Notes under the pieces: generated by a model
Database searches by the model: none
What the model saw: only the letters and a program-made list of their open reading frames with translations
Told to the model about the DNA's origin: nothing
Made by a program: the position numbers and the translations under genes
Source: Methanomassiliicoccaceae archaeon
GTDB lineage: Archaea; Thermoplasmatota; Thermoplasmata; Methanomassiliicoccales; Methanomassiliicoccaceae
Assembly (NCBI GenBank): GCA_040776945.1
Contig: JAXGZN010000001.1
Location: 288,001 to 352,000, forward strand
DNA length: 64,000 bases
Reading direction: 5' to 3'
Part shown: in pieces, positions 1-64,000 of the stretch
Layout of the letters: every line of letters begins with the position of its first letter
Position numbering within the stretch: the first letter of the stretch is position 1

Positions 1-652
1 TATGCCCTACTTGCCTGGCCACCTCTGGATCGTCCTCCATCATCCTGTTGGCCCTCTGATAGTACACTACCAGGCGATGGTCGGCTTTATCTCGATCGAC
101 CGGCGACAGCTTGTCAGCAGGGATGTTCTCCAGGCCCCAGGTCAGCAGCACGACCTGCTTGCCCACATCGTTCACGTAGTACTCGGTGGTGACATCGTAA
201 CCATATGCCCTCATGCATCTGGCCAATGTGTCCCCGATGATGGGGTTCCTGGCCCGTCCGACATGTATCGGGCCGGTAGGGTTCACGGAGGTATGCTCCA
301 GAAGGACCCTGGTCCCTGAAACCTTACCTCTTCCGTAATTGCTCTTCATGTCGAAGATGGCACCAAGCGTTGCCATGCTCAACTGTCGATCATCGACCTG
401 GAAGTTCAGGTATCCTCTCTCGGCCCATGACCGGGACACCAGGTCCATGGGAGGCAACTTGGCGGCCGCGTCCTCGGCGATGATGGGGGGCGCTTTCCTG
501 AGCACCTTGGCCAAGGGGAAGCAGGGCACAGCAAAGTCGGCTATGCCCGTCGATGGGACCTCGATGTCGAAGGGAACGTCCGTTCCCAGGCGTTCAAAGG
601 CGATCTTCACCGCATCACGGACCTGGTGCTCGAACTTCTCCAGAGGGTCCAT
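1..652 (-). CDS. argS: Arginyl-tRNA synthetase, N-terminal part (runs off window start)
   Basis: Not in the ORF track. Manual minus-strand translation from ATG at 652 gives MDPLEKFEHQV...ADFAVPCFPLAKVLRKAP...GYLNF...VLLEHTSVNPTGPIHVGRARNPIIGDTLAR...EYYVNDVGKQ (class I HIGH-like motif, ArgRS pattern). The ATG overlaps the aRF1 stop (TGATG). Confidence 0.93.
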   Translation of the reverse strand, partial: MDPLEKFEHQVRDAVKIAFERLGTDVPFDIEVPSTGIADFAVPCFPLAKVLRKAPPIIAEDAAAKLPPMDLVSRSWAERGYLNFQVDDRQLSMATLGAIFDMKSNYGRGKVSGTRVLLEHTSVNPTGPIHVGRARNPIIGDTLARCMRAYGYDVTTEYYVNDVGKQVVLLTWGLENIPADKLSPVDRDKADHRLVVYYQRANRMMEDDPEVARQVGH

Positions 653-1905
653 CAATGTCCACCCAACCCGTACCTGAGTATGGCCGCGATCCCACCGAAG
701 GCCTTCATCAGCATCTCCCCCTCCTCCGAGTCCACAGAGAGCAGTTCCACTTTGGTCCCTACCTTGGAGGCGTCCTCATAGAAACTGTCAACGAGATCGA
801 CAACGCTCTCCACCACGGGGTCGACCTGCGGACACTTCGGGCACCTGGCATCCTCTTCCCGGTCCACAGTGAGCCAACCGCTCCAACCGCACTTGGGGCA
901 GCTGATGGACGCTCGCTTCTTCCTTAGGCCCTCCGAGAGCAGGAGCGTATCCACAGCACCCATCTCCAGGGCATGGCGGACCTGTTCCTCTCCATAGCTG
1001 GCTAGACCGCCGTCGGATTTGCGTATCTCTTCCAGCAATCTTTGCATAAGGTCCTTTTCCCTCATGAGGTCAAGATCGATCAGCGAGTCCTTGGCCTTCT
1101 CCACCAGCTCCTTGAGCCCATACTCGTCCGTGTATCCGGTATCGAAGGTGTCGATGATCTTTTTCCTGAGCTCGTGATGGAGGTATTCCTCCTTTACGAA
1201 GAACTCCTTCGTGGGCCCTGGTCCGCCGATCAAGATCCCCTTCAGGTCGGTCTGGGCCAGGAAGGCCTCGTTGGCCACATCTGCGGTCTTCTTGTAGAAC
1301 TCATGGGCAGCGATCTCGATCAAACGCTCGAAACGCAGGGCCGATTGCCCTCCCCTTCCGTGCTTGGACGGGACAAGCGATTGTATGTTCTTGACCGTAA
1401 TGACCCGCTTCCCTTTCAGCAGGCCGATGGTGGACTCCGAGCGATCGATGACCAGAAGGCCATAGGTCTGCTTCTCGTCGAGCATGTCCCATAGCTTCTC
1501 CGTATAGAACTCAGAGTCGCACCTGTACAAGAACGAGGTTATTGGCTCCGGCGGCTCAAGCACATATTGTACTTGTTTGGTCTGGTCCCCGGAGGTGGGC
1601 GCCTCGCCAACGAAGAATATGACCCCGTTCTCCGGAGGGGTCTTGAAGTACTTCAGGCGTGCCAGGATCGACTCGATCGCTCCGGTCACCGCCTTGTTGG
1701 TCCTTTTGCTCTTGATGTTCTGTGATTGGGAGTACTCATTTCGCAGATAGTTCGCCACATCGGATATGAGCTTGTCCGGGGGAACGTAGACGGAGACCAG
1801 TTCGGTGCCGCGGCCGTGTATCTCCCTGATCTCTTCCAAGGCCCGCTTGAAGTCGTACCGGCGCTTCTCCATCAACCGTTCGTTGTCGCTCTCGTCAGGA
1901 GCCAT
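652..1905 (-). CDS. prf1: Peptide chain release factor aRF1
   Basis: NIKS motif, YRCDS, GRGGQS catalytic motif, CPKC..CPKC Zn ribbon in domain 3, C-terminal FGGIAAILRY. Confidence 0.97.
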   Translation of the reverse strand: MAPDESDNERLMEKRRYDFKRALEEIREIHGRGTELVSVYVPPDKLISDVANYLRNEYSQSQNIKSKRTNKAVTGAIESILARLKYFKTPPENGVIFFVGEAPTSGDQTKQVQYVLEPPEPITSFLYRCDSEFYTEKLWDMLDEKQTYGLLVIDRSESTIGLLKGKRVITVKNIQSLVPSKHGRGGQSALRFERLIEIAAHEFYKKTADVANEAFLAQTDLKGILIGGPGPTKEFFVKEEYLHHELRKKIIDTFDTGYTDEYGLKELVEKAKDSLIDLDLMREKDLMQRLLEEIRKSDGGLASYGEEQVRHALEMGAVDTLLLSEGLRKKRASISCPKCGWSGWLTVDREEDARCPKCPQVDPVVESVVDLVDSFYEDASKVGTKVELLSVDSEEGEMLMKAFGGIAAILRYGLGGH

Positions 1906-2153
1906 TGTTCTCTAACCACGCTTTTTCTACACCAAGGATGTTGTGATAATAAATCTATTGGTAAGCTTCCCTCCTGGTCTGGAGGCTGGAGATGTAGCGG
2001 ACCGTCAAGTGCATGATCTCCGGCAGTCGCGGCCGGCAATGACCATTATAGTCAGAGGTCCGCCGTCCCGCATTTTTTCCTCTCCGCATAAAAAGGCAGA
2101 GCTCAGCGCGGCCGGGGAAGAGCGGCGGCCTTGTCGATAGGCGGGGGGGGGCG

Positions 2154-2170
2154 ATGATATATATAAATGC
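2154..2170 (+). promoter_or_regulatory. Probable TATA box upstream of pyrH
   Basis: ATATATATAAAT AT-rich island in GC-rich context about 70 nt upstream of the pyrH ATG. Confidence 0.5.
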
Positions 2171-2238
2171 CTAGGAAGTATGCGGCCTCATATCCTCTTT
2201 CATGAGCGGCCAATTGCCGCGTCAGCAGGTGAAGTTCC

Positions 2239-2922
2239 ATGGAAAAGGTAGTTATCTCACTTGGCGGCTCCATCATCATCCCCGGCGATCGGGACGGAGA
2301 GTTCCTATGCCGCTTCGCCTCGATGCTTCGACCGTTGATCGATGACCTCGAGATCTATGTGGTCTGCGGAGGCGGAAGGACCGCTCGGTACTACATTAAC
2401 ACCGGCAGAGAGCTGGGAGGCAGCGAGGAACAACTGGATGAGATGGGCATCGAAGTGACCCGCTTGAACGCCCGGCTCCTCCAGATATCGCTGGGCGAAC
2501 TGGCCGGAGATACTGTGCCCCGCACTGTGGAGGAAACGGCCGCTGAGGGGCGAAGAGGGCGGGTGGCGATCATGGGTGGCACGACCCCTGGACATACCAC
2601 CGATGGCGTGTCCGCGGCCTTGGCCGAGATGGTAGGCGCGTCACGCATAGTGAACGCCACATCGGTGGACGGCGTCTACTCCGCGGACCCCAAGAAGTAC
2701 GAGGACAGCGTGAAGTTCGAGCGTCTGACCTTCGCTGAGCTGGATGCGATGATGGGCAAGAGCAAGCACGGCGCTGGTAACTCCAACGTGTTTGACCCGA
2801 TGGGGGCGGAGATAGTCAAACGATGCCGGATCCCTATTCTGGTAGTGCACGGCCGGGACATTGAGGATATGAGGAACGCCATCCTTGGCCTGAGGATCAA
2901 GGGAACTGTCATTGACGGGTGA
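2239..2922 (+). CDS. pyrH: Uridylate kinase (archaeal type)
   Basis: VISLGGS, VVCGGGRTARYYI, GGTTPGHTTD, NATSVDGVYSADPK. Confidence 0.95.
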   Translation: MEKVVISLGGSIIIPGDRDGEFLCRFASMLRPLIDDLEIYVVCGGGRTARYYINTGRELGGSEEQLDEMGIEVTRLNARLLQISLGELAGDTVPRTVEETAAEGRRGRVAIMGGTTPGHTTDGVSAALAEMVGASRIVNATSVDGVYSADPKKYEDSVKFERLTFAELDAMMGKSKHGAGNSNVFDPMGAEIVKRCRIPILVVHGRDIEDMRNAILGLRIKGTVIDG

Positions 2923-2984
2923 CCTTTGGGACAACCTTCATGTCCCTTCAGAGCATAGTGCGAAGGGACAGAAGGTGAGCTGGT

Positions 2985-3494
2985 ATGGCCAATAACAATA
3001 AGCAGTGCAAGCAGATCAAGAACCTGAAGGACGAGGTCAGCGCCGAAGATGCGGTGGACGAGATGGGTTGCCGCATGGGCAACTACATACCGCATACTCT
3101 AGCGCATATAAAGGACCACAATCCAGAACTGGCCGTCGTGATAAAGGAGCTGGACCGTGTACTGGTGCATGATGGCGCTCTAGACCGCAAGACCAAGAGG
3201 CTCATCGCCCTGGCCTGCGTGGCGACCCGCATGTGCGAAGATTGCATCTATCCGCAAGCGCGCGTGGCCGCCAACTACGGTGCCACTAAGGAGGAGCTGG
3301 TAGAGGCGATGCATGTGGCTGTCGTCACCGGCGGCGTGCCTGTATGGTCGGTGGCCAAGCGCGGCCTGAGCCAGGTGTTCGCTGAGATGGATGAGGATAA
3401 GGCCTCCGGAAGGACCGCTCCCCGTCCCGTAATGGGCTCATGCGCCGGACCCATGTCCTCCGGTGCCGCCAGCAAGAAGAAGGGGAAGAAGTGA
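2985..3494 (+). CDS. Carboxymuconolactone decarboxylase/AhpD-like protein
   Basis: GALDRKTKRLIALAC...CEDC...GATKEELVEAMHVAVVTGG. Confidence 0.8.
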   Translation: MANNNKQCKQIKNLKDEVSAEDAVDEMGCRMGNYIPHTLAHIKDHNPELAVVIKELDRVLVHDGALDRKTKRLIALACVATRMCEDCIYPQARVAANYGATKEELVEAMHVAVVTGGVPVWSVAKRGLSQVFAEMDEDKASGRTAPRPVMGSCAGPMSSGAASKKKGKK

Positions 3495-3519
3495 CCCTCT
3501 GGGCGGAGTAGAGGGAACC

Positions 3520-4350
3520 CTATATGCTATCGAGGTCCGAGCTGTCCACGGCATCGTAGCCAAGGTCAACCACGATCTTGGCCACTGCAGTGGCCTCGGA
3601 CCTTTTCATTGATTTTCGGTGGATATACACCAAACGCGCGCCGCTGCTCTCTGCGCCCATGCGTATCTTCTCCCTCAAGGACTCCAGGTCTCCAGGATCG
3701 AAAGCATAGTTGGGGAGCATGTGGCCGAAGGATATTTTCTTGCCCAGCGATGTCTCGGTGAACCTCGGCGCATAGTGGCCGCCCCCGATCCCCATGGCGA
3801 TCGGGTAGGCTTCAACTTCGACCTCCTGCAAGGTACGGGCGATGGTCCGAGCAGCATCCAGGTCCCCCCAGGTCCCCTCGCTGCTCCCAATCTCGATGAA
3901 CAGAGCAGGCGTGGTCAGGTAGGGGCCGTGATGTGTGACCTCGAAGGCCACCTCGAAGGGCATTTCCGACGCTTCCTCTTTGAGCTTCCGCAGCAGAGAG
4001 GTCATGAGGTGCGGTGCGGCCGGGACGAGGGTTCCCGGCCGTCCGCCGTATTCAGCATCCCCCCAGTTCCCTATGGGGTGAACGGTCAATGACCTCTTTC
4101 CCGAAGCGGCCTTGTGGCGGGACAGGAACACGACCTCTCCGGGCCTCGCCTTAAGGGCTTCAGAGGCGGCCAGGTCAATGTCGTCATAGTAAAGATGGAG
4201 GCGAGGAATGGTGATCATCACCATATCGCCCTTGCGGTGGACGGGGGCGTCGTTCATCTCTCCGTCCTGTGACCAGCCTCCAGACGCAAGCATCGCGTCC
4301 CTTATGTTCACGCTGGCGTTGTCCTCAGTGCTGCACACCAACAGGCGCAT
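3520..4350 (-). CDS. dtdA: D-aminoacyl-tRNA deacylase (archaeal DTD2)
   Basis: FLSRH, LTVHPIGN, EVTHHGP, FIEIGS, GIGGGHYAPRFT. Start refined to ATG 4350. Confidence 0.92.
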   Translation of the reverse strand: MRLLVCSTEDNASVNIRDAMLASGGWSQDGEMNDAPVHRKGDMVMITIPRLHLYYDDIDLAASEALKARPGEVVFLSRHKAASGKRSLTVHPIGNWGDAEYGGRPGTLVPAAPHLMTSLLRKLKEEASEMPFEVAFEVTHHGPYLTTPALFIEIGSSEGTWGDLDAARTIARTLQEVEVEAYPIAMGIGGGHYAPRFTETSLGKKISFGHMLPNYAFDPGDLESLREKIRMGAESSGARLVYIHRKSMKRSEATAVAKIVVDLGYDAVDSSDLDSI

Positions 4351-4471
4351 ATGACCGCTGGCCGGTAGGGCGGTCAAGTAGATTATCTTTCCCGCTATTG
4401 AGAAGGATAAAACTTAATCTAACATCATCATTGGGCGCTCCGCCGCAGACCTAGCTCAACATTAAGCGGCG

Positions 4472-5902
4472 ATGATCACATATCAGGAAGCGATTACCAT
4501 GCCAGGCTCGAACGACAGGTCGGAGACCAACGCACAGAAGGAGCTTCGCACCCTCCGCGATTATGTTCACCTTTTAGCCGACGCCATTGACAAGTCCCCC
4601 ATGCCCTTTGTGGCCATATACCCTGACGGGCGGACGATGGCCTTCAACGAGGCGTACGTCAGGCTCACTGGCTATAGTGAGGAGGAGCTCAGGAGCATGC
4701 AATGGGTCATGTACCTCACTCCCCCAGAATGGCACGAGCGAGAGGCCCAGGCCATGGAAGAGCTAAGGCGGACCGGACAACCACAGTCCTACGACAAGGA
4801 ACAGATGAGCAAGGATGGCTCACGGACCCCAGTGCGGACGATACTCGGACAGACCACTGACAAGGACGGCAAGGTGCTGTATTATTATGCGCTCATAACC
4901 GACCGATCGGACAAGCAGAGGGCCGATAGGTTGGAGAAGGATCTTCAGGAGGCCAAAGAGGGTGGGAGCGGGCTTATGGATGCCGTGTTCGAGGGCGTTG
5001 CCATCGTCCAAGGGGGAAAGGTGGTCGCTGCCAATGACCGGTATGCCGAGATCGTCGGCTATTCAACGTCTGAGATCATTGGGATGGACGAGGACCAACT
5101 GGTCACGCCGGGCCTGCGGGGCCTGGTGTCGCCGAAGATCACCGGCCCGTCCGGGATTTCCGAGGCCATGATGAAGAGGAAGGATGGCTCCACCGCATCG
5201 GTAGACATGAGCGTCCAAGACACTCAGTTCAAGGGTGCCCCGGCCAAGACGGTACGGGTTCTGGACGCCTCGGACAGAGCCAAGTTCCAAGAGGACCGTG
5301 AGCAGCTGCTGAAACAACTGGCGGGGGTAAGCGAGGAACTGACCGGCCTTAGGCAGGTCTCGGCGATATCGGTCAACGTGGCCCAGCCGGAGCTGGCCAT
5401 GGAGACGCTGCTGAGGAACCTGGTAACCGTGGTCCGCGCCGACTCGGGGATGGTTCTGGTGCGTGAGGGAGATAGGATCACGTCCCGCATCGCCCATGGC
5501 TTAGGTGACAGGTTGCCTGCGGGATACTTTGAGGAGATCGACAGCAGCTTCACCGGCCGCGTGGTGAGCGAGAGCCGGGCCATCTTCGTGGAGGACGCCC
5601 AGACCGATCCCGCCATCTCCGAGCCCGTCAAAGCGGCCGGATGGCGGAGCTTAATGGCCGTTCCCATTAGGCACAGCGCGAACATCATCGGAGTGCTACA
5701 GGTCGGCTGGTCCTCGGCCCATGCCCAGAACGACAGAGAGATGAGGCTCATGGAGATCGCTGCCGATCGCTGCGCCTCGGCCATAATGGTCACCAGGGTC
5801 TCAGAGACCTCGAGGGCAAGTGAGGACATCGGCTCGATGCTCAGCGAGATCAACAGCCAGCTGAGCTCCAGCTTGAAGTTTGGCATGCAGAACGGCAGGT
5901 GA
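4472..5902 (+). CDS. PAS-PAS-GAF sensory protein without an output domain (possibly C-terminally truncated)
   Basis: Two PAS repeats (NEAYVRLTGYSEEEL...KDGSRTPV; NDRYAEIVGYSTSEIIG...RKDGSTASV) and a GAF (FVEDAQTDP...SLMAVPI...IIGVLQVG). Ends just after LSEINSQLSSSL. Confidence 0.85.
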   Translation: MITYQEAITMPGSNDRSETNAQKELRTLRDYVHLLADAIDKSPMPFVAIYPDGRTMAFNEAYVRLTGYSEEELRSMQWVMYLTPPEWHEREAQAMEELRRTGQPQSYDKEQMSKDGSRTPVRTILGQTTDKDGKVLYYYALITDRSDKQRADRLEKDLQEAKEGGSGLMDAVFEGVAIVQGGKVVAANDRYAEIVGYSTSEIIGMDEDQLVTPGLRGLVSPKITGPSGISEAMMKRKDGSTASVDMSVQDTQFKGAPAKTVRVLDASDRAKFQEDREQLLKQLAGVSEELTGLRQVSAISVNVAQPELAMETLLRNLVTVVRADSGMVLVREGDRITSRIAHGLGDRLPAGYFEEIDSSFTGRVVSESRAIFVEDAQTDPAISEPVKAAGWRSLMAVPIRHSANIIGVLQVGWSSAHAQNDREMRLMEIAADRCASAIMVTRVSETSRASEDIGSMLSEINSQLSSSLKFGMQNGR

Positions 5903-5945
5903 GCCTACCGTTCCCGTGAAACCATTTCCTCTCTGTTTTTTTATC
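5890..5945 (+). terminator. Hairpin plus T-tract overlapping the PAS/GAF stop codon
   Basis: GAACGGCAGG-TGAG-CCTACCGTTC stem with one mismatch, followed by a pyrimidine/T run. Confidence 0.4.
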
Positions 5946-5979
5946 TTCGCTGCATGCATGGCGTGGTAGCACGGTGAGG

Positions 5980-6330
5980 ATGAGCGAGGAAGTCGTGGAG
6001 CTCGTTCGGCCGTATAGGGCTGCTATTCATACCACGGTGTTCCCGGAGAGCATGCCTAATGTCTCACCAAAGGGCGGCCTGACCGTCCTGGACCGCAAAC
6101 GGTTGGTTTTGCCGGCCCTATAGAGGGCCACACGTCGAGGTCCGGCCGGTGGTGACCGTGCCGGCCCCGGACCAAGGTCAGAGATGTTATCGGACCAGAG
6201 GCCGAAGGCGAGGGGCGTTGACGGTTACACTTATGCCCACATGTGCGAGGTGGCGCCTGCTTAAGGTCCCTTTTCCGCCGCTGTCCGAGGTCATGGCGGT
6301 CGAGGCCATTTAGGTGATGTCCTTAGATCG
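5980..6330 (+). pseudogene. Decayed pyridoxamine 5'-phosphate oxidase-like FMN-binding gene
   Basis: ATG 5980 gives MSEEVVELV...TTVFPESMPNVSPKGGLTVLDRKRLVL then TAG. PNVSPKG is typical of this family, and downstream similarity appears to shift frame. End coordinate approximate. Confidence 0.5.
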
Positions 6331-6417
6331 ATCGACCAAGCGGTCGAATTGATTATCAATAATGGAATATACAATTAATTACATAAATTATATACGGAGG
6401 TCGCCGGATGCGCCCGC

Positions 6418-7698
6418 ATGACCGGCACCTTGACAGTCGGCGAGAGGATCATACTTCACCTGGCCCAGTACTCTAAGCACATCGACAGCTACGACGCCCC
6501 CATGGATGTCAGCCAGGACGGCATCGCCGCCGCTCTGAGGATCTCGAGGGCCCACGCTGCCATAGAGCTTAAGAAGCTCAAGGACGGCGGAGAGGTCCTG
6601 GAGAAGTTGGTCCATATCAAGAGAGGCAAGACCAAGCGAAAGGTCTACTTCCTGATGCCTCTGGGAGAGGAGCGGGCTGCGCAGATAAGGAAGTTCGCGG
6701 AGAGCGAAGGGATTGACATAGAGCCGTTCCTGGACATCAAGAAGTGCAAGGGACCAGAGCTTTGGTCGGCGTTGGATGACCAGAACAAGTCTGTTCTGGC
6801 CCAGGCCTGTGTGTTCAGGAGACCATTTCCCCGCGATGTTCTTCCCGGGACATCGATCTCCCTTCTCCCGGTAAATGCCGACGGCATGGTCGACATGCCG
6901 TCAGATCTCCGGACCTATATCCCCTCACAGGTCGATCCCGAGCTGCTGAGGCAGTACCACTCTCAGGCTGCCGACCATTGGCTTTCCGTGGGAGAGTATC
7001 GTGAGAGGCTGCACCACTTGCTAAAGGCGGGGCGCTTGTGGGAAGCGGAGGCCATGGTCGCGTCCCGGGGCATAGCGTCCTTAGGCACGGCGGACCGTGA
7101 GCTCCTGGAGATGTTGATGTCTCTGGACAATGCAACAGAACGCTATCGAGGCCGCCTGGTCCATGCCCAAGCCGAGGTGGCCAGGAGGGCCGGTGACCTG
7201 GACCTGGCGATAAGGAAGGCCGTTGAGCTGAGATCGTCGGCCGACCCTGCCGACAGGCTGAACGGCCTGATCGTCGAGGCCTTGGTGCGAAGGGGCAGGG
7301 GCGATGCCGACGGCTCGCTATCACTGTTGCTAGCGGCTAGCGAGAACACACGGGGCGAGGACGTAAGGATCGAGTGCGAGATCGCCGAATCCCTCATCCA
7401 GTCCGGACGATATCAGGAGGCGAGGGGGACGCTGGACCGCATAATAGCTCTTGGCAAGGCGGACGGCGATCAGCTCGAGAGGATATTCTTTCTGCTTGGG
7501 ACGGTATCACTTCGCACGGGGGACGGTGCCAGCGCGGTCCGCTTCTTTAGCAAGTGCAGGGGAACTGCAAGGAACAAGGAGGACTGCGAGCTTTATCTGC
7601 GACTCTCGGATGCCTATGGCCTCATGGGATTGACGGATAAGGCCGATGAGTACGCAGTTCGGGCCAAGAAGGTCCAGATGCCTCGAGTAACGATGTAA
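6418..7698 (+). CDS. N-terminal winged-helix plus TPR-like helical repeat protein (putative regulator)
   Basis: SQDGIAAALRISRAHAAIELKKL...KRKVYFL wHTH. C-terminal TPR-like helices (GRYQEARGTL, FFLLGTVSLRTGDGASAVRFF, LSDAYGLMGLTDKADEY). Confidence 0.75.
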   Translation: MTGTLTVGERIILHLAQYSKHIDSYDAPMDVSQDGIAAALRISRAHAAIELKKLKDGGEVLEKLVHIKRGKTKRKVYFLMPLGEERAAQIRKFAESEGIDIEPFLDIKKCKGPELWSALDDQNKSVLAQACVFRRPFPRDVLPGTSISLLPVNADGMVDMPSDLRTYIPSQVDPELLRQYHSQAADHWLSVGEYRERLHHLLKAGRLWEAEAMVASRGIASLGTADRELLEMLMSLDNATERYRGRLVHAQAEVARRAGDLDLAIRKAVELRSSADPADRLNGLIVEALVRRGRGDADGSLSLLLAASENTRGEDVRIECEIAESLIQSGRYQEARGTLDRIIALGKADGDQLERIFFLLGTVSLRTGDGASAVRFFSKCRGTARNKEDCELYLRLSDAYGLMGLTDKADEYAVRAKKVQMPRVTM

Positions 7699-8281
7699 CG
7701 GCTGAGTGGTGTCCGGACGTCGGGTTCGCGCTTGATGGGCCATGGTTGGGAGCGTTCCACGCCCCATCGCTGATGGCCGATGGACGAATTATCTTCATGG
7801 TCCACATTGTACGAGGTTACAGGGCCATCCTACGGTCCCGTCGATATCTGCCGGTAGAGCATCGATTCCGCTCTGAGGATCTCGATGGTCCACGGCCTTG
7901 GGCTGAAGGTGCTTGAAGGTACCAAGGGCACAGCGGAGAGGCTTTTCCGCAACGAGGACCGAGGTTCCGGGTGCAATGCCATATCGGCGAATCGCTCATC
8001 CGCAAGGGCGACCTTCATTGTGTTAGAGATATCCAGAAGCACCTGCTCCGCCGAGGGTTCGTATATAGGAAGGAGATGCCGCCATCCGCTGTTCGCTGGG
8101 CCGAATCGCTCTCGTGGGCAGGAGGGCGATCAGGGGTTTGACGTCTTTATCTCGAGCTATCGAGCTGCGAGCAGCGAACGGCAAGGTCTCTGCATCGACG
8201 CGCTCGGCACGCACCGCATAAACGTCGACCGAATCGTCGACCGGCTGAACTTCATGGAATATGCGCTTAAGGCAAGCATCT

Positions 8282-9802
8282 TCAAATCAACGGAGAGGTC
8301 CTTAGCATGTCCACGTCGCTGATGTATAGGTCCCTGAGGTCCTTCAGATCGAACCTCAGCATTGCCAGGCGCTCGAAGCCGAGGCCCCATGCCAGCACCG
8401 GGTGCTTTATGCCGAACGGAGCGGTGACCTCGGGTCGGAATATGCCTGAACCGCCGAGCTCCATCCATGAGCCCTTGAACCGGACCTCTATCTCCATGGA
8501 CGGTTCGGTGTACGGGAAATATCCTGGACGGAACCGTATGTCCTTGAAGCCCATGCGGGAATAGAACTCCCGGATGATGCCGCAAAGCATGTCGAAGGAG
8601 GCCCCCTCCTCCATTATGATCCCTTCTATCTGAGTGAACTCAGGCAGGTGGGTCGCGTCGATGGCTTCCTTGCGGAAGACCTTGCTAAGAGAGAACACCT
8701 TCACCGGAGGCTCGGGGTTCTTCCACAGGTGACGGATCGAGTTGACGGTAGTGTGCGTTCGGAGCAGGGCCCGTTCCGATTCCTCTCGGCACCAGTTGTA
8801 CCTCCATCCCATGGAACCAGTCCCTCCGCCGCACTCGTGCATGGAGCAGACCTTTCCCACGATGTCCTCGTCCTCAAGGTCTATTCGCGCCGGCCGCTTT
8901 AAATAGAAGGTGTCCTGCAGCTCCCTGGCAGGATGGTCCTGAGGGGTGAACAGTGCATCCATGTTCCAGAAGGCCGGCTGGACGTATTCCTCGTCGATCT
9001 CCTGGAACCCCATGTCCACGAAGATCCTGCGCACCTCGTCGGCGACCCGGGTCAAGGGATGCTTCTTTCCAGGATAAATTGCCGGAGCGAAGCTGCGGAC
9101 GTCATATTTTCGGATGGTGACGTCCTTCCACTTACCGCTCTGGATAAGCTCCGGGGTTAGCTGGGCAAGCTCCTCTCGGACCTCGATCCCCTGTTCCAGC
9201 ATCTCCCTGCCAAGTTCGGTCAGCTCGAGCGTGCGGGTCACTACAAGCTTCTCTACCACAAGGTCCTGCCGGGACTTCAATGCGGTTATTGTCTTCTTGT
9301 CGAGATCGTCCTCGGATATGTCTCCCTTGCTGAGCGCATCGAGGGTCGCCTCGTCCTCCATCTTCCTGTCGAGCATTTCCTGCCCAGTATTGGTGATGGT
9401 GATCGTGGTGCTCCCGCCCTCCTTGCGGATGGTAGCGAGGTCCTTTTTCCTCAGCCACCCCAGCGCGATGGACGCCTCTTCCTTGGTCACCGTCGAGTAG
9501 AGGTCCTTCATGTCCATCTCCCCACCCTTCGCCTCGAGCAGTCTGAGGGCCCGGCGCTCCGGCAACCCTTTCTCTAGGGCCTCTGTGGACCTGAGGGAGT
9601 AGACTTTCCTTGCCACCTCGTAGATCTGCAGCGCACCCTTGGATTGCAGCCAGGACGCTGCGTTCATGACCTCCACCAGCTGGCTGAAACCTCCGGCCTC
9701 GAATACATCCTCCGGTGCAGCACAGCCGTTGAGTCGGTGCAATGCCAGCATCAGGCGGGCTTCGTTGGGGGATAGTCCCTCGATTATCTCCGAGGCGCTC
9801 AT
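8282..9802 (-). CDS. pheS: Phenylalanyl-tRNA synthetase alpha subunit (long archaeal type)
   Basis: GKKHP, FWNMDALFTPQDHPARELQDTFY, LLRTHTT, DATHLPEFTQIEG, YFPYTEPS, GSGIFRPE, AWGLGFERLAM. Confidence 0.97.
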   Translation of the reverse strand: MSASEIIEGLSPNEARLMLALHRLNGCAAPEDVFEAGGFSQLVEVMNAASWLQSKGALQIYEVARKVYSLRSTEALEKGLPERRALRLLEAKGGEMDMKDLYSTVTKEEASIALGWLRKKDLATIRKEGGSTTITITNTGQEMLDRKMEDEATLDALSKGDISEDDLDKKTITALKSRQDLVVEKLVVTRTLELTELGREMLEQGIEVREELAQLTPELIQSGKWKDVTIRKYDVRSFAPAIYPGKKHPLTRVADEVRRIFVDMGFQEIDEEYVQPAFWNMDALFTPQDHPARELQDTFYLKRPARIDLEDEDIVGKVCSMHECGGGTGSMGWRYNWCREESERALLRTHTTVNSIRHLWKNPEPPVKVFSLSKVFRKEAIDATHLPEFTQIEGIIMEEGASFDMLCGIIREFYSRMGFKDIRFRPGYFPYTEPSMEIEVRFKGSWMELGGSGIFRPEVTAPFGIKHPVLAWGLGFERLAMLRFDLKDLRDLYISDVDMLRTSPLI

Positions 9803-9828
9803 GGGGACCGGGAGAATCTCTGGCCTTA

Positions 9829-10215
9829 TTAGAATTTCCCTGCCGTATGGAGGATGTCCCTCCGATGGTCGGGCTTAATATCCACCACCGGCGTCCCTTC
9901 CCAAGCGTCCAGGCCTTCCACGGTCAGCACGTTCCCTTCCAACTGAAGGAGCCTGACCACCGTCGCGCCGATGGGGTTAGGCCGCCTCGGGCTCCGCGTC
10001 GCGAACACCCCCGCGAGCGGGTTCCTAGGGTCCCCTTTTGGGTGGACCTTGAGATCATATCCCTCGCTGCGGTCGAAAATGAAGAGGATGAGCACTTTCT
10101 CGTTCTCCTCAAGTCGGAAGAGCCCTTCCGCCAGCTCGGGTCTGATCTCGATCTCGCTGACATCGCCCCTGACGGAGCGGACCACGCCGATCGGCCTAAG
10201 CTCCATCACAATCAC
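9829..10215 (-). CDS. trmO: tRNA (t6A37) N6-methyltransferase TrmO/TsaA family
   Basis: LRPIGVVRS, GVFATRSPRRPNPIG, GLDAWEGTPVVDIKP. Confidence 0.88.
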   Translation of the reverse strand: MIVMELRPIGVVRSVRGDVSEIEIRPELAEGLFRLEENEKVLILFIFDRSEGYDLKVHPKGDPRNPLAGVFATRSPRRPNPIGATVVRLLQLEGNVLTVEGLDAWEGTPVVDIKPDHRRDILHTAGKF

Positions 10216-11323
10216 GGAGCATGAACTCCTCTACCTTTCCCTTCGCTTCCTCACGCTTGAGCTGGTGCTCCTCTATGAACGACACTATGCTGTCGGCCAG
10301 GGACCTCTTGCACTCCCCGCATAGGACCTCCCCCTGACGGCATCGGTCGTAGAGGTCTGCCAGGGCCTTATCGTCCTTCTCGAACAGAAAGAACTTGTAC
10401 TTGTATATGGAGCATACCTCCGGTCTCCCACCGGTCCTCCGCTGCTCCTCCACCGAGACCGCCCCGCCGGTGAACGCGGACATGATCTTCTTCCTCACCA
10501 ACTTAGGCGGGTCGGTGGTGTATATGGTGCTGTTCGGCTGGGACGATGACATCTTATCGGTACCCTGCAGCCCGGGGAACATCTTGTTGTGAAGCAGAGC
10601 AGGCTTGTAATAGCCCAATGTGGGTGCGATGTCCCTGGCGACCCGGAAGTGCGGGTCCTGATCGATGCCGCATGGGATGAGACATGGAACGTTACGTCCC
10701 GCGAGCTCTGAGCCAAGGAAGGCCGGCGCCGCCTGGATGCTGGTATAGAAGATGCTTCCTATGTTGGCGGAGTTGTCGAACCCAAACACTGCCCGTGCGG
10801 TGGAGAAGGTAACCCTCTTGGCGACCTTCAGCGCCAGCGGGTATAGTGAGTGGATGTACTCGGTGTCCACAAGGATCCTGGTGAGATTGGGATCGAACCC
10901 CAGGGCGATGACGTCCAGCAAGTTCTGGTAGGCCATTTCCCGAGTGTCCTTGAGCTCGAGGCCCTCATTGAACAGGTACTTCTCGTCGTCGGTCAGTTGG
11001 AAGTACAGAGGGACCCTGAACGTGTCTTGCAGATACTTGGTGAAGATCCACGGCATCAGATGGCCGAGGTGAGTATGCCCAGATGGTCCCCTCCCAGTGT
11101 AAAGGTAGAAGCGCTCCCCGGCATCATAGCGGTCCAGGATCCAGTCCATGTCCCGATGCGAATAGACCACGCCTCTCCTCAGAAGAGGGTGCAGCTCTCC
11201 GTAGCTCGCCATCCGTTCCAACAGGCCCTGGTCGATTCGCTTGGTGCCGAACTTCTCTACCAGAAGGTCATAGTCGATCTCCCCGCTGACCTCCCAAGGG
11301 GTCACCTTGAACTCTTGGTTCAT
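10196..11323 (-). CDS. trpS: Tryptophanyl-tRNA synthetase
   Basis: VTPWEV, YTGRGPSGHTHLGH, TDDEK, GIDQDPHFR, KMSSS. Start refined to ATG 11323. Confidence 0.97.
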   Translation of the reverse strand: MNQEFKVTPWEVSGEIDYDLLVEKFGTKRIDQGLLERMASYGELHPLLRRGVVYSHRDMDWILDRYDAGERFYLYTGRGPSGHTHLGHLMPWIFTKYLQDTFRVPLYFQLTDDEKYLFNEGLELKDTREMAYQNLLDVIALGFDPNLTRILVDTEYIHSLYPLALKVAKRVTFSTARAVFGFDNSANIGSIFYTSIQAAPAFLGSELAGRNVPCLIPCGIDQDPHFRVARDIAPTLGYYKPALLHNKMFPGLQGTDKMSSSQPNSTIYTTDPPKLVRKKIMSAFTGGAVSVEEQRRTGGRPEVCSIYKYKFFLFEKDDKALADLYDRCRQGEVLCGECKRSLADSIVSFIEEHQLKREEAKGKVEEFMLRDCDGA

Positions 11324-12114
11324 GCCTCGCTCGTGTCGCAAGAGGCCAGGGAATATATCAAGCTTCTCCGAACGGGCCATCCTTCCGGCTTGAGGCCACA
11401 ATACTGGTCCGATGATGGTCCAACGTAGCGATAACGCCCTCTTTCCATGGTCTGCAGCTCAGCGACCGAAAACACTCAGGGATGATGGTGCCCGTATTGG
11501 CCATTGGACGCAGGATGCTCGATGACCGGTCGGCGCGGAGACATGGGGGCAGCGGAGATGATGCTATTTTCCGCCCTGACCTCGTTGCTCCTACATCAGC
11601 ATCGATCGTCATCTACACCGCGAACCATGCGGGCCAATGGACCCTCCGGACAGGCAGCGACGCCCTTGTCAGTGTCCACGAGGGGTTCGAGGCCTTGCAG
11701 ACGGCCAGTGAGGTCGAGGACAACGGGACCATCGTGCATCGCGTTGGTATGAGGTCGGTTATCGGTAATCCAGATATCGTGGCCAAAGGCAAGATGATAA
11801 CACTGAGCATCGACTCCAGAAGCTCATCAGAGGACAGGTAGCTTCCATGCGGGCCTTGGAACATGAAGATCGCATCGACCTAAGGGGGGTGATCGTCGGT
11901 GGGCCGACCATCGGCCCCGGTGACCGGTGACCATGGAAATCGTTCCGAACGTCGTGTTCCAGATCATGGCCGCGGTGACCCCCCCCCATATCCAGGTTCG
12001 CAGCACTATGAGGTTCATATGGTGCCATCGAGCTCCTTGGTTAGGATCAGGACCGTTCCGGACACCATCCGGCGGTCCTCCTCTTCCATCTCGAAAACCG
12101 GTCTTCCGAGGGAG

Positions 12115-12594
12115 CTAGGATAGGAAGGTCCGTGGCCCTACGCTTTCGTTCCCGCATTGTCGCAGCGCCTCATTGACTGCCCTCATCAGGTCCTGCGTCC
12201 GGTATGGGCGATCGAGATAGCCGACTATGCCATGGCAGCATTGCGAAGGGAACGTGGTCCCTCCCAATGTGGCAGTGGATATCAGCACCTTGACCTGGGG
12301 GTCTATCTCCTGAAGCATGACGATCAAGGTACCTCCTCCCAGCTCTAACGGATGGTATACGCCAAGGATGACAAGATCATAACGACGGCCGGCAAGCAAT
12401 GCTCGCTTGTACCTGTCCACCAGCTCTCCGCGGGCCCGAACAGAATCCGCCTCCATGCCCAGCCCTCTGAGCATCTCCCTGGTGACCTCGCGTACGTTCT
12501 CATCATCATCGGCCACGAGAACCCTTGGGGACCTTATCTCCATGCCTTCCATGAATGCCTCCTCGTCCTCGATAGTTGGAGGACGGGGTCTCAA
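12115..12594 (-). CDS. Stand-alone response-regulator receiver domain, degenerate (pseudo-receiver)
   Basis: VLVADDDENVRE..., YDLVILG (phosphoacceptor Asp replaced by Gly), YLDRPY (conserved Lys replaced by Arg). Confidence 0.75.
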   Translation of the reverse strand: MRPRPPTIEDEEAFMEGMEIRSPRVLVADDDENVREVTREMLRGLGMEADSVRARGELVDRYKRALLAGRRYDLVILGVYHPLELGGGTLIVMLQEIDPQVKVLISTATLGGTTFPSQCCHGIVGYLDRPYRTQDLMRAVNEALRQCGNESVGPRTFLS

Positions 12595-12660
12595 AACAAT
12601 CGGACTATCTGCAACCTACGCTTGAAAAACGCGGGAGCATGTCTTAAAACCAACTGGTCA

Positions 12661-12708
12661 GCAATCATTACTGATATTATATGTAATTTTATATATTACA
12701 AATATTTA
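12661..12708 (+). promoter_or_regulatory. AT-rich divergent promoter region with inverted repeat TGTAAT-N7-ATTACA
   Basis: TGTAAT at 12682-12687 and ATTACA at 12695-12700 flank a TTTTATATA TATA-like box, upstream of the E1 gene. Confidence 0.55.
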
Positions 12709-12733
12709 CCTCTGGGCAGCCCTAGGCGATAAT

Positions 12734-13525
12734 ATGACGGTCATACGCCCGGAAGATAGTGACAAGGACCGATGGGGGCGGTCCAGGCTTATCGATTGGC
12801 TGGATATCGAACAGGTGCAGTCAGCACGGTACCTTGTCCTGGGAGCGGGAGCGCTGGGCAACGAGACAATCAAGGGCCTTGTTCTGTCCGGGGCAAGGGA
12901 CATAACCTTGGTGGACATGGACCATGTGGTCCGTTCCAATCTTAGCCGGTGCGTGATGTTCCGCGAGAAGGATGGTGCTGAGAGGCGATGGAAGGCCGAG
13001 GCCGTTGCCGAGCGGGCCATAGAGATCGATCCGGGAGCACGTGTCAGGCCAGTGGTGGGGAGGATCGAGCAGTTGTCAGACGACGAATGGAAGACCTACG
13101 ACGTCGTGCTTGGTTGCCTTGACAACATAGCTGCTAGATTGCATGCGAACTCTCATTCTTACTTTAATGGGGTCCCTTACATCGACGGCGGCACAGAAGG
13201 TGTGGCCGGGCGAGTGCAGACCATAGTGCCACCATTTTCACCGTGCCTGCAGTGCGGCCTCAACCGCAGTCATTACCGCGTGCTGGAGAGACGCCATTCC
13301 TGCACTGGATCAGAACTGACCTACTATCGCCCTGCCATGGCCGCTGAGATCACCACAACCTCGATCATCGCCGCCGTTCAGGTGCTTGAGGCGCTGAAGT
13401 TGGTTTGCGGCAGGTACGATGCCGTGATCAGGAACGTGATGCACTATAACGGACTGAGGAACAGTTGGGACGAACTGGAGTTGTCCATTGAGCCGGCTTG
13501 TCCATTGCATATAAAGACTTCTTAA
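12734..13525 (+). CDS. Ubiquitin-activating enzyme E1 (ThiF/MoeB/Uba family)
   Basis: GAGALG nucleotide motif, VDMDHVVRSNLSR, GCLDNIAAR, IDGGTEG, PCLQC Zn site, putative catalytic Cys190 (HSCT), C-terminal CPLH. Confidence 0.93.
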   Translation: MTVIRPEDSDKDRWGRSRLIDWLDIEQVQSARYLVLGAGALGNETIKGLVLSGARDITLVDMDHVVRSNLSRCVMFREKDGAERRWKAEAVAERAIEIDPGARVRPVVGRIEQLSDDEWKTYDVVLGCLDNIAARLHANSHSYFNGVPYIDGGTEGVAGRVQTIVPPFSPCLQCGLNRSHYRVLERRHSCTGSELTYYRPAMAAEITTTSIIAAVQVLEALKLVCGRYDAVIRNVMHYNGLRNSWDELELSIEPACPLHIKTS

Positions 13526-13596
13526 CACAGTATCAGAATAATTACATGAAGGCATTACCTTTATCGTGAGTAATTAATCATTAAAATTCGATTAAT
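13526..13596 (+). promoter_or_regulatory. AT-rich intergenic region, probable internal promoter for the Ubl-E2-JAMM genes
   Basis: 71 nt, very AT-rich (TAATTAATCATTAAAATTCGATTAAT) directly before the Ubl ATG. Confidence 0.45.
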
Positions 13597-13854
13597 ATGC
13601 CCATCAGGGTAAAGGTCAGAAATGCTGAGACGGGCTCTACCGTCGACATGGAAATGGAGAACGAGAATACCATGGATGAGATCGTGCGGGGCGCTGCCAG
13701 TTTTTGGAACAAGAATCCCGGCGCCTATGTTCTCAGGCGCGGGAAGAGATTGCTGCGCGGATCGCAGACGGTTCTCGAGGTAGGCCTCAAGGACGCGGAT
13801 GAACTGGAACTGATCCCGGACCCCGAAGGTGGATATCGTGCCCCTCCCCAATGA
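13597..13854 (+). CDS. Ubiquitin-like (beta-grasp) protein with di-glycine and 6-aa C-terminal propeptide
   Basis: 85 aa with a beta-grasp pattern (IRVKVRN..TVDMEM..TMDEIV..GKRLL..TVLEVGLKDADELELI). Ends PDPEGG-YRAPPQ. Lies between E1 and E2. Confidence 0.85.
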   Translation: MPIRVKVRNAETGSTVDMEMENENTMDEIVRGAASFWNKNPGAYVLRRGKRLLRGSQTVLEVGLKDADELELIPDPEGGYRAPPQ

Positions 13855-14347
13855 TATTTTGATCGCCAGGCTCAGGAACGAGCTGAAGGCCATCGCCGGC
13901 TATGTCCGGATCGCCCCCGACCTCAGTGACCCTGAGCAGGTGGCGTTCCCTATATGCATAGAGATAGAACTGAACCGCATACCGGCCCACTATGTCGAAG
14001 GCGGCAAGCAAGGAGTCAGGTACTCCCACCGGTTCAGGATGCTTATCGGAAGGGAGTATCCGTACAAGAAGCCAGTCGTAAAGTGGCTGACGCCCATTTT
14101 CCATCCCAACATAATGATGCCCGAAGATGGCGGCCAGGTCTGCACAAGGCTTTTGGAGGATTGGAACTTCAACTCCACTATCATATCGTTCATTAAGGGC
14201 ATGGAGACCTTGATCACGAACCCCAATCCCTCCAGTCCCTTTGGGACGGACAGCTGTACCTCGGCGGCAGAGTACCACAACAAAGGTCCGAGGGTCCTGC
14301 CCCCGTTGGTCCAGGTGCCTCTGCCCCGGGTGGTGAGCCACGGGTGA
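13838..14347 (+). CDS. Ubiquitin-conjugating enzyme E2 (UBC fold)
   Basis: ARLRNEL helix 1, EYPYKKPVVKWLTPIFHPNI, GQVC catalytic Cys, LLEDW, LITNPNPSSP. Track start is 13829; GTG 13838 has an AGGTGG RBS. Confidence 0.92.
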   Translation: MPLPNDILIARLRNELKAIAGYVRIAPDLSDPEQVAFPICIEIELNRIPAHYVEGGKQGVRYSHRFRMLIGREYPYKKPVVKWLTPIFHPNIMMPEDGGQVCTRLLEDWNFNSTIISFIKGMETLITNPNPSSPFGTDSCTSAAEYHNKGPRVLPPLVQVPLPRVVSHG

Positions 14348-15051
14348 GAGGGCCTTCGATCGTGGCCGACCAACAGGCCAATATTAGGGACCTCCCCCCG
14401 CCGGCCCGTGAAAGGACCAGGGCGCACAAGTGGCTTAGCGAGAGGCGGCTGGCAGAGTTCAAGGCAAAGGAAAAGGAGGGCATAGAGCTCTACCTTTCCA
14501 AGCTGGCCGAGGAGAAGATACGCAACCATGCTTTGGCCCATGTCAGGGATCGGAGGGAGGTCATGGGCCTGCTCCTAGGAGGGATCTACCGCCACGACGG
14601 AACCGAATATGCTCTAGTAAGGGATGTGGCCACGACCGATCTGGACGCGACCGACGTCAGCGTAAGGTTCGATCCCCGGGCCTTCGAGAAGCTATTTGTC
14701 CAACTGGATGAGATAGGCTTTCGGTACATAATCGTAGGGTGGTACCACTCCCACCCTTCGTACCATTGTTTTATGTCCTCTACCGATGTGCAGACCCAGC
14801 GAACCTTATTCAACCTCAGGGCGCACTCGGCGCTGGTCATCGATCCGGTGAACAAGGAGATCGAAGCCTTCTTCCTTGACGATGGCAGGGTCCGTTCCCG
14901 CCCTTTCGCCGTGTTCTGGGACCAATTTCAGAGCCCATACTATGGCACATCGGTGCGCATGAGGCAGACCGAGGTCATAGTGAGCGGAGAGATGCTGGAA
15001 CCAGATGACGCCGGCAACGAAGAGCGATCGGGTCTGCGGAATGATGCTTGA
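14344..15051 (+). CDS. JAMM/MPN+ metalloprotease (Rpn11/CSN5-like deubiquitinase)
   Basis: EVMGLLLG, IVGWYHSHPSYHCFMSSTDVQTQ (HxH-x7-S-x2-D), ALVIDP. GTGA overlap with the E2 stop. Confidence 0.93.
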   Translation: MRGPSIVADQQANIRDLPPPARERTRAHKWLSERRLAEFKAKEKEGIELYLSKLAEEKIRNHALAHVRDRREVMGLLLGGIYRHDGTEYALVRDVATTDLDATDVSVRFDPRAFEKLFVQLDEIGFRYIIVGWYHSHPSYHCFMSSTDVQTQRTLFNLRAHSALVIDPVNKEIEAFFLDDGRVRSRPFAVFWDQFQSPYYGTSVRMRQTEVIVSGEMLEPDDAGNEERSGLRNDA

Positions 15052-15073
15052 TCTCCCTGCCCGGGACTGTCGC

Positions 15074-15619
15074 TCAGACCCATATGGCGTGCCTGCGCCT
15101 TAGAGAGGCCTCATTCTGCTCGGTCCTTTCCATTATAAGTGGGATCATCGAATCGAACATGACCAGCGCTGCGTCCTCGAAGATCGTTCCGAGCGGCGCA
15201 AGCCTCTTCTTTTGATCGTCCTTGGTCTGTCCGACCTCCAGGATGATATTTGATGCATGGCCTAGCTTGGAGTTGGGGTTCGAGGTGACCGAGATCACCC
15301 GAGCTCCCACCCTGCGGACGATATTGGCCGTCTGAACTGCGGACATGGTCTCCCCCGTATTGGACACTATGACCACCAGGTCCCCCTCATCCACGAAAGG
15401 GGTGGTCATGTCGCCGACGAAGTGAACGTCGAATCCCATCTGGACCAGCCTGACGGCGAACGCCTGGCCTATCAGGCCGGACCGCCCTACCCCATAGATG
15501 AAGATCTTCTTGGCATCTATGAACTCCTCGATGGTCTGTTTGACGGCCTCAGGGTCCACGTTGGCCAACGCTTCCTTGACGTTCCTCATTATGTAATCCA
15601 AGGATTCTTTCATGGTCAC
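15074..15619 (-). CDS. hxlB: 6-phospho-3-hexuloisomerase (SIS domain)
   Basis: IFIYGVGRSGLIGQAFAVRL, VSNTGET, APLGTIFE. Confidence 0.85.
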   Translation of the reverse strand: MTMKESLDYIMRNVKEALANVDPEAVKQTIEEFIDAKKIFIYGVGRSGLIGQAFAVRLVQMGFDVHFVGDMTTPFVDEGDLVVIVSNTGETMSAVQTANIVRRVGARVISVTSNPNSKLGHASNIILEVGQTKDDQKKRLAPLGTIFEDAALVMFDSMIPLIMERTEQNEASLRRRHAIWV

Positions 15620-16860
15620 CGCTTCTTCTTGGCCGCGGCTGCCGGTCTGGAAGTGGGCTTGGCTGAGACGTTGGACTTGGTCTGGTTCTTCGAAGCGGTC
15701 TTCGACCTCTCGGAGGATTTGGGGGCCGCCTTCTTTTCGGCCTTGGGCCTGGACCGCGGGACCTCGCTCTCATCGACGCCCTCTATTTCCTCGACCAGGC
15801 CATCATAGTCAACCTCTTCCTCCTCTTCCTTGTCCTTCTCGGGCCTCTTGGCCTTGCTCTCCTTAGCCACCCGCTTGGTGAGGACCCGCTCGTAGATGAC
15901 CTTCATATACATGGCGTCGTGCTCGAGGAGCGGAGAGGACGAGATTATTGTTATGTTAGGGTTCTCCTCTGCGAGGTAATCGGCAAGAGGTTCGAACTTG
16001 AGATCGCCCTTCTTGATCGGGGTTATCCTCCGCTCATTCCCTCCCTCATGCTCCACGCCGGAAAAGTGGGTATAGAACTCACCGTCCACGTAATCCCGGA
16101 CCTTATCGAGCAGGGCCCCGAAATCAGAAGGATCGCGGAGGGAGCCGTTGTCACGGGCATGGGCATGGGCGAAGTTGATCACCGGGACCGTTCCCTTTAT
16201 CTGATCGCACATCTCCAAAACCTCATCGAGGGAGCCGAACACCTCCTGCCGGCCACTGGTCTCGAACCCCAAGAGAGGCTTGAGCTTGTTCTCCTCCCAC
16301 CACTCCATTATCGAGGAGATGTTATCTGTAATGTTCTTCTTGGCCTGCTTTTTGGTCTTGTCCGGTGCCAGGCCGAGATGGGTGATGACCATGTTTCCGT
16401 CCATCTGATCGGTCATTATACCTGCCCATCGGATGTTGTCCATGCATCTGGCTGTCAGCTCGGAATTGCTGGCCAGGTCCATGTAATATGGTGTGTGCAT
16501 GGACAGCTGGACATCCATCTCCTTCCCCATCTGCCCCAGTTCGCGGAGCTCTATGAAGTTCTGGGCCAATCCAGATGCCAGAGTGATCAGGGCGTCGTCC
16601 TCTCTGATCCTTTCGGTGGGCTTGGTGATCCTCACCTCCTTCTTGTTCTTCACCCTGACGATCTCCATTATGAGATCGCTCTCCACCTGCAAGGGGGTGA
16701 GCCCCACCTCCTCCTCGTCCGGAAAACGATCGAAGACGTTCACTCTGACCATCTGGACCTCCATTGCGTTCAGACCTAATCCATGTACGTCCTCGATGCC
16801 GTCCCTGAGGGTCCTGCCCTTACAGGAGAGTGGTATGCCTGCTGGACCAAAGCGGATCAT
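15616..16860 (-). CDS. Endonuclease IV / AP endonuclease family 2 TIM-barrel protein with charged C-terminal tail
   Basis: MIRFGPAGIP, SMHTPYYMDL, FETSGRQEVFGSLDE, NFAHAHAR, THFSGVEH, IISSSPLLEHDA. Acidic then Lys/Ser/Ala-rich tail. Confidence 0.85.
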   Translation of the reverse strand: MIRFGPAGIPLSCKGRTLRDGIEDVHGLGLNAMEVQMVRVNVFDRFPDEEEVGLTPLQVESDLIMEIVRVKNKKEVRITKPTERIREDDALITLASGLAQNFIELRELGQMGKEMDVQLSMHTPYYMDLASNSELTARCMDNIRWAGIMTDQMDGNMVITHLGLAPDKTKKQAKKNITDNISSIMEWWEENKLKPLLGFETSGRQEVFGSLDEVLEMCDQIKGTVPVINFAHAHARDNGSLRDPSDFGALLDKVRDYVDGEFYTHFSGVEHEGGNERRITPIKKGDLKFEPLADYLAEENPNITIISSSPLLEHDAMYMKVIYERVLTKRVAKESKAKRPEKDKEEEEEVDYDGLVEEIEGVDESEVPRSRPKAEKKAAPKSSERSKTASKNQTKSNVSAKPTSRPAAAAKKKR

Positions 16861-17046
16861 GATTACACCAATACGCCTAAGTTTCCCCTAAAGAGTTACT
16901 GATTATGGAGATTTGCATATATAATTGCTGTTGAAGAGCGACTACCACTGGAGGGGATGTGGATATAATAAACTTGTCATTCCCGGGGAAAGGGAACCGC
17001 TACACAATCCTTTTGACTTTGCAGCCCTTCACCCGCCTCGGTTGGG

Positions 17047-20000
17047 ATGAGCACTCTGTCAGCGGACACCATAGACGTACGTATCGAAAGATGGAGGAAG
17101 AGCCTGGTGGACACCAGTCTCCGCAATCGGCTGCTGGACGTAAAGGAGAGCCGCCTGGGATGCCTAAGGCTTACCAGTCCGTCGCCCCAGGACATCTGTG
17201 GAGCCCTGGTCGCTTTGAAAGGCACGCTCTTCGTCGAGATCGGCCCAAACGGTTCAGCCTCCTTTTTCTCCCAAGAAGGCCTGTCGCCCCAAAGATCGGC
17301 GGAAGCTCCCAAGGGCGACCGAACGCTTATGATGATGCGTACTAAGGCCCGGGAGGCCATGCGTGAGCAGGGGGTGAACATCCTGTTCCTAACCCTTGGG
17401 ACCCTGGAATGGTCGAGCGAGGGGACCCAGGGGCAGAGGGTCCAATCCCCGTTGGTCCTCGTTCCAGTGGAGATCGGGCGCTCCAGTCCTCTTGATCCCT
17501 ATACTCTGAAGGCCACAGGGGAGGCCATAGGCAATCCGACCCTGGCCCACAAGCTCCGGTCTGAGCTTGGCATCACCCTCCCGGTCCTGCCGGACGGCAC
17601 TCTTGAGCTATCGGCCTACCTTGACACCGTAGCCAATAGCGTCCAGCGTTTCGGTTGGAAGGTGAGCGACAGCTCTTACCTTGGGTTGTTCAAGTTCCCC
17701 AAGATGTGCATGTTCGATGAGCTTGGACAGTACCGGGCAGCAGCGGCCGCTCACCCGGTCATCAGGGCATTGGCAGGGGAGACGGCGAACCTTCAGGCTG
17801 CAACCATCAAGAGCGCCGATGACGGCGTTGACCTGAAGGTACTGGATGCTGACTCCAGTCAGATTGAGGCGATCTCTCTCGCCTTGAGCGGCTCGAGCTT
17901 CGTGCTCCAAGGCCCTCCGGGCACCGGGAAGAGCCAGACCATCACCAACATCATCGCCGAGTCCATCTCCCGGGGACTCACTGTGCTCTTCGTCTCGGAG
18001 AAGATGGCCGCCCTGGAGGTGGTCAAGAAGCGGCTGGACGGTCGAGGTCTGGGAGATTTTTGCTTGGAGCTGCATGACCATGACGGCAGCCGGCAGGCGG
18101 TGGTCGAAGAGCTCTCTCGATGCGTCTTCATGCCTCCCTCCATGGAACAGCCTCTTACAGAAAGAGAGGAACTTGACCATGCCAGATCATATCTGGACGG
18201 TTATGTAGATGCCCTGCACCAGCAGCGCGATGGGATCGGGATCTCGTTCCGCGAACTGCTCTCCGAGCTTGCAGCTCTGCGATCGGCCCCTGATATTTCG
18301 ATGGGCTTCCCAAACCTTGGGCGACTGAGCTGGCGGGAGCTCCCCCCTCTGCTCCCGCTGATCCGTGACCTTGAGAGGTACTCTGCGGTGCTGGCTGCTG
18401 GGACGGACCACCCCTGGTCGGACTGCCTGATCGATTCGTGGAAGCTCAGCTCTCAGACCGAGGTCGTGCACCGCTTGTCGGCCCTAAAACTGGCCAGTGC
18501 CAGGATGAGGGAGGCGGCGGAGCAGTTCTCCCGATCGCTGGACCTTGAGGCCCCGAGCAGCCTGAAAGAGGTTAATGAGATGATCTCCCATCTGCGCGAG
18601 GTAAACCTGACCGCCTACCCTGACGAGAGATGGCTGGAGTCGGACCCCGCGCCCTTGTTCAAGCTTCTCGATGAGACACGTTCTGCGTACCAGGAGCTGG
18701 GAGATCGGATGGCATGGCTCCGCCAGAAGTATCGAGAGGACGTGCTCGCATTGGACCTGCACTCAATGCAGACCAGGTTCGAGAACGACCACCGCGGACC
18801 CATCAGGCGAATGTTCAGCTTCAGCTATCGCCGTGACATGGGCACCCTGCGCAGCCTCAACAGGGCGGCCCGAAAGCTTAACTTCGAAACGGCCAAGGAA
18901 GAGATAGGGGAGATAGTCCGCATATCCCAGTCGATCACTGGCCTGCATGCGATGGAGACGGAATGCGGGGAACGCCTAGGGAAGCACTTCCAGGGAGAGA
19001 ACACCGAGTGGGAGAAGGTGCGGGCAGCGATAAGCTGGACCAAGGACTACTATGACCGCTACGGAACCCCTTCCTCCCCCGGCCTGGTTCGCCTGCTTTG
19101 TTCTGGACCTGAGGTCTTGGTCGGCCTAAAGACCAAGGTGGACGAACTTCAGGACGTGGCGATGCGCATGGAGGAGGCTGTATCTGCTATCACCGAGCGG
19201 TTCCTCATGAGCAGACTGACCGCCGGGCGCACGGTGCATGAGGTGTCCTTCAACGAATTGATCGACTGGGCCCAGGCCCATGTGGAGGCGACGCCCAGGT
19301 TCCAGGAATGGGCCGAGGCCACCCGCGTAAAGAGGGAAGCGGCCGAGAAGGGGTTGGGCGATCTTCTTGTAATGGCCACGCAAGGATCTTTGCCAGACCG
19401 AGGACTGTGGGATGGAGTGAGGAAACGTTACCTGGTCCTGTGGCATGACCTCATAATATCCCGGGACCGTCGCCTCAGGGACTTCGATGGCGAGGCCCAT
19501 GAGCGGACGATAGAAAGGTTCACAGAACTGGACCGCCGGTGCATCGACCAGTCGGCCGGGCGGGCAAGAGCCCTCCTGGAAGCTCGTCGAGCTTCGTTAT
19601 GCGACCTTTCCTCTCCGGAGATGGGGAGCGGACTTTGGGTCCTGAAGCATGAGGTCAGCCGAAAAAGGAACCTCCGACCGATCAGGGAACTCTTCTCACA
19701 GGCCAGCGAGCCGATACAGGCCCTCAAGCCCTGCCTGCTGATGAGCCCCTTATCCGTATCCACCTTCCTGGACCCGTCAAAGGTCAGTTTCGACCTTGTG
19801 ATCTTCGACGAGGCCTCGCAGGTGAGGCCGGAGGACGCCATCGGCTCGATCATGCGGGCCAAGCAGGTCATTGTGGTCGGGGACGGCAAGCAGCTGCCAC
19901 CCACCGACTTCTTCCGGGAGGTCACCGATGAGGAGGAGGACGTCCCTGACCTGGAGAGCATCCTCGACGAGTGTTCATCTGCGATGCCGCAGCACATGCT

Positions 20001-21933
20001 ACTGTGGCACTACCGCTCCAGGCACGAATCGCTGATCGCCTTCTCCAACCGCCGGTTCTACGGCGGGCGTCTGATGACCTTCCCATCCGCCGTGGCCGAC
20101 CGTGAAGGGTTGGGGGTCTCCTTCGTACACGTCCCCGATGGCATCTACGACCGAGCTCGCAGTAGGAGGAACGCGAGGGAGGCCGAAAGGACCGCGGAAC
20201 TGGTCATAGACCATGTCATGAACAGGCCTGGGGAGTCGCTCGGCGTCATAGCGTTCAGCGAGGCCCAACAGATGGCCATCATCGAAGAGCTGGAAAGGGC
20301 GAGCGCTTCCTGTCCCGAACTGAGCCTCCTTCTCAACGACGAGAGCGATGAGGGGTTCTTCGTCAAGAACCTCGAGAACGTGCAGGGGGACGAGCGGGAC
20401 GTCATGATCTTCTCCGTCGGTTACGGCCGCGACGCTCAGGGCCGCATGCACCAGAACTTCGGACCCCTGAACAAGGCGGGCGGAGAGCGCCGGCTGAACG
20501 TTGCAATAACGAGAGCGAGGATGCATGTGAAGCTGGTGGCGTCCATACTCCCTGAGGACGTTGAAGGCACCACTCCCGGAGCGGAGGCCCTTAGGGAGTA
20601 TATGGCCTATGCCATGGGTCAGGGGGCCGCTGCTCGTCAGGCGGTAAGCGAGGAGGAAGGGGACCATCTGTTGAAGGAGGTCCGGGCTTGGTTGGAATCC
20701 AGAGGATTGGTGGTGGTGGAGAGGGTAGGCCGCTCTCTAGCCCGGATCGATCTGGCTGTCGCCGACCGCAACCGTCCCGGCAACTACGTTCTGGGCATCA
20801 TTGCCGACGGCCCGTCATATGCAAGGGCAGGCAATGCCCGGGACCGGGAACGACTTAGACAGGAGGTGCTCACCGGTCTGGGATGGAGCCTGCACCGGGT
20901 CTGGTCCCAAGAATGGATACGGGACAGGGACCGCGAGGGAGAGCGTATCCTGGAAGCGCTCGACCGAGCCCGGGCCGTTGCGGCAGAGAGGGCGCTCAGG
21001 GAGCAGGGATCGGGCCCGAAGGCTGTTCTGACGGCTACCTTCTCAGGGATGTCCGGCGATGCCGGTTTGGCCGAGATGGTGACCTTGAGCGCTGGACCGG
21101 AAGAGGCGGACCCCGCAGCCGTTCCGATCCTGTCAACGGCGAAAGCGGAGGGAGGGGCGGCATGGAGCACGATCTCGCCCCCAGCCCTACCTACGTCCGT
21201 CATGGAACCCCTTGTGCCCATGGCCTTGCCCGTGGAAGTTCCCAAGGGGGTCGATGAGGAAAGGACCGCGTGCACGGACGAAGAAGGCGCGGTCTCACGT
21301 CCTGAGGTCCCGTCCCAGGAGGAGCGGGAACTGCGGCCAAGATACGTGAGGACCGACCTGGTGGGCCACCGCTCGCTGGTTTCATCCTATCGCAGCGATC
21401 CATCGAGGACGCTCATGGAGGCCATGGAGGCCGTGGTCCTTATCGAAGGCCCTGTGCATATTTCGGTGGTCAAGGATCGCATCAGGGACCTGGTTGCCGC
21501 ATCCACCGGAAAACGCCCGGGCAACATGGAAAAGGCCATGAAGCAAGCGACCGCGGCTCTGGAAAGGTACTCTAAGGTACGGGTGGAGGGCGAGTTCCTA
21601 TGGCCCGTGGACAAGGTCGATGTCGCTCCCCGTATGTGCGAGGATTTCCGGCGAAGCGTCGATCATGTTTGCGACATGGAAATGGAAGCTATGGTGTTGT
21701 CCTTGGTCCCTAATGACCGTCCGATCGACCTTCGCGAGCTGGTGAGCGGAGTGTCGGCTTTGCTCGGCTACAAGCGCCCTACGCCTGCGATAAGGAGCAG
21801 GGTGGAACATGCGGTGGACGTTCTCAGCGATAAGGATACGGTGGTCTCCGAAGATGAGATCGAGGCGCAGGACACTAAGGCCGGACAGCCTAAGAACGAT
21901 GAGGTCCCCGTCGCCGAGCAGGCCTGTCCATGA
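17047..21933 (+). CDS. DUF4011 / SF1 (Upf1-like) helicase / Vsr-like (MTES_1575-type) nuclease / DUF3320-like multidomain protein, copy 1
   Basis: WRKSLVDTSLRNRLL, DADSSQ, QGPPGTGKSQTITN, SEKMAAL, LMSPLSVS, FDEASQ, GDGKQLPP, HYRS, ENVQGDERD, RRLNVAITRAR, RIDLAV, LGWSLHRVWS. Confidence 0.9.
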   Translation: MSTLSADTIDVRIERWRKSLVDTSLRNRLLDVKESRLGCLRLTSPSPQDICGALVALKGTLFVEIGPNGSASFFSQEGLSPQRSAEAPKGDRTLMMMRTKAREAMREQGVNILFLTLGTLEWSSEGTQGQRVQSPLVLVPVEIGRSSPLDPYTLKATGEAIGNPTLAHKLRSELGITLPVLPDGTLELSAYLDTVANSVQRFGWKVSDSSYLGLFKFPKMCMFDELGQYRAAAAAHPVIRALAGETANLQAATIKSADDGVDLKVLDADSSQIEAISLALSGSSFVLQGPPGTGKSQTITNIIAESISRGLTVLFVSEKMAALEVVKKRLDGRGLGDFCLELHDHDGSRQAVVEELSRCVFMPPSMEQPLTEREELDHARSYLDGYVDALHQQRDGIGISFRELLSELAALRSAPDISMGFPNLGRLSWRELPPLLPLIRDLERYSAVLAAGTDHPWSDCLIDSWKLSSQTEVVHRLSALKLASARMREAAEQFSRSLDLEAPSSLKEVNEMISHLREVNLTAYPDERWLESDPAPLFKLLDETRSAYQELGDRMAWLRQKYREDVLALDLHSMQTRFENDHRGPIRRMFSFSYRRDMGTLRSLNRAARKLNFETAKEEIGEIVRISQSITGLHAMETECGERLGKHFQGENTEWEKVRAAISWTKDYYDRYGTPSSPGLVRLLCSGPEVLVGLKTKVDELQDVAMRMEEAVSAITERFLMSRLTAGRTVHEVSFNELIDWAQAHVEATPRFQEWAEATRVKREAAEKGLGDLLVMATQGSLPDRGLWDGVRKRYLVLWHDLIISRDRRLRDFDGEAHERTIERFTELDRRCIDQSAGRARALLEARRASLCDLSSPEMGSGLWVLKHEVSRKRNLRPIRELFSQASEPIQALKPCLLMSPLSVSTFLDPSKVSFDLVIFDEASQVRPEDAIGSIMRAKQVIVVGDGKQLPPTDFFREVTDEEEDVPDLESILDECSSAMPQHMLLWHYRSRHESLIAFSNRRFYGGRLMTFPSAVADREGLGVSFVHVPDGIYDRARSRRNAREAERTAELVIDHVMNRPGESLGVIAFSEAQQMAIIEELERASASCPELSLLLNDESDEGFFVKNLENVQGDERDVMIFSVGYGRDAQGRMHQNFGPLNKAGGERRLNVAITRARMHVKLVASILPEDVEGTTPGAEALREYMAYAMGQGAAARQAVSEEEGDHLLKEVRAWLESRGLVVVERVGRSLARIDLAVADRNRPGNYVLGIIADGPSYARAGNARDRERLRQEVLTGLGWSLHRVWSQEWIRDRDREGERILEALDRARAVAAERALREQGSGPKAVLTATFSGMSGDAGLAEMVTLSAGPEEADPAAVPILSTAKAEGGAAWSTISPPALPTSVMEPLVPMALPVEVPKGVDEERTACTDEEGAVSRPEVPSQEERELRPRYVRTDLVGHRSLVSSYRSDPSRTLMEAMEAVVLIEGPVHISVVKDRIRDLVAASTGKRPGNMEKAMKQATAALERYSKVRVEGEFLWPVDKVDVAPRMCEDFRRSVDHVCDMEMEAMVLSLVPNDRPIDLRELVSGVSALLGYKRPTPAIRSRVEHAVDVLSDKDTVVSEDEIEAQDTKAGQPKNDEVPVAEQACP
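19789..19898 (+). repeat. Near-identical tract shared with 24770-24879 (helicase motifs II-III)
   Basis: About 110 bp, with two mismatches seen by eye. Confidence 0.8.
20355..20543 (+). repeat. Near-identical tract shared with 25339-25527 (helicase motifs V-VI)
   Basis: About 189 bp, with only two mismatches seen by eye between the two helicase paralogs. Confidence 0.85.
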
Positions 21934-22009
21934 TGGCCCCCGCCAAATGCCGCAAACCCCTTGACCATACCTTTTTCCCTCGAAGCGATACTTGACCGGG
22001 GAACCCCAT

Positions 22010-25000
22010 ATGTCTTCATCCTCCTCATTTGACAGAAAGCTCGAGCACTGGCGGCAGAACCTGCTGGATATGACCTTCCGCAACCGCATGCTGAACTTCA
22101 GGCCGCGGTCCGCGGTACGGATGGTCCGACCTGACGCCCGGGCCATCTTCGATCTCCTTGTCAGGGACGAACGCATGCTGACGGTGAGGGAGCTGTCAGA
22201 GGAGGATGGCGCTCAGCCTGCGGATAGCATCATCATGAACGCTGGCGAGGTCCTGCCGGCATACGGCCCTCGTGGGCTCACGGACGACCTCAGAAGGATG
22301 AGGCTAAGGGCCCGAGCACACCTCCAGGAGCAGGGGGCCAACATCCTTTTTATGGCCTTCGGGATGGTGCGATGGTATGAGACGCCGAAGAGCTCCGAGG
22401 AGCTGTTGTCCCCGCTGGTCATGGTACCGGTGGAACTTCTGAAGGAGGGCCCTGCGCGCCCGTTCAAGGTACGCGCCTCCGGCGACGATATCACTGTCAA
22501 CCCCAATCTCATGTTCAAGCTCAGCACGGAATATTGGCTGTCCCTTCCCGAGTGGCCGGAGGAACCCATGGACCTGGAAGACTATCTTCTCCAGGTCAGA
22601 GGCGCACTGTCGGAGATGCCCCGTTGGAAGGTCGACGCGGATGCATATCTTGGCCTGTTCTCTTTCTCCAAGCTCAGCATGTATCGAGAGCTCGAGGACC
22701 AGAGGCCCCGGCTTGCCGCGCATCCCTTCATCAACGCCCTTGCCGGGGACCATTCCCTGCTGCCCATGGTGCCCGAGCATCCCACGGCCGATACCCTCGA
22801 CGCTGCGGTCCGACCATCTGACACCTTCCAAGTGTTGGACGCAGACTCCAGCCAGCAGGAGGCCGTCGAGATGTCCAAGAGGGGCATCAGCTTCGTGCTC
22901 CAGGGCCCTCCGGGCACTGGAAAGAGCCAGACCATCACCAACATCATCGCTGAGGCTTTGGCCGCAGACCGCACGGTGTTGTTCGTCTCTGAGAAAATGG
23001 CAGCCCTTGAGGTCGTGAAGAAACGCCTAGACGAGAAAGGACTCGGGGATTATTGCCTGGAGATACATAGCCGCAAGGTCAGCAAATCGGCTGTGATGGA
23101 CGAGCTGCGCAGGAGCATGATGCCCCTTCCTGTCGAGACGGCCCCCTCCGACGACCTTCAACGCTTGGAGCGGACCCGGGAAGAGCTGAACGGATATGTG
23201 GACGCCCTTCACAGACCGCGAGGGAGGATGGAACGGTCGGCATATTACGTCTACGGCCGTCTGGCGGCCCTAGAGGGTATGCCAGACCTACCGGTCCAAG
23301 TTCCAGACGTGATGAGCGTTGGCCTCTCGGACCTTGACGACAGGCTCAGACTGGTAAGGAGGGTAGAGAGCATGAGGGGCGTCGTTGAAGGGATGGACCA
23401 GCATCCCTGGCGCGATCTGCGGACCAGTGGGTGGATGCCTGGGAACGAGGTGGTCGTAGGCATCTCCCTCCAAAAGCTTCGAGATGCCATTTCCCGCCTA
23501 TCTGAAAGCTGTGCAAAGATCTCAGCTATGACCGGAATGAACGGACCAAGCAATCTGGATGATACCAGGACATTCATCGGCCTCCTCGGACAAGCATCCA
23601 GGACCCCTTTTCCCGAGGTCTCGTGGATATCCGCCGGGCGACCGGAGAGGCTTCTAAGCGATATCAGCCAACTTGAGGAGATGCGCTCCAAGCTGGCTTT
23701 TTATCGAAAGTGGTCAGAGGATAACTACAATGGCGATGTGATCACCCTCGAAGCGGAAAGCATTTCGGCCCGGTTCGAAAGCCGCTATAGAACCCCGCTC
23801 CGCGTGCTCAGTGGCGAGTATAGAAAGGACATCGCGTCGCTGCGGGGGGCCCGCAGGACCGCCGGGAAGCTTAGATACGCTGACGCGGCCGCCGACCTTC
23901 GCAGACTGGTGACCCTCAGGGAACTGGAGAGACGCGTGGTCGAGACCGAAGGGGCCATAGGCGCAGAGATCGGACCAAGGTTCAGGGGAAAGATGACCGA
24001 TTGGGACGAGGTGGCCGCCAGCCTGCGATGGACCTCTGAGTTCATCGGCGCCGCGGGCCATCCTCTGGCCCCTCAGCTCATCGCCATGCTCAGCGACAGA
24101 GGCGGCAGGGTGCGGGACCTGCGTCTGGCGGTTGAGGGCGCGGAGGCGGAGCTGGGCGAACTAGAAGGCTCCTTGGAGTGGTTGGGGAATAACTTCATGC
24201 TCGGACCTCCGGAAGAGTTGCGGACCATGCCGTTCGAGCGCCTTGACCAATGGGCGGCCGACCACCTAGCGGCGGCCCCTTCCATGAAGGAATGGATCGA
24301 GGTCTCGGCCCTCGCCCGGAGCTGTCGGGAGAACGGGTTGGGCGAGATCATCGACCTCGGGCGCAGGGGAGCTCTTCCTCCGGCCGACCTGGCCGGAGCG
24401 TACGAAAAGAGGGCCTTCAAGGCATGGTTGGACCAAGCATATCACGATGATCCGGTGCTCAAGGGGTTCAACGGTGATGAGCATGCCCGCGCCGTGGCCC
24501 TGTTCAGACGCTTGGACGAAAGGCAGATGGAGATCGCCCAAAGGCGATTGAGGAACCTGCTGAATGTCAGGAGGGAGCAGGCGCTGAGACCTCAAGGCCC
24601 GATATCCGAGGAGCTTGCATCACTGCGCCATGAAACGGCGAAGAAGAAGAGGTTCAAGCAGATCCGACAGCTCTTTCGGGAATGCCCCGGCATCATACAG
24701 GCCCTCAAGCCCTGCTTGCTGATGAGCCCCATATCTGTTAGCCAATATCTTGACCCAGAGGCCCTGGGGTTCGACCTTGTGATCTTCGACGAGGCCTCGC
24801 AGGTGAGGCCAGAGGACGCTATCGGCTCGATCATGCGGGCCAAGCAGGTCATTGTGGTCGGGGACGGCAAGCAGCTGCCGCCAACATCGTTCTTCAGAGG
24901 CGAGGCCGGCGAGGAGGAGGACATGGAGGATCTGGAGAGCATCCTTGATGAATGCTCGGCCATCAACATCAAGCAGCACATGCTACTGTGGCACTACCGC

Positions 25001-26524
25001 TCCAGGCACGAATCGTTGATCGCCTTCTCCAACCGCCGGTTCTACGGGGGAAGATTGTTCACATTCCCTTCGTCCGGCCGGGAGGAGGGGGAATGGGGAG
25101 TATCCTTCACCAGGGTCCAGGATGGCATATATGACCGCTCCGGGACCAGGACCAACGTGGTCGAGGCGAGAAAGGTGGCTGAACTGGTGTTCGATCACTT
25201 CTCCGCCACACCTGAACGTTCTTTGGGCGTCATAGCGTTCAGCGAGGCCCAACAGATGGCCATCATCGATCAGCTGGACACTCTACGTCGCCAGAGGCCT
25301 GAGTTCGAGAGATTTTTCGCGGAAGGCGACGCGCAGGAGTTCTTCGTCAAGAACCTCGAGAACGTGCAGGGGGACGAGCGGGACGTCATGATCTTCTCCG
25401 TCGGTTACGGCCGCGACGCTCAGGGCCGCATGCACCAGAACTTCGGACCCCTGAACAAGGCGGGCGGAGAGCGCCGGCTGAACGTTGCCATAACGAGAGC
25501 GAGGATGCACGTGAAGCTGGTGGCGTCGATCGGAGCCGATGATATCGATGGCTCGTCAAGCGTTGGCACAAGGTTGTTGAAGGACTACATCTCCTTCGCC
25601 GCGAGCGGAGGAAGACAAGACATCGTGCAGGCCGGTCACGATCGAAAAAACTGGCCGAACCTTGATCCTTCGCTAGAGGACGATGTGCACAGAGCGTTGG
25701 TGGCAGAGGGGATGAGGGTCCATAGGCAAGTAGGTTGCTCGGGCTACCGCATTGACCTGGCGGTCGAGGACCCTGCCCGACCGGGAACGTTCCTTTTAGG
25801 CATAGAGTGTGACGGCAACGCCTACCGCTCCGGCAAGACCGCCAGGGACCGGGACCGCATCCGAGAGAGCGTCCTCCGAGGCCTGGGGTGGAACATCCAT
25901 CGCATCTGGTCGAAAGAGTGGGTCGAAGATCGATCGAAGGAGATCGAGAAGGTGAAAAAGGCCCTTGCGGCAGCCGACGGCGCGAGCAGGGCGGTAGGTC
26001 CGGGCATATCGCATGTTCCTGGAACAGGGGCCGCCCCGAATGATTTTGCCTTAGAGAAAGAAACGTTCTTGCCGGCCTTTTTGGACCTGGTCAAGGAAAG
26101 AGGCCCGGTGCACCGCGACGTGGCAAGAGATGTACTCGACGGTCACGTGCACCGGCCAGAGGACGTGGAGCGGGCACTATCGGAGCGCCTATACGCGCTT
26201 ACCAAGAGCGGAGCTATTAGTCTGAAGGACGGTTTCATTTGGTCTGCCCAGATGTCCATTCCGCCGATCCGCCGGCCTGAAGGCAGGGAGCCAATGGACC
26301 TGGGTCTCGTAGCCCTTGAGGAGATAGCGGAGGCGGAGCTTTACTGCATGGGAGAGAACGATGACATGGCCAGGGAAGAACTCATCGAGAGGACCGCTGC
26401 GTTCTATAGGTATGAATCGATTCCCGGGCAGGTCCGGGTCCGGTTAGAGCTCGCGGCCGAGCATCTGGTCCGGTCAGGCCGCCTAGTGTCTCAGGGCAAG
26501 GGCCGTCTGCGAAGGGCCAGATGA
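22010..26524 (+). CDS. DUF4011 / SF1 helicase / Vsr-like nuclease / DUF3320-like multidomain protein, copy 2
   Basis: Same motif set as copy 1. Nuclease region QVGCSGYRIDLAV..LGIECDG..ARDRDRIR..LGWNIHRIWS. Start refined to ATG 22010. Confidence 0.9.
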   Translation: MSSSSSFDRKLEHWRQNLLDMTFRNRMLNFRPRSAVRMVRPDARAIFDLLVRDERMLTVRELSEEDGAQPADSIIMNAGEVLPAYGPRGLTDDLRRMRLRARAHLQEQGANILFMAFGMVRWYETPKSSEELLSPLVMVPVELLKEGPARPFKVRASGDDITVNPNLMFKLSTEYWLSLPEWPEEPMDLEDYLLQVRGALSEMPRWKVDADAYLGLFSFSKLSMYRELEDQRPRLAAHPFINALAGDHSLLPMVPEHPTADTLDAAVRPSDTFQVLDADSSQQEAVEMSKRGISFVLQGPPGTGKSQTITNIIAEALAADRTVLFVSEKMAALEVVKKRLDEKGLGDYCLEIHSRKVSKSAVMDELRRSMMPLPVETAPSDDLQRLERTREELNGYVDALHRPRGRMERSAYYVYGRLAALEGMPDLPVQVPDVMSVGLSDLDDRLRLVRRVESMRGVVEGMDQHPWRDLRTSGWMPGNEVVVGISLQKLRDAISRLSESCAKISAMTGMNGPSNLDDTRTFIGLLGQASRTPFPEVSWISAGRPERLLSDISQLEEMRSKLAFYRKWSEDNYNGDVITLEAESISARFESRYRTPLRVLSGEYRKDIASLRGARRTAGKLRYADAAADLRRLVTLRELERRVVETEGAIGAEIGPRFRGKMTDWDEVAASLRWTSEFIGAAGHPLAPQLIAMLSDRGGRVRDLRLAVEGAEAELGELEGSLEWLGNNFMLGPPEELRTMPFERLDQWAADHLAAAPSMKEWIEVSALARSCRENGLGEIIDLGRRGALPPADLAGAYEKRAFKAWLDQAYHDDPVLKGFNGDEHARAVALFRRLDERQMEIAQRRLRNLLNVRREQALRPQGPISEELASLRHETAKKKRFKQIRQLFRECPGIIQALKPCLLMSPISVSQYLDPEALGFDLVIFDEASQVRPEDAIGSIMRAKQVIVVGDGKQLPPTSFFRGEAGEEEDMEDLESILDECSAINIKQHMLLWHYRSRHESLIAFSNRRFYGGRLFTFPSSGREEGEWGVSFTRVQDGIYDRSGTRTNVVEARKVAELVFDHFSATPERSLGVIAFSEAQQMAIIDQLDTLRRQRPEFERFFAEGDAQEFFVKNLENVQGDERDVMIFSVGYGRDAQGRMHQNFGPLNKAGGERRLNVAITRARMHVKLVASIGADDIDGSSSVGTRLLKDYISFAASGGRQDIVQAGHDRKNWPNLDPSLEDDVHRALVAEGMRVHRQVGCSGYRIDLAVEDPARPGTFLLGIECDGNAYRSGKTARDRDRIRESVLRGLGWNIHRIWSKEWVEDRSKEIEKVKKALAAADGASRAVGPGISHVPGTGAAPNDFALEKETFLPAFLDLVKERGPVHRDVARDVLDGHVHRPEDVERALSERLYALTKSGAISLKDGFIWSAQMSIPPIRRPEGREPMDLGLVALEEIAEAELYCMGENDDMAREELIERTAAFYRYESIPGQVRVRLELAAEHLVRSGRLVSQGKGRLRRAR

Positions 26525-26615
26525 TCTGGCGGGCGCTCCTTCAATGACTTGGAACAAAGCAAAGTTTAATTAATACCTGCCTATTAGTGGCTTGCTCAAT
26601 GTCGAGGGAGTCAGA

Positions 26616-26978
26616 ATGAAAAAGACTTTAAAGACGGATCCCAACCTGGTGGCCCTCATCAGCGACCTGAAGAGGGAGTCCCGGGAGAAGGATACCGCCA
26701 TCTGGCGAGACATTGCTCTGCGTTTGGAGAAGTCCAGCAAGAACTGGGCCGAGGTCAACCTGAGCAAGTTGGAGAGATATGCGAACGAAGGCGACGTCAT
26801 AGTCGTTGCCGGCAAGGTACTGGGCGCCGGGAGCCTCAAGAAAAAGATCACCGTCGCCGCGTTCAAGTTCTCAGAGTCCGCGTCCATCGCGATTGAGAAG
26901 GCCGGCGGAAAGAAGATGACCATTCCCGAACTGGTCGCAGATAATCCGGCCGGTACAGGCATCAGGATCATGGGGTGA
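26616..26978 (+). CDS. rpl18e: 50S ribosomal protein L18e
   Basis: AIWRDIALRL, AEVNLSKL, VVAGKVLGAG, VAAFKFSESA. Start refined to ATG 26616. Confidence 0.96.
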   Translation: MKKTLKTDPNLVALISDLKRESREKDTAIWRDIALRLEKSSKNWAEVNLSKLERYANEGDVIVVAGKVLGAGSLKKKITVAAFKFSESASIAIEKAGGKKMTIPELVADNPAGTGIRIMG

Positions 26979-27403
26979 ATGATATGACCATAGTGATCAA
27001 TGCCGAAGGCCATATCCTGGGACGCCTGAGCACCAACGTGGCCAAGCGCCTTCTGGACGGAGAGGATGTTGTCGTCGTCAACGCTGAAAAGGCGATTATA
27101 ACCGGCAACCGGGACGTTATTCTCGATAATTACCAGGCCAAGTACAAGCGTGGAAAACAGATCAATGGGCCGTTCTTCCCCAAGAGGGCCGACCTGATCC
27201 TGAAGAGGACCGTGCGCGGAATGATACCGTTCAAGACCTCGCGCGGCAGAGAGGTCTATAGGCATCTCAAGGTGTTCGTTGGGGTGCCGAAGGAAATGGC
27301 CTCCGTTAAGATGGAGAGGGTGGAGAGCGCAACCAACCTGTGGACCGACAAGTACGTTACCCTGGGCGAGGTAGCCGAGCACCTGGGATCGAGGCTGAGG
27401 TGA
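26975..27403 (+). CDS. rpl13: 50S ribosomal protein L13
   Basis: INAEGHILGRLSTNVAK, VNAEKAIITG, RTVRGMIP. Confidence 0.96.
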   Translation: MNDMTIVINAEGHILGRLSTNVAKRLLDGEDVVVVNAEKAIITGNRDVILDNYQAKYKRGKQINGPFFPKRADLILKRTVRGMIPFKTSRGREVYRHLKVFVGVPKEMASVKMERVESATNLWTDKYVTLGEVAEHLGSRLR

Positions 27404-27408
27404 GTTAG

Positions 27409-27810
27409 ATGGCAGAAGTTGTTAATACCAGCGGCAAGAGAAAGGAGGCCGTGGCCAGATGCGTCGTGAGCGCAGGCAGCGGCAAGGTCAGGATAAACAA
27501 CGTCCCGATCGACATATTCACTCCTGAGCTCGCGCGCCTCAAGATCATGGAACCGATGGCCCTCGCCGGCGATAAGGCCTCCAAGGTCGACGTGTCCGTC
27601 AATGTGGCGGGCGGCGGATTCATGGGCCAGGCCGAGGCATCGCGCACCGCAATCGCCAAAGGACTGGTCGATTTTCTAAAGGACGATGAGCTGGAGAAGC
27701 TCTTCAAGGAATATGACCGCTCTCTCCTGATCAGCGACCCACGCAGGAAGCTTCCGAAGAAGCCTCTTGGCCGCGGCGCCAGGAAGAAGAGGCAGAAGTC
27801 CTACAGGTGA
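27409..27810 (+). CDS. rps9: 30S ribosomal protein S9
   Basis: SGKRKEAVAR, GGGFMGQAEASRTAIAKGL, GARKKRQKSYR. Confidence 0.97.
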   Translation: MAEVVNTSGKRKEAVARCVVSAGSGKVRINNVPIDIFTPELARLKIMEPMALAGDKASKVDVSVNVAGGGFMGQAEASRTAIAKGLVDFLKDDELEKLFKEYDRSLLISDPRRKLPKKPLGRGARKKRQKSYR

Positions 27811-27816
27811 GCTTAC

Positions 27817-28008
27817 ATGATCATCCCGGTACGGTGCTTCACTTGCGGCAAGGTCATAGGGGGCGTCTATCAGACGTACCTTAAGCGGGTCCAGCTGGGA
27901 GAGGACCCCCAGCAGGTGCTCGATGACCTGGGGCTGAAGCGATACTGCTGCCGCCGCATGATCGTAGCGCACGCCGACCTGGTGGACGAGGTAATCCCGC
28001 TGGGCTAA
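27817..28008 (+). CDS. rpoN: DNA-directed RNA polymerase subunit N (Rpo10)
   Basis: [12 protein letters not shown]...[14 protein letters not shown]. Confidence 0.98.
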
Positions 28009-28021
28009 AAGATATATAAAC
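28008..28021 (+). promoter_or_regulatory. BRE/TATA box of the tRNA-Pro gene
   Basis: AAAGATATATAAAC about 28-38 nt upstream of the tRNA 5' end. Confidence 0.6.
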
Positions 28022-28047
28022 CTCTTCGCTTTAACCCCTTTGTCCAA

Positions 28048-28123
28048 GGGTCTGTGGGGTAGCTTGGTATCCTTCCAGCTTGGGGTGCTGGTGACTCCGA
28101 TTCAAATTCGGACAGACCCACCA
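28048..28123 (+). tRNA. tRNA-Pro(GGG), CCA encoded
   Basis: Acceptor GGGTCTG/CAGACCC-A-CCA. Anticodon arm CCAGC-TTGGGGT-GCTGG. T-arm TCCGA-TTCAAAT-TCGGA. Confidence 0.95.
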
Positions 28124-28385
28124 CTTTTCCTTATTTTTCATCTCATCGGCCTTCAGGCCTTGGTGGGCGATGATAACCAATAGAACGGACCATGGTCCGT
28201 ATGTTCTGAAATCAGATAATAAGCATTATAAGCCTTTGTCGCATGGGCACTATAGCATCTGAAAGCGTCGTGTCCCGGTTGCGGGGCTGCCTGAACGGCG
28301 AACGAAGCTTTCTGGTGTTCAATTCCTGTTCTCTGATTTAATTGCGGGCGCAGTATTTTCTTCCAGATCAAGGGACATAGTGGGC

Positions 28386-29147
28386 TCAGGGATGAGCCAA
28401 GAAGTAATAGTTGGTCTTTTTGTCGAACTGGCCTACGAACTCCTCCCGAGTTAGCGATGGACCGTCCTTCAGCCATTCCCCCATGATCGATATCTCCAGA
28501 CCGCAATCATCCACTACTAAGTCATAGAGCTGTCCTGGCTCAACGCCATAGAACTCCGCTGCCCCTCGGCCGTGCTCGAACACGATGAACGGACGGTTTC
28601 TCTTAATCGTACCCCTGCCCCCTTCTATCACCAGGTACTCCGCGCCCTCTACATCGATCTTGATAAAATAGAGCTCTCGGTCGCGAGGGTACATCTCATC
28701 CATTGTCCTGGTCCTGACCGAGATCTCTCGAATTATCGGTTCTCCGAAATCGTAGTGCCTCCGACGCAAGCCCGAGTACCCCGTGTTATTGGTGACCAAC
28801 TGGAAGGTGGAGGTCCCGGCTACGTTGGACAGGGCACATTCCTGCACCTCCACTTGAGGATACCTCTCGGCGATGCGTTCCGCCAGCTCCGGTATCGGCT
28901 CGACGGCGATATGGTCTCCCTGGGGGGCGAACCGGAGCATTTCCTTTATGAACGTTCCCTCATTCGCCCCAACGTCAAGACAGTTGGAGTCGCTCTTCAG
29001 CACCTGCGACATGATCTTCCTCGCCTGCTTATCATAATAGAAGTTCAGATCATGGGTGGCATAACTGTATACGAGGCTGTACGTGTTCCGCACCGACCTC
29101 TCGAAAGGCTTGCCAGTTATCATATCATTGAGGCGTCGGCGTAACAT
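28386..29147 (-). CDS. FkbM-family SAM methyltransferase
   Basis: LDVGANEG, AVEPIP, CALS, FIKIDVEGAEYLVIEG, PFIVFE. Confidence 0.9.
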   Translation of the reverse strand: MLRRRLNDMITGKPFERSVRNTYSLVYSYATHDLNFYYDKQARKIMSQVLKSDSNCLDVGANEGTFIKEMLRFAPQGDHIAVEPIPELAERIAERYPQVEVQECALSNVAGTSTFQLVTNNTGYSGLRRRHYDFGEPIIREISVRTRTMDEMYPRDRELYFIKIDVEGAEYLVIEGGRGTIKRNRPFIVFEHGRGAAEFYGVEPGQLYDLVVDDCGLEISIMGEWLKDGPSLTREEFVGQFDKKTNYYFLAHP

Positions 29148-29398
29148 GACATATCACTCCGCCTCCCTTGTCAGGCATGGTAAAAAAACCTTTCTCATTT
29201 ATGAGATGGCTTGTAACGCTATTGGGCAAGAGCACCGTGAGCCCCGTACCCAGATGTCCGAACGAAGCGCTATCGCCTCATACTTGCTCTGCCAGACGAA
29301 CGTCTTGATGAACGATCGAGAGAGCTGAGATAGCCGCCATTGATTCCGGATGGAACAGAAAAGGACGAAAGAGATTTGTAAGAGGTTTGGGAGCCGGT

Positions 29399-29569
29399 TT
29401 AGTACCGGTCCCTCGGCTTGTGCTTCTGGAAGCAGTCCCTGCAGTAAACCGGCCTGCCCTCGGTCGGCTTGAACGGCACCTGGGTCTTAGCTCCGCAGTC
29501 GGAGCAAACAGCGTCATGCATCTCTCTGGGCTCGCGGCTGTAGCCGCCCTGTCTCTTGTTTCCGTACAT
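29399..29569 (-). CDS. CxxC-x17-CxxC domain small protein
   Basis: REMHDAVCSDCGAKTQVPFKPTEGRPVYCRDCF. Start refined to ATG 29569. Confidence 0.9.
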   Translation of the reverse strand: MYGNKRQGGYSREPREMHDAVCSDCGAKTQVPFKPTEGRPVYCRDCFQKHKPRDRY

Positions 29570-29677
29570 TACTATACCTACTTGTCCCGCACATCCTTGC
29601 GGACGCTTGGAACGGACGAACGATGTTGTTCTACTATTTGAGACATCCGGCATGAACTAGGCCGTGTTCGGGAGAGA

Positions 29678-29713
29678 GATAAAGAAAAATAGGAAGGAGC
29701 GGGATTGTCCCGC
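29678..29713 (-). terminator. Hairpin plus T-tract after hypothetical gene 29728-30036
   Basis: Minus strand GCGGGA-CAA-TCCCGC followed by TCCTTCCTATTTTTCTTTAT. Confidence 0.55.
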
Positions 29714-29727
29714 TATGGATGAGGACC

Positions 29728-30036
29728 TTACCCGACGAGGCCGTCGAACAGGCCCTTGACATCCGGGGTGAGCTCTTCACGCCTTATAGCGTAGGCGGCC
29801 CTCAGATAAGGCATGGCCTCCGGAGCTGCGACCAGGCTTTTCTTTCCACCCTCGTCCTTCACGCTTAGGGTAAGCCTGTTGGCCAACCAGGCGTCCGAGC
29901 AAAGGTCTCGAGCAGTGTCACGCAACAAATCAAGCTGCTGACCGTAGTCTAAGGCCTTGCCCGCAGCGGGCGCGGCTTTTCCACCCTCATGCTCCGCTGG
30001 CGAGCCGCCAAGAGCCCGCCTGATCCGATCGAACAA
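29728..30036 (-). CDS. Hypothetical protein
   Basis: 102 aa ORF with natural composition, followed by a terminator-like hairpin. Confidence 0.6.
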   Translation of the reverse strand: MFDRIRRALGGSPAEHEGGKAAPAAGKALDYGQQLDLLRDTARDLCSDAWLANRLTLSVKDEGGKKSLVAAPEAMPYLRAAYAIRREELTPDVKGLFDGLVG

Positions 30037-30225
30037 TCCTACCTTGGACAGAATAACACCGTACTACCGTAAGCCAGACATATAATTATCCTTTGGTAAT
30101 GAACCGAGAGTTAAAACGAACGTTCCCCCTGAGGTGAAAAGGGTGCCTTGGCGGGCTCATTCTCATTATCGGTTTTGATTATTTGATAGACGATATTTAT
30201 CTAAAAATATGATAGTCAGACAAAT

Positions 30226-31623
30226 ATGAAATCTCTCAGAGGATCATTCAGGCCCTTCTTGGCGATTGCGATGAGCGCCTTGATGACTTGTGCCGTTCTC
30301 TTATGTGCCTTTGCTACGACCAATGCTCAGGCTAGTTTTGCCACCTTCAACGTGGGCGATAAGTTCGCCTTAATGGGCGAACAGGACCTGGACATTGAGA
30401 TATACTCAAAGAACAAGCTGTTCTCCTTTGGTGACGAGGAGCAGGATTGGTTCCGCAACGCCGTGATCGATAACGCCAGTCTCAATGGGTACATCAGATC
30501 GGTCATGGTCTGCGAGATCCTGGAAGTAACCGATACCGAGTATGTTATGAAGATCGTTGCAGCCCAGAACCTGACCCTTAACGCTGAACTGTTGGCCACT
30601 GGCGAACTGGTGGAGGAGGGATCCTATATTGAAGATTGGTGGTATACCGGGCCCGAGAACCCTGATGGACTGCTGAACCTCAGTGAGGCAAATACAGCGG
30701 TTGCTCAGTTCGGATTCACCGCCCAGCTTGTGCTCGGTGCTCATGAGACGTTCCTCGTGCACCTCCAGAAGAGCGATATGGCGGTGAAGTCCGTGGAAAT
30801 AGATGCCCGTGCATACGCTCGTGGTCACGTCGATGTCAAGAACATCCCTGATGTTGATCGATACTATCGGAACTACACTGATTTCATCAACATCACCTCT
30901 TACAAGAGCTTCAGCAGCGACGTCTCACTGGACCTATCCCTGTCCGGAGACCTGGACTTCGACCCCTATCTGACATTGGTGAGGGACGGCCCGGCCGTGA
31001 ACAGCACCTGGGAGGTCGAGACGACGATCAACGGGACCTTTTCCTGGACCGGGATCCTGGATATAACTGGACTGCCGGCCGAGATCGAGGATAACATTTT
31101 CGGTAGCGATGCTGAAGAGCATGGCATTACTGGGTTCCCCCTAGACCTGGCGAAGATCTACGGAATAGGTCCGATTGACAACGGCACGTTGGAGATCCCC
31201 GGAATGTATGCATCCTTTGAGCTCTGCAACCTCGGCAACAAGGCGATTGATGACCCCGTTTACGGGAACATAGACATCTACCGCCTGGGCTTCAACAACG
31301 CCACCGAGAGGAACTTCTTCCAGCTTTGGTACTACCCGGCAAAGGGCTACCTGGTAGGCATGGAGCTGAAGTACCCGCTGCCGATAATTAGCAACATGAA
31401 CCTGAATATCGGCATGAAGTCCGTGCCAGTGGCCGATGCTGAGAAATCCATCTCCGGAATCAGCGGACAGATAGACGACAAGCAGACCTACGATCAGGTC
31501 AATGCAGCAAGCCCTAAGGGCGGCGATAGCCCGATGGACCTCCTGCCGATCATCGCCCTTGTGGCGGTCGGGGCCATCGCTGTTGTCGGCATCGTCTTCT
31601 TCATGAAGCGCAAGAAGGCCTGA
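30226..31623 (+). CDS. Secreted, C-terminally membrane-anchored surface protein
   Basis: N-terminal signal peptide, acidic beta-rich body with many N-x-S/T sequons, C-terminal TM helix followed by KRKKA. Confidence 0.8.
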   Translation: MKSLRGSFRPFLAIAMSALMTCAVLLCAFATTNAQASFATFNVGDKFALMGEQDLDIEIYSKNKLFSFGDEEQDWFRNAVIDNASLNGYIRSVMVCEILEVTDTEYVMKIVAAQNLTLNAELLATGELVEEGSYIEDWWYTGPENPDGLLNLSEANTAVAQFGFTAQLVLGAHETFLVHLQKSDMAVKSVEIDARAYARGHVDVKNIPDVDRYYRNYTDFINITSYKSFSSDVSLDLSLSGDLDFDPYLTLVRDGPAVNSTWEVETTINGTFSWTGILDITGLPAEIEDNIFGSDAEEHGITGFPLDLAKIYGIGPIDNGTLEIPGMYASFELCNLGNKAIDDPVYGNIDIYRLGFNNATERNFFQLWYYPAKGYLVGMELKYPLPIISNMNLNIGMKSVPVADAEKSISGISGQIDDKQTYDQVNAASPKGGDSPMDLLPIIALVAVGAIAVVGIVFFMKRKKA

Positions 31624-31634
31624 AGCAGTATAAC

Positions 31635-31690
31635 GTAGGCCCCGAAGGGCCTACCCTTTTCATTTCCATTTCTTTTTTCGCTTCTTTTTC
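31635..31690 (+). terminator. Stem-loop plus T-rich terminator
   Basis: GTAGGCCC-CGAA-GGGCCTAC followed by long T tracts. Confidence 0.75.
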
Positions 31691-31737
31691 AATGCAGAGC
31701 CTGGAGAATCCATATAGTTCCCAGATCATTTCGGGTC

Positions 31738-32520
31738 GTGCCCGAACCTATCATCGAGATGCGCCGAACCTCGATCGTCAAAGGCCGCGCGACGATCCTC
31801 AGAGACGTTGACCTGAAGATAGAGAGCGGAGAACGCATAGCGATCCTGGGCCCTAATGGGTCAGGGAAATCATCCTTGGTAAAGACGATGATGGGAGAGA
31901 ACCGCAACTCTACCTCGGTGGAGGGATCCTTTGTCCGCATCATGGGCGAGGAGCACTTTTCCCTGTTCGATGTTCGTAAGGCATTTGGGCTGGTCTCGGG
32001 CGATCTTCAGTATGAGTTCCGGCGGGACCTCACAGCGGCGGAGGTGGTTCTGTCAGGGTTCTTCGGCTCCATTGGCACAAACCGTTCGCAGGACATAACG
32101 GAGGATATGGGGCGCAGGGCGGCCAACGCATTATCGCTTGTGGGTTCCCTATACCTCGCGTCGAGGACCATGAGCACACTATCTGCTGGCGAAGCTCGAA
32201 GGGTCCTCATTGCCCGCGCCTTGGTGAACGAACCTAAGGCCCTTGTTTTGGATGAGCCCATGACCTCGCTCGACCTTACTGGAAAGCATATCGTACGCGA
32301 GACCCTGCGCTCCTTGGCCATGTCCGGAAGGACGCTGGTGATGGTCACGCATGATCCATCGGACATTATACCTGAGATCGAGAGAGTGGTCCTTATGAAA
32401 AAAGGACGCATCTTTCAGGACGGCGGCATCGATGAGCTTAATGAGCGGACACTTTCAGACCTCTACGGAGTCCCTGTCCACCTTGCAAGGATGGATGGCA
32501 GGTTCTTTGCATGGTCCTAA
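31738..32520 (+). CDS. ABC-type ATP-binding protein (ModF-like), no cognate permease adjacent
   Basis: GPNGSGKSS, LSAGEARR, LVLDEP, VTH. Confidence 0.88.
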   Translation: MPEPIIEMRRTSIVKGRATILRDVDLKIESGERIAILGPNGSGKSSLVKTMMGENRNSTSVEGSFVRIMGEEHFSLFDVRKAFGLVSGDLQYEFRRDLTAAEVVLSGFFGSIGTNRSQDITEDMGRRAANALSLVGSLYLASRTMSTLSAGEARRVLIARALVNEPKALVLDEPMTSLDLTGKHIVRETLRSLAMSGRTLVMVTHDPSDIIPEIERVVLMKKGRIFQDGGIDELNERTLSDLYGVPVHLARMDGRFFAWS

Positions 32521-33187
32521 TGGCAAGGACGGCGTGAGCAAGAGCGATCTGCTCCCATGGCAGATCGGCCCCATCAGGCCTGAATGTCATGGCATCTTGT
32601 AAGATTGAACGGCCTGCCGACATCGATCAGCGGCATGTTGTACGACGACCATAAGAATTGGTCGATCAGGAAGGCGTGAAGACCGATTCTAAACCATGGA
32701 ACATGAAATGAGGCTAGGGAACCTGGTTCACGGGCATCTGAAGTTCACGTTCTTGCATTATCTCAACATCGGTCCGCGATATCGCCTTACTTGTAAGCAG
32801 GGTCACGAGAACGGTCGACATCTTCTGTCGAGCAACGTGGTGCCTCATCTAATGGACCCATTTGATATGATGAACGTTATTAATACAGTACAATAATGGA
32901 CATTTTTGGACCGAACTTAATGATCTTGATGCTCGCAGGCATATCCTCAAGAGGCGCGTCCGCAGGGTCTGAACGCATCATGCTCGCATCAACGAACCGA
33001 ACGGGCCCGGATATTGTTGATCTGACGTTCGATGATGTTTCGTTCCATGATCTCAAAGTACGATTCCAAACTCTAGTGATGGAAATGGCTCAAGATGGGT
33101 GTTGCTTACTTCCTAGGAACGACCTTCGCAAGTGGTCCGCGTTCTAACGTGAAATCATTTATTATCATAAGATATTGGTGGATATAC

Positions 33188-33517
33188 ATGACATCCAAGG
33201 TCCGGGTCGACATGTCGATATGTGCCCATAAGACGCTGATCGACGCCGACCTGCAGGAGGACGGGACGGTCAAGGTCAAGATCCGTTCCACCTGCAGGGA
33301 CGTTCGGGACTATGGGAAACGCCTGGGGGTCCTGACCCCTGATGAATATATCCAAGCCGAGGATTCGAAGATCATGAAGCTCGCCTGCCAATGCCATCTT
33401 ACTCCCACTTGCCTTGTTCCCGCAGCGGTATATAATGTGGTATGGATAGAGGTAGGGCACATCTCGAAGCGGCACGCCCTTGCGAACAAGTGCATTGGCA
33501 TCCATTTCGAAGGTTGA
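33188..33517 (+). CDS. Small Cys-containing conserved protein (DUF6951-like)
   Basis: MTSKVRVDMSICAHKT...IRSTC...TCLVPAAVYN...IHF. Start refined to ATG 33188. Family assignment from memory. Confidence 0.6.
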   Translation: MTSKVRVDMSICAHKTLIDADLQEDGTVKVKIRSTCRDVRDYGKRLGVLTPDEYIQAEDSKIMKLACQCHLTPTCLVPAAVYNVVWIEVGHISKRHALANKCIGIHFEG

Positions 33518-33790
33518 CTTGGATATCGGCCCTCGAGATAGGGCGATATCGTCGTTCTCGCGTGTGCTCCCGTGATCGATCGTCTACCGGACCATGCCTG
33601 GACCATCAGCAGAGAGGACCACTTCCTGGATCTTGGCTTATGGGCCGTTGGCTCACGGCGGCCTGTGAGCGTGCCGACCTTTATTGAGGCGATACCGGAG
33701 GAGGTGACCGATGATCGTTGCAGGCCTTCTCCCCAAGTTGGTCCATGGCCCCCCTGATCGGAGAGGTATAAGGGCGCCTTCTTGTCCATC

Positions 33791-34342
33791 TTATCCTTTT
33801 TCTACTATCTTGGCCGATCTCCCGCGAACGGCCTTTAGGTCTCCAAGGGCCTTCTCGCGATCGAGCAGCTTTGCCTTAGTATCTGGACCTTTGCCGCCAG
33901 AGTAGTTCCCCAGACCCCCTGATGCGGGCACGACCCTGTGACAGGGTATGATTATGGGGGCCGGATTTCGCGCGCACGCGCTCCCCACCGCCCTTGCTGC
34001 ATTAGGGCGGCCGATCTTGTGGGCCACCTCCCCATAGGTCATGACCCTTCCCGGGGGTATTTCACGCAGCGCTTCCAGTACCTCCCGGTCGAAAATGGAC
34101 ATGTCAAGATGAACAGGGATGTCCCTTAGATCGTCCCTCCCGGTGGACAGGTGCGCGATCAACCTGTCGATGTAGGGATGATTGGTCCCATAAGGTCTCG
34201 TAGGCTCATCGGTCGACAGGGCGACCGATATCACCTCATCCCTCTTGATGATCAGCGTCACGAACAGGTCCAGATCGGGGCTGTACCTAGCAAATCGGCG
34301 TATGTTCCCTGCTCCTTCCTCATTGTTCACTTTTTCGATCAT
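33791..34342 (-). CDS. ogt: Methylated-DNA--protein-cysteine methyltransferase
   Basis: IPPGRVMTYGEVA, ARAVGSACARNP, IIPCHRVV. Start refined. Confidence 0.92.
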   Translation of the reverse strand: MIEKVNNEEGAGNIRRFARYSPDLDLFVTLIIKRDEVISVALSTDEPTRPYGTNHPYIDRLIAHLSTGRDDLRDIPVHLDMSIFDREVLEALREIPPGRVMTYGEVAHKIGRPNAARAVGSACARNPAPIIIPCHRVVPASGGLGNYSGGKGPDTKAKLLDREKALGDLKAVRGRSAKIVEKG

Positions 34343-34429
34343 CGGAACGCTCCATATGATAATGACCCAGGGGCCTGCTTGTGTTGCCGCCATCCTCGCT
34401 TCAAGCAGAGGCCGTTGGAATAGTATGCT

Positions 34430-34840
34430 TCATTCGGTCGTCTTGCCGTCGAAGTGCTCCTCCTCGACGTCCGCCTTTGTCCTGTGCACAGTCTTGTCCT
34501 TATGTTCTGGAGGCGAGTATATCGTGTACATCTTTAGATCGGTCTTACCTGTGTTTACGACGTTATGCATAGCGCCTGAAGGCACAACTACCGCGCTCCC
34601 GTCCTTTACATTATGCTTGTGGCCGTCGATCGACACGAACCCTTCGCCTTCTTCAAAACGGAAGAACTGGTCGCCGTCGTCATGAGCCTCCATTCCGATC
34701 TCCTCTCCCGGCCTGAGGCACATAAGTACGAGCTGACTGTATTTCGCCGTGTAGAGAACCTTGCGAAAATTGGTGTTGTCCACTGTGTCCTTCTCAATGT
34801 CGGTAGAGAAACCTCTCTTCTTCACCTTGCCGTTGGTCAT
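34430..34840 (-). CDS. Cupin domain protein
   Basis: QLVLMCLRPGEEIGMEAH, DQFFRFEEG, VPSGAMHNVVNTG, LKMYTIYSPPEH. Confidence 0.9.
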   Translation of the reverse strand: MTNGKVKKRGFSTDIEKDTVDNTNFRKVLYTAKYSQLVLMCLRPGEEIGMEAHDDGDQFFRFEEGEGFVSIDGHKHNVKDGSAVVVPSGAMHNVVNTGKTDLKMYTIYSPPEHKDKTVHRTKADVEEEHFDGKTTE

Positions 34841-34952
34841 GCTTGTATCGATGGGGGCCTCGCATACGTCAAACTTGCGCCTGCCAACGAAGCCGGACGG
34901 CGTGGGGGGCGCACAAGATACAATATTAATTATTTAACGAGCATGCAGGTCC

Positions 34953-35987
34953 ATGAACTCACGCCAACGTTTTGAGACCACACTGGAGAAAGGAACAACG
35001 GACCGCATACCGCTCTTCTATCAGCATCTTGGGGCGGCCAAATGGCTTCTGGCCTCGACTGGGCTCAAGTGGTACGACGGATTTCATGACCCTGATGTCT
35101 TCGCCACACTGTCATTGGCCGCTCACGAGGCATATGGGTTCGATAACGTGATGGCAGGATGGGGCGACATGCTTACGGAGGCCCAGGCACACGGCATGAT
35201 ATGGAAATGGCCGGAGCGGGACTTCTACCCGCGCGTTGACCGCTATGTGGACATGAGCGCGGTGGACGAACTGGTTCCCGTGGACCCCTGCCAGGATAAG
35301 TTCTGGTCCGTTCCCCTGAAGGCAGCATCGATAATGCTGGACAAGATCGGGAAGGATGTGGCAGTAGTCGGTTGCATCAACTCGCCGGCAGTGATCGCCT
35401 CCGGTCTCCTGGGCATGGAGAACGTGTTGATGGGGTATTTCACAGACCCGGACACCGTGGACCGTGCTCTGGGAGTCCTGACCGATTCCTGCCGCGCCTA
35501 TGGAGAAGCGCTTGTGGAGATGGGCATAGAGAACGTGTTCGTGGTGAACGATAGCGCCGGTGCCGAGATGGTGGGCCCGGAGCAATACGACCAGTTCGAC
35601 GGAAAGTACATGGGCCAGGCCCTTAGATCGTACCGCGATAAGGGTCTGAGGACGATATGCCACAACTGTTCTGCCAAACCGTTCTGGAGAGCGCAGTTGG
35701 ACCTCGAACCTACTGCGCTCCATCTGCATATGAAATATGTCAGCCCGGGTGAGGTTTTCGATGCGGTCAGGCAGAGATCCTGTATGATAGCAGGGATCGA
35801 TCACGCCGAGCTTCTTCTCAATGGAACTCCTGAACAGGTCGAGGCAGCGGTCAAGGACGTGATCGATGGGTGGGGGCATGACCTAGGCCTGATCATCGGG
35901 CTGGGCTGCGAGATGGGATACAAGACCCCGATAGAGAACATAAAAAGGTTAAGGGAGAGCGTCGAACGACATGGTTCGAGGACCTGA
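34953..35987 (+). CDS. MtaA/CmuA-like methylcobamide:CoM methyltransferase (URO-D family)
   Basis: TDRIP, EAQAHG, HNC Zn ligands, GLGCE C-terminal Cys, TPIENI. Confidence 0.8.
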   Translation: MNSRQRFETTLEKGTTDRIPLFYQHLGAAKWLLASTGLKWYDGFHDPDVFATLSLAAHEAYGFDNVMAGWGDMLTEAQAHGMIWKWPERDFYPRVDRYVDMSAVDELVPVDPCQDKFWSVPLKAASIMLDKIGKDVAVVGCINSPAVIASGLLGMENVLMGYFTDPDTVDRALGVLTDSCRAYGEALVEMGIENVFVVNDSAGAEMVGPEQYDQFDGKYMGQALRSYRDKGLRTICHNCSAKPFWRAQLDLEPTALHLHMKYVSPGEVFDAVRQRSCMIAGIDHAELLLNGTPEQVEAAVKDVIDGWGHDLGLIIGLGCEMGYKTPIENIKRLRESVERHGSRT

Positions 35988-36061
35988 TAGAGGGTTTTCA
36001 GAACTGGAGTCGATAAACATTTAGTGCCTTGACCCATTCCCGTGCCAACGGCCAGGGATAG

Positions 36062-37411
36062 ATGATGGAGGTCTTGATAATCGGAGCGGGAAGCGTGGGG
36101 TATACCCTCGCCCGCACACTGTCCAAACATCACTCGGTCATGATGGTGGAGCAGGACGAGAAACGGTACGAGAGGATCGTAGAGAACTTGGACATCGCGG
36201 CGGTGAACGCCAATGGCGGGAATCCCAGAGTGTTGCGGGACCTTATAGATGAAGAGACCAGCCTGTTCCTCGCGGTCACTGAGAGCGATGAGTTCAACAT
36301 GTTCGCCTGCCTGGTAGCGAAGCAGGTCAAGCCAGAGATCATTACCGTCGCCAGGGTCCGTAACCCTGACTACTTGGGCGGCGTCCTTCGTTCCAGCGCC
36401 ATGGGTGTGGACAAGACCTTCTCCCCGGAGCGTCTCACCGCGGCCAAGATCGCCCGAATAGCCAGGGTCGAGAACCTAATAGATTATGAGAGCATACCGG
36501 TCCTCGGCCTAGAGCTGGGCGTGTTTAGGATCTCGGCCCAGCAGGACGCGTCCCGCTTTCGCCCCCTGAGATACTTGGAAATGCCTCCCGGCAGCGCCAT
36601 GGCGGTAGTTCATAGGAACGGGCAGGTGTTGATGCCTGGAGACACCGAGCACCTGTTGGTCGGCGATACCGTAACCATAATCGGCCGGCCAGGCGCACTG
36701 GAGGCGTTCAATGCGATGCTTGGCAAGGTCAGGGAGTGCAAGGACTTCGTTATCGTTGGAGGCGGCATTCTGGCCGAACATCTGATAGGGGAGCTGGTTG
36801 ACAGGAAATGTGTAGTGAAACTTATCGATCGCGATGAGAAGGACTGCTTGCGTCTCTCCAGAAGGCTCCCTGGGACGGTGATAATCAATGATAGCGGGAC
36901 CGACCCCTCGGTCCTCAGGAACGAGAACGTGAACATGGCCGATGCGTTGATCAGCACCGCTGATAGCGAGGAGGAGAACCTTCTCTCCTGCCTCATAGGC
37001 AAGCATCTGGGCGTCCCTAAGACCATCACGAAGTACTCTCGTCGAGAGTATGAAAGGGTGTTCAACATGAGCGGGGTGGATGCCGCTATAGGCTACTATC
37101 ACGTCGTGGCCAATGAGATCGTGAAGCAGACCGCCAAGGGGCTGGAGGTCATGCTCCTGATGGAAGGGTTCCAGGAGTTCCTTTTAGGTGTCACCGTGAC
37201 CGATCGCTGCCGGCTAAAAGGGACCTTGGTGTGCGACATAGATCTTCCAGGCCGCTCCGGACTTGTTATGGTGGTGAAGGACGGAGGGCCGGTGGTGCCG
37301 ACCCCCGAGATGAGCTTGGAAGAGGGGGACGTGGTCCTTATCTATGCAGTACGTCAGGACATTCCCCGCCTGGAACGGATGTTCAACACGAACATACCTC
37401 AGGGGCCGTGA
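36062..37411 (+). CDS. trkA: Trk potassium uptake NAD-binding subunit
   Basis: Two RCK_N/RCK_C pairs (IIGAGSVG; IVGGG). Confidence 0.92.
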   Translation: MMEVLIIGAGSVGYTLARTLSKHHSVMMVEQDEKRYERIVENLDIAAVNANGGNPRVLRDLIDEETSLFLAVTESDEFNMFACLVAKQVKPEIITVARVRNPDYLGGVLRSSAMGVDKTFSPERLTAAKIARIARVENLIDYESIPVLGLELGVFRISAQQDASRFRPLRYLEMPPGSAMAVVHRNGQVLMPGDTEHLLVGDTVTIIGRPGALEAFNAMLGKVRECKDFVIVGGGILAEHLIGELVDRKCVVKLIDRDEKDCLRLSRRLPGTVIINDSGTDPSVLRNENVNMADALISTADSEEENLLSCLIGKHLGVPKTITKYSRREYERVFNMSGVDAAIGYYHVVANEIVKQTAKGLEVMLLMEGFQEFLLGVTVTDRCRLKGTLVCDIDLPGRSGLVMVVKDGGPVVPTPEMSLEEGDVVLIYAVRQDIPRLERMFNTNIPQGP

Positions 37412-37417
37412 GCGCAC

Positions 37418-38971
37418 TTGCCTCTGACATCATGGCGGGCCCGCGGGAGACGGGCGTACCGGACCATGATGAAACACCTTGGTGTCGATCGCTACTGGTT
37501 GCTCAGCAAGGTGGCCAGAAAGGAAAGGGCCATCCCTCATCTCATGGGCACGCTCATGGCCTATATGGCCATAGCCCTGCTCTTCCCTATGGCCGTGGCC
37601 TTGTTCTATGGAGAGGACGAAAGGATATGGCTGTTCCCGTTCATGCTTGTCCTTATCGTCGGGGGAGCGCTGCTGGTTCGCTATCGCCCCCCTGAGGTCA
37701 CCCGGCCCAGCGAGGCGCTGTTCGTGGTGGCGACAAGCTACCTGGTGGCCGTCATGGTCGGCGCCATCCCGTTCATGATGAGCGGCATGCCTCCGGTGGA
37801 CGCCATCTTTGAGATGATGAGCGGGTTCACCACCACCGGGTCGACCATAATGACCGACATCGAGTCCTGGTCCAGGAGCCTGTTGTTCTGGAGGAGCTTC
37901 AGCCAGTGGCTCGGGGGAGCGGGCATCATCATGATCTTTGTATCCATGCTGCCCATGCTGGGCGTCGGGGGCAGGGCGCTCATCAAGAACGAGTTCCCGG
38001 GACTGAACATACAGAACTTTTCCCTCCGCATTCAGGAGGAATCGAAGAAGTTCCATTACATATACATCGCCCTTTCTGCCGTTCAACTTGGGTTACTTCT
38101 CCTAACTGGCATTGGCATATATGACTCGCTACTGGTCATGTTCTCTACCGCCTCTAGCGGAGGGTTGTCCCCCCATTCTGGAAGCATCGCCTACTATGAC
38201 AATGTCCTGGTGGAATGGATCGTCATGATATTCATGTTCCTGGCAGGCACGAATTTCTATCTTCATTACCATGTGTTCGCAACCCGCAGGATCAGGAACT
38301 ACTGGAAGAACACCGAGTTCAGAGCATATGTGGCCCTTATCTGTCTGGCCTCAGCGGCGGTCTTCTACGCGATCTGGAACGGAGATATCAGAGACATCGA
38401 GCCCATGGCGCGCACGGCCCTGTTCCAGGTGGTGTCGGTTATTACCTCCACCGGATTCGCCACCGCCGACTTTGCCACCTGGAGCGGCAGCGCGGTCCTC
38501 GTTCTTATGCTAATGACAGCAATAGGCGGAAGCACTGGTTCGACCGCCGGCGGCATCAAGGTCGTCCGCTTTGTCCTTTCTTGGGAGTTCGTGTATGCCA
38601 GCCTCTATAAGATGGTCCATCCCCGCGCAGTGTTCTACGCGCGATTGGATGGCCGTCCCCTAGGCCAGGAGGCCTTGACCTCGCTGATGGCAGTGGTGGT
38701 GTGCTTCATCGGAACGGTAACTCTGACGACCGTTGCATTGACCTTCATGGGGGTTGAGCCCATAACTGCCCTGGGTGGCGCGGTCTCCACCATCTCCAAC
38801 TCGGGAGGAGGCATCGGGGCCCTAGGACCCATGGGCAGCTACGCCGGGATCCCCGCCGCGGGCAAGATCGTCCTTACCCTGGCAATGTGGGCCGGTCGTC
38901 TTGAGTTCCTGACGGTCTTCGTCATACTCACTCCAGTGTTCTGGCGTGAGCTGCTTCGATACCATGATTGA
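37418..38971 (+). CDS. trkH: Trk potassium uptake membrane subunit
   Basis: FEMMSGFTTTGS, QWLGGAGII, TSTGF, GGSTGSTAGGIK, MWAGRLE. Confidence 0.94.
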   Translation: MPLTSWRARGRRAYRTMMKHLGVDRYWLLSKVARKERAIPHLMGTLMAYMAIALLFPMAVALFYGEDERIWLFPFMLVLIVGGALLVRYRPPEVTRPSEALFVVATSYLVAVMVGAIPFMMSGMPPVDAIFEMMSGFTTTGSTIMTDIESWSRSLLFWRSFSQWLGGAGIIMIFVSMLPMLGVGGRALIKNEFPGLNIQNFSLRIQEESKKFHYIYIALSAVQLGLLLLTGIGIYDSLLVMFSTASSGGLSPHSGSIAYYDNVLVEWIVMIFMFLAGTNFYLHYHVFATRRIRNYWKNTEFRAYVALICLASAAVFYAIWNGDIRDIEPMARTALFQVVSVITSTGFATADFATWSGSAVLVLMLMTAIGGSTGSTAGGIKVVRFVLSWEFVYASLYKMVHPRAVFYARLDGRPLGQEALTSLMAVVVCFIGTVTLTTVALTFMGVEPITALGGAVSTISNSGGGIGALGPMGSYAGIPAAGKIVLTLAMWAGRLEFLTVFVILTPVFWRELLRYHD

Positions 38972-39102
38972 CCGGACCATGCTGCGCGGGCGAGTGGGGG
39001 GCGGCGGACATGGCACGATGAGGGCCAAGGCCTCAAGGCGGCCGAGGATCTGGGTCCACAAAGATCCTGCCGGAAGCGAAGCGGCGTCCCCGGTCTACGG
39101 CC

Positions 39103-40404
39103 TCAGAGCATGCCGAGGAGCATCATTGCCCCTATCAGCAGCATGACCAGGCCCAGTATCAACCGGAGACCTCTACGGTTCTCCAGCCGCCAGGAGTTGG
39201 CCCTCTCCGCGGAGACCCCTGCCAGGATCACCCCGAGTATGATGGCCAGCGGGAGCACGTAGATAAGATTATAAAGCGCCAGCCATGGGACGCCCTCCGA
39301 GAACGTCATGGAGTTGCTAAGCAGGTTCAATATGGCAAAGTATATGCCGCCGGTGCAGGGCAGCTCGAAGAGGCTGACCAGCACTCCCAAGACGACCGCC
39401 GCCGGGATGGTCGCCTTTTCTATGTATTTCTTGATTGTTGGCTTTTTCGACTCCGGTATGGCCATCGTGGACTTGTCCTTGAAGAAGATGAAGTCCTTGA
39501 TGTTGATGAGGCCTATGGCTATGGAGACTACCCCGGCCCCGTAGTAGATCATCCTGGTCATTGCTGTCGATTGCAAGAAGGTCAACAGCCCTAGCCCGGC
39601 TATGAAATAGACAAGGTAGACCGTGGCTATGTAGACCAGGCCCACCATGGTCACCTTCCTCTTGTCACCCAGGCTTGTGAGGAACAGCAATAAGAATATC
39701 ATGACGCTTATCGCACACGGGTTGATGCTGTCCGCGGCCGCGGCGACGATGACCATCGCGATCGTGAGGTCATTGGACCGGCCGATGCCTCCCGTGCCTG
39801 GACCATCGCTCGGTATCGTCCCTGCCGTATCGTTGCTGTCTGCACTACCGCCGGGGTCGTCCCCTCCGGCAGTGCTATTGTCCTGCCCATTGCCTGCATC
39901 GCCGGTGTTGTTCGTTGGGTCATCGCCCGGCTCATCGCCCGGCTCTTCATTGTTAATGGCCTCAAGGATCTCGATGATGGCCGGTTCAAGACCGGTCCGG
40001 ATGGCCTCTTCACCTATCAGTGCCCTTTCTCCGAGGAAGACGGACGGCACTACGCGGTTGGTGACGTTGAAGCGGTCGTTGAGCTCTTGATACAGAGCAT
40101 AATTGGTGCTATTGCGGCTAATTTCCAGCCGCAAGAACTCAACTTCAGGATATTTTCCTTCCAGACTGTCGATGTGCGGCTCTATGATCGCGCAATGGGG
40201 GCAGCCGATGGCATGGAAGAAGCGCACTACTATGCTTGCGTTATCACCGATGCCGGTGTTAGAGATATCAAGGGACGCTCCGCGCGCACCTGACAATAGG
40301 CCATCGATATAGCTGGAGCTGCCATCGGCATAGGCGGGATAGGACGCCAATACCAGCCACAGCGTCAATGCTAATGTTATGGTCATGCGGCCAACTGCTC
40401 TCAT
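39103..40404 (-). CDS. Secreted thioredoxin/glutaredoxin domain fused to a CcdA/DsbD-like transmembrane domain
   Basis: Signal peptide, GCPHC, VPSVF, Gly/Asp-rich linker, DSINPCA and ELPCTGGIY membrane cysteines. Confidence 0.85.
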   Translation of the reverse strand: MRAVGRMTITLALTLWLVLASYPAYADGSSSYIDGLLSGARGASLDISNTGIGDNASIVVRFFHAIGCPHCAIIEPHIDSLEGKYPEVEFLRLEISRNSTNYALYQELNDRFNVTNRVVPSVFLGERALIGEEAIRTGLEPAIIEILEAINNEEPGDEPGDDPTNNTGDAGNGQDNSTAGGDDPGGSADSNDTAGTIPSDGPGTGGIGRSNDLTIAMVIVAAAADSINPCAISVMIFLLLFLTSLGDKRKVTMVGLVYIATVYLVYFIAGLGLLTFLQSTAMTRMIYYGAGVVSIAIGLINIKDFIFFKDKSTMAIPESKKPTIKKYIEKATIPAAVVLGVLVSLFELPCTGGIYFAILNLLSNSMTFSEGVPWLALYNLIYVLPLAIILGVILAGVSAERANSWRLENRRGLRLILGLVMLLIGAMMLLGML

Positions 40405-40713
40405 GCCCCTGCCCCTTATGACAAATATATAGAGCTGTCCTCTAATAAAATAACGCCCGGATGGGAAGGTTACCGGCCGACATGACCTTCCGACCTTGCC
40501 TTGTCCGGTGTTTAGGGACCGGTAGAGATTCCATATGCATCACCATGTAGATGGAAGTCACGCCCGTCCGTTTTGACCCAAATGCTCTTTGGCCGATGTG
40601 CATGTTCCAATTGCATAGGGTGCCGGCCGAGGGCCACGGACAATCGGCCTCAGAGACAGATAGAATGAAGGTATCTGTTGTCCATCCTATGGTCAGATCC
40701 ATTGGGGCGATGA

Positions 40714-41484
40714 ATGAACGATGATATGGCATGGCCGATAGTTCCGGGCGATTATCAGATAGGCGATGTTAACAGTCCAGTAGCCGTTCTGATCATAGGC
40801 CGCGGAAAGGTGGTCCTTCCTGATGCCAGATATGCGATCATGGGGACGCTGAAGACTGAGAACATTGGTCTGGAAAAGGTGATCACCAACATAGTGAGCA
40901 ATCCGCGCATTAGATTCCTGGTCATCTGCGGCCGCGAGGAGTTCGGTCATTTTCCTGCCAGCGCCGTTACCTCTCTCTATAAGCGCGGTGCCGACGCACA
41001 GATGCGCATCGTTGGCTCGCGTTCAGCGATACCGTTCCTATGCAACATCCCTCGTGAAGCGGTGGACCGCTTCAGACGCCAGGTCGAGGTTATTGACCTG
41101 GTGCATTTGAAGGATGTCTCCGAGATCGTAGCCTATGATCCCCTGTACGAGCTGGATGAGAGCAGCGCAGAGGAACTGGCCCGCACCATAGACGATTGCT
41201 GGGCCAGGGATCCGGGGCCCTTCCCGGGAGAAGCGCTCACCTTTACCAGAGAGCCGCTGCTCGTCGACAGTGGCCATATCGCAGTAGAACTGAATAGGCT
41301 GGCGGACGACATCGTCGGTCAGATGCTGAGAATGCCGAGCGAACGGCTGAGCACTCGGACCGACCTCGTGATCGTCTCTTCCGAGTTCAGGATGATCATC
41401 GATCCGGTCGATGGGGTGGTGAGGACGGTGCCTTCAGTAGGGCTCGCTGGACAGATGCAGAGATATCTAAAAGGAGGGGAGTGA
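40714..41484 (+). CDS. MtrA-like (MtxA-type) corrinoid protein without a membrane anchor
   Basis: WPIVPGDYQIGD, KTENIGLEKVITNIVSNPRIRFL, CG.E..GH cobalt-ligand His, AIPFLCNIP.EAVDRFRRQV. Confidence 0.85.
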   Translation: MNDDMAWPIVPGDYQIGDVNSPVAVLIIGRGKVVLPDARYAIMGTLKTENIGLEKVITNIVSNPRIRFLVICGREEFGHFPASAVTSLYKRGADAQMRIVGSRSAIPFLCNIPREAVDRFRRQVEVIDLVHLKDVSEIVAYDPLYELDESSAEELARTIDDCWARDPGPFPGEALTFTREPLLVDSGHIAVELNRLADDIVGQMLRMPSERLSTRTDLVIVSSEFRMIIDPVDGVVRTVPSVGLAGQMQRYLKGGE

Positions 41485-42375
41485 TTGTTCAGGTTCAAAA
41501 ACCAGCAGTTCGAGTTCACGATATCTGGTGTTAGGTTCGGGGGTCAGCCTGGAAGGCGCAGGACAGTGATGGTGGGCTCAATGTGCTATCCGAGGCACAC
41601 CATCATCGAGGACCGCACCACCGGTCGTTGCCATGCCGGCTCCTTCGAACGCTTGCTGGCCCTTAAGTCAGCGGCCATGGAAGAGACCTCGACGCCCGGC
41701 GGCGTCATGCTGTTCGCCGAGACCGCTGAGGCCATGGAGATGCATCTCAGGAGAGCTGCTGACATTACCTCGATGCCGCTGTTCATCGATTCCCCCAGCG
41801 TCGACGTCAGGCTCGTGGGGGCGAGGATCGCGCACGAGATCGGCATCTCGGAGCGGGTCGTCTATAACTCCATCACCGCTGGCGTTTCCGAGAGGGAGCT
41901 TGAAGCCATCTGTGACTCTGGCATCACCGCCGCCGTCCTCCTGGCGTTCAACCCCGCCGATCTGGGGGTGAAGGGGAAGATATACCTTCTTGAAGATGGT
42001 GGGGGACTGCTTCCCTCTGGCCTTGTGGAACTCGCACGCAAGGCAGGGATTACCAGGCCCCTGATAGACACCGCGGTCATGGCCGCCGAGCAAGGGGCCG
42101 GAGCTGCTCTAAGAGCCATCATAGTTTCCAAGGCCAAATGGGGGCTGCCCTCAGGTTGCGCGCTCCATAATGCTGTGGAATCATATTCTCCACTGGCGGC
42201 CCTAAAGGATGAAGAGCGAAAGATATACCAATACGTGGACACGGCCTCGGCGATAATGCCTATAATGGCCGGCGGCGATTTTGTCATATACGGGCCGATC
42301 GAGCACGCTAGGCGGGCCTGCCATGCAGCATCCTTCGCCGACGAGATGATGGAACAGGCGGCCGCAGACCTCTAG
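41485..42375 (+). CDS. MtrH-like (MtxH-type) pterin-binding methyltransferase
   Basis: MFRFKNQQ, FGGQPG, FIDS, YNSI, PLIDTA, KAKWGLPSGCALHN, GGDFVIYGPIE. Confidence 0.88.
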   Translation: MFRFKNQQFEFTISGVRFGGQPGRRRTVMVGSMCYPRHTIIEDRTTGRCHAGSFERLLALKSAAMEETSTPGGVMLFAETAEAMEMHLRRAADITSMPLFIDSPSVDVRLVGARIAHEIGISERVVYNSITAGVSERELEAICDSGITAAVLLAFNPADLGVKGKIYLLEDGGGLLPSGLVELARKAGITRPLIDTAVMAAEQGAGAALRAIIVSKAKWGLPSGCALHNAVESYSPLAALKDEERKIYQYVDTASAIMPIMAGGDFVIYGPIEHARRACHAASFADEMMEQAAADL

Positions 42376-44336
42376 ATCTCCAGGGCCTTGCCCACCGCAC
42401 GTGCTCGCACCCGCATCTGGACAAGTTCGTCGTCCTGCAGCGTACTGTTAGAGCGCCCCCTCTCCTCCTCGATCTTTAGGTCCACTGTGAGATTGACCCC
42501 TCCCGCGGCCCTCGCTCGGTCCAACGCGTACTTGGTGGCGAGCTCACGGGCCTTTTTTACAGCCTCGTCCTCGCCACCGCAGGGTATCGGCGCATTATAG
42601 GACGAGAACACCGCGTACCCTTTCTCCCGAGGATATACGAAAACGTCGACGAACTCGGACACCTGTCCGCAGGCCGCGCCGACGGCATTGCCCACCTCAT
42701 AGTCGTTCGGTATTATCACATGAGCACCGAGAAGTTCCGCCAGTGGAGCTATGAACTCCTTTGCTGGTGCGCCCAGGCCGATGATCGGCCGGCCCACTTT
42801 GGCCTTGAGGGATATCATGGAGCACCTCTTGTTCCCGGTGACCAGGTCCATAACGCCCTGGAAGGATTTTGAGTCCGGCAGCGCCCCTATCTCATCCGAG
42901 AGAAGCTTGCGCACGACCTCGTCCGCTATCTTGGCGCTGACCGAGCGCATCACCATCTCCATCAGTTCCTCGTCCTTGACCCCTAGCACCCCAGCGAACA
43001 GGCGTACGCCCATAAGGGAGGCTTGCCGATCACCTTTTACATACTTGCCGGTTGCATGGAGCACATCGGTGGGGGTGAGGCCTATCCCTTGTATCACCTC
43101 CCTGGAGCGCATGTCTCGGACATGCGAGTCCAGGAGCACCACGTCGTCAAGCTCCCGCTTGAGCTCGACGGGGGCCAATGGGCCTTTCTCCCGCAGCACA
43201 CTAACTATCCTTTCCTCTGTTTGGGACAGACGATGCTGTCCCGGTGGCGCGAACAGGAAGCGGGCCTGACCAAGATCGGTCATCTTATCGTTCAGTCCTG
43301 GGAACGTCCGTGAGGCGTGGCACAGGGGCACGACCCTCTCCGGACCGATGAGCACCCCTCCATCCTTGGCCGCTCTCACCTCAGAGTCCCCGCCCAAGGC
43401 CGTGGTCCACATGTCAACCGCTTCCACTCGGGTGCGCCACCTGCCTACCATGGAGCCTTCCGACGTGACCTTGGGCACTCCGCCTTGCAGGACCGCGATG
43501 TCGGTGGATGTGCCCCCCATGTCGATGACCACACAGTCCTCGAGACCGGCGAGCACTCTTCCGCCCATGGCACTGGCCGCCGGACCTGAAAGGATCGTAT
43601 CCACTGGTCTCTCCATTGCCGTCCTGATGTTCATCAATGTGCCGTCCCCCTTGAACACCATGACCGGGGCCTCGATGCCGTGCCGGGTCAGGATCCTCCC
43701 GACCTTGGAAAGGAAATCCTCAAGGACCGGGATGAGCCTGGCGTTGAGCACGGCGGTCACTGTTCGCTCATGAACGCCCAGTTCTCCGGTGAGCTGGTGT
43801 GCCAGGACGGTCGGGATGCCGTATCTTTTTCCGATGAGCTTTCCGGCCTCGATCTCATGATAGGGATTGTGCACGCTGAACAGACCAGAGACCACGACGC
43901 TGTCCACCTGACCTTTCATCTCTCCGGCCGCAGCATCGATGCCATCTACATCCAGGAGACCGACCGATCTCCCGCGGACATCATGACCGCCGCCCACGAA
44001 CCTTTGCATCTTGGCGCCCAGTTCCCATCCTCCCTGCGGCTTCCAGCCCAGGCCGATCAGCCCCACCTGACCGCCCTTCCCCTCGAGGATCGAGTTCGTC
44101 GCCAGAGTGGTCGAAACACCGACCAGGCTAGGCTCGAAGGATCGATGGCCATATGCGTCCAGTACGTTGTCGATCGCCTCTTCCAACCCGATGCTCAGCT
44201 CGTGATGGGTCGTACGCGCCTTGGCCTTGAAAAGGACCTCGTTGCTGCGCATGTCCATTATCGCCGCATCGGTGAACGTGCCCCCTGTGTCGATGCCTAG
44301 TCCGTAGATCACGCCATTGTTCGCCTGGAACGTCAT
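42372..44336 (-). CDS. Hydantoinase/oxoprolinase N-terminal family protein
   Basis: GIDTGGTFTDA, STTLATNS, SGPAAS, DMGGTSTD, LGGDS, LTPTD, GNAVGA. Confidence 0.88.
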   Translation of the reverse strand: MTFQANNGVIYGLGIDTGGTFTDAAIMDMRSNEVLFKAKARTTHHELSIGLEEAIDNVLDAYGHRSFEPSLVGVSTTLATNSILEGKGGQVGLIGLGWKPQGGWELGAKMQRFVGGGHDVRGRSVGLLDVDGIDAAAGEMKGQVDSVVVSGLFSVHNPYHEIEAGKLIGKRYGIPTVLAHQLTGELGVHERTVTAVLNARLIPVLEDFLSKVGRILTRHGIEAPVMVFKGDGTLMNIRTAMERPVDTILSGPAASAMGGRVLAGLEDCVVIDMGGTSTDIAVLQGGVPKVTSEGSMVGRWRTRVEAVDMWTTALGGDSEVRAAKDGGVLIGPERVVPLCHASRTFPGLNDKMTDLGQARFLFAPPGQHRLSQTEERIVSVLREKGPLAPVELKRELDDVVLLDSHVRDMRSREVIQGIGLTPTDVLHATGKYVKGDRQASLMGVRLFAGVLGVKDEELMEMVMRSVSAKIADEVVRKLLSDEIGALPDSKSFQGVMDLVTGNKRCSMISLKAKVGRPIIGLGAPAKEFIAPLAELLGAHVIIPNDYEVGNAVGAACGQVSEFVDVFVYPREKGYAVFSSYNAPIPCGGEDEAVKKARELATKYALDRARAAGGVNLTVDLKIEEERGRSNSTLQDDELVQMRVRARAVGKALEI

Positions 44337-44641
44337 TGCGGTCTCATCCCTCAGGATGGCCGCGACGGCTCAGGCCGCCGCGGCCGGCCGTTTATTCCGT
44401 ACAATGGTATAATTCCTTTTCCGAAAACATCGCCGAAGGTAAGGCCAAGGCAACGCGCAATTCCCTGCGGACAGAGGGCCGCCTGTCCCTTCGCACGTCC
44501 ATTCACGTCACGCCGGGAGGCGTGTTCCTCATCCTGATGGCAAGGATGCGGCCATAGGCCTCGCCGGAAGGGGCCGTCATAGGGCCTTGGACATTATCGA
44601 TTCCGGCCTGCCAAGCGCCCTATCCTTCGTCCTCAGCACCG

Positions 44642-46072
44642 TCATGCTCCCTTCTTGAGGACCTTTCGGAAAATCTCTATATCCTCCTGGTCGACCGCTT
44701 TCAATGCGAAGAGCAGTAAAAGGTAGACCGCCGCCCCTGTGATTATGGAGAGCAACAGATTGTCCCAGGGAAGCATGATGAGAACGAAGGCCATTCCCAG
44801 ACCGGCCAGGGTGGGCCGGAGGATGATATCGGAGACCTTCAGATGCACCACCCTCCTGCTCATGAAATAATGGCTGATGACGTTGGTTATCAATGTGGCC
44901 ACCGTGAACGCCAAGGCTGCCCCCAGCGCTCCCCATGCAGGGATGGCGAGGAAACATATCAGAAGGTTGGCGGCGGCCCCCGCCACTGAAGATATTGTGC
45001 TCAGATGCATTAGGTTGGCGGCGGCCAGGAGGCTCCCTTGCCCAGTGCCGAAATAGGAAATGGCCAGGACCGGCAGCAAGATCTGCAGGACCACGGCGGA
45101 CTCGGGCCGGTCGGGGAACAACAGGCCGATGATCTGGTGAGCCAGGATCGTTCCTCCCAAGGTCATGGGGAGTCCCAGGCTGTACATGTACTTCATGATC
45201 TTTTGCTGCGCCAGTTTGGTCATCTCCTTCGATGAGCCGAAGAGCCGGGCTATGACCGGGAGAAGGGCCGTGCGGAACACCGTGGGGACCGCGATCAGGG
45301 CGGCCACTAGATTGAAGGCGACAACGAACTGGTTATTGGCCGCCTGGCCGGCGCTAAGGCCGTCCAGTCCGCCGATTATCGAGAGAAGGAGGAACCCGTT
45401 TATCGAGTATAGTGTGCTCACCAGGGCGACGTTGATGGCGAACGGCGTGGCCCCCTTCAGGTCCGCCTTGATGTCCCTGAACCTGATCTCCTTCGAAGGT
45501 TTGACTATCAGGCGGGAGCACACCGTATATGAGAGGATCGCGTACAGCAGGCTCCCTGTGAGCACCACCATGACCACTGTCGCCAGCCCATACCCCATTA
45601 TCACTAGGGCGATGGCGGTGGAGACGGTGAACATCCTCTCCACCAAGTAGGTCATGAAGACATAGTGCATCTTCTCGAAGGCGGTGAACATTGAGGTGAA
45701 CGTCTGAGCTATCCATCCCAGAAGATTGGATAGCGCTATGACCAGGTACGCGAAGGCCACATCGGACGGGAGGTCAGATATGAGAACGAAGCCTAGCGTC
45801 AATATCACGGCAACGGTGCCAAGCGTCCCCCTGATCGTTAGGATGGAGCTCAGCTTTCTACCGGCGATGTCCCGGTTCTGAGCCACGTCGATCACCATCT
45901 TGGTCCCCAAGCCCAGGTCGGCTATCAGGAACAGGACGGTGGCCACTGAGAACGCGGAGGTGTAGGTGGGGTAGTCATCGACCAGCTTGACGCTCAGAAC
46001 CATCGCTAGGACCAGGGTGCTCAACTGGCTTATGAACTGGACCATTCCCATGGCCAGGGAGTTCTTTGCCAC
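44642..46072 (-). CDS. Wzx/MOP-family polysaccharide flippase
   Basis: Multi-pass hydrophobic protein with AKNS, ADLGL, LLPVIAR, WGALGAALA. Confidence 0.85.
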   Translation of the reverse strand: MAKNSLAMGMVQFISQLSTLVLAMVLSVKLVDDYPTYTSAFSVATVLFLIADLGLGTKMVIDVAQNRDIAGRKLSSILTIRGTLGTVAVILTLGFVLISDLPSDVAFAYLVIALSNLLGWIAQTFTSMFTAFEKMHYVFMTYLVERMFTVSTAIALVIMGYGLATVVMVVLTGSLLYAILSYTVCSRLIVKPSKEIRFRDIKADLKGATPFAINVALVSTLYSINGFLLLSIIGGLDGLSAGQAANNQFVVAFNLVAALIAVPTVFRTALLPVIARLFGSSKEMTKLAQQKIMKYMYSLGLPMTLGGTILAHQIIGLLFPDRPESAVVLQILLPVLAISYFGTGQGSLLAAANLMHLSTISSVAGAAANLLICFLAIPAWGALGAALAFTVATLITNVISHYFMSRRVVHLKVSDIILRPTLAGLGMAFVLIMLPWDNLLLSIITGAAVYLLLLFALKAVDQEDIEIFRKVLKKGA

Positions 46073-46123
46073 TCCTCGTACAAGTCCTATCGGATCACCA
46101 TCACATTCGTTCCCTTGAAGCCA

Positions 46124-47455
46124 TCAGAGATCCTCCCGCTGATGCTTCTTGGCATCGCTCCTCTTGAAGATGGCCCGGAACTTATCCTTTGCGGGAAAAA
46201 CGGCCGTTCTAGACCTGTCCAAGGCATCCTCATCGGTCTTCATTCTCAGGAGGTCGTAGGCCTTTTTCGCCAGCTCCCCTCCGTACCTATACCTCCAGAG
46301 CATAGGGAAAGGGTCGGTCAGTGCATAGTAGGCGTGTACGTCGACCTTGGCAATGGACTGGAGCCATTGGAACGTATTGATCTCTCCTCTCCGATAAAGT
46401 CTCCAGAACGAGTTGATATCGTTGAGGCTGTCCCACCAGACCATTCCGTCGGGGTAGTCGCCAACCTCCGGTAATGGATGGCCGATTAGGTCGCAGTATT
46501 GGAACAGGACCAAGGGAATGCCGGCCGCGGCCTGAAGGGCATTGGTCTGCCCGGTCCTGGCGTTCATCTCGACCATTTTAAAGGCCCCGTCCCGCTGGTC
46601 CCGCTTGAACTCCACATATCCTATTCCGCGGTACCCCATGCCTTTCATGAATCGAATGGCTAGCTCCCTCACCTCAGGCTGATGAGCGCTCTTCACGAGG
46701 GAGCCGACGCCGAAGCTGGGAGGATATTGTCTTAGCTTATGCCAACAAAAGTCCGGCGAAACATAGCCGTTCCGGCCGAAATATGCCCCTACGCTGTAGA
46801 GGTCCTTCCCCGTAGGGGTCATTATCGTCTGCACCATCACCTCATGTCCGGACGCGAAGATCGCCTTCATCTTATTCCGAAGCTCCTCGGCGTCCTTGAC
46901 CGCGAACCCCTTATTGTCAAAGGTTGCACACCATTTGTGAGAGCGCAGCGGCTTGATGAAAGCAGGGAACCGCACAGTGTAAGCGACCATCTCAAGATCG
47001 TCCGGCCCGGAAGGGAAGCACGTCTCTGGGACCGGGATTCCCAAACGGACCGCTTCCCTGTACTGGAGGCGTTTGTCGACCATCGCCTCGCGGACACCTT
47101 CGGGAGGTACGTTGAAATGGAAATGCTTGGAAAGCTCCCGCTCATGATGGGCTAGAAGTTGAACAGCGTCGTCCGACGCGGGGAAGATCACTCCCTTGCG
47201 GTCCTGTCCCTCCCCTGCCTGGATGAGCGCCTCTACCGCAGCCTTGGGGTCCTCCCTTATGTCCTCGATCAGAAGACGGTCGACGTACCTAGAGGCGAAC
47301 CCCGGCGCCTTGGGGTGGCTGTCGATGCCGATAACCGGTACCCCGCTTCGTCCTAACGTGCGGGCGACGGCCAGGCCATTGGCGCCCATGTTGATCACGT
47401 AGGCGGTAGGCATCATATCCTTTGGAATGGTCTGGCCTCCATGGCCGGCTACCAC
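46124..47455 (-). CDS. ATP-grasp carboxylate-amine ligase (D-aspartate ligase-like), copy 1
   Basis: GANGLAVARTLGRSG, DKRLQY, FIKP, KLRQYPPSFG, VEFKRD, EMNAR. Confidence 0.85.
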   Translation of the reverse strand: MVAGHGGQTIPKDMMPTAYVINMGANGLAVARTLGRSGVPVIGIDSHPKAPGFASRYVDRLLIEDIREDPKAAVEALIQAGEGQDRKGVIFPASDDAVQLLAHHERELSKHFHFNVPPEGVREAMVDKRLQYREAVRLGIPVPETCFPSGPDDLEMVAYTVRFPAFIKPLRSHKWCATFDNKGFAVKDAEELRNKMKAIFASGHEVMVQTIMTPTGKDLYSVGAYFGRNGYVSPDFCWHKLRQYPPSFGVGSLVKSAHQPEVRELAIRFMKGMGYRGIGYVEFKRDQRDGAFKMVEMNARTGQTNALQAAAGIPLVLFQYCDLIGHPLPEVGDYPDGMVWWDSLNDINSFWRLYRRGEINTFQWLQSIAKVDVHAYYALTDPFPMLWRYRYGGELAKKAYDLLRMKTDEDALDRSRTAVFPAKDKFRAIFKRSDAKKHQREDL

Positions 47456-47590
47456 TTAATCCCTATTTAACTTATTCCGCTGGAGAATCTTAATCAGGAC
47501 GATCACGTTCCGATGGTGGGCCCCTCCGAGCGATCGATGATGGCCTTGGGCGGAGAGAGGCGGTGAACCATGGCGCATGATATCGCTCGT

Positions 47591-48910
47591 TCATGCCGGC
47601 CTGTTGCCCTTATCCGCGTCTGCCGAGTAAGGGGCAAGCCGCGCCTTGTTGAGCGTTACGGACCCTTGCCGGGCGCCCACATCATCTTCGTCGACCTTCA
47701 TCCTTAACAGGTCTGCCATGAGCCTTGCCAACTTGATGCCGAAACCATACCGATAGAGCACAGGGAGGCGGTCATCGGGCGCATAATGTGAGTAAATATC
47801 AGAGCCGAGCCATGAGCGAAGCCATTGTCCGCATGTCATCTCGCCACGACGGCGGAGCCGATAGAACGAGTCGATATCCATCATGCCGTCCCACCACCTG
47901 ACCCCATCGCGGAAGTCCTTCAGCTCCGGCTTGGGCCGGCCGGTCAGGTCCAAGTATTGCAAGTACACCAAGGGGATCCCTGCCCCGTCGGAAAGCTCGT
48001 GCGCCATCCAGGTACGGGCGTTCAGTTCGATCAGCTTCCACTCCCCGTCCCTCTCGTCCCTCTTGAAGCCCACCGATGCGATCCCTTTGTACCCAAGTCC
48101 GTTCATGAACTTCATTCCCAGTTCGGCGACCTCGGGTTGATGGCAGCTCATGGCCAACGACGCGACCCCGAAGTTCGGAGGGTACTGTCGCACCTTTTGC
48201 CAGGTGATCACAGGGGAGACGTACCCGTCACGGCCCATGTACGCTCCTACGTTGAAAAGGTCCTTGCCCGGTGGCCATATGATGTCCTGCACCATGACCT
48301 CCTGGTCTGTCGCCAACACCTGTCTCATCCTCTCCCTCAGTTCAGCGGCGTCCTTGACCACGAACCCCTTTACCCTAAAGATCGGGGACCAAAGATGAGA
48401 GTACAGCGGCTTGATGAACGCGGGGAAGCGCAGCCGGTCCATCCCTTCCTCCACCTCCCTCATCGAGCGAGGGTAGAAGGTCTCCGTCATCGGTATGCCC
48501 AGCCTTATAGCCTCCTCATACTGAAGGCGCTTGTTTATCATCGCCTCCACCACCTTCTCTGGCGGCGCGATTAGTTCGAAGCTTCCTGCCAACCTGCCTC
48601 GGTTCCTTGAGATGAACAGGACGGCGGGGTCCGAGGCAGCGAAGAGGACAGGTCGCTCGTCCAGTCTTTCACCTTCCTCCATGAGCATATCGAGCAATCT
48701 TTCCGGTTCCTTGAGTATGTCCGGGCCGATCATGGGAGCGACGAACCTGGAGCGCATTCCAGGCAGGTCCGTCCGATGGTCCACTCCCACGACCGTGATG
48801 CCTCTCCTGCCAAGTGTCCTGGCGATCCCTAGGCCATTTATGCCCATGTTGAGCACGTACGCTCTTGGTAACGGTCCATCTTGCACCCTATCGCTATCCT
48901 GTCTGAACAT
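47591..48910 (-). CDS. ATP-grasp carboxylate-amine ligase (D-aspartate ligase-like), copy 2
   Basis: GINGLGIARTLGRRG, NKRLQY, FIKP, KVRQYPPNFG, VGFKRD, ELNAR. Confidence 0.85.
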   Translation of the reverse strand: MFRQDSDRVQDGPLPRAYVLNMGINGLGIARTLGRRGITVVGVDHRTDLPGMRSRFVAPMIGPDILKEPERLLDMLMEEGERLDERPVLFAASDPAVLFISRNRGRLAGSFELIAPPEKVVEAMINKRLQYEEAIRLGIPMTETFYPRSMREVEEGMDRLRFPAFIKPLYSHLWSPIFRVKGFVVKDAAELRERMRQVLATDQEVMVQDIIWPPGKDLFNVGAYMGRDGYVSPVITWQKVRQYPPNFGVASLAMSCHQPEVAELGMKFMNGLGYKGIASVGFKRDERDGEWKLIELNARTWMAHELSDGAGIPLVYLQYLDLTGRPKPELKDFRDGVRWWDGMMDIDSFYRLRRRGEMTCGQWLRSWLGSDIYSHYAPDDRLPVLYRYGFGIKLARLMADLLRMKVDEDDVGARQGSVTLNKARLAPYSADADKGNRPA

Positions 48911-49033
48911 CGGAGCCTCCCCTTAATGTACTTGTCCAAGGTAGCTTTGGCAGGCCCAATACGCCTGCCTCGGGCCGGTCGAGAGCCGGCGGGCCGTCAA
49001 AAGGATTATCCTTGCCCATCCCCTAGGCCCCAT

Positions 49034-49801
49034 GTGAGCATCGGACTTGCACCGGAGGGACAACTGGCACGTCAGAGGGAGTGGCTGGAGGAATCTTGGC
49101 TGTGGTTGCTCCGGACGCTGGTTCTGGACGAAGCACATGAGCGTTCTGGGAGACCAACGGCACTGGACGTGGGGTGCGGTCCAGGCCTGGTGATGGAGCT
49201 GCTTTCACCGTTCCTCGATGTCCAAGGGGTCGATGTCGATCCCGAGGCGGTCAGAGCGAGCGCCGCCCGTGGGACCATGGCCTCCGTGGCGAGAGCGGAG
49301 GAATTGCCTTTCGAGGACGACGCGTTCGATATCGTATATTGCTCATACCTGCTTCTATGGGTCGATGATCCCGAGGTCGTCGTCAGGGAAATGAAAAGAG
49401 TGTCCCGGAACTGGGTGATCTGCCTCGCCGAGCCGGACCATTCAGGTCGGATCTCCTATCCAGAAGGGCTGTCCGTTCTTGACGATCTGTTCGTAGCCTC
49501 TATTCGGGAGAAGGGCGCCGACCCGGCCATGGGGCGCAGGCTTAGACATATATTCGCCAAATGCGGCCTCGATCCCATTGCAGGGGTCCACGCCAACATG
49601 TGGATCGGCCCCACGCCTAAGGAGGAGACGGACGCCGAGTGGGTCTCCTTGACCTCCGGGACCGATCGCGAGAGCTTGGCCGAGCTGCAAGGGGTTTGGG
49701 AGAGGGCCGCGGCCGATGGCTCTTTGGTCCAATTCAACCCTGTGTTCTACGCCTTGGCCAGAAAGGGCCCGGTAGATCAGGGGCGGCTGATGCATGAGTA
49801 A
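49034..49801 (+). CDS. Class I SAM-dependent methyltransferase
   Basis: LDVGCGPG, GVDVD, AEELPFEDDAFDIV, EMKRV. Start uncertain (track start 48881). Confidence 0.85.
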   Translation: MSIGLAPEGQLARQREWLEESWLWLLRTLVLDEAHERSGRPTALDVGCGPGLVMELLSPFLDVQGVDVDPEAVRASAARGTMASVARAEELPFEDDAFDIVYCSYLLLWVDDPEVVVREMKRVSRNWVICLAEPDHSGRISYPEGLSVLDDLFVASIREKGADPAMGRRLRHIFAKCGLDPIAGVHANMWIGPTPKEETDAEWVSLTSGTDRESLAELQGVWERAAADGSLVQFNPVFYALARKGPVDQGRLMHE

Positions 49802-51117
49802 TCGCCGTTCTCCCTGGCCAGAGGACAGCCTCCTCCGCAGGTGTCCACCAGGAAACAACCAGCGCACTCGTCATCCAGATACCCTCTGTTGCGTATCTCA
49901 TTGCACAGCTCATTGTTCCATATGTACTCCCACTGGTCCCTGAGGATGTTGCCCAGCGGGCGGTAGTAGCTCTGGCAGGGCAAGACCGTTCCGTCCGGCT
50001 CCACTGCCATGTTCTGCGAGCATGCGGTGCATTGCTTAATGCCCAATCCCAGGCTCACCGGGTTCATCTGACAGTATGGGGTCGGGGTGAACCATATCAT
50101 CCGCGCTCCCGCGGCCTCCACCATCTCCTTCATCCTTATGAGGGTCTCCTCCAGATCACTGCAGTCGACGCCTTCGGTCCTCACTCCTTTGCCTGAGCGG
50201 ATGACGCTGTTGAACGAGATGTTCTTGACCCCGAGATCGATGAGGAACCTTGTCGTCCCCTCCATATCATCTATGTTGGATGCCATGATGGTGGTGTTGG
50301 TGCTGACGTACAGGTTCTCTCCCAGTGCGACCTTGAGCCCCTCTATGGTCTCCTTCCACGCCCCCGCCTTGCCGACCAGGCGATCGTGGACCTCCTGGCG
50401 ATGCGAAAGGACCGTTATCTGCACATGGTCCAGCCCCTTGGCGACCAGTTCGGCGAGATAGCCTGGGACCCGAAGGTACCGGCCGTTGGTCACGATCCCG
50501 GTGACCTGGCCATAGCTCTCCGAAAGAGCGATCAGATCACCCAGGTATGGCACCAGTGTCGGCTCCCCGCCGGTGAAGACGATGTGGGGCACGCCCAGGT
50601 TCCAGGTCTTGGCGATGACCTTGCGCCATTGCTTGGCCGTTAGCTCATTGAGCGTGCTCGGCTCGTTGTAGCAATGCAGACAGGCGTTTTGGCAATTGTA
50701 GGTGAGAGCAAGGTCCATGCGATATGGGGCATGGAAGCCGTCGGCCCCCTTGGTCGGCGATTCGGTCCCAATGACGTTTACCACGTCCTTGCTTCCTTGC
50801 AAATATTGCTCTAGCTGCCTCTCGATAAGTGCATAGTGGCTGGTGGCGGTGGCCCGCTCCAGTTTATTGTATCTTCTGGACATATAGATGAACATCTCAT
50901 CCTCAGAGCGCCCCTCCAGCAGGCATCGTGCATAGTCAAGCGCGGTTCCGTTTAGCACGATCAGGTGGGAGGCGTCGATGATCAGCATGCCCTTGTGGTC
51001 GGCATCCACCCTCAAATGGAAGCGATGCCCCTTCAGCTTTCCCCTCCCGTCATACTTCCATACTCCAGGAGACAGGCCTTTTCCGGTAAGCTCGGCCCAT
51101 TTGCGGCCCAGTGACAT
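49777..51117 (-). CDS. Radical SAM/SPASM enzyme with N-terminal PqqD/RRE-like domain
   Basis: CQNACLHC, FTGGEP, TNG. SPASM Cys set CTAC..DGTVLPC..CAGCFLVDTCGGGCP. N-terminal LNGTA..LEGRSEDE..RRY wHTH. ATG 51117 overlaps the upstream TGA. Confidence 0.9.
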   Translation of the reverse strand: MSLGRKWAELTGKGLSPGVWKYDGRGKLKGHRFHLRVDADHKGMLIIDASHLIVLNGTALDYARCLLEGRSEDEMFIYMSRRYNKLERATATSHYALIERQLEQYLQGSKDVVNVIGTESPTKGADGFHAPYRMDLALTYNCQNACLHCYNEPSTLNELTAKQWRKVIAKTWNLGVPHIVFTGGEPTLVPYLGDLIALSESYGQVTGIVTNGRYLRVPGYLAELVAKGLDHVQITVLSHRQEVHDRLVGKAGAWKETIEGLKVALGENLYVSTNTTIMASNIDDMEGTTRFLIDLGVKNISFNSVIRSGKGVRTEGVDCSDLEETLIRMKEMVEAAGARMIWFTPTPYCQMNPVSLGLGIKQCTACSQNMAVEPDGTVLPCQSYYRPLGNILRDQWEYIWNNELCNEIRNRGYLDDECAGCFLVDTCGGGCPLARENGDYSCISRP

Positions 51118-52802
51118 CAGCGCCCACCTCCGGCACAGGCACAGGCGCAAGCGCAGGCACAGGCGCAGCTATGGCCGCCCCCGCCACCTCCGAACCCTCC
51201 GCTGGACGCAGAGGTGGAGGTAGCGGGGATAGGATTGGTGAAAGGCGTAACCTGCCTCGCAAGCCCTTTGATGTCATTGACCAGGTTGCTGCTGGTGGCC
51301 TTTACCTTGCTGACATAGTCCTGGGCGATGTTGCCGCCGCCCTGCGTGGGAAAGCCGGGGACCTGGGACCCTGAGGTTGTCCTGGGACCGCTGGCGGTGC
51401 CTGAACCAGGGGCACTAGTATGGCCGATGAGGACAGGAAGCGGGAACACCGTCCTGCGCATCCGACCCTCATAATCATTGTCGATCATCATCCAGTCGTT
51501 CCTCTCGTTCAGGACGGATGCGATCTCCTCGGGCGTCTTGGAATCGATCACCTGCCTCCAAGCAGTTTCAACGATAGTTCGGTAATAGTTCTGCGTGGCG
51601 TTGAAGTCGAAGCCCTCCACCTTCTTGGAGGTCGCCTTGATAAGGTCCACAAGGCAGATCCTCAGCATATTGCGGTCCATGGTTCCGTCCGGCCTGATCG
51701 CCCCTAGGTACGCGTTCTCATATGCGTGCTCCCCGGTCTCCGATAGCTTCTGCAGGCGCATCGGCAGCGATTCCGAGAGCACTTTGACCTTACCTTTCCT
51801 GATGAGACCAAAAAGGACCATGGTGGCGACATCCTCCAGAGGACGTTCCATGATTATCGCCGCCTCCACCGCGGTAAGGTCCCTCCTAGGGCCAGCACCT
51901 ACCACGCTCAGCTTTGGATCGAAGTAGTCCTCTCGCCGCTTGGCCGCGCTGCGGACCGCGGATATCATGCCCCCAATGATTATCGCGATGAAGGTCAGTG
52001 GGAACAGCAGGCATGTAAGGGCGATCATGTCGTCGATTATGTTGCCTCCGCCGCCGAGGTTGGGATCGGTGGTCGGATCATAATGGACCTGTACATAACT
52101 GGCGGGGAAACCCACGCCGACGTCAAAGGCCCCCCTGGCCTGGTCCTTCGGGTTCACCCCGGTGGCCTCCCATGCAACGACTCCTCGTCCTAGGGAGCTG
52201 TCGAAGTAAGCGGCGTTGAACGGCTGGTTCTCCAACCAGGTGGTTTCGTTGAGGTCGGTCATGCCGGCCGGCAGGATGATGGAGGCGTTCAGCAGACCGG
52301 TGTTCCCGACCTGAAGTTCGGTATCGAACCAGGTAGGTGTGAAGGCGACCCCTGCCCGGTCGGCCACCTGTGGGTCGGAGTAGACCATATGTGGATTATT
52401 GATGTGGAGGTAGAGAGCGAACGAGCCTCCGCCCTGCACCTCTGATACGGTCGCAGGATCGAGCTCCACCGCGATCCCGGGATGCACATATGATGAGTCG
52501 TGTATCTGCCGCGGACTGCGTTCATGGCCGTTCACAACAATGCGCGCGGACGCTGTCGATAGGTCATAAAGGCTGTTGGGCATGCCAACATCCACACCGT
52601 CCAGGTAGCCGATGTTGGTGAAAACGAACTTATAATCTATGTCCACGCTGCCGTCCTGCATGACAGTTACATTGACCCTTTCCTCTGATACAGAGAAGGA
52701 ATAATCCTGAGCCGATGCGATACTGACCGGACCGGTCGGCAGAAGAGACATCATCGCCAGGGCGACGATGGCCAGCATCAACAGCGCTCGCCCCTTTACC
52801 AT
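51117..52802 (-). CDS. Secreted/membrane protein (DUF2207-like) with C-terminal GGGGHS(CA)6GGGR tail
   Basis: Signal peptide, extracellular beta domain (VTVMQDGSVDIDY), one internal TM helix, cytoplasmic domain, Gly/Ser linker then CACACACACACAGGGR. Start refined to ATG 52802. Confidence 0.85.
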   Translation of the reverse strand: MVKGRALLMLAIVALAMMSLLPTGPVSIASAQDYSFSVSEERVNVTVMQDGSVDIDYKFVFTNIGYLDGVDVGMPNSLYDLSTASARIVVNGHERSPRQIHDSSYVHPGIAVELDPATVSEVQGGGSFALYLHINNPHMVYSDPQVADRAGVAFTPTWFDTELQVGNTGLLNASIILPAGMTDLNETTWLENQPFNAAYFDSSLGRGVVAWEATGVNPKDQARGAFDVGVGFPASYVQVHYDPTTDPNLGGGGNIIDDMIALTCLLFPLTFIAIIIGGMISAVRSAAKRREDYFDPKLSVVGAGPRRDLTAVEAAIIMERPLEDVATMVLFGLIRKGKVKVLSESLPMRLQKLSETGEHAYENAYLGAIRPDGTMDRNMLRICLVDLIKATSKKVEGFDFNATQNYYRTIVETAWRQVIDSKTPEEIASVLNERNDWMMIDNDYEGRMRRTVFPLPVLIGHTSAPGSGTASGPRTTSGSQVPGFPTQGGGNIAQDYVSKVKATSSNLVNDIKGLARQVTPFTNPIPATSTSASSGGFGGGGGGHSCACACACACACAGGGR

Positions 52803-53164
52803 CTGGGAGCCTCCTCCAGCGCATAGACGGTGCCACAGTAGGGGCATTTGACCATCACGCCCCCTTGGACCACGCGGAGGTCCTTGTCCTCAAGCGGGGC
52901 CCCGCAGGAGCGGCAGGTGAGCTGTTTCTGATCGAGCTTTCCCGAACCGCTCATCTGAACGTTGAAGGTCTGATTGATCAGTTTAGGCTTGGCCGCCTCG
53001 ATCTTCTCCACTCGGTAGATATAGAACAATAGTCCGGCGGCAACGATCGTCATGACCGCCCCGGCAGCAATGTTCTCGATTCCATCGGCGATGATAAATA
53101 CGCCGCCCAGTAAGATCAGGAATATCGCTAGGACAGTGATCAGGCCGCTCATCAGCTTGCTCAT
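52796..53164 (-). CDS. Two-TM protein with C-terminal zinc ribbon
   Basis: Two hydrophobic helices then CRSCGAPL...KCPYCGT. Overlaps the start of the downstream gene. Confidence 0.8.
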   Translation of the reverse strand: MSKLMSGLITVLAIFLILLGGVFIIADGIENIAAGAVMTIVAAGLLFYIYRVEKIEAAKPKLINQTFNVQMSGSGKLDQKQLTCRSCGAPLEDKDLRVVQGGVMVKCPYCGTVYALEEAPRW

Positions 53165-53634
53165 ATGTTCCCTTGTAAAGGCAATCGTCCGACCATCTCT
53201 TAAAGCTAGTTACCAGTATGCCGGCCATATGCCGATGGGCTTGGTACGAGGGACCCGAACGCCACAGACGGACTTACTGTCGTTGGACGGGCCTGGTTCT
53301 GGAGGCGACCCCAGGCGTGAAAGGGCCGTTCCATTTTAGGCCGTTGGAATGGAGGACGAACGGGCGTTCCCGCTCGACCCATAAGGTCACCTTTCTCGAA
53401 CCAGGACCTCGCCCGTGGTCACCTTGGACATGCGGACCATAGTGCCGGACCATTTATCACAAAGGGTCCCAATCATGCTCTGTGGCATTGCGTTGGAGAG
53501 TAATTATCAAATTTCAAAATAAATCTGGCTCCTCGTAATTAATCATTATCTCAAGTGATAATCGTATGCAAAACCTCTTGAAATATCCCGTTTTGGTTGG
53601 AGCACAGCTCTGTCGAAACAGAGAGGGATGCCTA

Positions 53635-55710
53635 TTGGAAAGAAAAATAAGCAAACTAGCGGCAGCTATGGCGGTAATGGCCCTTTTATTACCGGGATTG
53701 CTGCTGGTGTCCAACATTCCGACCTCTTCGGCCGCTGCTCCCGACATACCTGAGATCGGGAGAGTGACCGTATCTGGCACTGACATCCTTGTGGACGGCA
53801 AGAGGCCGAACCACCAGTTCTACGGGGTGGTGGACACAACCGCCCTGGCGTTCGCGATCGAGGCGTACATCTATGGCAACCGCAATGTGGCCGGATGGAC
53901 CTCGGTGTTCAATGCTCCTGACACGGGGAAGCATGTCCCGGTGACCCCGAACGACACTCCAGACGCGTTCTGGAACCAGTACTTCGCCCAGATGAAGCAC
54001 TATGGGGTCAACCTCGTGCGCATCGGCGCTGGGGACAGCTGGGGGACCGAGCACCAGTACAAGGCCTGGAAGAACTACCAGGACGAGTACTTTGACCTGC
54101 TTCACAGCATGAGCTATTACGCTCAGGCCAACGGGGTATGGTTGTGCTTCGTTTTGGCCGGCGCTCAGGAATATCCGACCTACCACTACTATGGAACGGG
54201 CAGTGTGTTCGATCCGTCCTCTTCGGCCTTCGCCAACTACATCGAGTACTCAAGATCGACGATGGTGGAACTGGAGAACGAGAACGCGATCGCTATGTAC
54301 GACATGTTCAACGAGCCTGACCACAACAACGTGAACACATACTACTGGCACGGGAACAAGGTCCAGTACAACCAATGGTCCAAGGCGGTGGATGCGTCGA
54401 CCGCTGGCGTCAGCGGTCACCCTCGCACCTTGGGTGTGGCTGGTTTCGGCAATCTGTTCGGGATGACCAAGCGTGATTTCGATCTCGCCACCGGTGACGC
54501 TGGCTTCGAGATCCTCCACCGGCACTATTACGGCTCGAACGCCGACCCGACAAACTTTGCGCTGCCCGAGGAGTGGGCCAAGGACGCCGGCAAACCACTG
54601 CTCTGGGGCGAGCTGGCCAACAACGGCCCATACCCGCTGATCAGGTACGACTATGGTGAAAAGGCGATCTGGAAGGCAGGGGGCCAGGCCATCACCTCGA
54701 TGGTGCTGACCGGCACCCCCGGCTACCCGTATTACGGAGGCGTCTCTGGCGCCCAGGTGGCGCCCAGACCATCCGATTGGAAGGGGGACCATTCCAGTTC
54801 GGCCGCCGCCTTGGCCCTGGACTTCACCTCCACGCCCTCCAAGACGGACAAGGTGGGCTCCCGCTACGAATATAAGGTGACCGGCAACAAGAAAGCGACC
54901 ATAGATGTGGACACCAATGCCTCTTTCCTCCTATTCGACAAGAGGGATGAGGTCATTCGAGGTATACCCGGAACGGCCGGAACATACGCCGTCAGGGTGA
55001 CCATGGAGGCGGACGGGCAGAAGGTCCAGCAGGAGTATGAGTTGGTGATCGAAGCTGATCCTGAGAAGGGGACCGCTGAGATAGTGGCCATAGAGCTCGG
55101 GGCCAACAGATACAGCTTCTCCTACCGAGCCGATCTTGGCGATGGTCCTGTGTCGTCTTCCCATTGGGACTTCGGTGATGGCACGACTTCGTCCGAGCCT
55201 GCACCGGTGCACGCCTTCCCCGAGGGAGAGCATCTCGTTACCCTCACCTTGACCGGTGAGAACGGCACCATGCTCAACACAACATATGGGGTGGATGACA
55301 GCAAAGAGAGCGCCGCTCCTGGCGCTGGGTCCGGCCAGTCCATCGCCGGCGCCGTTGGATGGGGCACCACCAGCTCGGCCCTAATGGTCGTTGGCCTGGT
55401 GTGTGCTTCGGTCATCGGAATAGCGGGCTACCTCAGTGTGAGCCGCGGAGGAGGCCATTCGTACCGCCACCATAAGAGTGTGAGGTTCCCTGATCCCCGC
55501 ACGGCCGTGGGGTTCGGCAAGACCACCCTCATGTTGCTGAAGGAGATGAACTACCCTGATCGGAAGCTGATAAGGGACCTCTGCCTCTATCTCTTGAAAC
55601 AGGTCAGGACCAGAGGCTTCAGCTTGGTGATCTCGGTCAAGGACCAGGCCCTGGATGGTTTCAGGTTGATAATGGATACCGCTGCCAAGCACCTTCGCCC
55701 TCGGAAGTGA
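53635..55710 (+). CDS. Membrane-anchored glycoside hydrolase clan A (GH5-like) with Ig-like and PKD domains
   Basis: Signal peptide, GVNLVRI, YDMFNEP acid/base, HRHYY, KPLLWGE nucleophile, GIPGTAGTYAVRVT Ig-like, WDFGDG PKD, TM helix. TTG 53635 has an RBS. Confidence 0.8.
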   Translation: MERKISKLAAAMAVMALLLPGLLLVSNIPTSSAAAPDIPEIGRVTVSGTDILVDGKRPNHQFYGVVDTTALAFAIEAYIYGNRNVAGWTSVFNAPDTGKHVPVTPNDTPDAFWNQYFAQMKHYGVNLVRIGAGDSWGTEHQYKAWKNYQDEYFDLLHSMSYYAQANGVWLCFVLAGAQEYPTYHYYGTGSVFDPSSSAFANYIEYSRSTMVELENENAIAMYDMFNEPDHNNVNTYYWHGNKVQYNQWSKAVDASTAGVSGHPRTLGVAGFGNLFGMTKRDFDLATGDAGFEILHRHYYGSNADPTNFALPEEWAKDAGKPLLWGELANNGPYPLIRYDYGEKAIWKAGGQAITSMVLTGTPGYPYYGGVSGAQVAPRPSDWKGDHSSSAAALALDFTSTPSKTDKVGSRYEYKVTGNKKATIDVDTNASFLLFDKRDEVIRGIPGTAGTYAVRVTMEADGQKVQQEYELVIEADPEKGTAEIVAIELGANRYSFSYRADLGDGPVSSSHWDFGDGTTSSEPAPVHAFPEGEHLVTLTLTGENGTMLNTTYGVDDSKESAAPGAGSGQSIAGAVGWGTTSSALMVVGLVCASVIGIAGYLSVSRGGGHSYRHHKSVRFPDPRTAVGFGKTTLMLLKEMNYPDRKLIRDLCLYLLKQVRTRGFSLVISVKDQALDGFRLIMDTAAKHLRPRK

Positions 55711-56225
55711 AAACCCCTTCCTCTTATTTTTCATTCTACCCTTTTTCTCTCCAAACCGTTCGAACCCTAACCATCTTGCCGCATCCATGGGTGGATAGCT
55801 GGAGCGGTCGTAAAAGCGGCCCCGATGGTATTGAGGGACCTCCCCGCACCGTTCGAGATGAATGCGGCTTAAGCATACCAGGCCGACCTCGAGGTTGTGG
55901 CCAATTGTGCCCAGTAAATCGTGAGAAGGTCGCCTTATGAAGAGCTGCGGAGGCGCAATATGGACATGAAAATGCTTGACCGTGCGAGCATCGCCAGGGA
56001 AACGTCCACCATCTTTCCTGCCTGCGGCCCCTTGGTTGCCTGCGGTGGATGTCAATTGGCTATCAGTGACCTGCAGCCAGATAAGGGAGGTCGATCCGGC
56101 TTGCCCCTGCGAGATGGCTTTCTGACCAACGACCTTTGGTCCTCGATGTCGCTTCGTTACCATACGATGGAACGAACCCCAAAATATGTGAACCTTGCGC
56201 GCGGTCCTGGCATAGGTGCTCTCCC

Positions 56226-57086
56226 TTGTCATATCTTAGGGCCAACGGCGTGGTGCTGAACGTAGAGGTCCGTGGACGGGGCGAGCCGACGGTGCTCATA
56301 TCCGACATCGGTGAGGATCTGACCTCTTGGTGCTATCAGGCAAGGACGTTCGGAAGCCTTCACTTCCTGCTGCAACTAGACAATCGGGGTTCCGGGCGGT
56401 CCGATTGTCCGCCCGAGGGGTGCTCCATCAAAGACATGGCCAAGGATGTGTTGAGCGCGATGGACCTAATCGGAGTGGACAAAGCTCATTTGGTAGGCCT
56501 GGGGCTCGGAGGGATGATAGCACAGATGATAGCGCTCCTGCGCCCTGGACGGGTGGGCGGCCTGGTGTTGGTATCGACCTCCAGCAGAGCGACCGAAGAG
56601 CAGAGGGAGGTCTATGAAAAGTGGGTCCGGTCGGCCAATGACGGTCATGATCGTCGGGAGATAAGCAGGAACATAGTGCCATGGCTATATTCGTCCTGGT
56701 TCCTGGAGAACGAACGCTGGAGGGAGTTCGTCATCAAGGCCCGAGGATCTCGATATGGTCAGACCTGTTGGGAAGGCGCCGCGGCGCAGCTGAAGGCGAT
56801 GCTTGATTTCGACTCGAGCGAGCGGCTTGGAGACATAGCCTCCCCGACACTGGTCGTCTCTGGCAGCGAGGACCGTATCACTCCGCCGGAATGTTCGAAG
56901 AGCATCCATGCCGGCATAAAGGGCTCCAGGCACCTTCAGCTGAGAGCGGGGCATCTTCTCCATGTAGAGCTGCCGAGGTCTTTCAACCAAGCTGTTCTGG
57001 GTTTTCTAGCGGAGGTCGAGGGATGCCCGGCCCCAGACCTGGGGCCAGGACCCCCTCTGCCTTGCGGAGGGTGCCTGGGACTGTGA
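56226..57086 (+). CDS. Alpha/beta hydrolase-fold protein lacking the nucleophile Ser
   Basis: DNRGSGRS, nucleophile elbow GLGLGG instead of GxSxG, PTLVVSGSED, AGHLLH. TTG 56226 has an AGGTG RBS. Confidence 0.85.
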   Translation: MSYLRANGVVLNVEVRGRGEPTVLISDIGEDLTSWCYQARTFGSLHFLLQLDNRGSGRSDCPPEGCSIKDMAKDVLSAMDLIGVDKAHLVGLGLGGMIAQMIALLRPGRVGGLVLVSTSSRATEEQREVYEKWVRSANDGHDRREISRNIVPWLYSSWFLENERWREFVIKARGSRYGQTCWEGAAAQLKAMLDFDSSERLGDIASPTLVVSGSEDRITPPECSKSIHAGIKGSRHLQLRAGHLLHVELPRSFNQAVLGFLAEVEGCPAPDLGPGPPLPCGGCLGL

Positions 57087-57655
57087 TCTGGGTCCGCTCT
57101 TCCGGCAGGGGCCGCAGCGACCAGCGGCATCACAGGCATGCGTCCGCCTTGTCCCAGACCACGTTCCATCGCCTACAGCTCGTTAGGGGATGCCGCTCAT
57201 CCCCTGAGAACACCCTGCTACGTCTGTTCATATGGCATTCCGCGTATCATCTCGCCGTGTGGGGAGCGTTGACAGCGCCCCTTTGGTCCCGGGGGCTCAC
57301 TGTCATAATGCCCTTCACTGCCCAGACCCCCCCCCTCGTTAGTCCGCGGACCTTTTCCACCGGCATAGGCTGTCGCGAACTCCCTCCGAGCATCTGGCTG
57401 GTCCGCAGGAGGTGCTCCGCCCAGTGGATGGGTCGCTCCTCTTCCGCGTCCCCTTTGCTCTGTTGGCCGACCGTGGGCGAGCCTCCAGGCCCGTGATATT
57501 TTGCTCCTCGAGCATTCAATACGACCGTTCCGCAACGTGCATTATCACCGGATCGGATGGTGGTCACTGGCCATGCCTTGTTCTTCCGGGCGGGAGCGAA
57601 GCGTGGCAGGCGGTCTTTATTTGAATGACGAGCGCTTTCCCTGACGGGATAGAAC

Positions 57656-58360
57656 ATGGCGGTCCGCAAGATCATCGAGATTGACGAGGCATTGTGCAAT
57701 GGCTGCGGCAAGTGCGTGGAAGCATGTGCCGAAGGCGCGATTGAGATCAGGGATGGAAAGGCAAGGGTCGTCCGAGACATGTTCTGCGACGGGTTGGGCG
57801 CATGCCTGGGCAACTGCCCCCAAGGGGCTCTGAGGATCGTGGAGCGGGAGGCGGAGCCGTTCGATGAGGAGGCGGCGATGAGATACGTCGAGTCCAAGAA
57901 AAGGAACGCGGAATGCGGCTGCCCTTCGGCGGTGCCTATGGTCATGAAGCCTATGGCCGGACCGGTCACTCCGGTCGGGGAGGGCTCCGAGCTGACCAAC
58001 TGGCCTATACAGATGCGACTCGTCTCCCCGAACGCACCGTACTTCAAGGATGCGAAGCTCCTTCTGGCCGGTGATTGCACGGCATTCGCCTTTGCTGCCA
58101 TGCATCCTTCGTTCATCAGGGACCGAACCACGGTCATAGGATGCCCCAAGCTCGATGATAACGAGGAGTTCATCGAAAAACTGGCGTCGATCCTAAAAGC
58201 AAACTCGATCAAGGAGATCACCGTGGTGCATATGGAAGTACCCTGCTGCGGGCAGATGAAACGGCTCGTCCACGAAGCTCGCAAGAGGGCGAACAGCTCG
58301 GTCCCGGTAATCTCCTACACAGTTAGGAGGACAGGCGTTATGGTTAAGGATGAGGCCTGA
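57656..58360 (+). CDS. 4Fe-4S dicluster ferredoxin-domain iron-sulfur protein
   Basis: CNGCGKCVEAC, CDGLGACLGNCP, NWPIQ, GDC, GCPKLDD, MEVPCC. Confidence 0.88.
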   Translation: MAVRKIIEIDEALCNGCGKCVEACAEGAIEIRDGKARVVRDMFCDGLGACLGNCPQGALRIVEREAEPFDEEAAMRYVESKKRNAECGCPSAVPMVMKPMAGPVTPVGEGSELTNWPIQMRLVSPNAPYFKDAKLLLAGDCTAFAFAAMHPSFIRDRTTVIGCPKLDDNEEFIEKLASILKANSIKEITVVHMEVPCCGQMKRLVHEARKRANSSVPVISYTVRRTGVMVKDEA

Positions 58361-58487
58361 TCCATCCATCATCCAGATAGAGTTGGATATATAATCCAAC
58401 TCTCACTGACCCTGGAAAACCGATATATACTCCTAGCTGTCGTGCACCGAACGTGGTTGGATGGACCATCCAACCGAGGGTGGCAAC

Positions 58488-59522
58488 ATGAGGGCTGCAG
58501 TTCTGAGAGGGCCCGGGAACCTGTCGATCGAGGATATATGCGAGCCTCGATGTCCTGAGCGCGGAGCGATCATCGAGGTCATCGCATGTGCCGTTTGCCC
58601 GACCGACATCAAGATGGTCAGGACCGGGCAGAAGGACCTGACCTATCCCCGCGTGCTTGGCCATGAGGTCGTGGGGACCGTGGTGAAGACACGTTCCTCA
58701 AGCCTAAGCGTCGGCGATGCCATACAGATATGGCCAGGGATCCCCTGCGGGAGATGCCGGTCCTGTCTGAGAGGCCAGGACAACATGTGTTCCGAACAAG
58801 GCATCGTCGGATTCAATCAGGACGGCGGCTTCGCTGAGCGGATGGCCATCCCTGGGCAGCTGATCGACGGCCATGGAACGAACCTCCTCCCCGATGACCT
58901 GGACCCCGTCATGGCGACCTTGACCGAGCCTTTGGCGTGCTGCGTGCACGGCCAATCTATGGCCCGGGTCGAACAAGACGACGTGGTGGCCATCTTCGGC
59001 GCAGGGCCAATGGGCCTGATGCACGCGGCCCTTGCCTCGAGCAAAGGAGCGAGCGTTCTCGTGATCGAGCCTGACCCGGAGCGAAGGAGGCTCGCGCTGC
59101 GCATGGGCGCGGAGCATGCGGTGGACCCTGCAGATGGCCCGTTCGATGCGATCGCGGAACGAACGGCCATGAGAGGGGCGGACGTGGCCATCCTTGCCAC
59201 TCCGAAGGTGAAAGTGAACGATGGACTTCTCAGGGCCATGGCCCCGCGCGGACGCATTTGCGCTTTCTCCGGTCTACGTAAGGGAGAACCCCCGAGCACC
59301 TTGGACATGAATATTCTGCACTACCGCGAGCTTGTTCTGGTAGGAGCGTACGGCTGCACCAGCTCCAGCGATGCGGAGGCGTTGCGGACCCTGGCATCGG
59401 GAAAGTTGGACCTTCGCCCCCTTATCTCAAGGAGGATGCCCCTGACCTCGATCGAGGAGGCGTTCACATTGATCGAGGAACGCCTTGCGCTCAAGTGTGT
59501 GATCGATGACATGAAAGGGTGA
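58488..59522 (+). CDS. Zn-dependent medium-chain alcohol dehydrogenase (sorbitol/threonine dehydrogenase-like)
   Basis: CAVCPTD, GHE, CGRCRSC..C, EPLAC, FGAGPMG. Confidence 0.9.
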   Translation: MRAAVLRGPGNLSIEDICEPRCPERGAIIEVIACAVCPTDIKMVRTGQKDLTYPRVLGHEVVGTVVKTRSSSLSVGDAIQIWPGIPCGRCRSCLRGQDNMCSEQGIVGFNQDGGFAERMAIPGQLIDGHGTNLLPDDLDPVMATLTEPLACCVHGQSMARVEQDDVVAIFGAGPMGLMHAALASSKGASVLVIEPDPERRRLALRMGAEHAVDPADGPFDAIAERTAMRGADVAILATPKVKVNDGLLRAMAPRGRICAFSGLRKGEPPSTLDMNILHYRELVLVGAYGCTSSSDAEALRTLASGKLDLRPLISRRMPLTSIEEAFTLIEERLALKCVIDDMKG

Positions 59523-59526
59523 AAGG

Positions 59527-60645
59527 ATGGATGAGAAGCTACGGACCTTCGGTGCAGCAGTGAACAGCCTCATGAAAGGAAAGCACCTCTCCCGTGCCCA
59601 GGCCAAGGAGCTTTTTCGGCAGGTGCTTCTCCGCGAACAGCCGGACCTGCAGCAAGGGGCGTTCCTTGCCGCCATCACTGCCAAGGGCGCCACGCCCCAG
59701 GAGATCGCGGGAAGCTGGGAGGCCATCTATGAGTTCGATACCATCAAGGTCACCCCTAACGTCAGCTCGCCTCTGGTGGACAACTGCGGAACGGGCATGG
59801 ACGCGCTTAAGACGTTCAACATATCCACCGCCGCCTCGATCATCGCTGCTGCCGATGGGGTGGTCATGGCCAGGCATGGTGCGAGAGCGATAACCTCTCG
59901 ATGTGGGACCATCGACATCATTGAGGCGCTCGGCGTGGACGTGGAGTGTGATGTGTCCGTGGTGAAGAGGAGCATCGAGACCGCAGGCATAGGGGTGTTC
60001 AACGGGATGTCTTCCAAGGTGCACCCCACGGCGCTTGGGAGGATACTGTCTCAGATCAGGTTCGGAACGATCCTCAATGTCGCCGGCTCGCTGGCGAACC
60101 CTGCTCTGCCTCGCTTTGGCGTGAGGGGGGTGTACTCGCCCTCTATGATCGCTCCCACCTTGGAGACGATGAGGGAGCTTGGATATCATAGGGCCATTGT
60201 ATTTCACGGAAAGAACGGACCAGGCACCAAAGGGATGGATGAGATGTCCACCCTCGGACCGACGACCATCATGGAGCTGGACCGCAAAGGGTCCATCTCA
60301 TCCTATTTCATAACGCCCGAAATGATGGGCATCCGGCTTGCGAGGGAGGAGGACCTGCTGACCTCCGGTGACCGAGAGTCGGAGGCCCTGAGGCTGCTCC
60401 GCATCCTTGGAGGCGGTGGGGGCCGGGTTGAGCAGGACATCGTCTGCCTGAACGCCTCCCCTATCCTCTACATGATGGGGCGAGCGGATTCATTGCGGAA
60501 CGGCGTGGAAAGGGCTAGGTCCATCTTGGAGAACGGTCGAGGATTGAGGAAGCTTCAGGATTGGACGAGGTCTCAGAGTGCGGACCCCGCAATAGGGGCG
60601 TCGAAGCTTCAGGGCCTGATCGCCAGGGCAGGCATACCGGCCTAG
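59527..60645 (+). CDS. Anthranilate phosphoribosyltransferase-like protein (divergent TrpD family)
   Basis: DNCGTGMD..TFNISTA, RHGAR, GMDEMS. The anthranilate-binding Asn and Arg positions appear substituted. Confidence 0.85.
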   Translation: MDEKLRTFGAAVNSLMKGKHLSRAQAKELFRQVLLREQPDLQQGAFLAAITAKGATPQEIAGSWEAIYEFDTIKVTPNVSSPLVDNCGTGMDALKTFNISTAASIIAAADGVVMARHGARAITSRCGTIDIIEALGVDVECDVSVVKRSIETAGIGVFNGMSSKVHPTALGRILSQIRFGTILNVAGSLANPALPRFGVRGVYSPSMIAPTLETMRELGYHRAIVFHGKNGPGTKGMDEMSTLGPTTIMELDRKGSISSYFITPEMMGIRLAREEDLLTSGDRESEALRLLRILGGGGGRVEQDIVCLNASPILYMMGRADSLRNGVERARSILENGRGLRKLQDWTRSQSADPAIGASKLQGLIARAGIPA

Positions 60646-60651
60646 CCCTGG

Positions 60652-61068
60652 TCAGATGGACTGGGTCTGCTCCCCGCCATCTTCCTTCTCCCACCAATTG
60701 TTGCGCTTCTTGTGGTCGTCCACGTCCTCCTCCGAGGTCATGGCCACAGAGGCTCGCTGGGGGACCCCGTCGAACTCCACGACCGGGACGTTGGCAGCGG
60801 CATGGAGCTTGACGATATAATCTCGCAGGAACTCCAGTTCCTCCATGGTGACGGTCGGGGGAAACTTGAGGAAGAACACGTGGACGTTCCTGACGGTATC
60901 ATAGAAGTATCTTAGATCGGCCTTTCCCAGGAGCTCACGGAACCGGGGACTGTCCCTTTTCCTCTTGGACAGATTGGTCAGGCGATCTACCCATACTTCA
61001 TCTGCCTTGATCATTATGGTCTCCACTCCGAGTACCTTCCACATGACCGCCCGGAAGAGATTATCCAT
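60652..61068 (-). CDS. Hypothetical protein
   Basis: Protein-like composition from MDNLFRAV or MIKADEVWV onward. No motif recognised. Confidence 0.6.
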   Translation of the reverse strand: MDNLFRAVMWKVLGVETIMIKADEVWVDRLTNLSKRKRDSPRFRELLGKADLRYFYDTVRNVHVFFLKFPPTVTMEELEFLRDYIVKLHAAANVPVVEFDGVPQRASVAMTSEEDVDDHKKRNNWWEKEDGGEQTQSI

Positions 61069-61475
61069 AGATAAATCCTTAGACCGCCGTCCCGAGCGTG
61101 AGGGGATCGGACAGGCAGGACCTGATGTCCCTATCGGCCCACAGCACCGTCTCCGTCCCAGCACCATTTTCCTTTATGCGGTCTGCTCATTTGGCCCTGA
61201 AGCGCCATCATCTATTGGCCTGCAGGCAGCGACGGCCATGCGGGCCGGCGATGGAGAACTCTACGGAGCGGGGCCTCGATCAGATCGGCAGCCTAACGGT
61301 TCGCAGTCCTGCTTGGAGCTAGATGTCGAGGCCGAGATGCCCATCGGCCATGTGGCGGCGACCATCGTACCGCGGGGGACCGAAGGGCTCATGGGGCCGC
61401 TTGTCCGGAACCGCTTCAAGCATTTTGTTCGCCGGGGCCAAGGATTAAATCAGGCCGGGACATAGCAACCAATGT

Positions 61476-61670
61476 ATGCCCGTACATCTTCCGCCGCACA
61501 AGCACTGTCCCAACTGCGATGATCCCATGTCCGAGCGCTTGGAATATTGCTCGGAGCAGTGCATGGTCGATCACGCCGTCAAGAGGAAACGGGGGAGCGC
61601 TAGGATGAAGCTGTTCTACGTCGGCGCGGCGGCCGCCCTGGTGCTGATATGGGTGCTGTCCTTCATCTAG
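61476..61670 (+). CDS. DUF2116-like Zn-ribbon membrane protein
   Basis: PPHKHCPNC..YCSEQC, basic stretch, C-terminal TM helix. Confidence 0.85.
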   Translation: MPVHLPPHKHCPNCDDPMSERLEYCSEQCMVDHAVKRKRGSARMKLFYVGAAAALVLIWVLSFI

Positions 61671-62808
61671 ATCGGAGGGCATCGAGCAGCCTGAGAGCCC
61701 CCACGGTCTCCGGCACATCATGCACCCGCACGACGTTCGCCCCGTTAAGGGCTGCCACCGCCGCGGCGGCTAAGCTGCCCCCGCCACGGCGCTCTGCGGT
61801 GTCTCCGGCTATCCTGCTCACGAAGCCCTTTCTCGAGGCCCCGATCAACAGAGGGCGTCCACTGCACCTCAGCTCCCTGGTCCGCCGCAGTATATCGAGA
61901 TTGTGTTCCTGGAGCTTGCCGAAGCCGATGCCGGGATCGAGCAGGATGCGCTCCCTTGGCAGTCCCAAGCTTTCTGCCGTCTCCATCCGCTGCTCCCAGA
62001 ACCACATGATGTCGCTGATGACATCATCGTAGCTCTCCTCGCTGACCTCTTTCTGCATGGTCTTGGGCTCGCCCAACATGTGCATGAGCACTACGGGCGC
62101 TCCTGTGTCCGCGACCACCTCCACCATCTCTCTGGACCTAAGCCCGGAAACGTCGTTGATCATCTGGGCACCCGCCCGGACGGCCTCCCTCGCCACCTCT
62201 GGCTTCATCGTGTCTATGGATATTGGCACGTCGGTGCGCTCTGCTAGTTCCTTGATCACCGGGATGGTGCGGCGAAGCTCTTCCTCCGCGCTGACAGGGT
62301 CCGCCCCAGGCCGTGTGGATTCGCCTCCGATGTCGATTATGTCCGCCCCCTCTTCGGTCATCGCCAACGCTCTGAGAACGCTTGCCTCGACAGTGGTGTG
62401 CGAGCTGCCGTCGGAGAAGGAATCGGGCGTCAGGTTCAAAATGCCCATGACCAGAGGGCGGTCGAATATCAGCTTACCGCCGGGCATGGCCATTGACGGG
62501 GCATCGTTCGAGCGATAGGCCTCGATGACCTTTGCCGCAGCATCGTCCCCCAGCAACGCTCTGGCTCCGGAAGGCAGGTCGTCCGCACCGCCCAGTAGGC
62601 AGGCCCGAGGATGATGTCCCATGTCCGAGAAGCTCGAGGTGAGCCCGGCATCCCTGGCCCGCCTCGATGCATCCTCAGCTCCCACCCCCTCGATGAAGAG
62701 AGCGAGAGGAAGGGGAGCGTCCGGCATAGGTGGCATAGGCATCCTCATCCTTGAGAGGTCTTCGCGGACCTCGGCCCACGAGCGGTAGCGCCTTAGGCGG
62801 ACGAACAT
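61663..62808 (-). CDS. folP: Dihydropteroate synthase with N-terminal extension
   Basis: MGILNLTPDSFSDG, DIGGESTRPG, SIDT, INDVSG, LMHM, DPGIGFGK, GASRK, VRVHDV. Confidence 0.93.
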   Translation of the reverse strand: MFVRLRRYRSWAEVREDLSRMRMPMPPMPDAPLPLALFIEGVGAEDASRRARDAGLTSSFSDMGHHPRACLLGGADDLPSGARALLGDDAAAKVIEAYRSNDAPSMAMPGGKLIFDRPLVMGILNLTPDSFSDGSSHTTVEASVLRALAMTEEGADIIDIGGESTRPGADPVSAEEELRRTIPVIKELAERTDVPISIDTMKPEVAREAVRAGAQMINDVSGLRSREMVEVVADTGAPVVLMHMLGEPKTMQKEVSEESYDDVISDIMWFWEQRMETAESLGLPRERILLDPGIGFGKLQEHNLDILRRTRELRCSGRPLLIGASRKGFVSRIAGDTAERRGGGSLAAAAVAALNGANVVRVHDVPETVGALRLLDALRSR

Positions 62809-62809
62809 A

Positions 62810-63913
62810 TCATAGCAGAGGCTCGATCAGCTCGACCAGGTCGATTATCTCCACCTTGGCCTTGGAGCTTTCCTTTCCAACTTTCAGGTTGTTCACGCAG
62901 AATGGGCAGGTGGTCACCATGACATCGGCGAACTTGGCCTCCTCCACCCGCTTCTCCGCGATCTGACCGGACAGCTCGGGGTAAGCGGAGCGGACGCCTC
63001 CACCGCCGCCACAGCAGCGAGAGGTCTCGGCGTTGCGGGGCATCTCCTTGAACTGCGCTCCCGGGATCTTGGCCAGCACCTCTCTCGGTGCCTTGTACAC
63101 CTTGGTGTGCCGTCCCAGGTGGCACGGGTCATGGTAGGTTATCTTCTTCTCCAGCTTTGAAGGCTTGAGGTCCTTTGACGCTAGATATTCAGCCACATGG
63201 AGCACCTTGAACGGCACGTCCACATGCCTCGGGTACTCCTCCTTGAACATGCGGTAGCAACCTGCGCAGGAGAAGATCACCTCCTCCACTCCCAGGGAGA
63301 CTATGGCGTCGATGTTCTTCCTCATCTGCGCCGCCACATCCTCCTCCTTCCAACCGATCCTTTCCATGACGCTGCCGCAGCAGGACTCATCCAGCAGGGT
63401 GTAGTCCTCGCCCAGCTTCTTCAATATCGATATCGTGGCCTTTGCCGTCGAAGGGTTCCGATAGGCCGAGGTGCACCCGATGAAGTAGCCAAGCTTGGCC
63501 TTTCGAGGCTTTTCCCCGAAGACCTCGGGGACGGGGCGCCGCTCCGCGTAGGGGTTGCCGTTGTCGAGGATGCTTTCGACCACCTTGCGGTGGCTGGGCA
63601 GCATTATTCCTGAGGCGACGATATCCCTTCGGGCCCGCTCGACTATGTCGACGACCTTCACTTTTGACGGGCAACGACGCTCGCAGTCCTTGCAGGTAGT
63701 GCATTGATAGAGGGCCTCCACCACCGACTCGTCGGCCGGTATCTCGCCCTGCATGAGCCCGTAAGAGAGGATCACCCTGCCTCTCGCCACCCCGGGGTCC
63801 CAACCGATGTCCTCGAAGGCCGGGCACACGCTCTTGCAAAACCCGCACATGGTGCAGGTCATCATCTCTTTCTTGACATCCATGAGGTTCTTCGCATCGA
63901 TCTTGTCGGCCAT
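62810..63913 (-). CDS. HdrD/GlcF-like Fe-S oxidoreductase (2x[4Fe-4S] plus two CCG domains)
   Basis: CTMCGFCKSVCP, CTTCKDCERRCP, GC, CCG, CAGC, YHDPCHLGR, CCGGGGG, TCPFC. Confidence 0.9.
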   Translation of the reverse strand: MADKIDAKNLMDVKKEMMTCTMCGFCKSVCPAFEDIGWDPGVARGRVILSYGLMQGEIPADESVVEALYQCTTCKDCERRCPSKVKVVDIVERARRDIVASGIMLPSHRKVVESILDNGNPYAERRPVPEVFGEKPRKAKLGYFIGCTSAYRNPSTAKATISILKKLGEDYTLLDESCCGSVMERIGWKEEDVAAQMRKNIDAIVSLGVEEVIFSCAGCYRMFKEEYPRHVDVPFKVLHVAEYLASKDLKPSKLEKKITYHDPCHLGRHTKVYKAPREVLAKIPGAQFKEMPRNAETSRCCGGGGGVRSAYPELSGQIAEKRVEEAKFADVMVTTCPFCVNNLKVGKESSKAKVEIIDLVELIEPLL

Positions 63914-63914
63914 C

Positions 63915-64000
63915 CTATCCCACCCTGGGAACTGTTATGCTGCCATCCATGTTGATCAGCACCTTGGCATCCTTGTTCTTGGCCAGCGCGGCGTCGACGG
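63915..64000 (-). CDS. C-terminus of a gene entering from beyond the window (LarA/lactate racemase-like ending)
   Basis: VDAALAKNKDAKVLINMDGSITVPRVG* ends 1 nt before the HdrD-like ATG. Family guess rests on 27 aa only. Confidence 0.4.
   Translation of the reverse strand, partial: VDAALAKNKDAKVLINMDGSITVPRVG

Follow-up and report, generated by a model that had tools for sequence, protein, structure and literature searches.

A eukaryote-type protein-tagging system appears to be encoded by a methanogen of the Methanomassiliicoccus group, far from the archaea nearest to eukaryotes. Four adjacent genes in the analysed window (the whole 64,000-nucleotide stretch of DNA) specify an activating enzyme (E1), a ubiquitin-like modifier (Ubl), a conjugating enzyme (E2) and a JAMM protease. 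With a probability of about 0.7, they represent a vertically inherited, cellular rather than defensive, ubiquitin-type conjugation module of Methanomassiliicoccales and other Thermoplasmata that works by the mechanism proposed below. Because this methanogen carries a compact Ubl/E1/E2/JAMM set and a likely ligase, eukaryote-style tagging would not be confined to archaea with close ties to eukaryotes. The original prediction of such an operon in a Thermoplasmatota methanogen agrees with Pfam (ThiF, UQ_con, JAB) and with a beta-grasp model, and McrA in the genome supports the assignment of the host. Its description of the system as not well described is fair: the literature gives passing mentions, with parts in print, and yielded no operon-level description or biochemistry of the module.

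Operon architecture and genomic setting

The open reading frames of the window include four co-oriented genes on the + strand at 12734-15051, in the order E1-Ubl-E2-JAMM, exactly as predicted and with each quoted motif present. Ubl and E2 overlap by 26 nt (17 nt with a later E2 start), and E2 and JAMM by 4 nt. A 139-nt gap separates E1 from a divergent response-regulator gene; within it, a TATA-like AT-rich stretch (TTTTATATAT, 12687..12696, + strand), ~40 nt ahead of the E1 start codon, may be a promoter element of archaeal type. The immediate operon neighbours are a response regulator, a SIS protein and an AP-endonuclease-type TIM barrel (Pfam), in keeping with the earlier observation that no sulfur-relay genes are adjacent. 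Three metatranscriptome runs, from three coded studies, yielded contigs that cover Ubl-E2-JAMM with 100% identity, which places the genes in RNA libraries and falls short of proving a transcript. The genome also encodes 20S alpha and beta subunits, PAN and three Cdc48-like ATPases, a degradation machinery to which the conjugation module may be linked.

The Ubl modifier

The Ubl gene (13597..13854, + strand) encodes a precursor of 85 aa. The original prediction hinged on a beta-grasp fold for this protein, and its AlphaFold2 model has one (pLDDT 90.1; order beta-beta-alpha-beta-beta-(alpha)-beta). The best Foldseek matches of the model are SUMO1, Caldiarchaeum ubiquitin, ISG15 and ubiquitin, the Caldiarchaeum structure (6fj7) aligning at TM 0.81/0.85 with 22% identity. 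The sequence scores 16.4 bits against PF00240, under the cut-off of 25.4, and in a PDB search with a family profile the highest-ranking entries are all ubiquitin, single domains being weak (16-19 bits).

The C-terminus reads PDPEGG followed by six residues, YRAPPQ (13828..13851, + strand; Gly78-Gly79 codons 13828-13833, extension codons 13834-13851). The mature modifier is predicted to end at Gly79, and removal of the extension would be needed before activation. PDPEGG is invariant in all 29 Ubl sequences compared; 19 end exactly at GG and the others carry 1-9 extra residues. Conservation among the four proteins is highest for Ubl, whose median identity across 78 loci is 63%, and natural Ubl-E2 fusions occur (P0139, P0171).

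The E1 and E2 enzymes

E1 (12734..13525, + strand; 263 aa) is a minimal, ThiF/MoeB-sized Ubl-activating enzyme with the motifs GAGALG (GAGALGNE nucleotide loop), SNLSR, PCLQC and HSCT, and a ThiF score of 159.2 bits (cut-off 28.1). Among PDB structures, eukaryotic Uba1 (84.1 bits) and UBA3 (82.7) match best, through their active adenylation domains, and outscore MoeB on the Rossmann half; MoeB and ThiF match at 60 bits, yet align end to end. There is no separate Cys domain, C-terminal ubiquitin-fold domain or fused rhodanese. The CxxC pair (C171, C174) together with C256/H259 forms a putative zinc site. Cys190, singled out in the original prediction, lies in the crossover loop within the motif R-x-S-C-T-G (codon 13301..13303, + strand), is invariant in 24/24 aligned E1 sequences and is the candidate thioester-forming residue.

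E2 is a UBC-fold conjugating enzyme of 172 aa when read from the GTG at 13829 (13829..14347, + strand). The GTG at 13838 is more likely the start: the resulting protein, MPLPNDIL... (169 aa), agrees with relatives at the N-terminus and with P0001 (169 aa); the catalytic Cys105 would then become C102. The protein carries the motifs YPYKKPVVKWLTPIFHPNI...GQVC...NPNPSSP and scores 51 bits against UQ_con (cut-off 27). PDB searches returned 245 sequences at E<=0.01 (best 44.7 bits), and among the matches listed (60 of 245) all are eukaryotic ubiquitin, NEDD8, SUMO or ISG15 E2s. H92-P93-N94 and Cys105 (ORF numbering) are invariant across 24 E2 sequences, the cysteine being the one named in the prediction. 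In HMMER alignments, Cys105 (codon 14141..14143, + strand) falls on the catalytic Cys of eukaryotic E2s, and it is the candidate active-site residue. A 3-residue family-specific insert lies between HPN and Cys (HPNIMMPEDGG).

The JAMM protease

The last gene (14344..15051, + strand) encodes an Rpn11/CSN5-like JAMM/MPN+ metalloprotease of 235 aa with the motifs EVMGLLLG and VGWYHSHP..CFMSSTDVQTQ and a JAB/MPN score of 51 bits (cut-off 22.5). Its PDB matches include Rpn11 of yeast (60.5 bits), the homologue from Caldiarchaeum (48.7) and CSN5 (45.9), and Foldseek ranks Rpn11 (34% identity), CSN5 and CsRpn11 (31%) highest for its AlphaFold2 model (pLDDT 83.5). E72, H135, H137, S145 and D148 are invariant in 27/27 sequences. 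In the alignments of E1, E2 and JAMM, neither the catalytic nor the zinc residues vary. An N-terminal extension of ~50 residues (PPP..R...HKW) is conserved and confidently modelled, and the tail is disordered. Both processing of pro-Ubl and deconjugation are predicted for this enzyme. A single PF01398 hit was found in the genome, and no Rpn8-type partner.

Synteny, distribution and loss

The operon appears to be vertically inherited. In 20/20 fetched loci of relatives, E1-Ubl-E2-JAMM is flanked by TrpRS/PheRS and SIS/AP-endonuclease genes, and in 67/80 GTDB species-level loci the four genes are in order and co-oriented. This conservation has exceptions: in five loci of other Thermoplasmata, Ubl-E2-JAMM lacks an E1 within 3.4-5.7 kb upstream. 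E2 was found in 29/41 relatives and, as UQ_con, in 119/301 sampled genomes of the class (42/90 genera); 14 control genomes gave 0 matches. Loss affects the operon as a whole: four genomes without E2 (G023, G014, G017, G012) have 93-750 bp between SIS and the TrpRS gene that comes next. The fixed order, the constant housekeeping neighbours and the presence of E2 in 119/301 genomes speak against a mobile defence island.

A RING-like candidate E3

The operon had been predicted to lack an E3, which is true of the window. Neither the operon nor its immediate surroundings contain a RING or HECT gene, and a RING consensus pattern scan of 100 operon loci gave 0 hits; genome-wide, PF13639, PF12906, PF00097 and PF14447 gave nothing above cut-off, and HECT and U-box searches returned zero matches. 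One weak RING-like finger was found, though, in a gene unlinked to the operon and about 200 kb upstream (G000:C1:100348-101058), so that an E3 is probably present after all. The 236-aa protein has the finger fused to four zinc ribbons, and its gene is the immediate upstream neighbour of ftsZ and the proteasome alpha gene (psmA).

Taken alone, the finger in this genome is weak (16 bits six-frame; 10.3 bits in hmmscan, cut-off 27.3), and its fourth zinc ligand, part of a C-x-C in more distant relatives, is missing in this genus. The finger profile (A6) matches the Arkadia RING, a RING-H2 E3 ligase, at E 2.8e-5, and the first 23 PDB matches are RING E3s without exception; at E<=1, zf-RING_2 is found in 16/16 members and Prok-RING_1 in 15/16.

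The presence/absence pattern of the RING-like gene equals that of E2 in 40/41 relatives (29 have both genes, 11 have neither, one has RING alone and none has E2 alone). The related genomes behind these counts are not independent, and the co-absences amount to roughly four to six events (genera g3 and g20, parts of g5 and g12, and two incomplete genomes). Of the class sample's 50 order-level genomes, 29 have both genes at E<=1e-4, another three have both at 1.1-1.8e-4, and 18, two of them re-searched at a looser threshold, have neither. E2-less G014 and G017 retain the HdrA-like/FtsZ/PsmA locus and lack the RING-like gene. Class-wide, the RING profile is found in 182/301 genomes, including families without a UQ_con hit (21/23 in f29); only the Methanomassiliicoccales orthologue group tracks E2. 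E2 and RING genes adjoin in two other Thermoplasmata lineages. In one family, the UQ_con E2 gene has as its divergent neighbour, in 3/3 loci, the gene of a 1461-aa protein that bears Prok-RING_1 at its C-terminus (34.8 bits, cut-off 29.1). The unlinked RING-like zinc-ribbon protein is most likely the E3 partner of E2.

Proposed mechanism and alternative explanations

In the proposed mechanism, pro-Ubl would be trimmed after Gly79 by the JAMM protease. The MoeB-sized E1 would adenylate Gly79 and then probably carry Ubl on Cys190, from which it would be handed to Cys105 of E2. E2 would pass it to lysines of target proteins, most likely with the RING-like protein as E3, and the same JAMM would take the tag off. 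An unlikely variant, closer to the self-contained and possibly E3-independent system originally envisaged, has E2 itself pick the targets. Direct transfer of the UBC9 type is known. E2-driven choice of targets has been proposed for bacterial BilB, and Bil systems function without an E3 (Chambers 2023 preprint, PMC10557695); Caldiarchaeum E1 and E2 auto-modify in its absence (Hennell James 2017, PMC5654768). The lack of RING, HECT and U-box hits above cut-off, the gain and loss of the four genes as one block and the degenerate finger, short of a ligand in this genus, point the same way. Against this stand the 40/41 co-distribution, the lack of the RING-like gene at the locus concerned in both of the E2-less genomes examined, the homology of the finger profile to RING-H2 ligases and the E2-RING adjacency elsewhere in Thermoplasmata, all of which favour a conjugation module with a RING-type partner.

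The original prediction offered an antiviral role; in this reading a Bil-like or CBASS-Cap2/Cap3-like system would tag phage or host proteins on infection. The E1, E2, Ubl and JAB set is that of BilABCD, a 1628-aa PDC-S37/Hhe-type helicase (17047-21933; PADLOC 1290 bits) lies 2 kb downstream and is syntenic in some relatives, and E1 partially matches Cap2-type E1-E2 models (54.2 bits, residues 14-135 only). A defence role is nevertheless highly improbable, because throughout an order, and outside it too, the operon keeps one fixed housekeeping locus amid sugar-phosphate and aminoacyl-tRNA synthetase genes, and no PADLOC model matches E2 or Ubl (BilD reaches only 17.6 bits). Its presence is family-wide rather than strain-variable, GC content shows no anomaly, E2 belongs to the eukaryotic UBC family PF00179 rather than the BilB/CEHH type, and the single-domain E1 lacks the inactive adenylation domain and mobile Cys domain of BilD (PMC10557695). 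Equally remote is a sulfur-carrier pathway of the MoaD/ThiS/SAMP/Urm1 kind, in which Ubl thiocarboxylate would serve cofactor or tRNA thiolation, with conjugation at most a side activity. In its favour, most archaeal Ubl systems are E1-only, the operon E1 has MoeB/ThiF size and end-to-end architecture, and it gives NCBIfam ThiF, MoeB and UbaA hits, all sub-threshold, none reaching an equivalog cut-off. Yet the system always includes genes for an intact UBC E2, in which HPN/Cys do not vary, and for an Rpn11-like DUB, E1 carries no rhodanese fusion, its Rossmann half scores closer to Uba1/UBA3 than to MoeB, the nearest folds of Ubl are SUMO and ubiquitin rather than MoaD/ThiS, and MoaE, ThiG or NcsA-type genes flank the operon in none of the inspected loci. 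The operon E1 also needs no sulfur-relay role, because a canonical two-CxxC MoeB/ThiF-type E1 is encoded elsewhere (C2:474448-475140; 215 bits).

Comparison with known systems

Archaeal SAMP/UbaA/JAMM1 sampylation is E1-only. The present module shares with it a small, MoeB-like E1 whose crossover loop contains a cysteine, a beta-grasp modifier ending in GG and a predicted reversing JAMM, and differs in its conserved E2 and in a JAMM nearer to Rpn11/CSN5; the UbaA NCBIfam model scores 74.3 (cut-off 450) and the desampylase model 36 (cut-off 130). Bil antiphage operons likewise have a four-gene E1, E2, Ubl and JAB set with no E3 encoded in the operon, a Ubl pre-processed by the DUB (here predicted), and an E1 without UFD whose zinc site, putative here, combines crossover-loop and C-terminal ligands. 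BilD, however, begins with an inactive adenylation domain and also has a mobile Cys domain, and BilB is a CEHH-type E2 without the C-terminal UBC helices (PMC10557695), whereas E1 here is single-domain, E2 is canonical PF00179, E2 and Ubl go unrecognised by PADLOC models, and genomic behaviour is housekeeping-like rather than island-like.

As in eukaryotic cascades, the candidate E3 resembles RING-H2 ligases in its finger profile, and the best solved structures are eukaryotic: Uba1/UBA3 for E1, UBC2/Rad6, UBC12 and UBC9 for E2, and Rpn11/CSN5 for JAMM. Identities to these components are about 20-35%. Unlike the ubiquitin, NEDD8 and SUMO cascades, there is one gene per kind, E1 lacks FCCH, SCCH and UFD, and an Rpn8-type partner is absent from the genome.

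A 'JAMM-3' group of prokaryotic JAMMs nearer to Rpn11/CSN5, found in Ub/E1/E2 operons without E3, has been described (Fuchs 2018, PMC6043591), and an M. luminyensis MPN protein was classed as an Rpn11 orthologue, with Rpn11/Rpn8 and outside the desampylase groups (Fort 2015, PMC4453063). By these descriptions the JAMM here fits both; section 6 of the former and section 10 of the latter name neither the operon content and distribution nor the Ubl and E3 candidate.

The closest parallels are the Caldiarchaeum and Asgard systems. The ubiquitylation operon of Caldiarchaeum subterraneum (Aigarchaeota) was reportedly presented by Nunoura in 2011. [quoted passage not shown] Shared with them are the beta-grasp precursor with a short tail past GG, the UBC-fold E2 with HPN and Cys, the operon organisation and, probably, a RING-type partner, and the models resemble CsRpn11 (31% identity) and CsUb (TM 0.81). 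In contrast to CsE1, with its ~60-aa Cys domain and C-terminal UBL domain, E1 here is a bare 263-aa adenylation domain, and the JAMM is co-oriented inside the operon rather than juxtaposed and opposite (PMC5654768). The RING-like gene sits 200 kb off beside ftsZ/psmA and carries four zinc ribbons, Ubl is too diverged for the Pfam ubiquitin model, and the host belongs to a euryarchaeal methanogen order. The module is best read as a minimal variant of these E1-E2-(RING E3)-Ubl-DUB systems.

Organization of the operon

The E1-Ubl-E2-JAMM operon consists of four forward-strand genes: E1 at 12734-13525 (263 aa), the ubiquitin-like modifier (Ubl) at 13597-13854 (85 aa), E2 at 13829-14347 (172 aa from the first GTG) and the Rpn11/CSN5-like protease JAMM at 14344-15051 (235 aa). 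These open reading frames stand as originally predicted, and matches to ThiF, UQ_con and JAB above the Pfam cut-offs bear out the family assignments. The GC content of the operon (0.546-0.571) lies inside the range of the window. At the Ubl-E2 junction (13828-13840), the first GTG of E2 sits within the Gly78-Gly79 codons of Ubl; a second GTG at 13838 yields a protein beginning MPLPNDIL, agrees with the N-termini of relatives and with a 169-aa database entry, and on these sequence grounds is more likely the true start. The two genes adjoin directly in many relatives, the stop codon of Ubl abutting the start of E2.

TrpRS and PheRS-alpha genes lie further upstream. Downstream, a SIS gene (15074-15619) and an AP-endonuclease-2/TIM-barrel gene (15616-16860) are convergent with the operon. 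A stand-alone response-regulator receiver gene (12115-12594, reverse strand), divergent from E1, was rejected as a member of the system, since only the closest relatives have it (37-67% identity).

The predicted conjugation and deconjugation enzymes

The E1 protein matches Pfam ThiF with 159.2 bits. Its nucleotide-binding half scores higher against eukaryotic Uba1 (84.1 bits) and UBA3 (82.7 bits) than against MoeB/ThiF (60 bits); its length and ends are MoeB/ThiF-like, residues 13-257 aligning with residues 11-245 of the 249-aa MoeB. It has a single CxxC (C171, C174), an invariant C190 in R-x-S-C-T-G and a C-terminal C256-P-x-H259; only about 25 residues separate the CxxC from the next helix, and the chain ends four residues past C256/H259. 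The adenylation domain is present in these 263 residues, which contain neither a dedicated catalytic-Cys domain nor a C-terminal UBL/UFD domain. The Caldiarchaeum E1 (CsE1) differs on both counts, as it is reported to carry a Cys domain of about 60 aa and a C-terminal UBL domain. A predicted complex of two E1 chains with Ubl(1-79) and E2 scored 0.19 against a mark of 0.32, which is uninformative either way on E1-E2 docking.

The E2 protein scores 51 bits against UQ_con (cut-off 27) and matches 245 distinct PDB sequences at E<=0.01 (best 44.7 bits); all 60 of the matches listed are eukaryotic ubiquitin, NEDD8, SUMO or ISG15 E2s. All 24 relatives aligned keep H92-P93-N94, C105, W112 and P132-N133 unchanged, and a three-residue insert between HPN and the Cys (HPNIMxPED) marks the family.

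The JAMM protein matches Pfam JAB with 51 bits, above the cut-off. Among PDB sequences, yeast Rpn11 scores 60.5 bits, the Caldiarchaeum Rpn11 homologue (CsRpn11) 48.7, CSN5 45.9 and AMSH/BRCC36 about 23. The AF2 model (pLDDT 83.5) has its best fold matches in Rpn11 (34% identity), CSN5 and CsRpn11 (31%), and all 27 sequences compared retain the ligands E72, H135, H137, S145 and D148.

The ubiquitin-like modifier

Ubl reaches only a sub-threshold 16.4 bits against the Pfam ubiquitin model. The original reading of this 85-aa protein depended on a beta-grasp fold and survives: AF2 gives a confident beta-grasp model (pLDDT 90.1), and the nearest solved folds by Foldseek agree with it, namely SUMO1, Caldiarchaeum ubiquitin (TM 0.81/0.85, 22% identity), ISG15 and ubiquitin. 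The best PDB matches of a family profile are all ubiquitin entries; these matches are weak per single domain (16-19 bits), the strong E-values coming from polyubiquitin chains with many repeats.

The motif PDPEGG is invariant in 29 of 29 Ubl sequences, 19 of which end at GG while the remainder carry 1-9 extra residues. This combination of a fixed motif and short, variable tails fits JAMM-dependent maturation, as in Caldiarchaeum and Bil systems, for which processing of the Ubl by a JAMM-type protease has been shown (Hennell James 2017, PMC5654768; Chambers et al. 2023, PMC10557695). The tryptic remnant left on targets would be 14 residues long (DADELELIPDPEGG) rather than di-Gly, so that standard diGly proteomics would overlook them.

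The family is small, with 131 representatives at E<=1e-3 and 47 at E<=1e-10 among 1.84 billion, and an ESM Atlas search brought back nothing beyond Thermoplasmatota clusters without names and beta-grasp families of a generic kind (YukD, TmoB). Two metagenome proteins, P0139 (249 aa, UQ_con 47.4 bits) and P0171 (255 aa, 73 bits), each from one or two short contigs, are natural Ubl-E2 fusions; in both, E2 starts directly after GG, which ties Ubl and E2 together. Other fused relatives of Ubl include Ubl-FHA proteins without GG (P0134, P0144, P0150) and a tandem di-Ubl with a membrane segment behind it (P0137).

Distribution, synteny and loss

The source genome (2.17 Mb, 99.8% complete), in which the window spans G000:C1:288001-352000, encodes McrA. 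E2 occurs in 29 of 41 relatives, including 10 of 10 in the same genus, and in 11 of 15 genera; the records of these relatives bear the names Methanomassiliicoccus, Methanomassiliicoccales, Methanoplasma or Thermoplasmata. Across the class, UQ_con exceeds its cut-off in 119 of 301 sampled genomes (42 of 90 genera), mostly all-or-none per family, and in none of 14 control genomes.

All 20 loci fetched from relatives read TrpRS/PheRS, E1-Ubl-E2-JAMM, SIS/AP-endonuclease, and 67 of 80 named GTDB loci keep all four genes in order and co-oriented. The other 13 comprise seven cut by contig or locus ends, five with Ubl-E2-JAMM and no E1 within 3.4-5.7 kb upstream (L107, L110, L112, L115, L116), and one with two tandem E2 genes and the other three genes absent (L111). 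An insertion of 2.5-4 kb separates E1 from Ubl in two loci (L045, L047). In Thermoplasmata outside Methanomassiliicoccales, four loci (L091, L100, L113 and L118, at about 7200-8400) and about 11 similar ones have a co-oriented gene of about 380-400 aa between JAMM and SIS, whose product has hydrophobic N- and C-terminal segments and many N-x-S/T sites.

Median identity is highest for Ubl (63%), followed by E1 (54%), E2 (52%) and JAMM (52%); the housekeeping neighbours show similar values (SIS 61%, AP-endonuclease 66%, PheRS 64%). The junction is closed in four E2-less genomes of the same family: TrpRS comes directly after SIS, across a gap of 93-750 bp, which indicates that the operon was lost as one block.

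A candidate E3 ligase outside the operon

The original prediction held that the system lacks an E3. For the operon itself this stands: the four genes have no additional gene among or next to them in 20 of 20 relatives' loci and 67 of 80 GTDB loci, and the RING consensus pattern has no match in 100 operon loci. Genome-wide it probably does not. The RING, RINGv, C3HC4 and Prok-RING_4 models give no match above cut-off in the genome, and HECT and U-box give nothing; the best PF13639 match, a sub-threshold 16 bits, is a 236-aa open reading frame outside the window, at G000:C1:100348-101058 on the same contig (also L014:1339-2049 and L128:4349-5059 in fetched loci). This RING-zinc-ribbon protein, an unlinked RING-like candidate that follows the operon's presence and absence, combines an N-terminal RING-like finger with four significant zinc ribbons (DZR 50.9 bits). 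A strict RING consensus regex missed it because of its unusual ligand spacing. The only genome-wide match of that regex, at C2:838706-838945 on the second contig, falls in a Cys-repeat frame of 540 aa with many C-x2-C-G repeats and was set aside as a likely zinc-ribbon repeat protein.

Prokaryotic RING fingers are reportedly the subject of a 2011 work by Burroughs, Iyer and Aravind. The finger of the source organism itself scores 16 bits (six-frame) or 10.3 bits (hmmscan) against zf-RING_2, with a cut-off of 27.3, and in its genus the fourth zinc ligand is absent. The pattern in relatives is C-x-I-C-x12-C-x(5-6)-F-H-x2-C-x6-C-P-x-C; in the order's more distant members it is C-x2-C-x12-C-x-C-x4-H-x2-C-x6-C-x2-C, a full eight-ligand C4HC3 pattern in which C-x-C supplies the third and fourth ligands. 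A 16-row profile of the finger matches RING-H2 ligases, with Arkadia at E 2.8e-5 followed by RNF24, ARK2C, RLIM, RNF165, synoviolin, EL5, ZNRF3 and RNF38; the first 23 PDB matches are all RING E3s. Scanned singly at E<=1, zf-RING_2 is found in 16 of 16 members (best 5.1e-6) and Prok-RING_1 in 15 of 16.

Among the 41 relatives, both the RING gene and E2 occur in 29, the RING gene only in one, E2 only in none and neither in 11, a concordance of 40/41 drawn from related, non-independent genomes in which the co-absences represent perhaps four to six events. In genus g5 the same three of six genomes carry both. The RING-only genome (G040, 93% complete) has an in-frame TAG in its RING gene (G040:C23:8851-9090), which may point to decay of the gene or to the use of TAG as a pyrrolysine codon in this order. 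Within the class sample, 50 genomes of the order divide into 29 with both genes (E<=1e-4), three more E2-positive genomes with RING at 1.1-1.8e-4, and 18 with neither; two of these 18, searched again for RING at E<=0.5, gave noise only. Class-wide, the RING profile matches 182 of 301 genomes, including families without any UQ_con E2 (21 of 23 in family f29), and only the orthologue group of this order tracks the operon.

The RING locus reads HdrA-like (opposite strand), a small open reading frame, RING-zinc-ribbon, FtsZ, proteasome alpha, SBDS, Rrp4 and Rrp41, and the RING-FtsZ adjacency is retained in 18 of 19 relatives. Two E2-less genomes (G014, G017) keep HdrA-like, FtsZ and PsmA; the RING gene is gone.

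E2 and RING genes are also neighbours elsewhere in the class. In family f19 (L164:9561-14998, L165, L166), a 1461-aa protein with zinc ribbons and a C-terminal Prok-RING_1 match (34.8 bits, cut-off 29.1) is the divergent neighbour of a longer UQ_con E2 (228-236 aa) in three of three loci; tblastn found no E1, Ubl or JAMM near these loci. In family f9, genomes of genus g26 (G063, G091, G082, G042, G072; 2.3-5.2 Mb) have one to four UQ_con E2 genes (best 78-84 bits), and three of the five also encode, 1.5-2.2 kb from an E2, proteins of about 700 aa with near-cut-off RING_2 scores (21-26 bits). This family may possess an expanded ubiquitin toolkit within Thermoplasmata.

The co-distribution, the joint loss and the E2-RING adjacency in other families are indirect evidence that the RING-zinc-ribbon protein may bind this E2 and stimulate transfer, and the odds that it is the E3 of the operon are about even or somewhat better. 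That the four operon genes form a working cascade of conjugation and deconjugation is rated higher than this E3 assignment.

RNA libraries and degradation machinery

RNA-library contigs of three metatranscriptome runs, each from a different coded study, carry Ubl-E2-JAMM in one piece at 100% identity (13605-15265, 13602-15273 and 13607-14847), with shorter pieces over E1; they document presence in RNA libraries, are not proof of a single transcript and may include DNA carry-over. Depth is stated for each contig and gives no ranking of the genes. Stretches without RNA cover (12533-12748 and 13498-13601) coincide with intergenic gaps, from which no inference is drawn. The gap between E1 and Ubl (13526-13596) is rich in AT, and the contigs of runs X1, X2 and X6 all begin 5-10 nt past the Ubl start codon (13602-13607); there may be a second promoter here and a leaderless message for Ubl-E2-JAMM.

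The genome encodes 20S alpha and beta subunits, a PAN orthologue (585.7 bits, cut-off 500) and three Cdc48-like double-AAA proteins. Given this gene content, a link between the Ubl system and the proteasome is possible.

Alternative functions and preferred reading

The operon could in principle serve sulfur transfer, E1-only sampylation or antiviral defence. The MoeB-like size and ends of the E1 recall sulfur-transfer enzymes; a separate, canonical two-CxxC ThiF/MoeB-type E1 (215 bits) is encoded on the other contig (C2), and the operon E1 is therefore not needed for that role. SAMP/UbaA sampylation relies on an E1 only, and the methanogen operon has an E2; against the NCBIfam equivalogs, the proteins score 74.3 for UbaA (cut-off 450) and 36 for the JAMM1 desampylase (cut-off 130). 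The antiviral option of the original prediction finds partial matches in PADLOC: E1 matches Cap2-type E1-E2 models over Rossmann residues 14-135 only and BilD with 17.6 bits over residues 37-142, and JAMM gives only partial, generic matches. In addition, a helicase-like gene (17047-21933, forward strand, 1628 aa; PADLOC candidate defence model PDC-S37 1290 bits, Hhe 521 bits) lies 2 kb downstream, and between it and the operon stand two conserved housekeeping genes in the opposite orientation. The helicase gene adjoins the AP-endonuclease gene syntenically in several relatives and is absent or different in others.

PADLOC returned no family for E2 and none for Ubl, that is, neither a BilB-type E2 nor a BilA Ubl. 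BilD E1 is described as having an N-terminal inactive adenylation domain and a Cys domain, whereas the methanogen E1 is a single 263-aa domain; Bil systems occur variably and in islands, whereas the methanogen operon has fixed neighbours and is present or absent by family. CBASS Cap2/Cap3 uses an E1-E2 fusion beside a cGAS-like nucleotidyltransferase, whereas the methanogen E1 and E2 are separate genes, and the inspected loci contain no such nucleotidyltransferase neighbour. The fixed neighbours, family-wide presence and PADLOC blanks speak for a cellular role passed on by vertical inheritance, and they speak against a defence island of the Bil or CBASS type. The antiviral option and the absence of an E3 are the weakest parts of the original prediction.

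The fullest form of the cellular reading is that E1, E2, RING E3, Ubl and deubiquitinase would constitute a five-part, old, vertically inherited housekeeping trait of Thermoplasmata, including cultivable gut-associated methanogens, with the E3 placed beside ftsZ and proteasome alpha because the tag would feed into a control, coupled to the proteasome or PAN, of cell division or of protein quality. We give this reading a probability of roughly one in four.

Previous reports and significance

The existence of such genes is partly anticipated in print, and the system is therefore not categorically new. An MPN protein of M. luminyensis and one of Caldiarchaeum have been named Rpn11 orthologues (Fort et al. 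2015, PMC4453063). 'JAMM-3' proteins nearer to Rpn11/CSN5 have been placed in operons with Ub, E1 and E2 homologues and no E3, in an account whose text names no organisms (Fuchs et al. 2018, PMC6043591). A 2023 preprint remarks on a clade of Thermoplasmatota E2s that branches deep among archaeal E2s, and some NCBI records are already titled 'ubiquitin-conjugating enzyme E2'. The literature searched holds no operon-level description, distribution survey, Ubl description or E3 candidate for Methanomassiliicoccales or Thermoplasmata, a statement that covers main texts; supplements may hold more, and such operons may be listed in Supplementary Fig. 1 ('Cluster III') of Hennell James 2017 or in the figure and supplements of Fuchs 2018. 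Neither Methanomassiliicoccus nor Thermoplasmat* occurs in Grau-Bove 2015 or in a 2024 review. The claim that the system is not well described in this lineage therefore holds, with passing mentions only.

If the five-part reading is true, the Asgard/TACK line that leads to eukaryotes has no special claim to E2/E3-type ubiquitin signalling, which either is older than the split of that line or spread very early among archaea. The same logic is found in stripped-down form across an order of methanogens. Methanomassiliicoccales includes strains in pure culture, for example Methanomassiliicoccus luminyensis. With a growable organism, the source of the operon protein cited by Fort et al., three questions become testable: how a UFD-less, MoeB-sized E1 hands the Ubl over to a canonical UBC E2, whether a RING finger one ligand short still acts as an E3, and what purpose a prokaryotic ubiquitin system serves. 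Natural 'knock-outs' offer comparison strains, as sister genomes of one genus are without the operon (four checked) and without the RING gene (two checked).

Comparison with known ubiquitylation systems

To our knowledge, archaeal E1-E2-E3 ubiquitylation has been characterized only with proteins of the uncultured Caldiarchaeum, and it is discussed mainly for Asgard archaea. By its genes, folds and conserved residues, the methanogen system is a new minimal variant of these known archaeal eukaryote-like systems. It shares with the Caldiarchaeum/Asgard type a beta-grasp Ubl with GG, an HPN/Cys UBC E2 and an Rpn11-like JAMM with the E, HxH, S and D ligands; it differs in its bare E1, its in-operon deubiquitinase and an unlinked candidate RING-zinc-ribbon partner encoded beside ftsZ and psmA.

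What the first reader, a model, noticed from the sequence alone, without database searches (positions are those of the whole stretch)
49777..53164. Membrane protein with a (Cys-Ala)6-GGGR tail translationally coupled to an RRE-radical SAM/SPASM enzyme
Seen: three overlapping minus-strand genes: a 2-TM zinc-ribbon protein, a secreted/membrane DUF2207-like protein, and a radical SAM/SPASM enzyme (TGATG overlap at 51115-51119). The membrane protein ends, after a Gly/Ser linker, in HSCACACACACACAGGGR. Mixed codons (TGC GCC TGT GCC TGC GCT TGC GCC TGT GCC TGT GCC) point to protein-level selection rather than slippage. The enzyme N-terminus resembles a PqqD/RRE peptide-binding domain. Established: RRE-SPASM enzymes install thioether crosslinks on Cys-rich peptides (sactipeptides, ranthipeptides). 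No short precursor peptide gene was found. Inference: the substrate is the C-terminal tail of a large membrane protein, meaning RiPP-like chemistry on a tethered tail, possibly for metal binding or signalling.
Basis: partly seen in the sequence, partly recalled or inferred. Interest (0 to 1): 0.8.

Follow-up and report, generated by a model that had tools for sequence, protein, structure and literature searches.

The report
Radical-SAM cassette for Cys-Ala protein tail
An archaeal membrane protein ends inside the cell in an invariant Cys-Ala repeat and is always encoded with a peptide-modifying radical-SAM enzyme, a small zinc-ribbon membrane protein and a methyltransferase, which points to an undescribed chemical modification made on a whole membrane protein.

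Summary
Three overlapping minus-strand genes encode a 2-TM zinc-ribbon protein, a bitopic membrane protein ending HS(CA)6GGGR, and an RRE-radical SAM-SPASM enzyme.

The last ten residues, CACACAGGGR, are identical in 77 of 77 complete tail ORFs from archaea and bacteria. They are encoded by 77 different 30-nt strings, so selection acts on the protein.

An active rSAM ortholog lies directly downstream in 64 of 72 loci with enough flank. In 201 Thermoplasmatota genomes, all 20 with a strong rSAM match carry a Cys-Ala protein gene beside it; 180 have neither.

The enzyme N-terminus is RRE-like by fold, by PDB profile and by Pfam PqqD in 21 of 30 orthologs.

Best reading: the enzyme modifies the cytoplasmic tail, most likely by Cys thioether crosslinks. 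The chemistry is untested.

The enzyme is not in CrpC's family (TIGR04463: 29 bits against a cut-off of 525) or in any named NCBIfam family.

This scan has already reported the same system on other DNA, in at least 9 genomes. I found no paper describing it. It is a new variant of a known kind.

The parts
52796..53164 (-). Zn-ribbon membrane protein (122 aa): two TM helices, then a cytoplasmic CxxC...CPYC ribbon and an invariant C-terminal E-x-P-K/R-W
   Evidence: ORF. Weak Pfam zinc-ribbon hits. Alignment A4 of 10 orthologs has invariant C84, C87, C107, P108, C110, E118, P120 and W122. Found upstream of the tail gene in 78 of 80 loci. Cytoplasmic placement follows from the positive residues after TM2 (inference).
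51117..52802 (-). Tail-bearing bitopic membrane protein (561 aa from ATG 52802; the longest ORF starts at 52847). Residue numbers are those of the 576-aa ORF: signal/TM helix 15-35, beta-sandwich ectodomain 51-248, TM helix 270-308, cytoplasmic winged-helix plus helical domain 326-466, disordered linker, helices 507-537 with an invariant TNP motif, Gly linker, tail.
   Evidence: A1 invariant columns. AF2 model with pLDDT 78.4 and domain pLDDT >90. Foldseek top hits are a subunit chain of human oligosaccharyltransferase (8b6l_O, 6s7o_E; ribophorin I by recall) and the N-domains of M1 aminopeptidases. No Pfam, NCBIfam or PDB sequence match.
51120..51173 (-). C-terminal tail HS-(Cys-Ala)6-Gly-Gly-Gly-Arg (residues 559-576 of the long ORF). 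The last 10 residues, CACACAGGGR, are invariant family-wide.
   Evidence: It is the only (CA)n ORF in the 2.17-Mb genome.
49777..51117 (-). RRE-radical SAM-SPASM enzyme (446 aa): RRE-like domain about 18-106, CX3CX2C at C142/C146/C149, seven conserved SPASM Cys (C349, C363, C381, C418, C421, C427, C431)
   Evidence: Pfam PF04055 and PF13186. A2 invariant columns. AF2 pLDDT 84.9, pTM 0.85. Foldseek and PDB profile hits. PqqD matches 21 of 30 orthologs.
48881..49801 (+). Class I SAM-dependent methyltransferase, convergent with the rSAM gene and overlapping its 3' end. The true start is probably about 50 codons inside this longest ORF, because orthologs are about 250 aa.
   Evidence: Pfam Methyltransf_11 at 3.1e-18. 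An ortholog is present in 9 of 9 archaeal and 35 of 54 bacterial loci with >=3.6 kb after the tail gene. Best NCBIfam match is the DVU_1556 family, 49.6 bits against a cut-off of 155.

Best explanation
This is a four-gene protein-maturation cassette. A bitopic membrane protein has an outside beta-sandwich domain, one TM helix and a helical cytoplasmic domain. It carries a disordered cytoplasmic C-terminal tail, (Cys-Ala)n-Gly-Gly-Gly-Arg.

The cytoplasmic RRE-radical SAM-SPASM enzyme, whose gene is translationally coupled to the tail gene, docks through its RRE on the conserved segment just upstream of the tail (the ...V-T-x-x-T-N-P-x-P region). It uses 5'-deoxyadenosyl radical chemistry on the tail. 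The most likely reaction is Cys-S to carbon thioether crosslinks onto the neighbouring Ala or Gly residues (sactionine- or ranthionine-type). The seven-Cys SPASM domain would leave an open iron site for a substrate thiolate.

The conserved class I methyltransferase adds a further methyl group to the tail; the target is unknown. The 2-TM zinc-ribbon protein is a membrane partner of the tail protein.

Shown: gene anatomy, invariance of the tail, co-occurrence, and the enzyme's fold and cofactor motifs. Inferred: that the tail is the substrate (my odds about 0.7), that the chemistry is thioether formation (about 0.6 given the first), the RRE docking site, and the roles of the methyltransferase and the zinc-ribbon protein.
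For: (1) Coupling. TGA/ATG overlaps join all three genes.

(2) Synteny across two domains. In 80 species loci, the Zn-ribbon gene is upstream in 78. An active rSAM (CX3CX2C present) lies directly downstream in 11 of 11 archaeal and 53 of 61 bacterial loci with >=1.4 kb of flank. All 5 genomes examined that lack an adjacent active copy carry a match elsewhere. For the 3 loci with no paralog adjacent it is a full-length ortholog (E 2e-113 to 3e-110); for the other 2 the match is weaker or partial.

(3) Phyletic pattern in 201 Thermoplasmatota genomes. 20 have a strong rSAM match (>=404 bits; the next best is 184 bits). All 20 have a Cys-Ala protein gene beside it: 17 by profile, 1 cut by a contig end, 2 of a variant form. 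180 genomes have neither.

(4) A Rosetta-stone variant. In two genomes the order is rSAM then tail protein, the Zn ribbons (2 x PF13453) are fused into the tail protein, and the Cys block (SCACVSCACVSSCACACACAGGG...) is kept.

(5) The tail is under extreme protein-level selection. 77 of 77 ORFs end CACACAGGGR, using every synonymous codon, including 6 Arg codons. 107 of 120 homologs and 119 of 150 cluster representatives end in the GGGR tail; the rest are truncated or carry variant CxCxC tails.

(6) The enzyme. CX3CX2C and 7 SPASM Cys are invariant or nearly so. The best PDB relatives are thioether-forming or peptide-crosslinking RRE-rSAMs: SkfB 3.6e-29 with the alignment starting inside the RRE, then SuiB and CteB. 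Y150 after the CX3CX2C and the C-Q after C381 are shared with SkfB in that alignment.

(7) Precedents. CrpC, an RRE-rSAM-SPASM enzyme, installs thioethers on the 28.8-kDa protein CrpA (PMC13692751: abstract and sections 8, 13, 14 read). StsB links an alternating C-x-C-x-C donor block to Gly alpha-carbons (PMC10288494: sections 7, 8 read).

(8) Contigs from metatranscriptome libraries match at >=99% and bridge the Zn-ribbon/tail/rSAM junctions. This hint is weak, because DNA carry-over is not excluded.
Against: No modification has been observed.

The tail has none of the Asp/Asn/Glu/Gln acceptors typical of ranthipeptides and of CrpA's C-x-x-Q/D motif (PMC13692751, section 8). Only Ala and Gly are available.

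C-x-C repeats are also a classic metal-thiolate motif (recalled), so the tail could simply bind metal.

The window's own N-terminus does not reach Pfam PqqD at E<=0.01; 9 of 30 orthologs do not either.

In 8 of 72 loci the active rSAM is not adjacent: 5 have only a Cys-less paralog there and 3 have none.

The enzyme is below the cut-off of every named NCBIfam family, so no function can be transferred by membership.

The methyltransferase is missing from the locus in 19 of 54 bacterial loci.
Confidence: 0.45

Rival explanations
1. The Cys-Ala tail is a metal- or iron-sulfur-binding module, with metallothionein-like C-x-C repeats. The rSAM enzyme either does not touch it or only helps to load or mature a metal centre. 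The cassette would then be a membrane-anchored metal or redox device.
For: There are six to seven Cys at i,i+2 spacing after a flexible Gly linker. C-x-C clusters bind Cu(I)/Zn/Cd in metallothioneins (recalled). The CrpA authors also suspect metal binding for their modified Cys-rich protein (PMC13692751, section 14). The partner protein is a Zn ribbon.
Against: Metal binding alone does not explain the absolute invariance of the Ala and GGGR positions across two domains. It also does not explain why an enzyme with a peptide-recognition (RRE) domain and a methyltransferase travel with the tail. The two readings are not exclusive: modification could precede metal binding.
Confidence: 0.2
2. The rSAM acts on the tail with other chemistry. 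One option is C-alpha epimerisation of every second residue, giving an alternating D/L stretch. Another is oxidation of Cys, for example to formylglycine or dehydroalanine. The methyltransferase could then S-methylate or methyl-esterify.
For: A strictly alternating two-residue repeat is what a regular D/L pattern would need (inference). rSAM epimerases and the Cys-oxidising anSME appear among the PDB relatives (EpeE/YydG 1e-4; anSME 2e-8 for the SPASM part). A class I methyltransferase is conserved. Its second-best PDB relative is LahSB (6uak, 5.9e-10). By recall, LahSB is the methyltransferase of a lanthipeptide cluster and methylates a peptide C-terminus.
Against: The closest relatives by sequence and fold over the full length are crosslinking enzymes (SkfB, SuiB, CteB), not EpeE or anSME. 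The sulfatase motif C-x-P/A-x-R (recalled) is not in the tail. The methyltransferase similarity is confined to the generic Rossmann core.
Confidence: 0.17
3. The enzyme's substrate is not the Cys-Ala tail but the invariant C-terminus (E-x-P-K/R-W) of the co-encoded Zn-ribbon protein, or a small molecule. The tail protein would then be only a membrane partner.
For: The Zn-ribbon protein also ends in an invariant motif with adjacent Lys and Trp. The best Foldseek hit, SuiB, makes Lys-Trp crosslinks (chemistry recalled).
Against: In the variant cassette the Zn ribbons are fused into the tail protein and the E-x-P-K-W end is lost, while the Cys block and the rSAM are kept. The rSAM gene is coupled to the tail gene, not to the Zn-ribbon gene. 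One locus (L030) has the tail gene without a Zn-ribbon gene.
Confidence: 0.08

Closest known systems
CrpC/CrpA of Methanococcus voltae (PMC13692751, 2026; rSAM family TIGR04463)
   Same: An RRE-radical SAM-SPASM enzyme with three [4Fe-4S] clusters and a 7-Cys SPASM domain modifies a Cys-rich region at the C-terminal end of a whole protein, not of a short peptide. It is archaeal. The biological role is unknown.
   Different: It is a different enzyme family: the window's enzyme scores 29.3 bits against the TIGR04463 cut-off of 525. CrpA is a soluble 28.8-kDa protein with ten 17-residue repeats and C-x-x-Q/D motifs. Here the substrate candidate is a 561-aa bitopic membrane protein with a short (CA)n-GGGR tail, plus a Zn-ribbon partner and a methyltransferase. 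The paper's main text contains none of 'membrane', 'Cys-Ala', 'CACA' or 'Methanomassiliicocc'; its supplements were not visible.
StsB/StsA sactipeptide system (PMC10288494)
   Same: An alternating C-x-C-x-C donor block is crosslinked by an rSAM/SPASM enzyme to Gly alpha-carbons. NCBIfam StsB is among the window enzyme's hits (88 bits).
   Different: 88 bits is far below the StsB cut-off of 625. StsA is a short leader-core peptide with a loop between donors and acceptors, and its RRE is a separate protein (StsC). Here the RRE is fused, and Gly-Gly-Gly follows the Cys block without a loop.
SkfB (PDB 6EFN), CteB (5WHY/5WGG), SuiB (5V1Q): solved RRE-rSAM-SPASM/twitch peptide maturases
   Same: The same three-domain architecture. 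They are the best sequence and fold matches: SkfB 3.6e-29, and Foldseek E 7.5e-16 to 1e-12 over about 400-470 columns.
   Different: Sequence identity is 14-20%. Their substrates are short secreted peptides. The TIGR04403 (SkfB) score is 68.8 against a cut-off of 300.
Anaerobic sulfatase-maturating enzyme (anSME, PDB 4K36-39); also QhpD, which is recalled and not seen in my calls
   Same: rSAM-SPASM enzymes that act on Cys of full-size proteins.
   Different: anSME has no RRE. Only its SPASM part matches (2e-8). The sulfatase motif is absent from the tail.
DUF2207 / DUF2207_C (YciQ-like) membrane proteins
   Same: The same overall plan: signal peptide, outside domain, TM helix, inside domain, Gly-rich C-terminus (the plan is recalled). 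ESM-Atlas neighbours at 0.94-0.97 carry PF09972/PF20990.
   Different: No Pfam match even at E<=10. The Cys-Ala tail and the rSAM partner are specific to this family.
NCBIfam trio DVU_1557 family redox protein / DVU_1556 family methyltransferase / radical SAM (seleno)protein TrsS
   Same: The same three kinds of parts: a small CxxC...CxxC protein, a class I methyltransferase and an rSAM. These families are the best or listed NCBIfam neighbours of the window's Zn-ribbon protein (E 0.009), the methyltransferase (3e-13) and the bacterial Cys-less paralog (4e-11).
   Different: All scores are far below the cut-offs. That trio has no Cys-Ala tail protein as far as the family names say. The only paper I found merely lists TrsS in a table.

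Membership tests
Radical SAM superfamily (PF04055) | CX3CX2C motif for the SAM-binding [4Fe-4S] cluster, plus the partial TIM-barrel core | tested here: met
   PF04055 at 1.9e-19, 70.9 bits against a cut-off of 29.5. C142, C146 and C149 are invariant in 30 orthologs. The AF2 core is alpha/beta.
SPASM subfamily (PF13186) | C-terminal Cys-rich domain for two auxiliary Fe-S clusters (seven-Cys pattern including CX2CX5CX3C) | tested here: met
   PF13186 at 1.8e-10, 41.4 bits against a cut-off of 21.5. C349 is nearly invariant. C363, C381 and C418-x2-C421-x5-C427-x3-C431 are invariant.
RiPP recognition element (PqqD-like, PF05402) | N-terminal winged-helix domain: three beta-strands followed by three helices | tested here: met
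   The AF2 model has strands 18-56 and helices 57-68, 72-82 and 88-106. A PDB profile search hits TfuB1 (6jx3_B) at 7.8e-5 on positions 19-92, and the SkfB alignment starts at position 25. PF05402 matches 21 of 30 orthologs, best 9.4e-8, but not the window's own copy at E<=0.01.
Sactipeptide/ranthipeptide systems (RiPP class) | Short ribosomal precursor peptide (leader plus Cys-containing core), released after modification | tested here: not met
   No short precursor was found. 119 of the 120 short hits listed end in the tail, and the 19 printed are all C-terminal pieces of the same about 550-aa protein. The own genome has a single (CA)n ORF. No peptidase or exporter gene is conserved in the loci.
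Sactipeptide/ranthipeptide systems (RiPP class) | Enzyme-installed Cys-S to carbon thioether bonds | not testable with these tools
   This needs mass spectrometry of co-expressed or native protein.
TIGR04463 (rSAM_vs_C_rich; CrpC family) | Score at or above the curated cut-off of 525 bits | tested here: not met
   29.3 bits, E 1.8e-7, at the window's rSAM gene.
Named NCBIfam rSAM/SPASM families (PqqE, SkfB, AlbA, StsB, NirJ2, GeoRSP and others) | Score at or above each family's curated cut-off | tested here: not met
   The best is PqqE, 105.3 against 381. Others: StsB 88.2 against 625, AlbA 70.6 against 850, SkfB 68.8 against 300.
DUF2207 (PF09972) / DUF2207_C (PF20990) | Pfam HMM match at the gathering score | tested here: not met
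   No Pfam family at E<=10 for the window protein or for a bacterial ortholog. There is only ESM-Atlas feature similarity.
DVU_1556 family methyltransferase (NF045667) | Score at or above 155 bits | tested here: not met
   49.6 bits for the window copy and 58.8 bits for L026.

The most novel reading that the evidence does not exclude
The rSAM enzyme and the methyltransferase convert the invariant (Cys-Ala)n-GGGR end of a ribophorin-like bitopic membrane protein into a covalently crosslinked and methylated structure, possibly metal-bearing, on the cytoplasmic face. That would be the first RRE-guided, RiPP-type maturation of an integral membrane protein. It would be a machine shared by Methanomassiliicoccales, other Thermoplasmatota, Asgard archaea (per earlier scan notes) and many anaerobic bacterial phyla. 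It would also imply an unknown kind of transmembrane sensing or redox device.
Probability: 0.4. Interest if true: 0.85.

Novelty: new variant of a known kind. Interest (0 to 1): 0.65.

Why it matters
RiPP-type radical chemistry has been thought of as a way to make small secreted peptides. Only in 2026 was a SPASM enzyme shown to crosslink a whole Cys-rich protein (CrpC/CrpA).

This cassette would extend that chemistry to the cytoplasmic tail of an integral membrane protein. It is widespread: at least 314 species genomes matched in one scan, and 467 clusters at 50% identity have E<=1e-30. It occurs in both archaea and bacteria, mostly in anaerobes of digesters and sediments.

The tail is one of the most strongly conserved short motifs one can find between the two domains. 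Its function, and that of the whole membrane-protein family, is unknown.

The system is directly testable with a small fusion construct, and cultured carriers exist.

Tried and rejected
- Complex prediction of the rSAM alignment with residues 500-576 of the tail protein, plus 3 [4Fe-4S] and SAM: no verdict (scores 0.22 and 0.02 against a mark of 0.32; controls not run). This is neither for nor against binding.

- The search for related loci with the single rSAM protein found nothing. The alignment-based scan worked.

- Slippage or low-complexity artefact: rejected. There are 77 distinct coding strings for one peptide.

- Selenocysteine in the tail gene of G173 (one in-frame TGA): rejected. The TGA replaces the invariant Trp430 (TGG), so it is a nonsense change or a sequencing error.

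- The two ATP-grasp-like genes, the flippase and the PKD protein flanking the cassette as possible parts of it: rejected. The first three are syntenic only in the two closest relatives, and the PKD protein matched in none of the 80 loci.

- Membership in CrpC's family, or in any named rSAM family: rejected.

- Literature searches:
  - 'CACACAGGGR': 0 papers.
  - 'DUF2207' with 'radical SAM': 0 papers.
  - 'SPASM' with 'CACACA': 158 papers; all 15 listed were unrelated.
  - 'radical SAM / SPASM / Cys-Ala / C-terminal / membrane protein', at least 4 of 5 terms: 18 papers; none of the 15 listed describes this system by title or abstract.
  - 'TrsS': one review, which only lists it in a table.

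- RNA: a part of the stretch without contig cover in run X7 says nothing.

- Catalytic-site-proximity profiling (PMC10288494, section 7) could not be applied.

Full report
**Observation**

- A 122-aa protein (52796..53164) has two hydrophobic helices and a CxxC...CPYC zinc ribbon.
- A membrane protein has its longest ORF at 51117..52847 and ends GGGGGHSCACACACACACAGGGR.
- A 446-aa radical SAM/SPASM protein runs from the ATG at 51117 down to 49777.

The tail gene's TGA and the enzyme's ATG share one base. The tail gene most likely starts at ATG 52802 (MVKGRALL...). This ATG overlaps the TGG-TAA end of the zinc-ribbon gene, and the closest homologs begin MV.... All three genes are therefore coupled.

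It is a class I SAM methyltransferase (48881..49801, + strand, Pfam Methyltransf_11 at 3e-18). It converges on the enzyme gene and overlaps its 3' end.

**The tail is a family-wide, protein-level feature**

- A search of 5.8 billion proteins gave 124 homologs. Of the 120 listed, 107 end in a (CA)n...GGGR tail, 12 are truncated and one has a variant end.
- In an alignment of 27 members with 29-59% overall identity, the last ten residues CACACAGGGR are invariant. So are an R-x-L-T-A-x-E-A-A motif after the second TM helix and a T-N-P motif before the Gly linker.
- A scan of one genome per species found more than 600 pattern matches, of which 314 were confirmed relatives. 80 were kept.
- The kept loci are Methanomassiliicoccales and other Thermoplasmatota, many Anaerolineae/Chloroflexota, and also Zixibacteria, Cloacimonadota, Fermentibacteraceae, Edwardsbacteria, Acidobacteriota and a deltaproteobacterium. 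The cultured Bellilinea caldifistulae, Ornatilinea apprima and Leptolinea sp. are among them.
- All 80 loci encode the tail. 77 are intact ORFs, two have frameshifts and one is cut by a contig end.
- The 77 intact ORFs encode the identical last ten residues with 77 different 30-nt strings, using both Cys codons, all four Ala and Gly codons and all six Arg codons. This rules out slippage and shows purifying selection on every position, Ala and Gly included.
- An exhaustive profile search of 1.84 billion cluster representatives found 467 clusters at E<=1e-30. Of the best 150, 119 have the GGGR tail, 14 have variant CxCxC tails (for example ...SCACACACVSCACACAGGGAR) and 17 are truncated. Some members carry a duplicated ectodomain (about 770 aa).
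- The window's own genome has only this one (CA)n ORF.
- A search for shorter proteins carrying the tail listed 120 hits. 119 end in the tail, and the 19 printed are all C-terminal fragments of this family. No stand-alone precursor peptide turned up.

**The cassette**

- In the 80 loci, the zinc-ribbon gene lies upstream in 78.
- Among 72 loci with at least 1.4 kb after the tail gene, an active rSAM ortholog (CX3CX2C present) lies directly downstream in 64. That is 11 of 11 archaeal loci and 53 of 61 bacterial ones, counting L011, whose gene is frameshifted, and L014, whose gene overlaps the tail stop.
- Five more have only a Cys-less paralog there, and three have neither.
- I searched the whole genomes of those three, and of two of the five with only the Cys-less paralog adjacent, for the enzyme. 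The three carry a full-length ortholog elsewhere (E 2e-113 to 3e-110). The other two gave weaker or partial matches (1e-92 over residues 142-435; 1.7e-83 at 35% identity).
- The methyltransferase is present in 9 of 9 archaeal and 35 of 54 bacterial loci with at least 3.6 kb of downstream sequence. It is convergent in archaea and co-directional in bacteria.
- In 38 of those 54 bacterial loci, a second, about 390-aa paralog of the enzyme sits between the enzyme and the methyltransferase. It keeps the RRE-like N-terminus (Pfam PqqD at 6e-5) and the GGEPT motif, but has lost the CX3CX2C and all SPASM cysteines. It looks like a catalytically dead binding subunit.
- The neighbouring ATP-grasp-like and flippase genes are syntenic only in the two closest relatives, and the PKD-protein gene matched in none of the 80 loci. 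They are not part of the unit.

**Phyletic test**

I searched the same sample of 201 Thermoplasmatota genomes with both profiles.
- rSAM scores are bimodal. 20 genomes score at least 404 bits over the full length including the RRE. All the others score at most 184 bits, over the core only.
- Of the 20, 17 also match the tail-protein profile, with the two genes adjacent.
- One (G183) has the end of the tail gene (GGGCACACACACACAGGGR) at the very end of the contig, next to the enzyme.
- Two (G172, G192) carry a variant. The enzyme gene comes first and is coupled to a 474-aa membrane protein with a similar ectodomain. That protein has two TFIIB-type zinc ribbons (PF13453, 1.5e-20) fused into its cytoplasmic part and an internal SCACVSCACVSSCACACACAGGGAAGCAPK... 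block.
- One genome (G073, 81% complete) has a tail-gene fragment at a contig end and no enzyme match.
- 180 genomes have neither gene, including a complete genome of the same family.

So the enzyme and a Cys-Ala protein are gained and lost together. The fusion variant ties the zinc ribbon functionally to the tail protein.

**The enzyme**

- Pfam finds Radical_SAM and SPASM.
- No NCBIfam family is reached. The best is PqqE, at 105 against a cut-off of 381 bits.
- In 30 orthologs the CX3CX2C (C142, C146, C149) and seven SPASM cysteines are invariant or nearly so. CrpC has the same seven-Cys count, which its authors interpret as leaving an open site for a substrate thiolate (PMC13692751, section 14).
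- The AF2 model is confident (pLDDT 84.9, pTM 0.85). It shows beta-strands 18-56 followed by three helices 57-106 ahead of the barrel.
- Foldseek's best PDB matches are SuiB, SkfB, CteB, PqqE, anSME and TigE. SuiB, SkfB and CteB align over about 400-470 columns.
- A profile search of PDB sequences gives SkfB at 3.6e-29, with the alignment starting inside the N-terminal domain, PqqE at 4e-25, and the stand-alone RRE protein TfuB1 at 7.8e-5 on profile positions 19-92.
- Pfam PqqD matches 21 of 30 orthologs, though not the window's own copy at E<=0.01.

The RRE claim therefore holds at family level.

**The membrane protein**

- The AF2 model (domain pLDDT >90) has an N-terminal helix 15-35, a beta-sandwich 51-248, a long TM helix 270-308, a winged-helix-like start and helical bundle 326-466, a disordered linker, two helices 507-537 and a disordered tail.
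- The N-terminus reads as a signal peptide (...ASAQ). Lys/Arg residues follow the TM helix. Both place the tail in the cytoplasm, where a Fe-S enzyme can reach it. This is inference from the sequence.
- The same logic puts the zinc ribbon of the small protein inside the cell.
- Foldseek's best hits are a subunit chain of the human oligosaccharyltransferase complex (8b6l_O, 6s7o_E; E 1.5e-9 to 9e-9). By recall this is ribophorin I. The N-domains of M1 aminopeptidases come next.
- There is no Pfam, NCBIfam or PDB sequence match. ESM-Atlas neighbours include DUF2207/DUF2207_C clusters at 0.94-0.97, which is a lead only.

**Expression**

The stretch is held by runs of metatranscriptome libraries from sludge and digesters: 20 runs are listed, 14 recorded as RNA, from 13 studies. 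Contigs of three such runs at >=99% identity bridge the tail/enzyme junction (X1 50872-52150; X2 51017-53112; X3 50973-53165). Two of them also bridge the zinc-ribbon/tail junction. The tool warns that DNA can be present in such libraries and that a contig across two genes is not proof of one transcript. I count this as a weak hint.

**Mechanism**

The best-supported reading is that the enzyme modifies the tail. This rests on five things: coupling, co-inheritance, the RRE, the invariance of every tail position, and the absence of any other Cys-rich or peptide gene in the unit.

For the chemistry I favour Cys thioether crosslinks, for three reasons.
- The nearest characterised relatives form such crosslinks.
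- CrpC now shows that this enzyme class can do it on a whole protein (PMC13692751).
- StsB links an alternating C-x-C-x-C block to Gly alpha-carbons (PMC10288494, section 8). Ala and Gly are the only partners offered by CACACAGGGR.

The conserved segment ending T-N-P-x-P, 20-35 residues upstream, is a candidate RRE docking site (inference). The methyltransferase's target is unknown. Its PDB neighbours include LahSB, by recall the methyltransferase of a lanthipeptide cluster, but the similarity is generic.

The rivals are a metal-binding tail, epimerisation or Cys oxidation, and the zinc-ribbon protein's E-x-P-K-W end as substrate. They are listed with odds in the Rival explanations section.

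**Comparison and novelty**

The system works like RRE-dependent rSAM/SPASM peptide maturation, and like CrpC/CrpA. It is not a member of CrpC's family (29.3 against 525 bits) or of any named family. It fails the RiPP criterion of a short released precursor.

My literature searches found no description. The CrpC paper's main text does not mention it. That paper's Cys-content filter (at least 5% for proteins over 250 aa, section 8) would exclude this protein, which has about 9 Cys in 561 residues. Its supplements, which list further clusters, could not be seen.

This scan has reported the same cassette before on other DNA. At least 9 earlier findings exist, in Methanomassiliicoccales, Asgard archaea and bacteria. 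Their readings agree with mine, and they gave me the CrpC and StsB leads, which I checked.

I rate the finding as a new variant of a known kind, with interest 0.65.

Noticed in passing
L089 4992-7687 (G192) and L090 (G172): A variant cassette in another Thermoplasmatota family. The rSAM gene comes first and is coupled (ATGA) to a 474-aa membrane protein. That protein has two fused TFIIB-type Zn ribbons and an internal block SCACVSCACVSSCACACACAGGGAAGCAPK..., followed by about 15 more residues.
   Followed up: partly
L026 9049-10230, L079 9159-10319, L080 9161-10321: In Anaerolineae a paralog of the rSAM enzyme sits between the enzyme and the methyltransferase. It has lost the CX3CX2C motif and every SPASM cysteine but keeps a PqqD-like N-terminus. 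It is seen in 38 of 54 bacterial loci with enough flank.
   Followed up: partly
L092 (G173:C16), tail gene: An in-frame TGA replaces the invariant Trp430 codon of the tail protein in an otherwise intact gene of a 99%-complete genome. This is a nonsense change or a sequencing error, not selenocysteine.
   Followed up: yes
P0241-P0243, P0245, P0248 (about 770-840 aa): Some bacterial family members carry two tandem copies of the outside beta-sandwich domain ahead of the TM helix and the tail.
   Followed up: no
P0323, P0334, P0338, P0344, P0349-P0352, P0359, P0366, P0369, P0374, P0376: A sub-family has three S-C-[AV]-C-[AV]-C-[AV] blocks and ends in GGGAR, SGGAG or similar instead of GGGR. Its gene neighbourhood was not examined.
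   Followed up: no
window 46124-47455 and 47591-48910 (- strand); 44642-46072 (- strand): Two paralogous ATP-grasp-like genes (one with a weak CPSase_L_D2 hit) sit next to a polysaccharide-flippase-like gene, directly beyond the methyltransferase. They are syntenic only in the two closest relatives (L001, L002).
   Followed up: partly
window 53566-55710 (+ strand): A 714-aa secreted or membrane-anchored protein with a PKD domain, divergent from the cassette. It matched in none of the 80 loci.
   Followed up: partly
L007 and L052 (tail gene), L011 (rSAM gene): Frameshifts split these genes in three assemblies. I could not tell whether they are assembly errors or pseudogenes.
   Followed up: no
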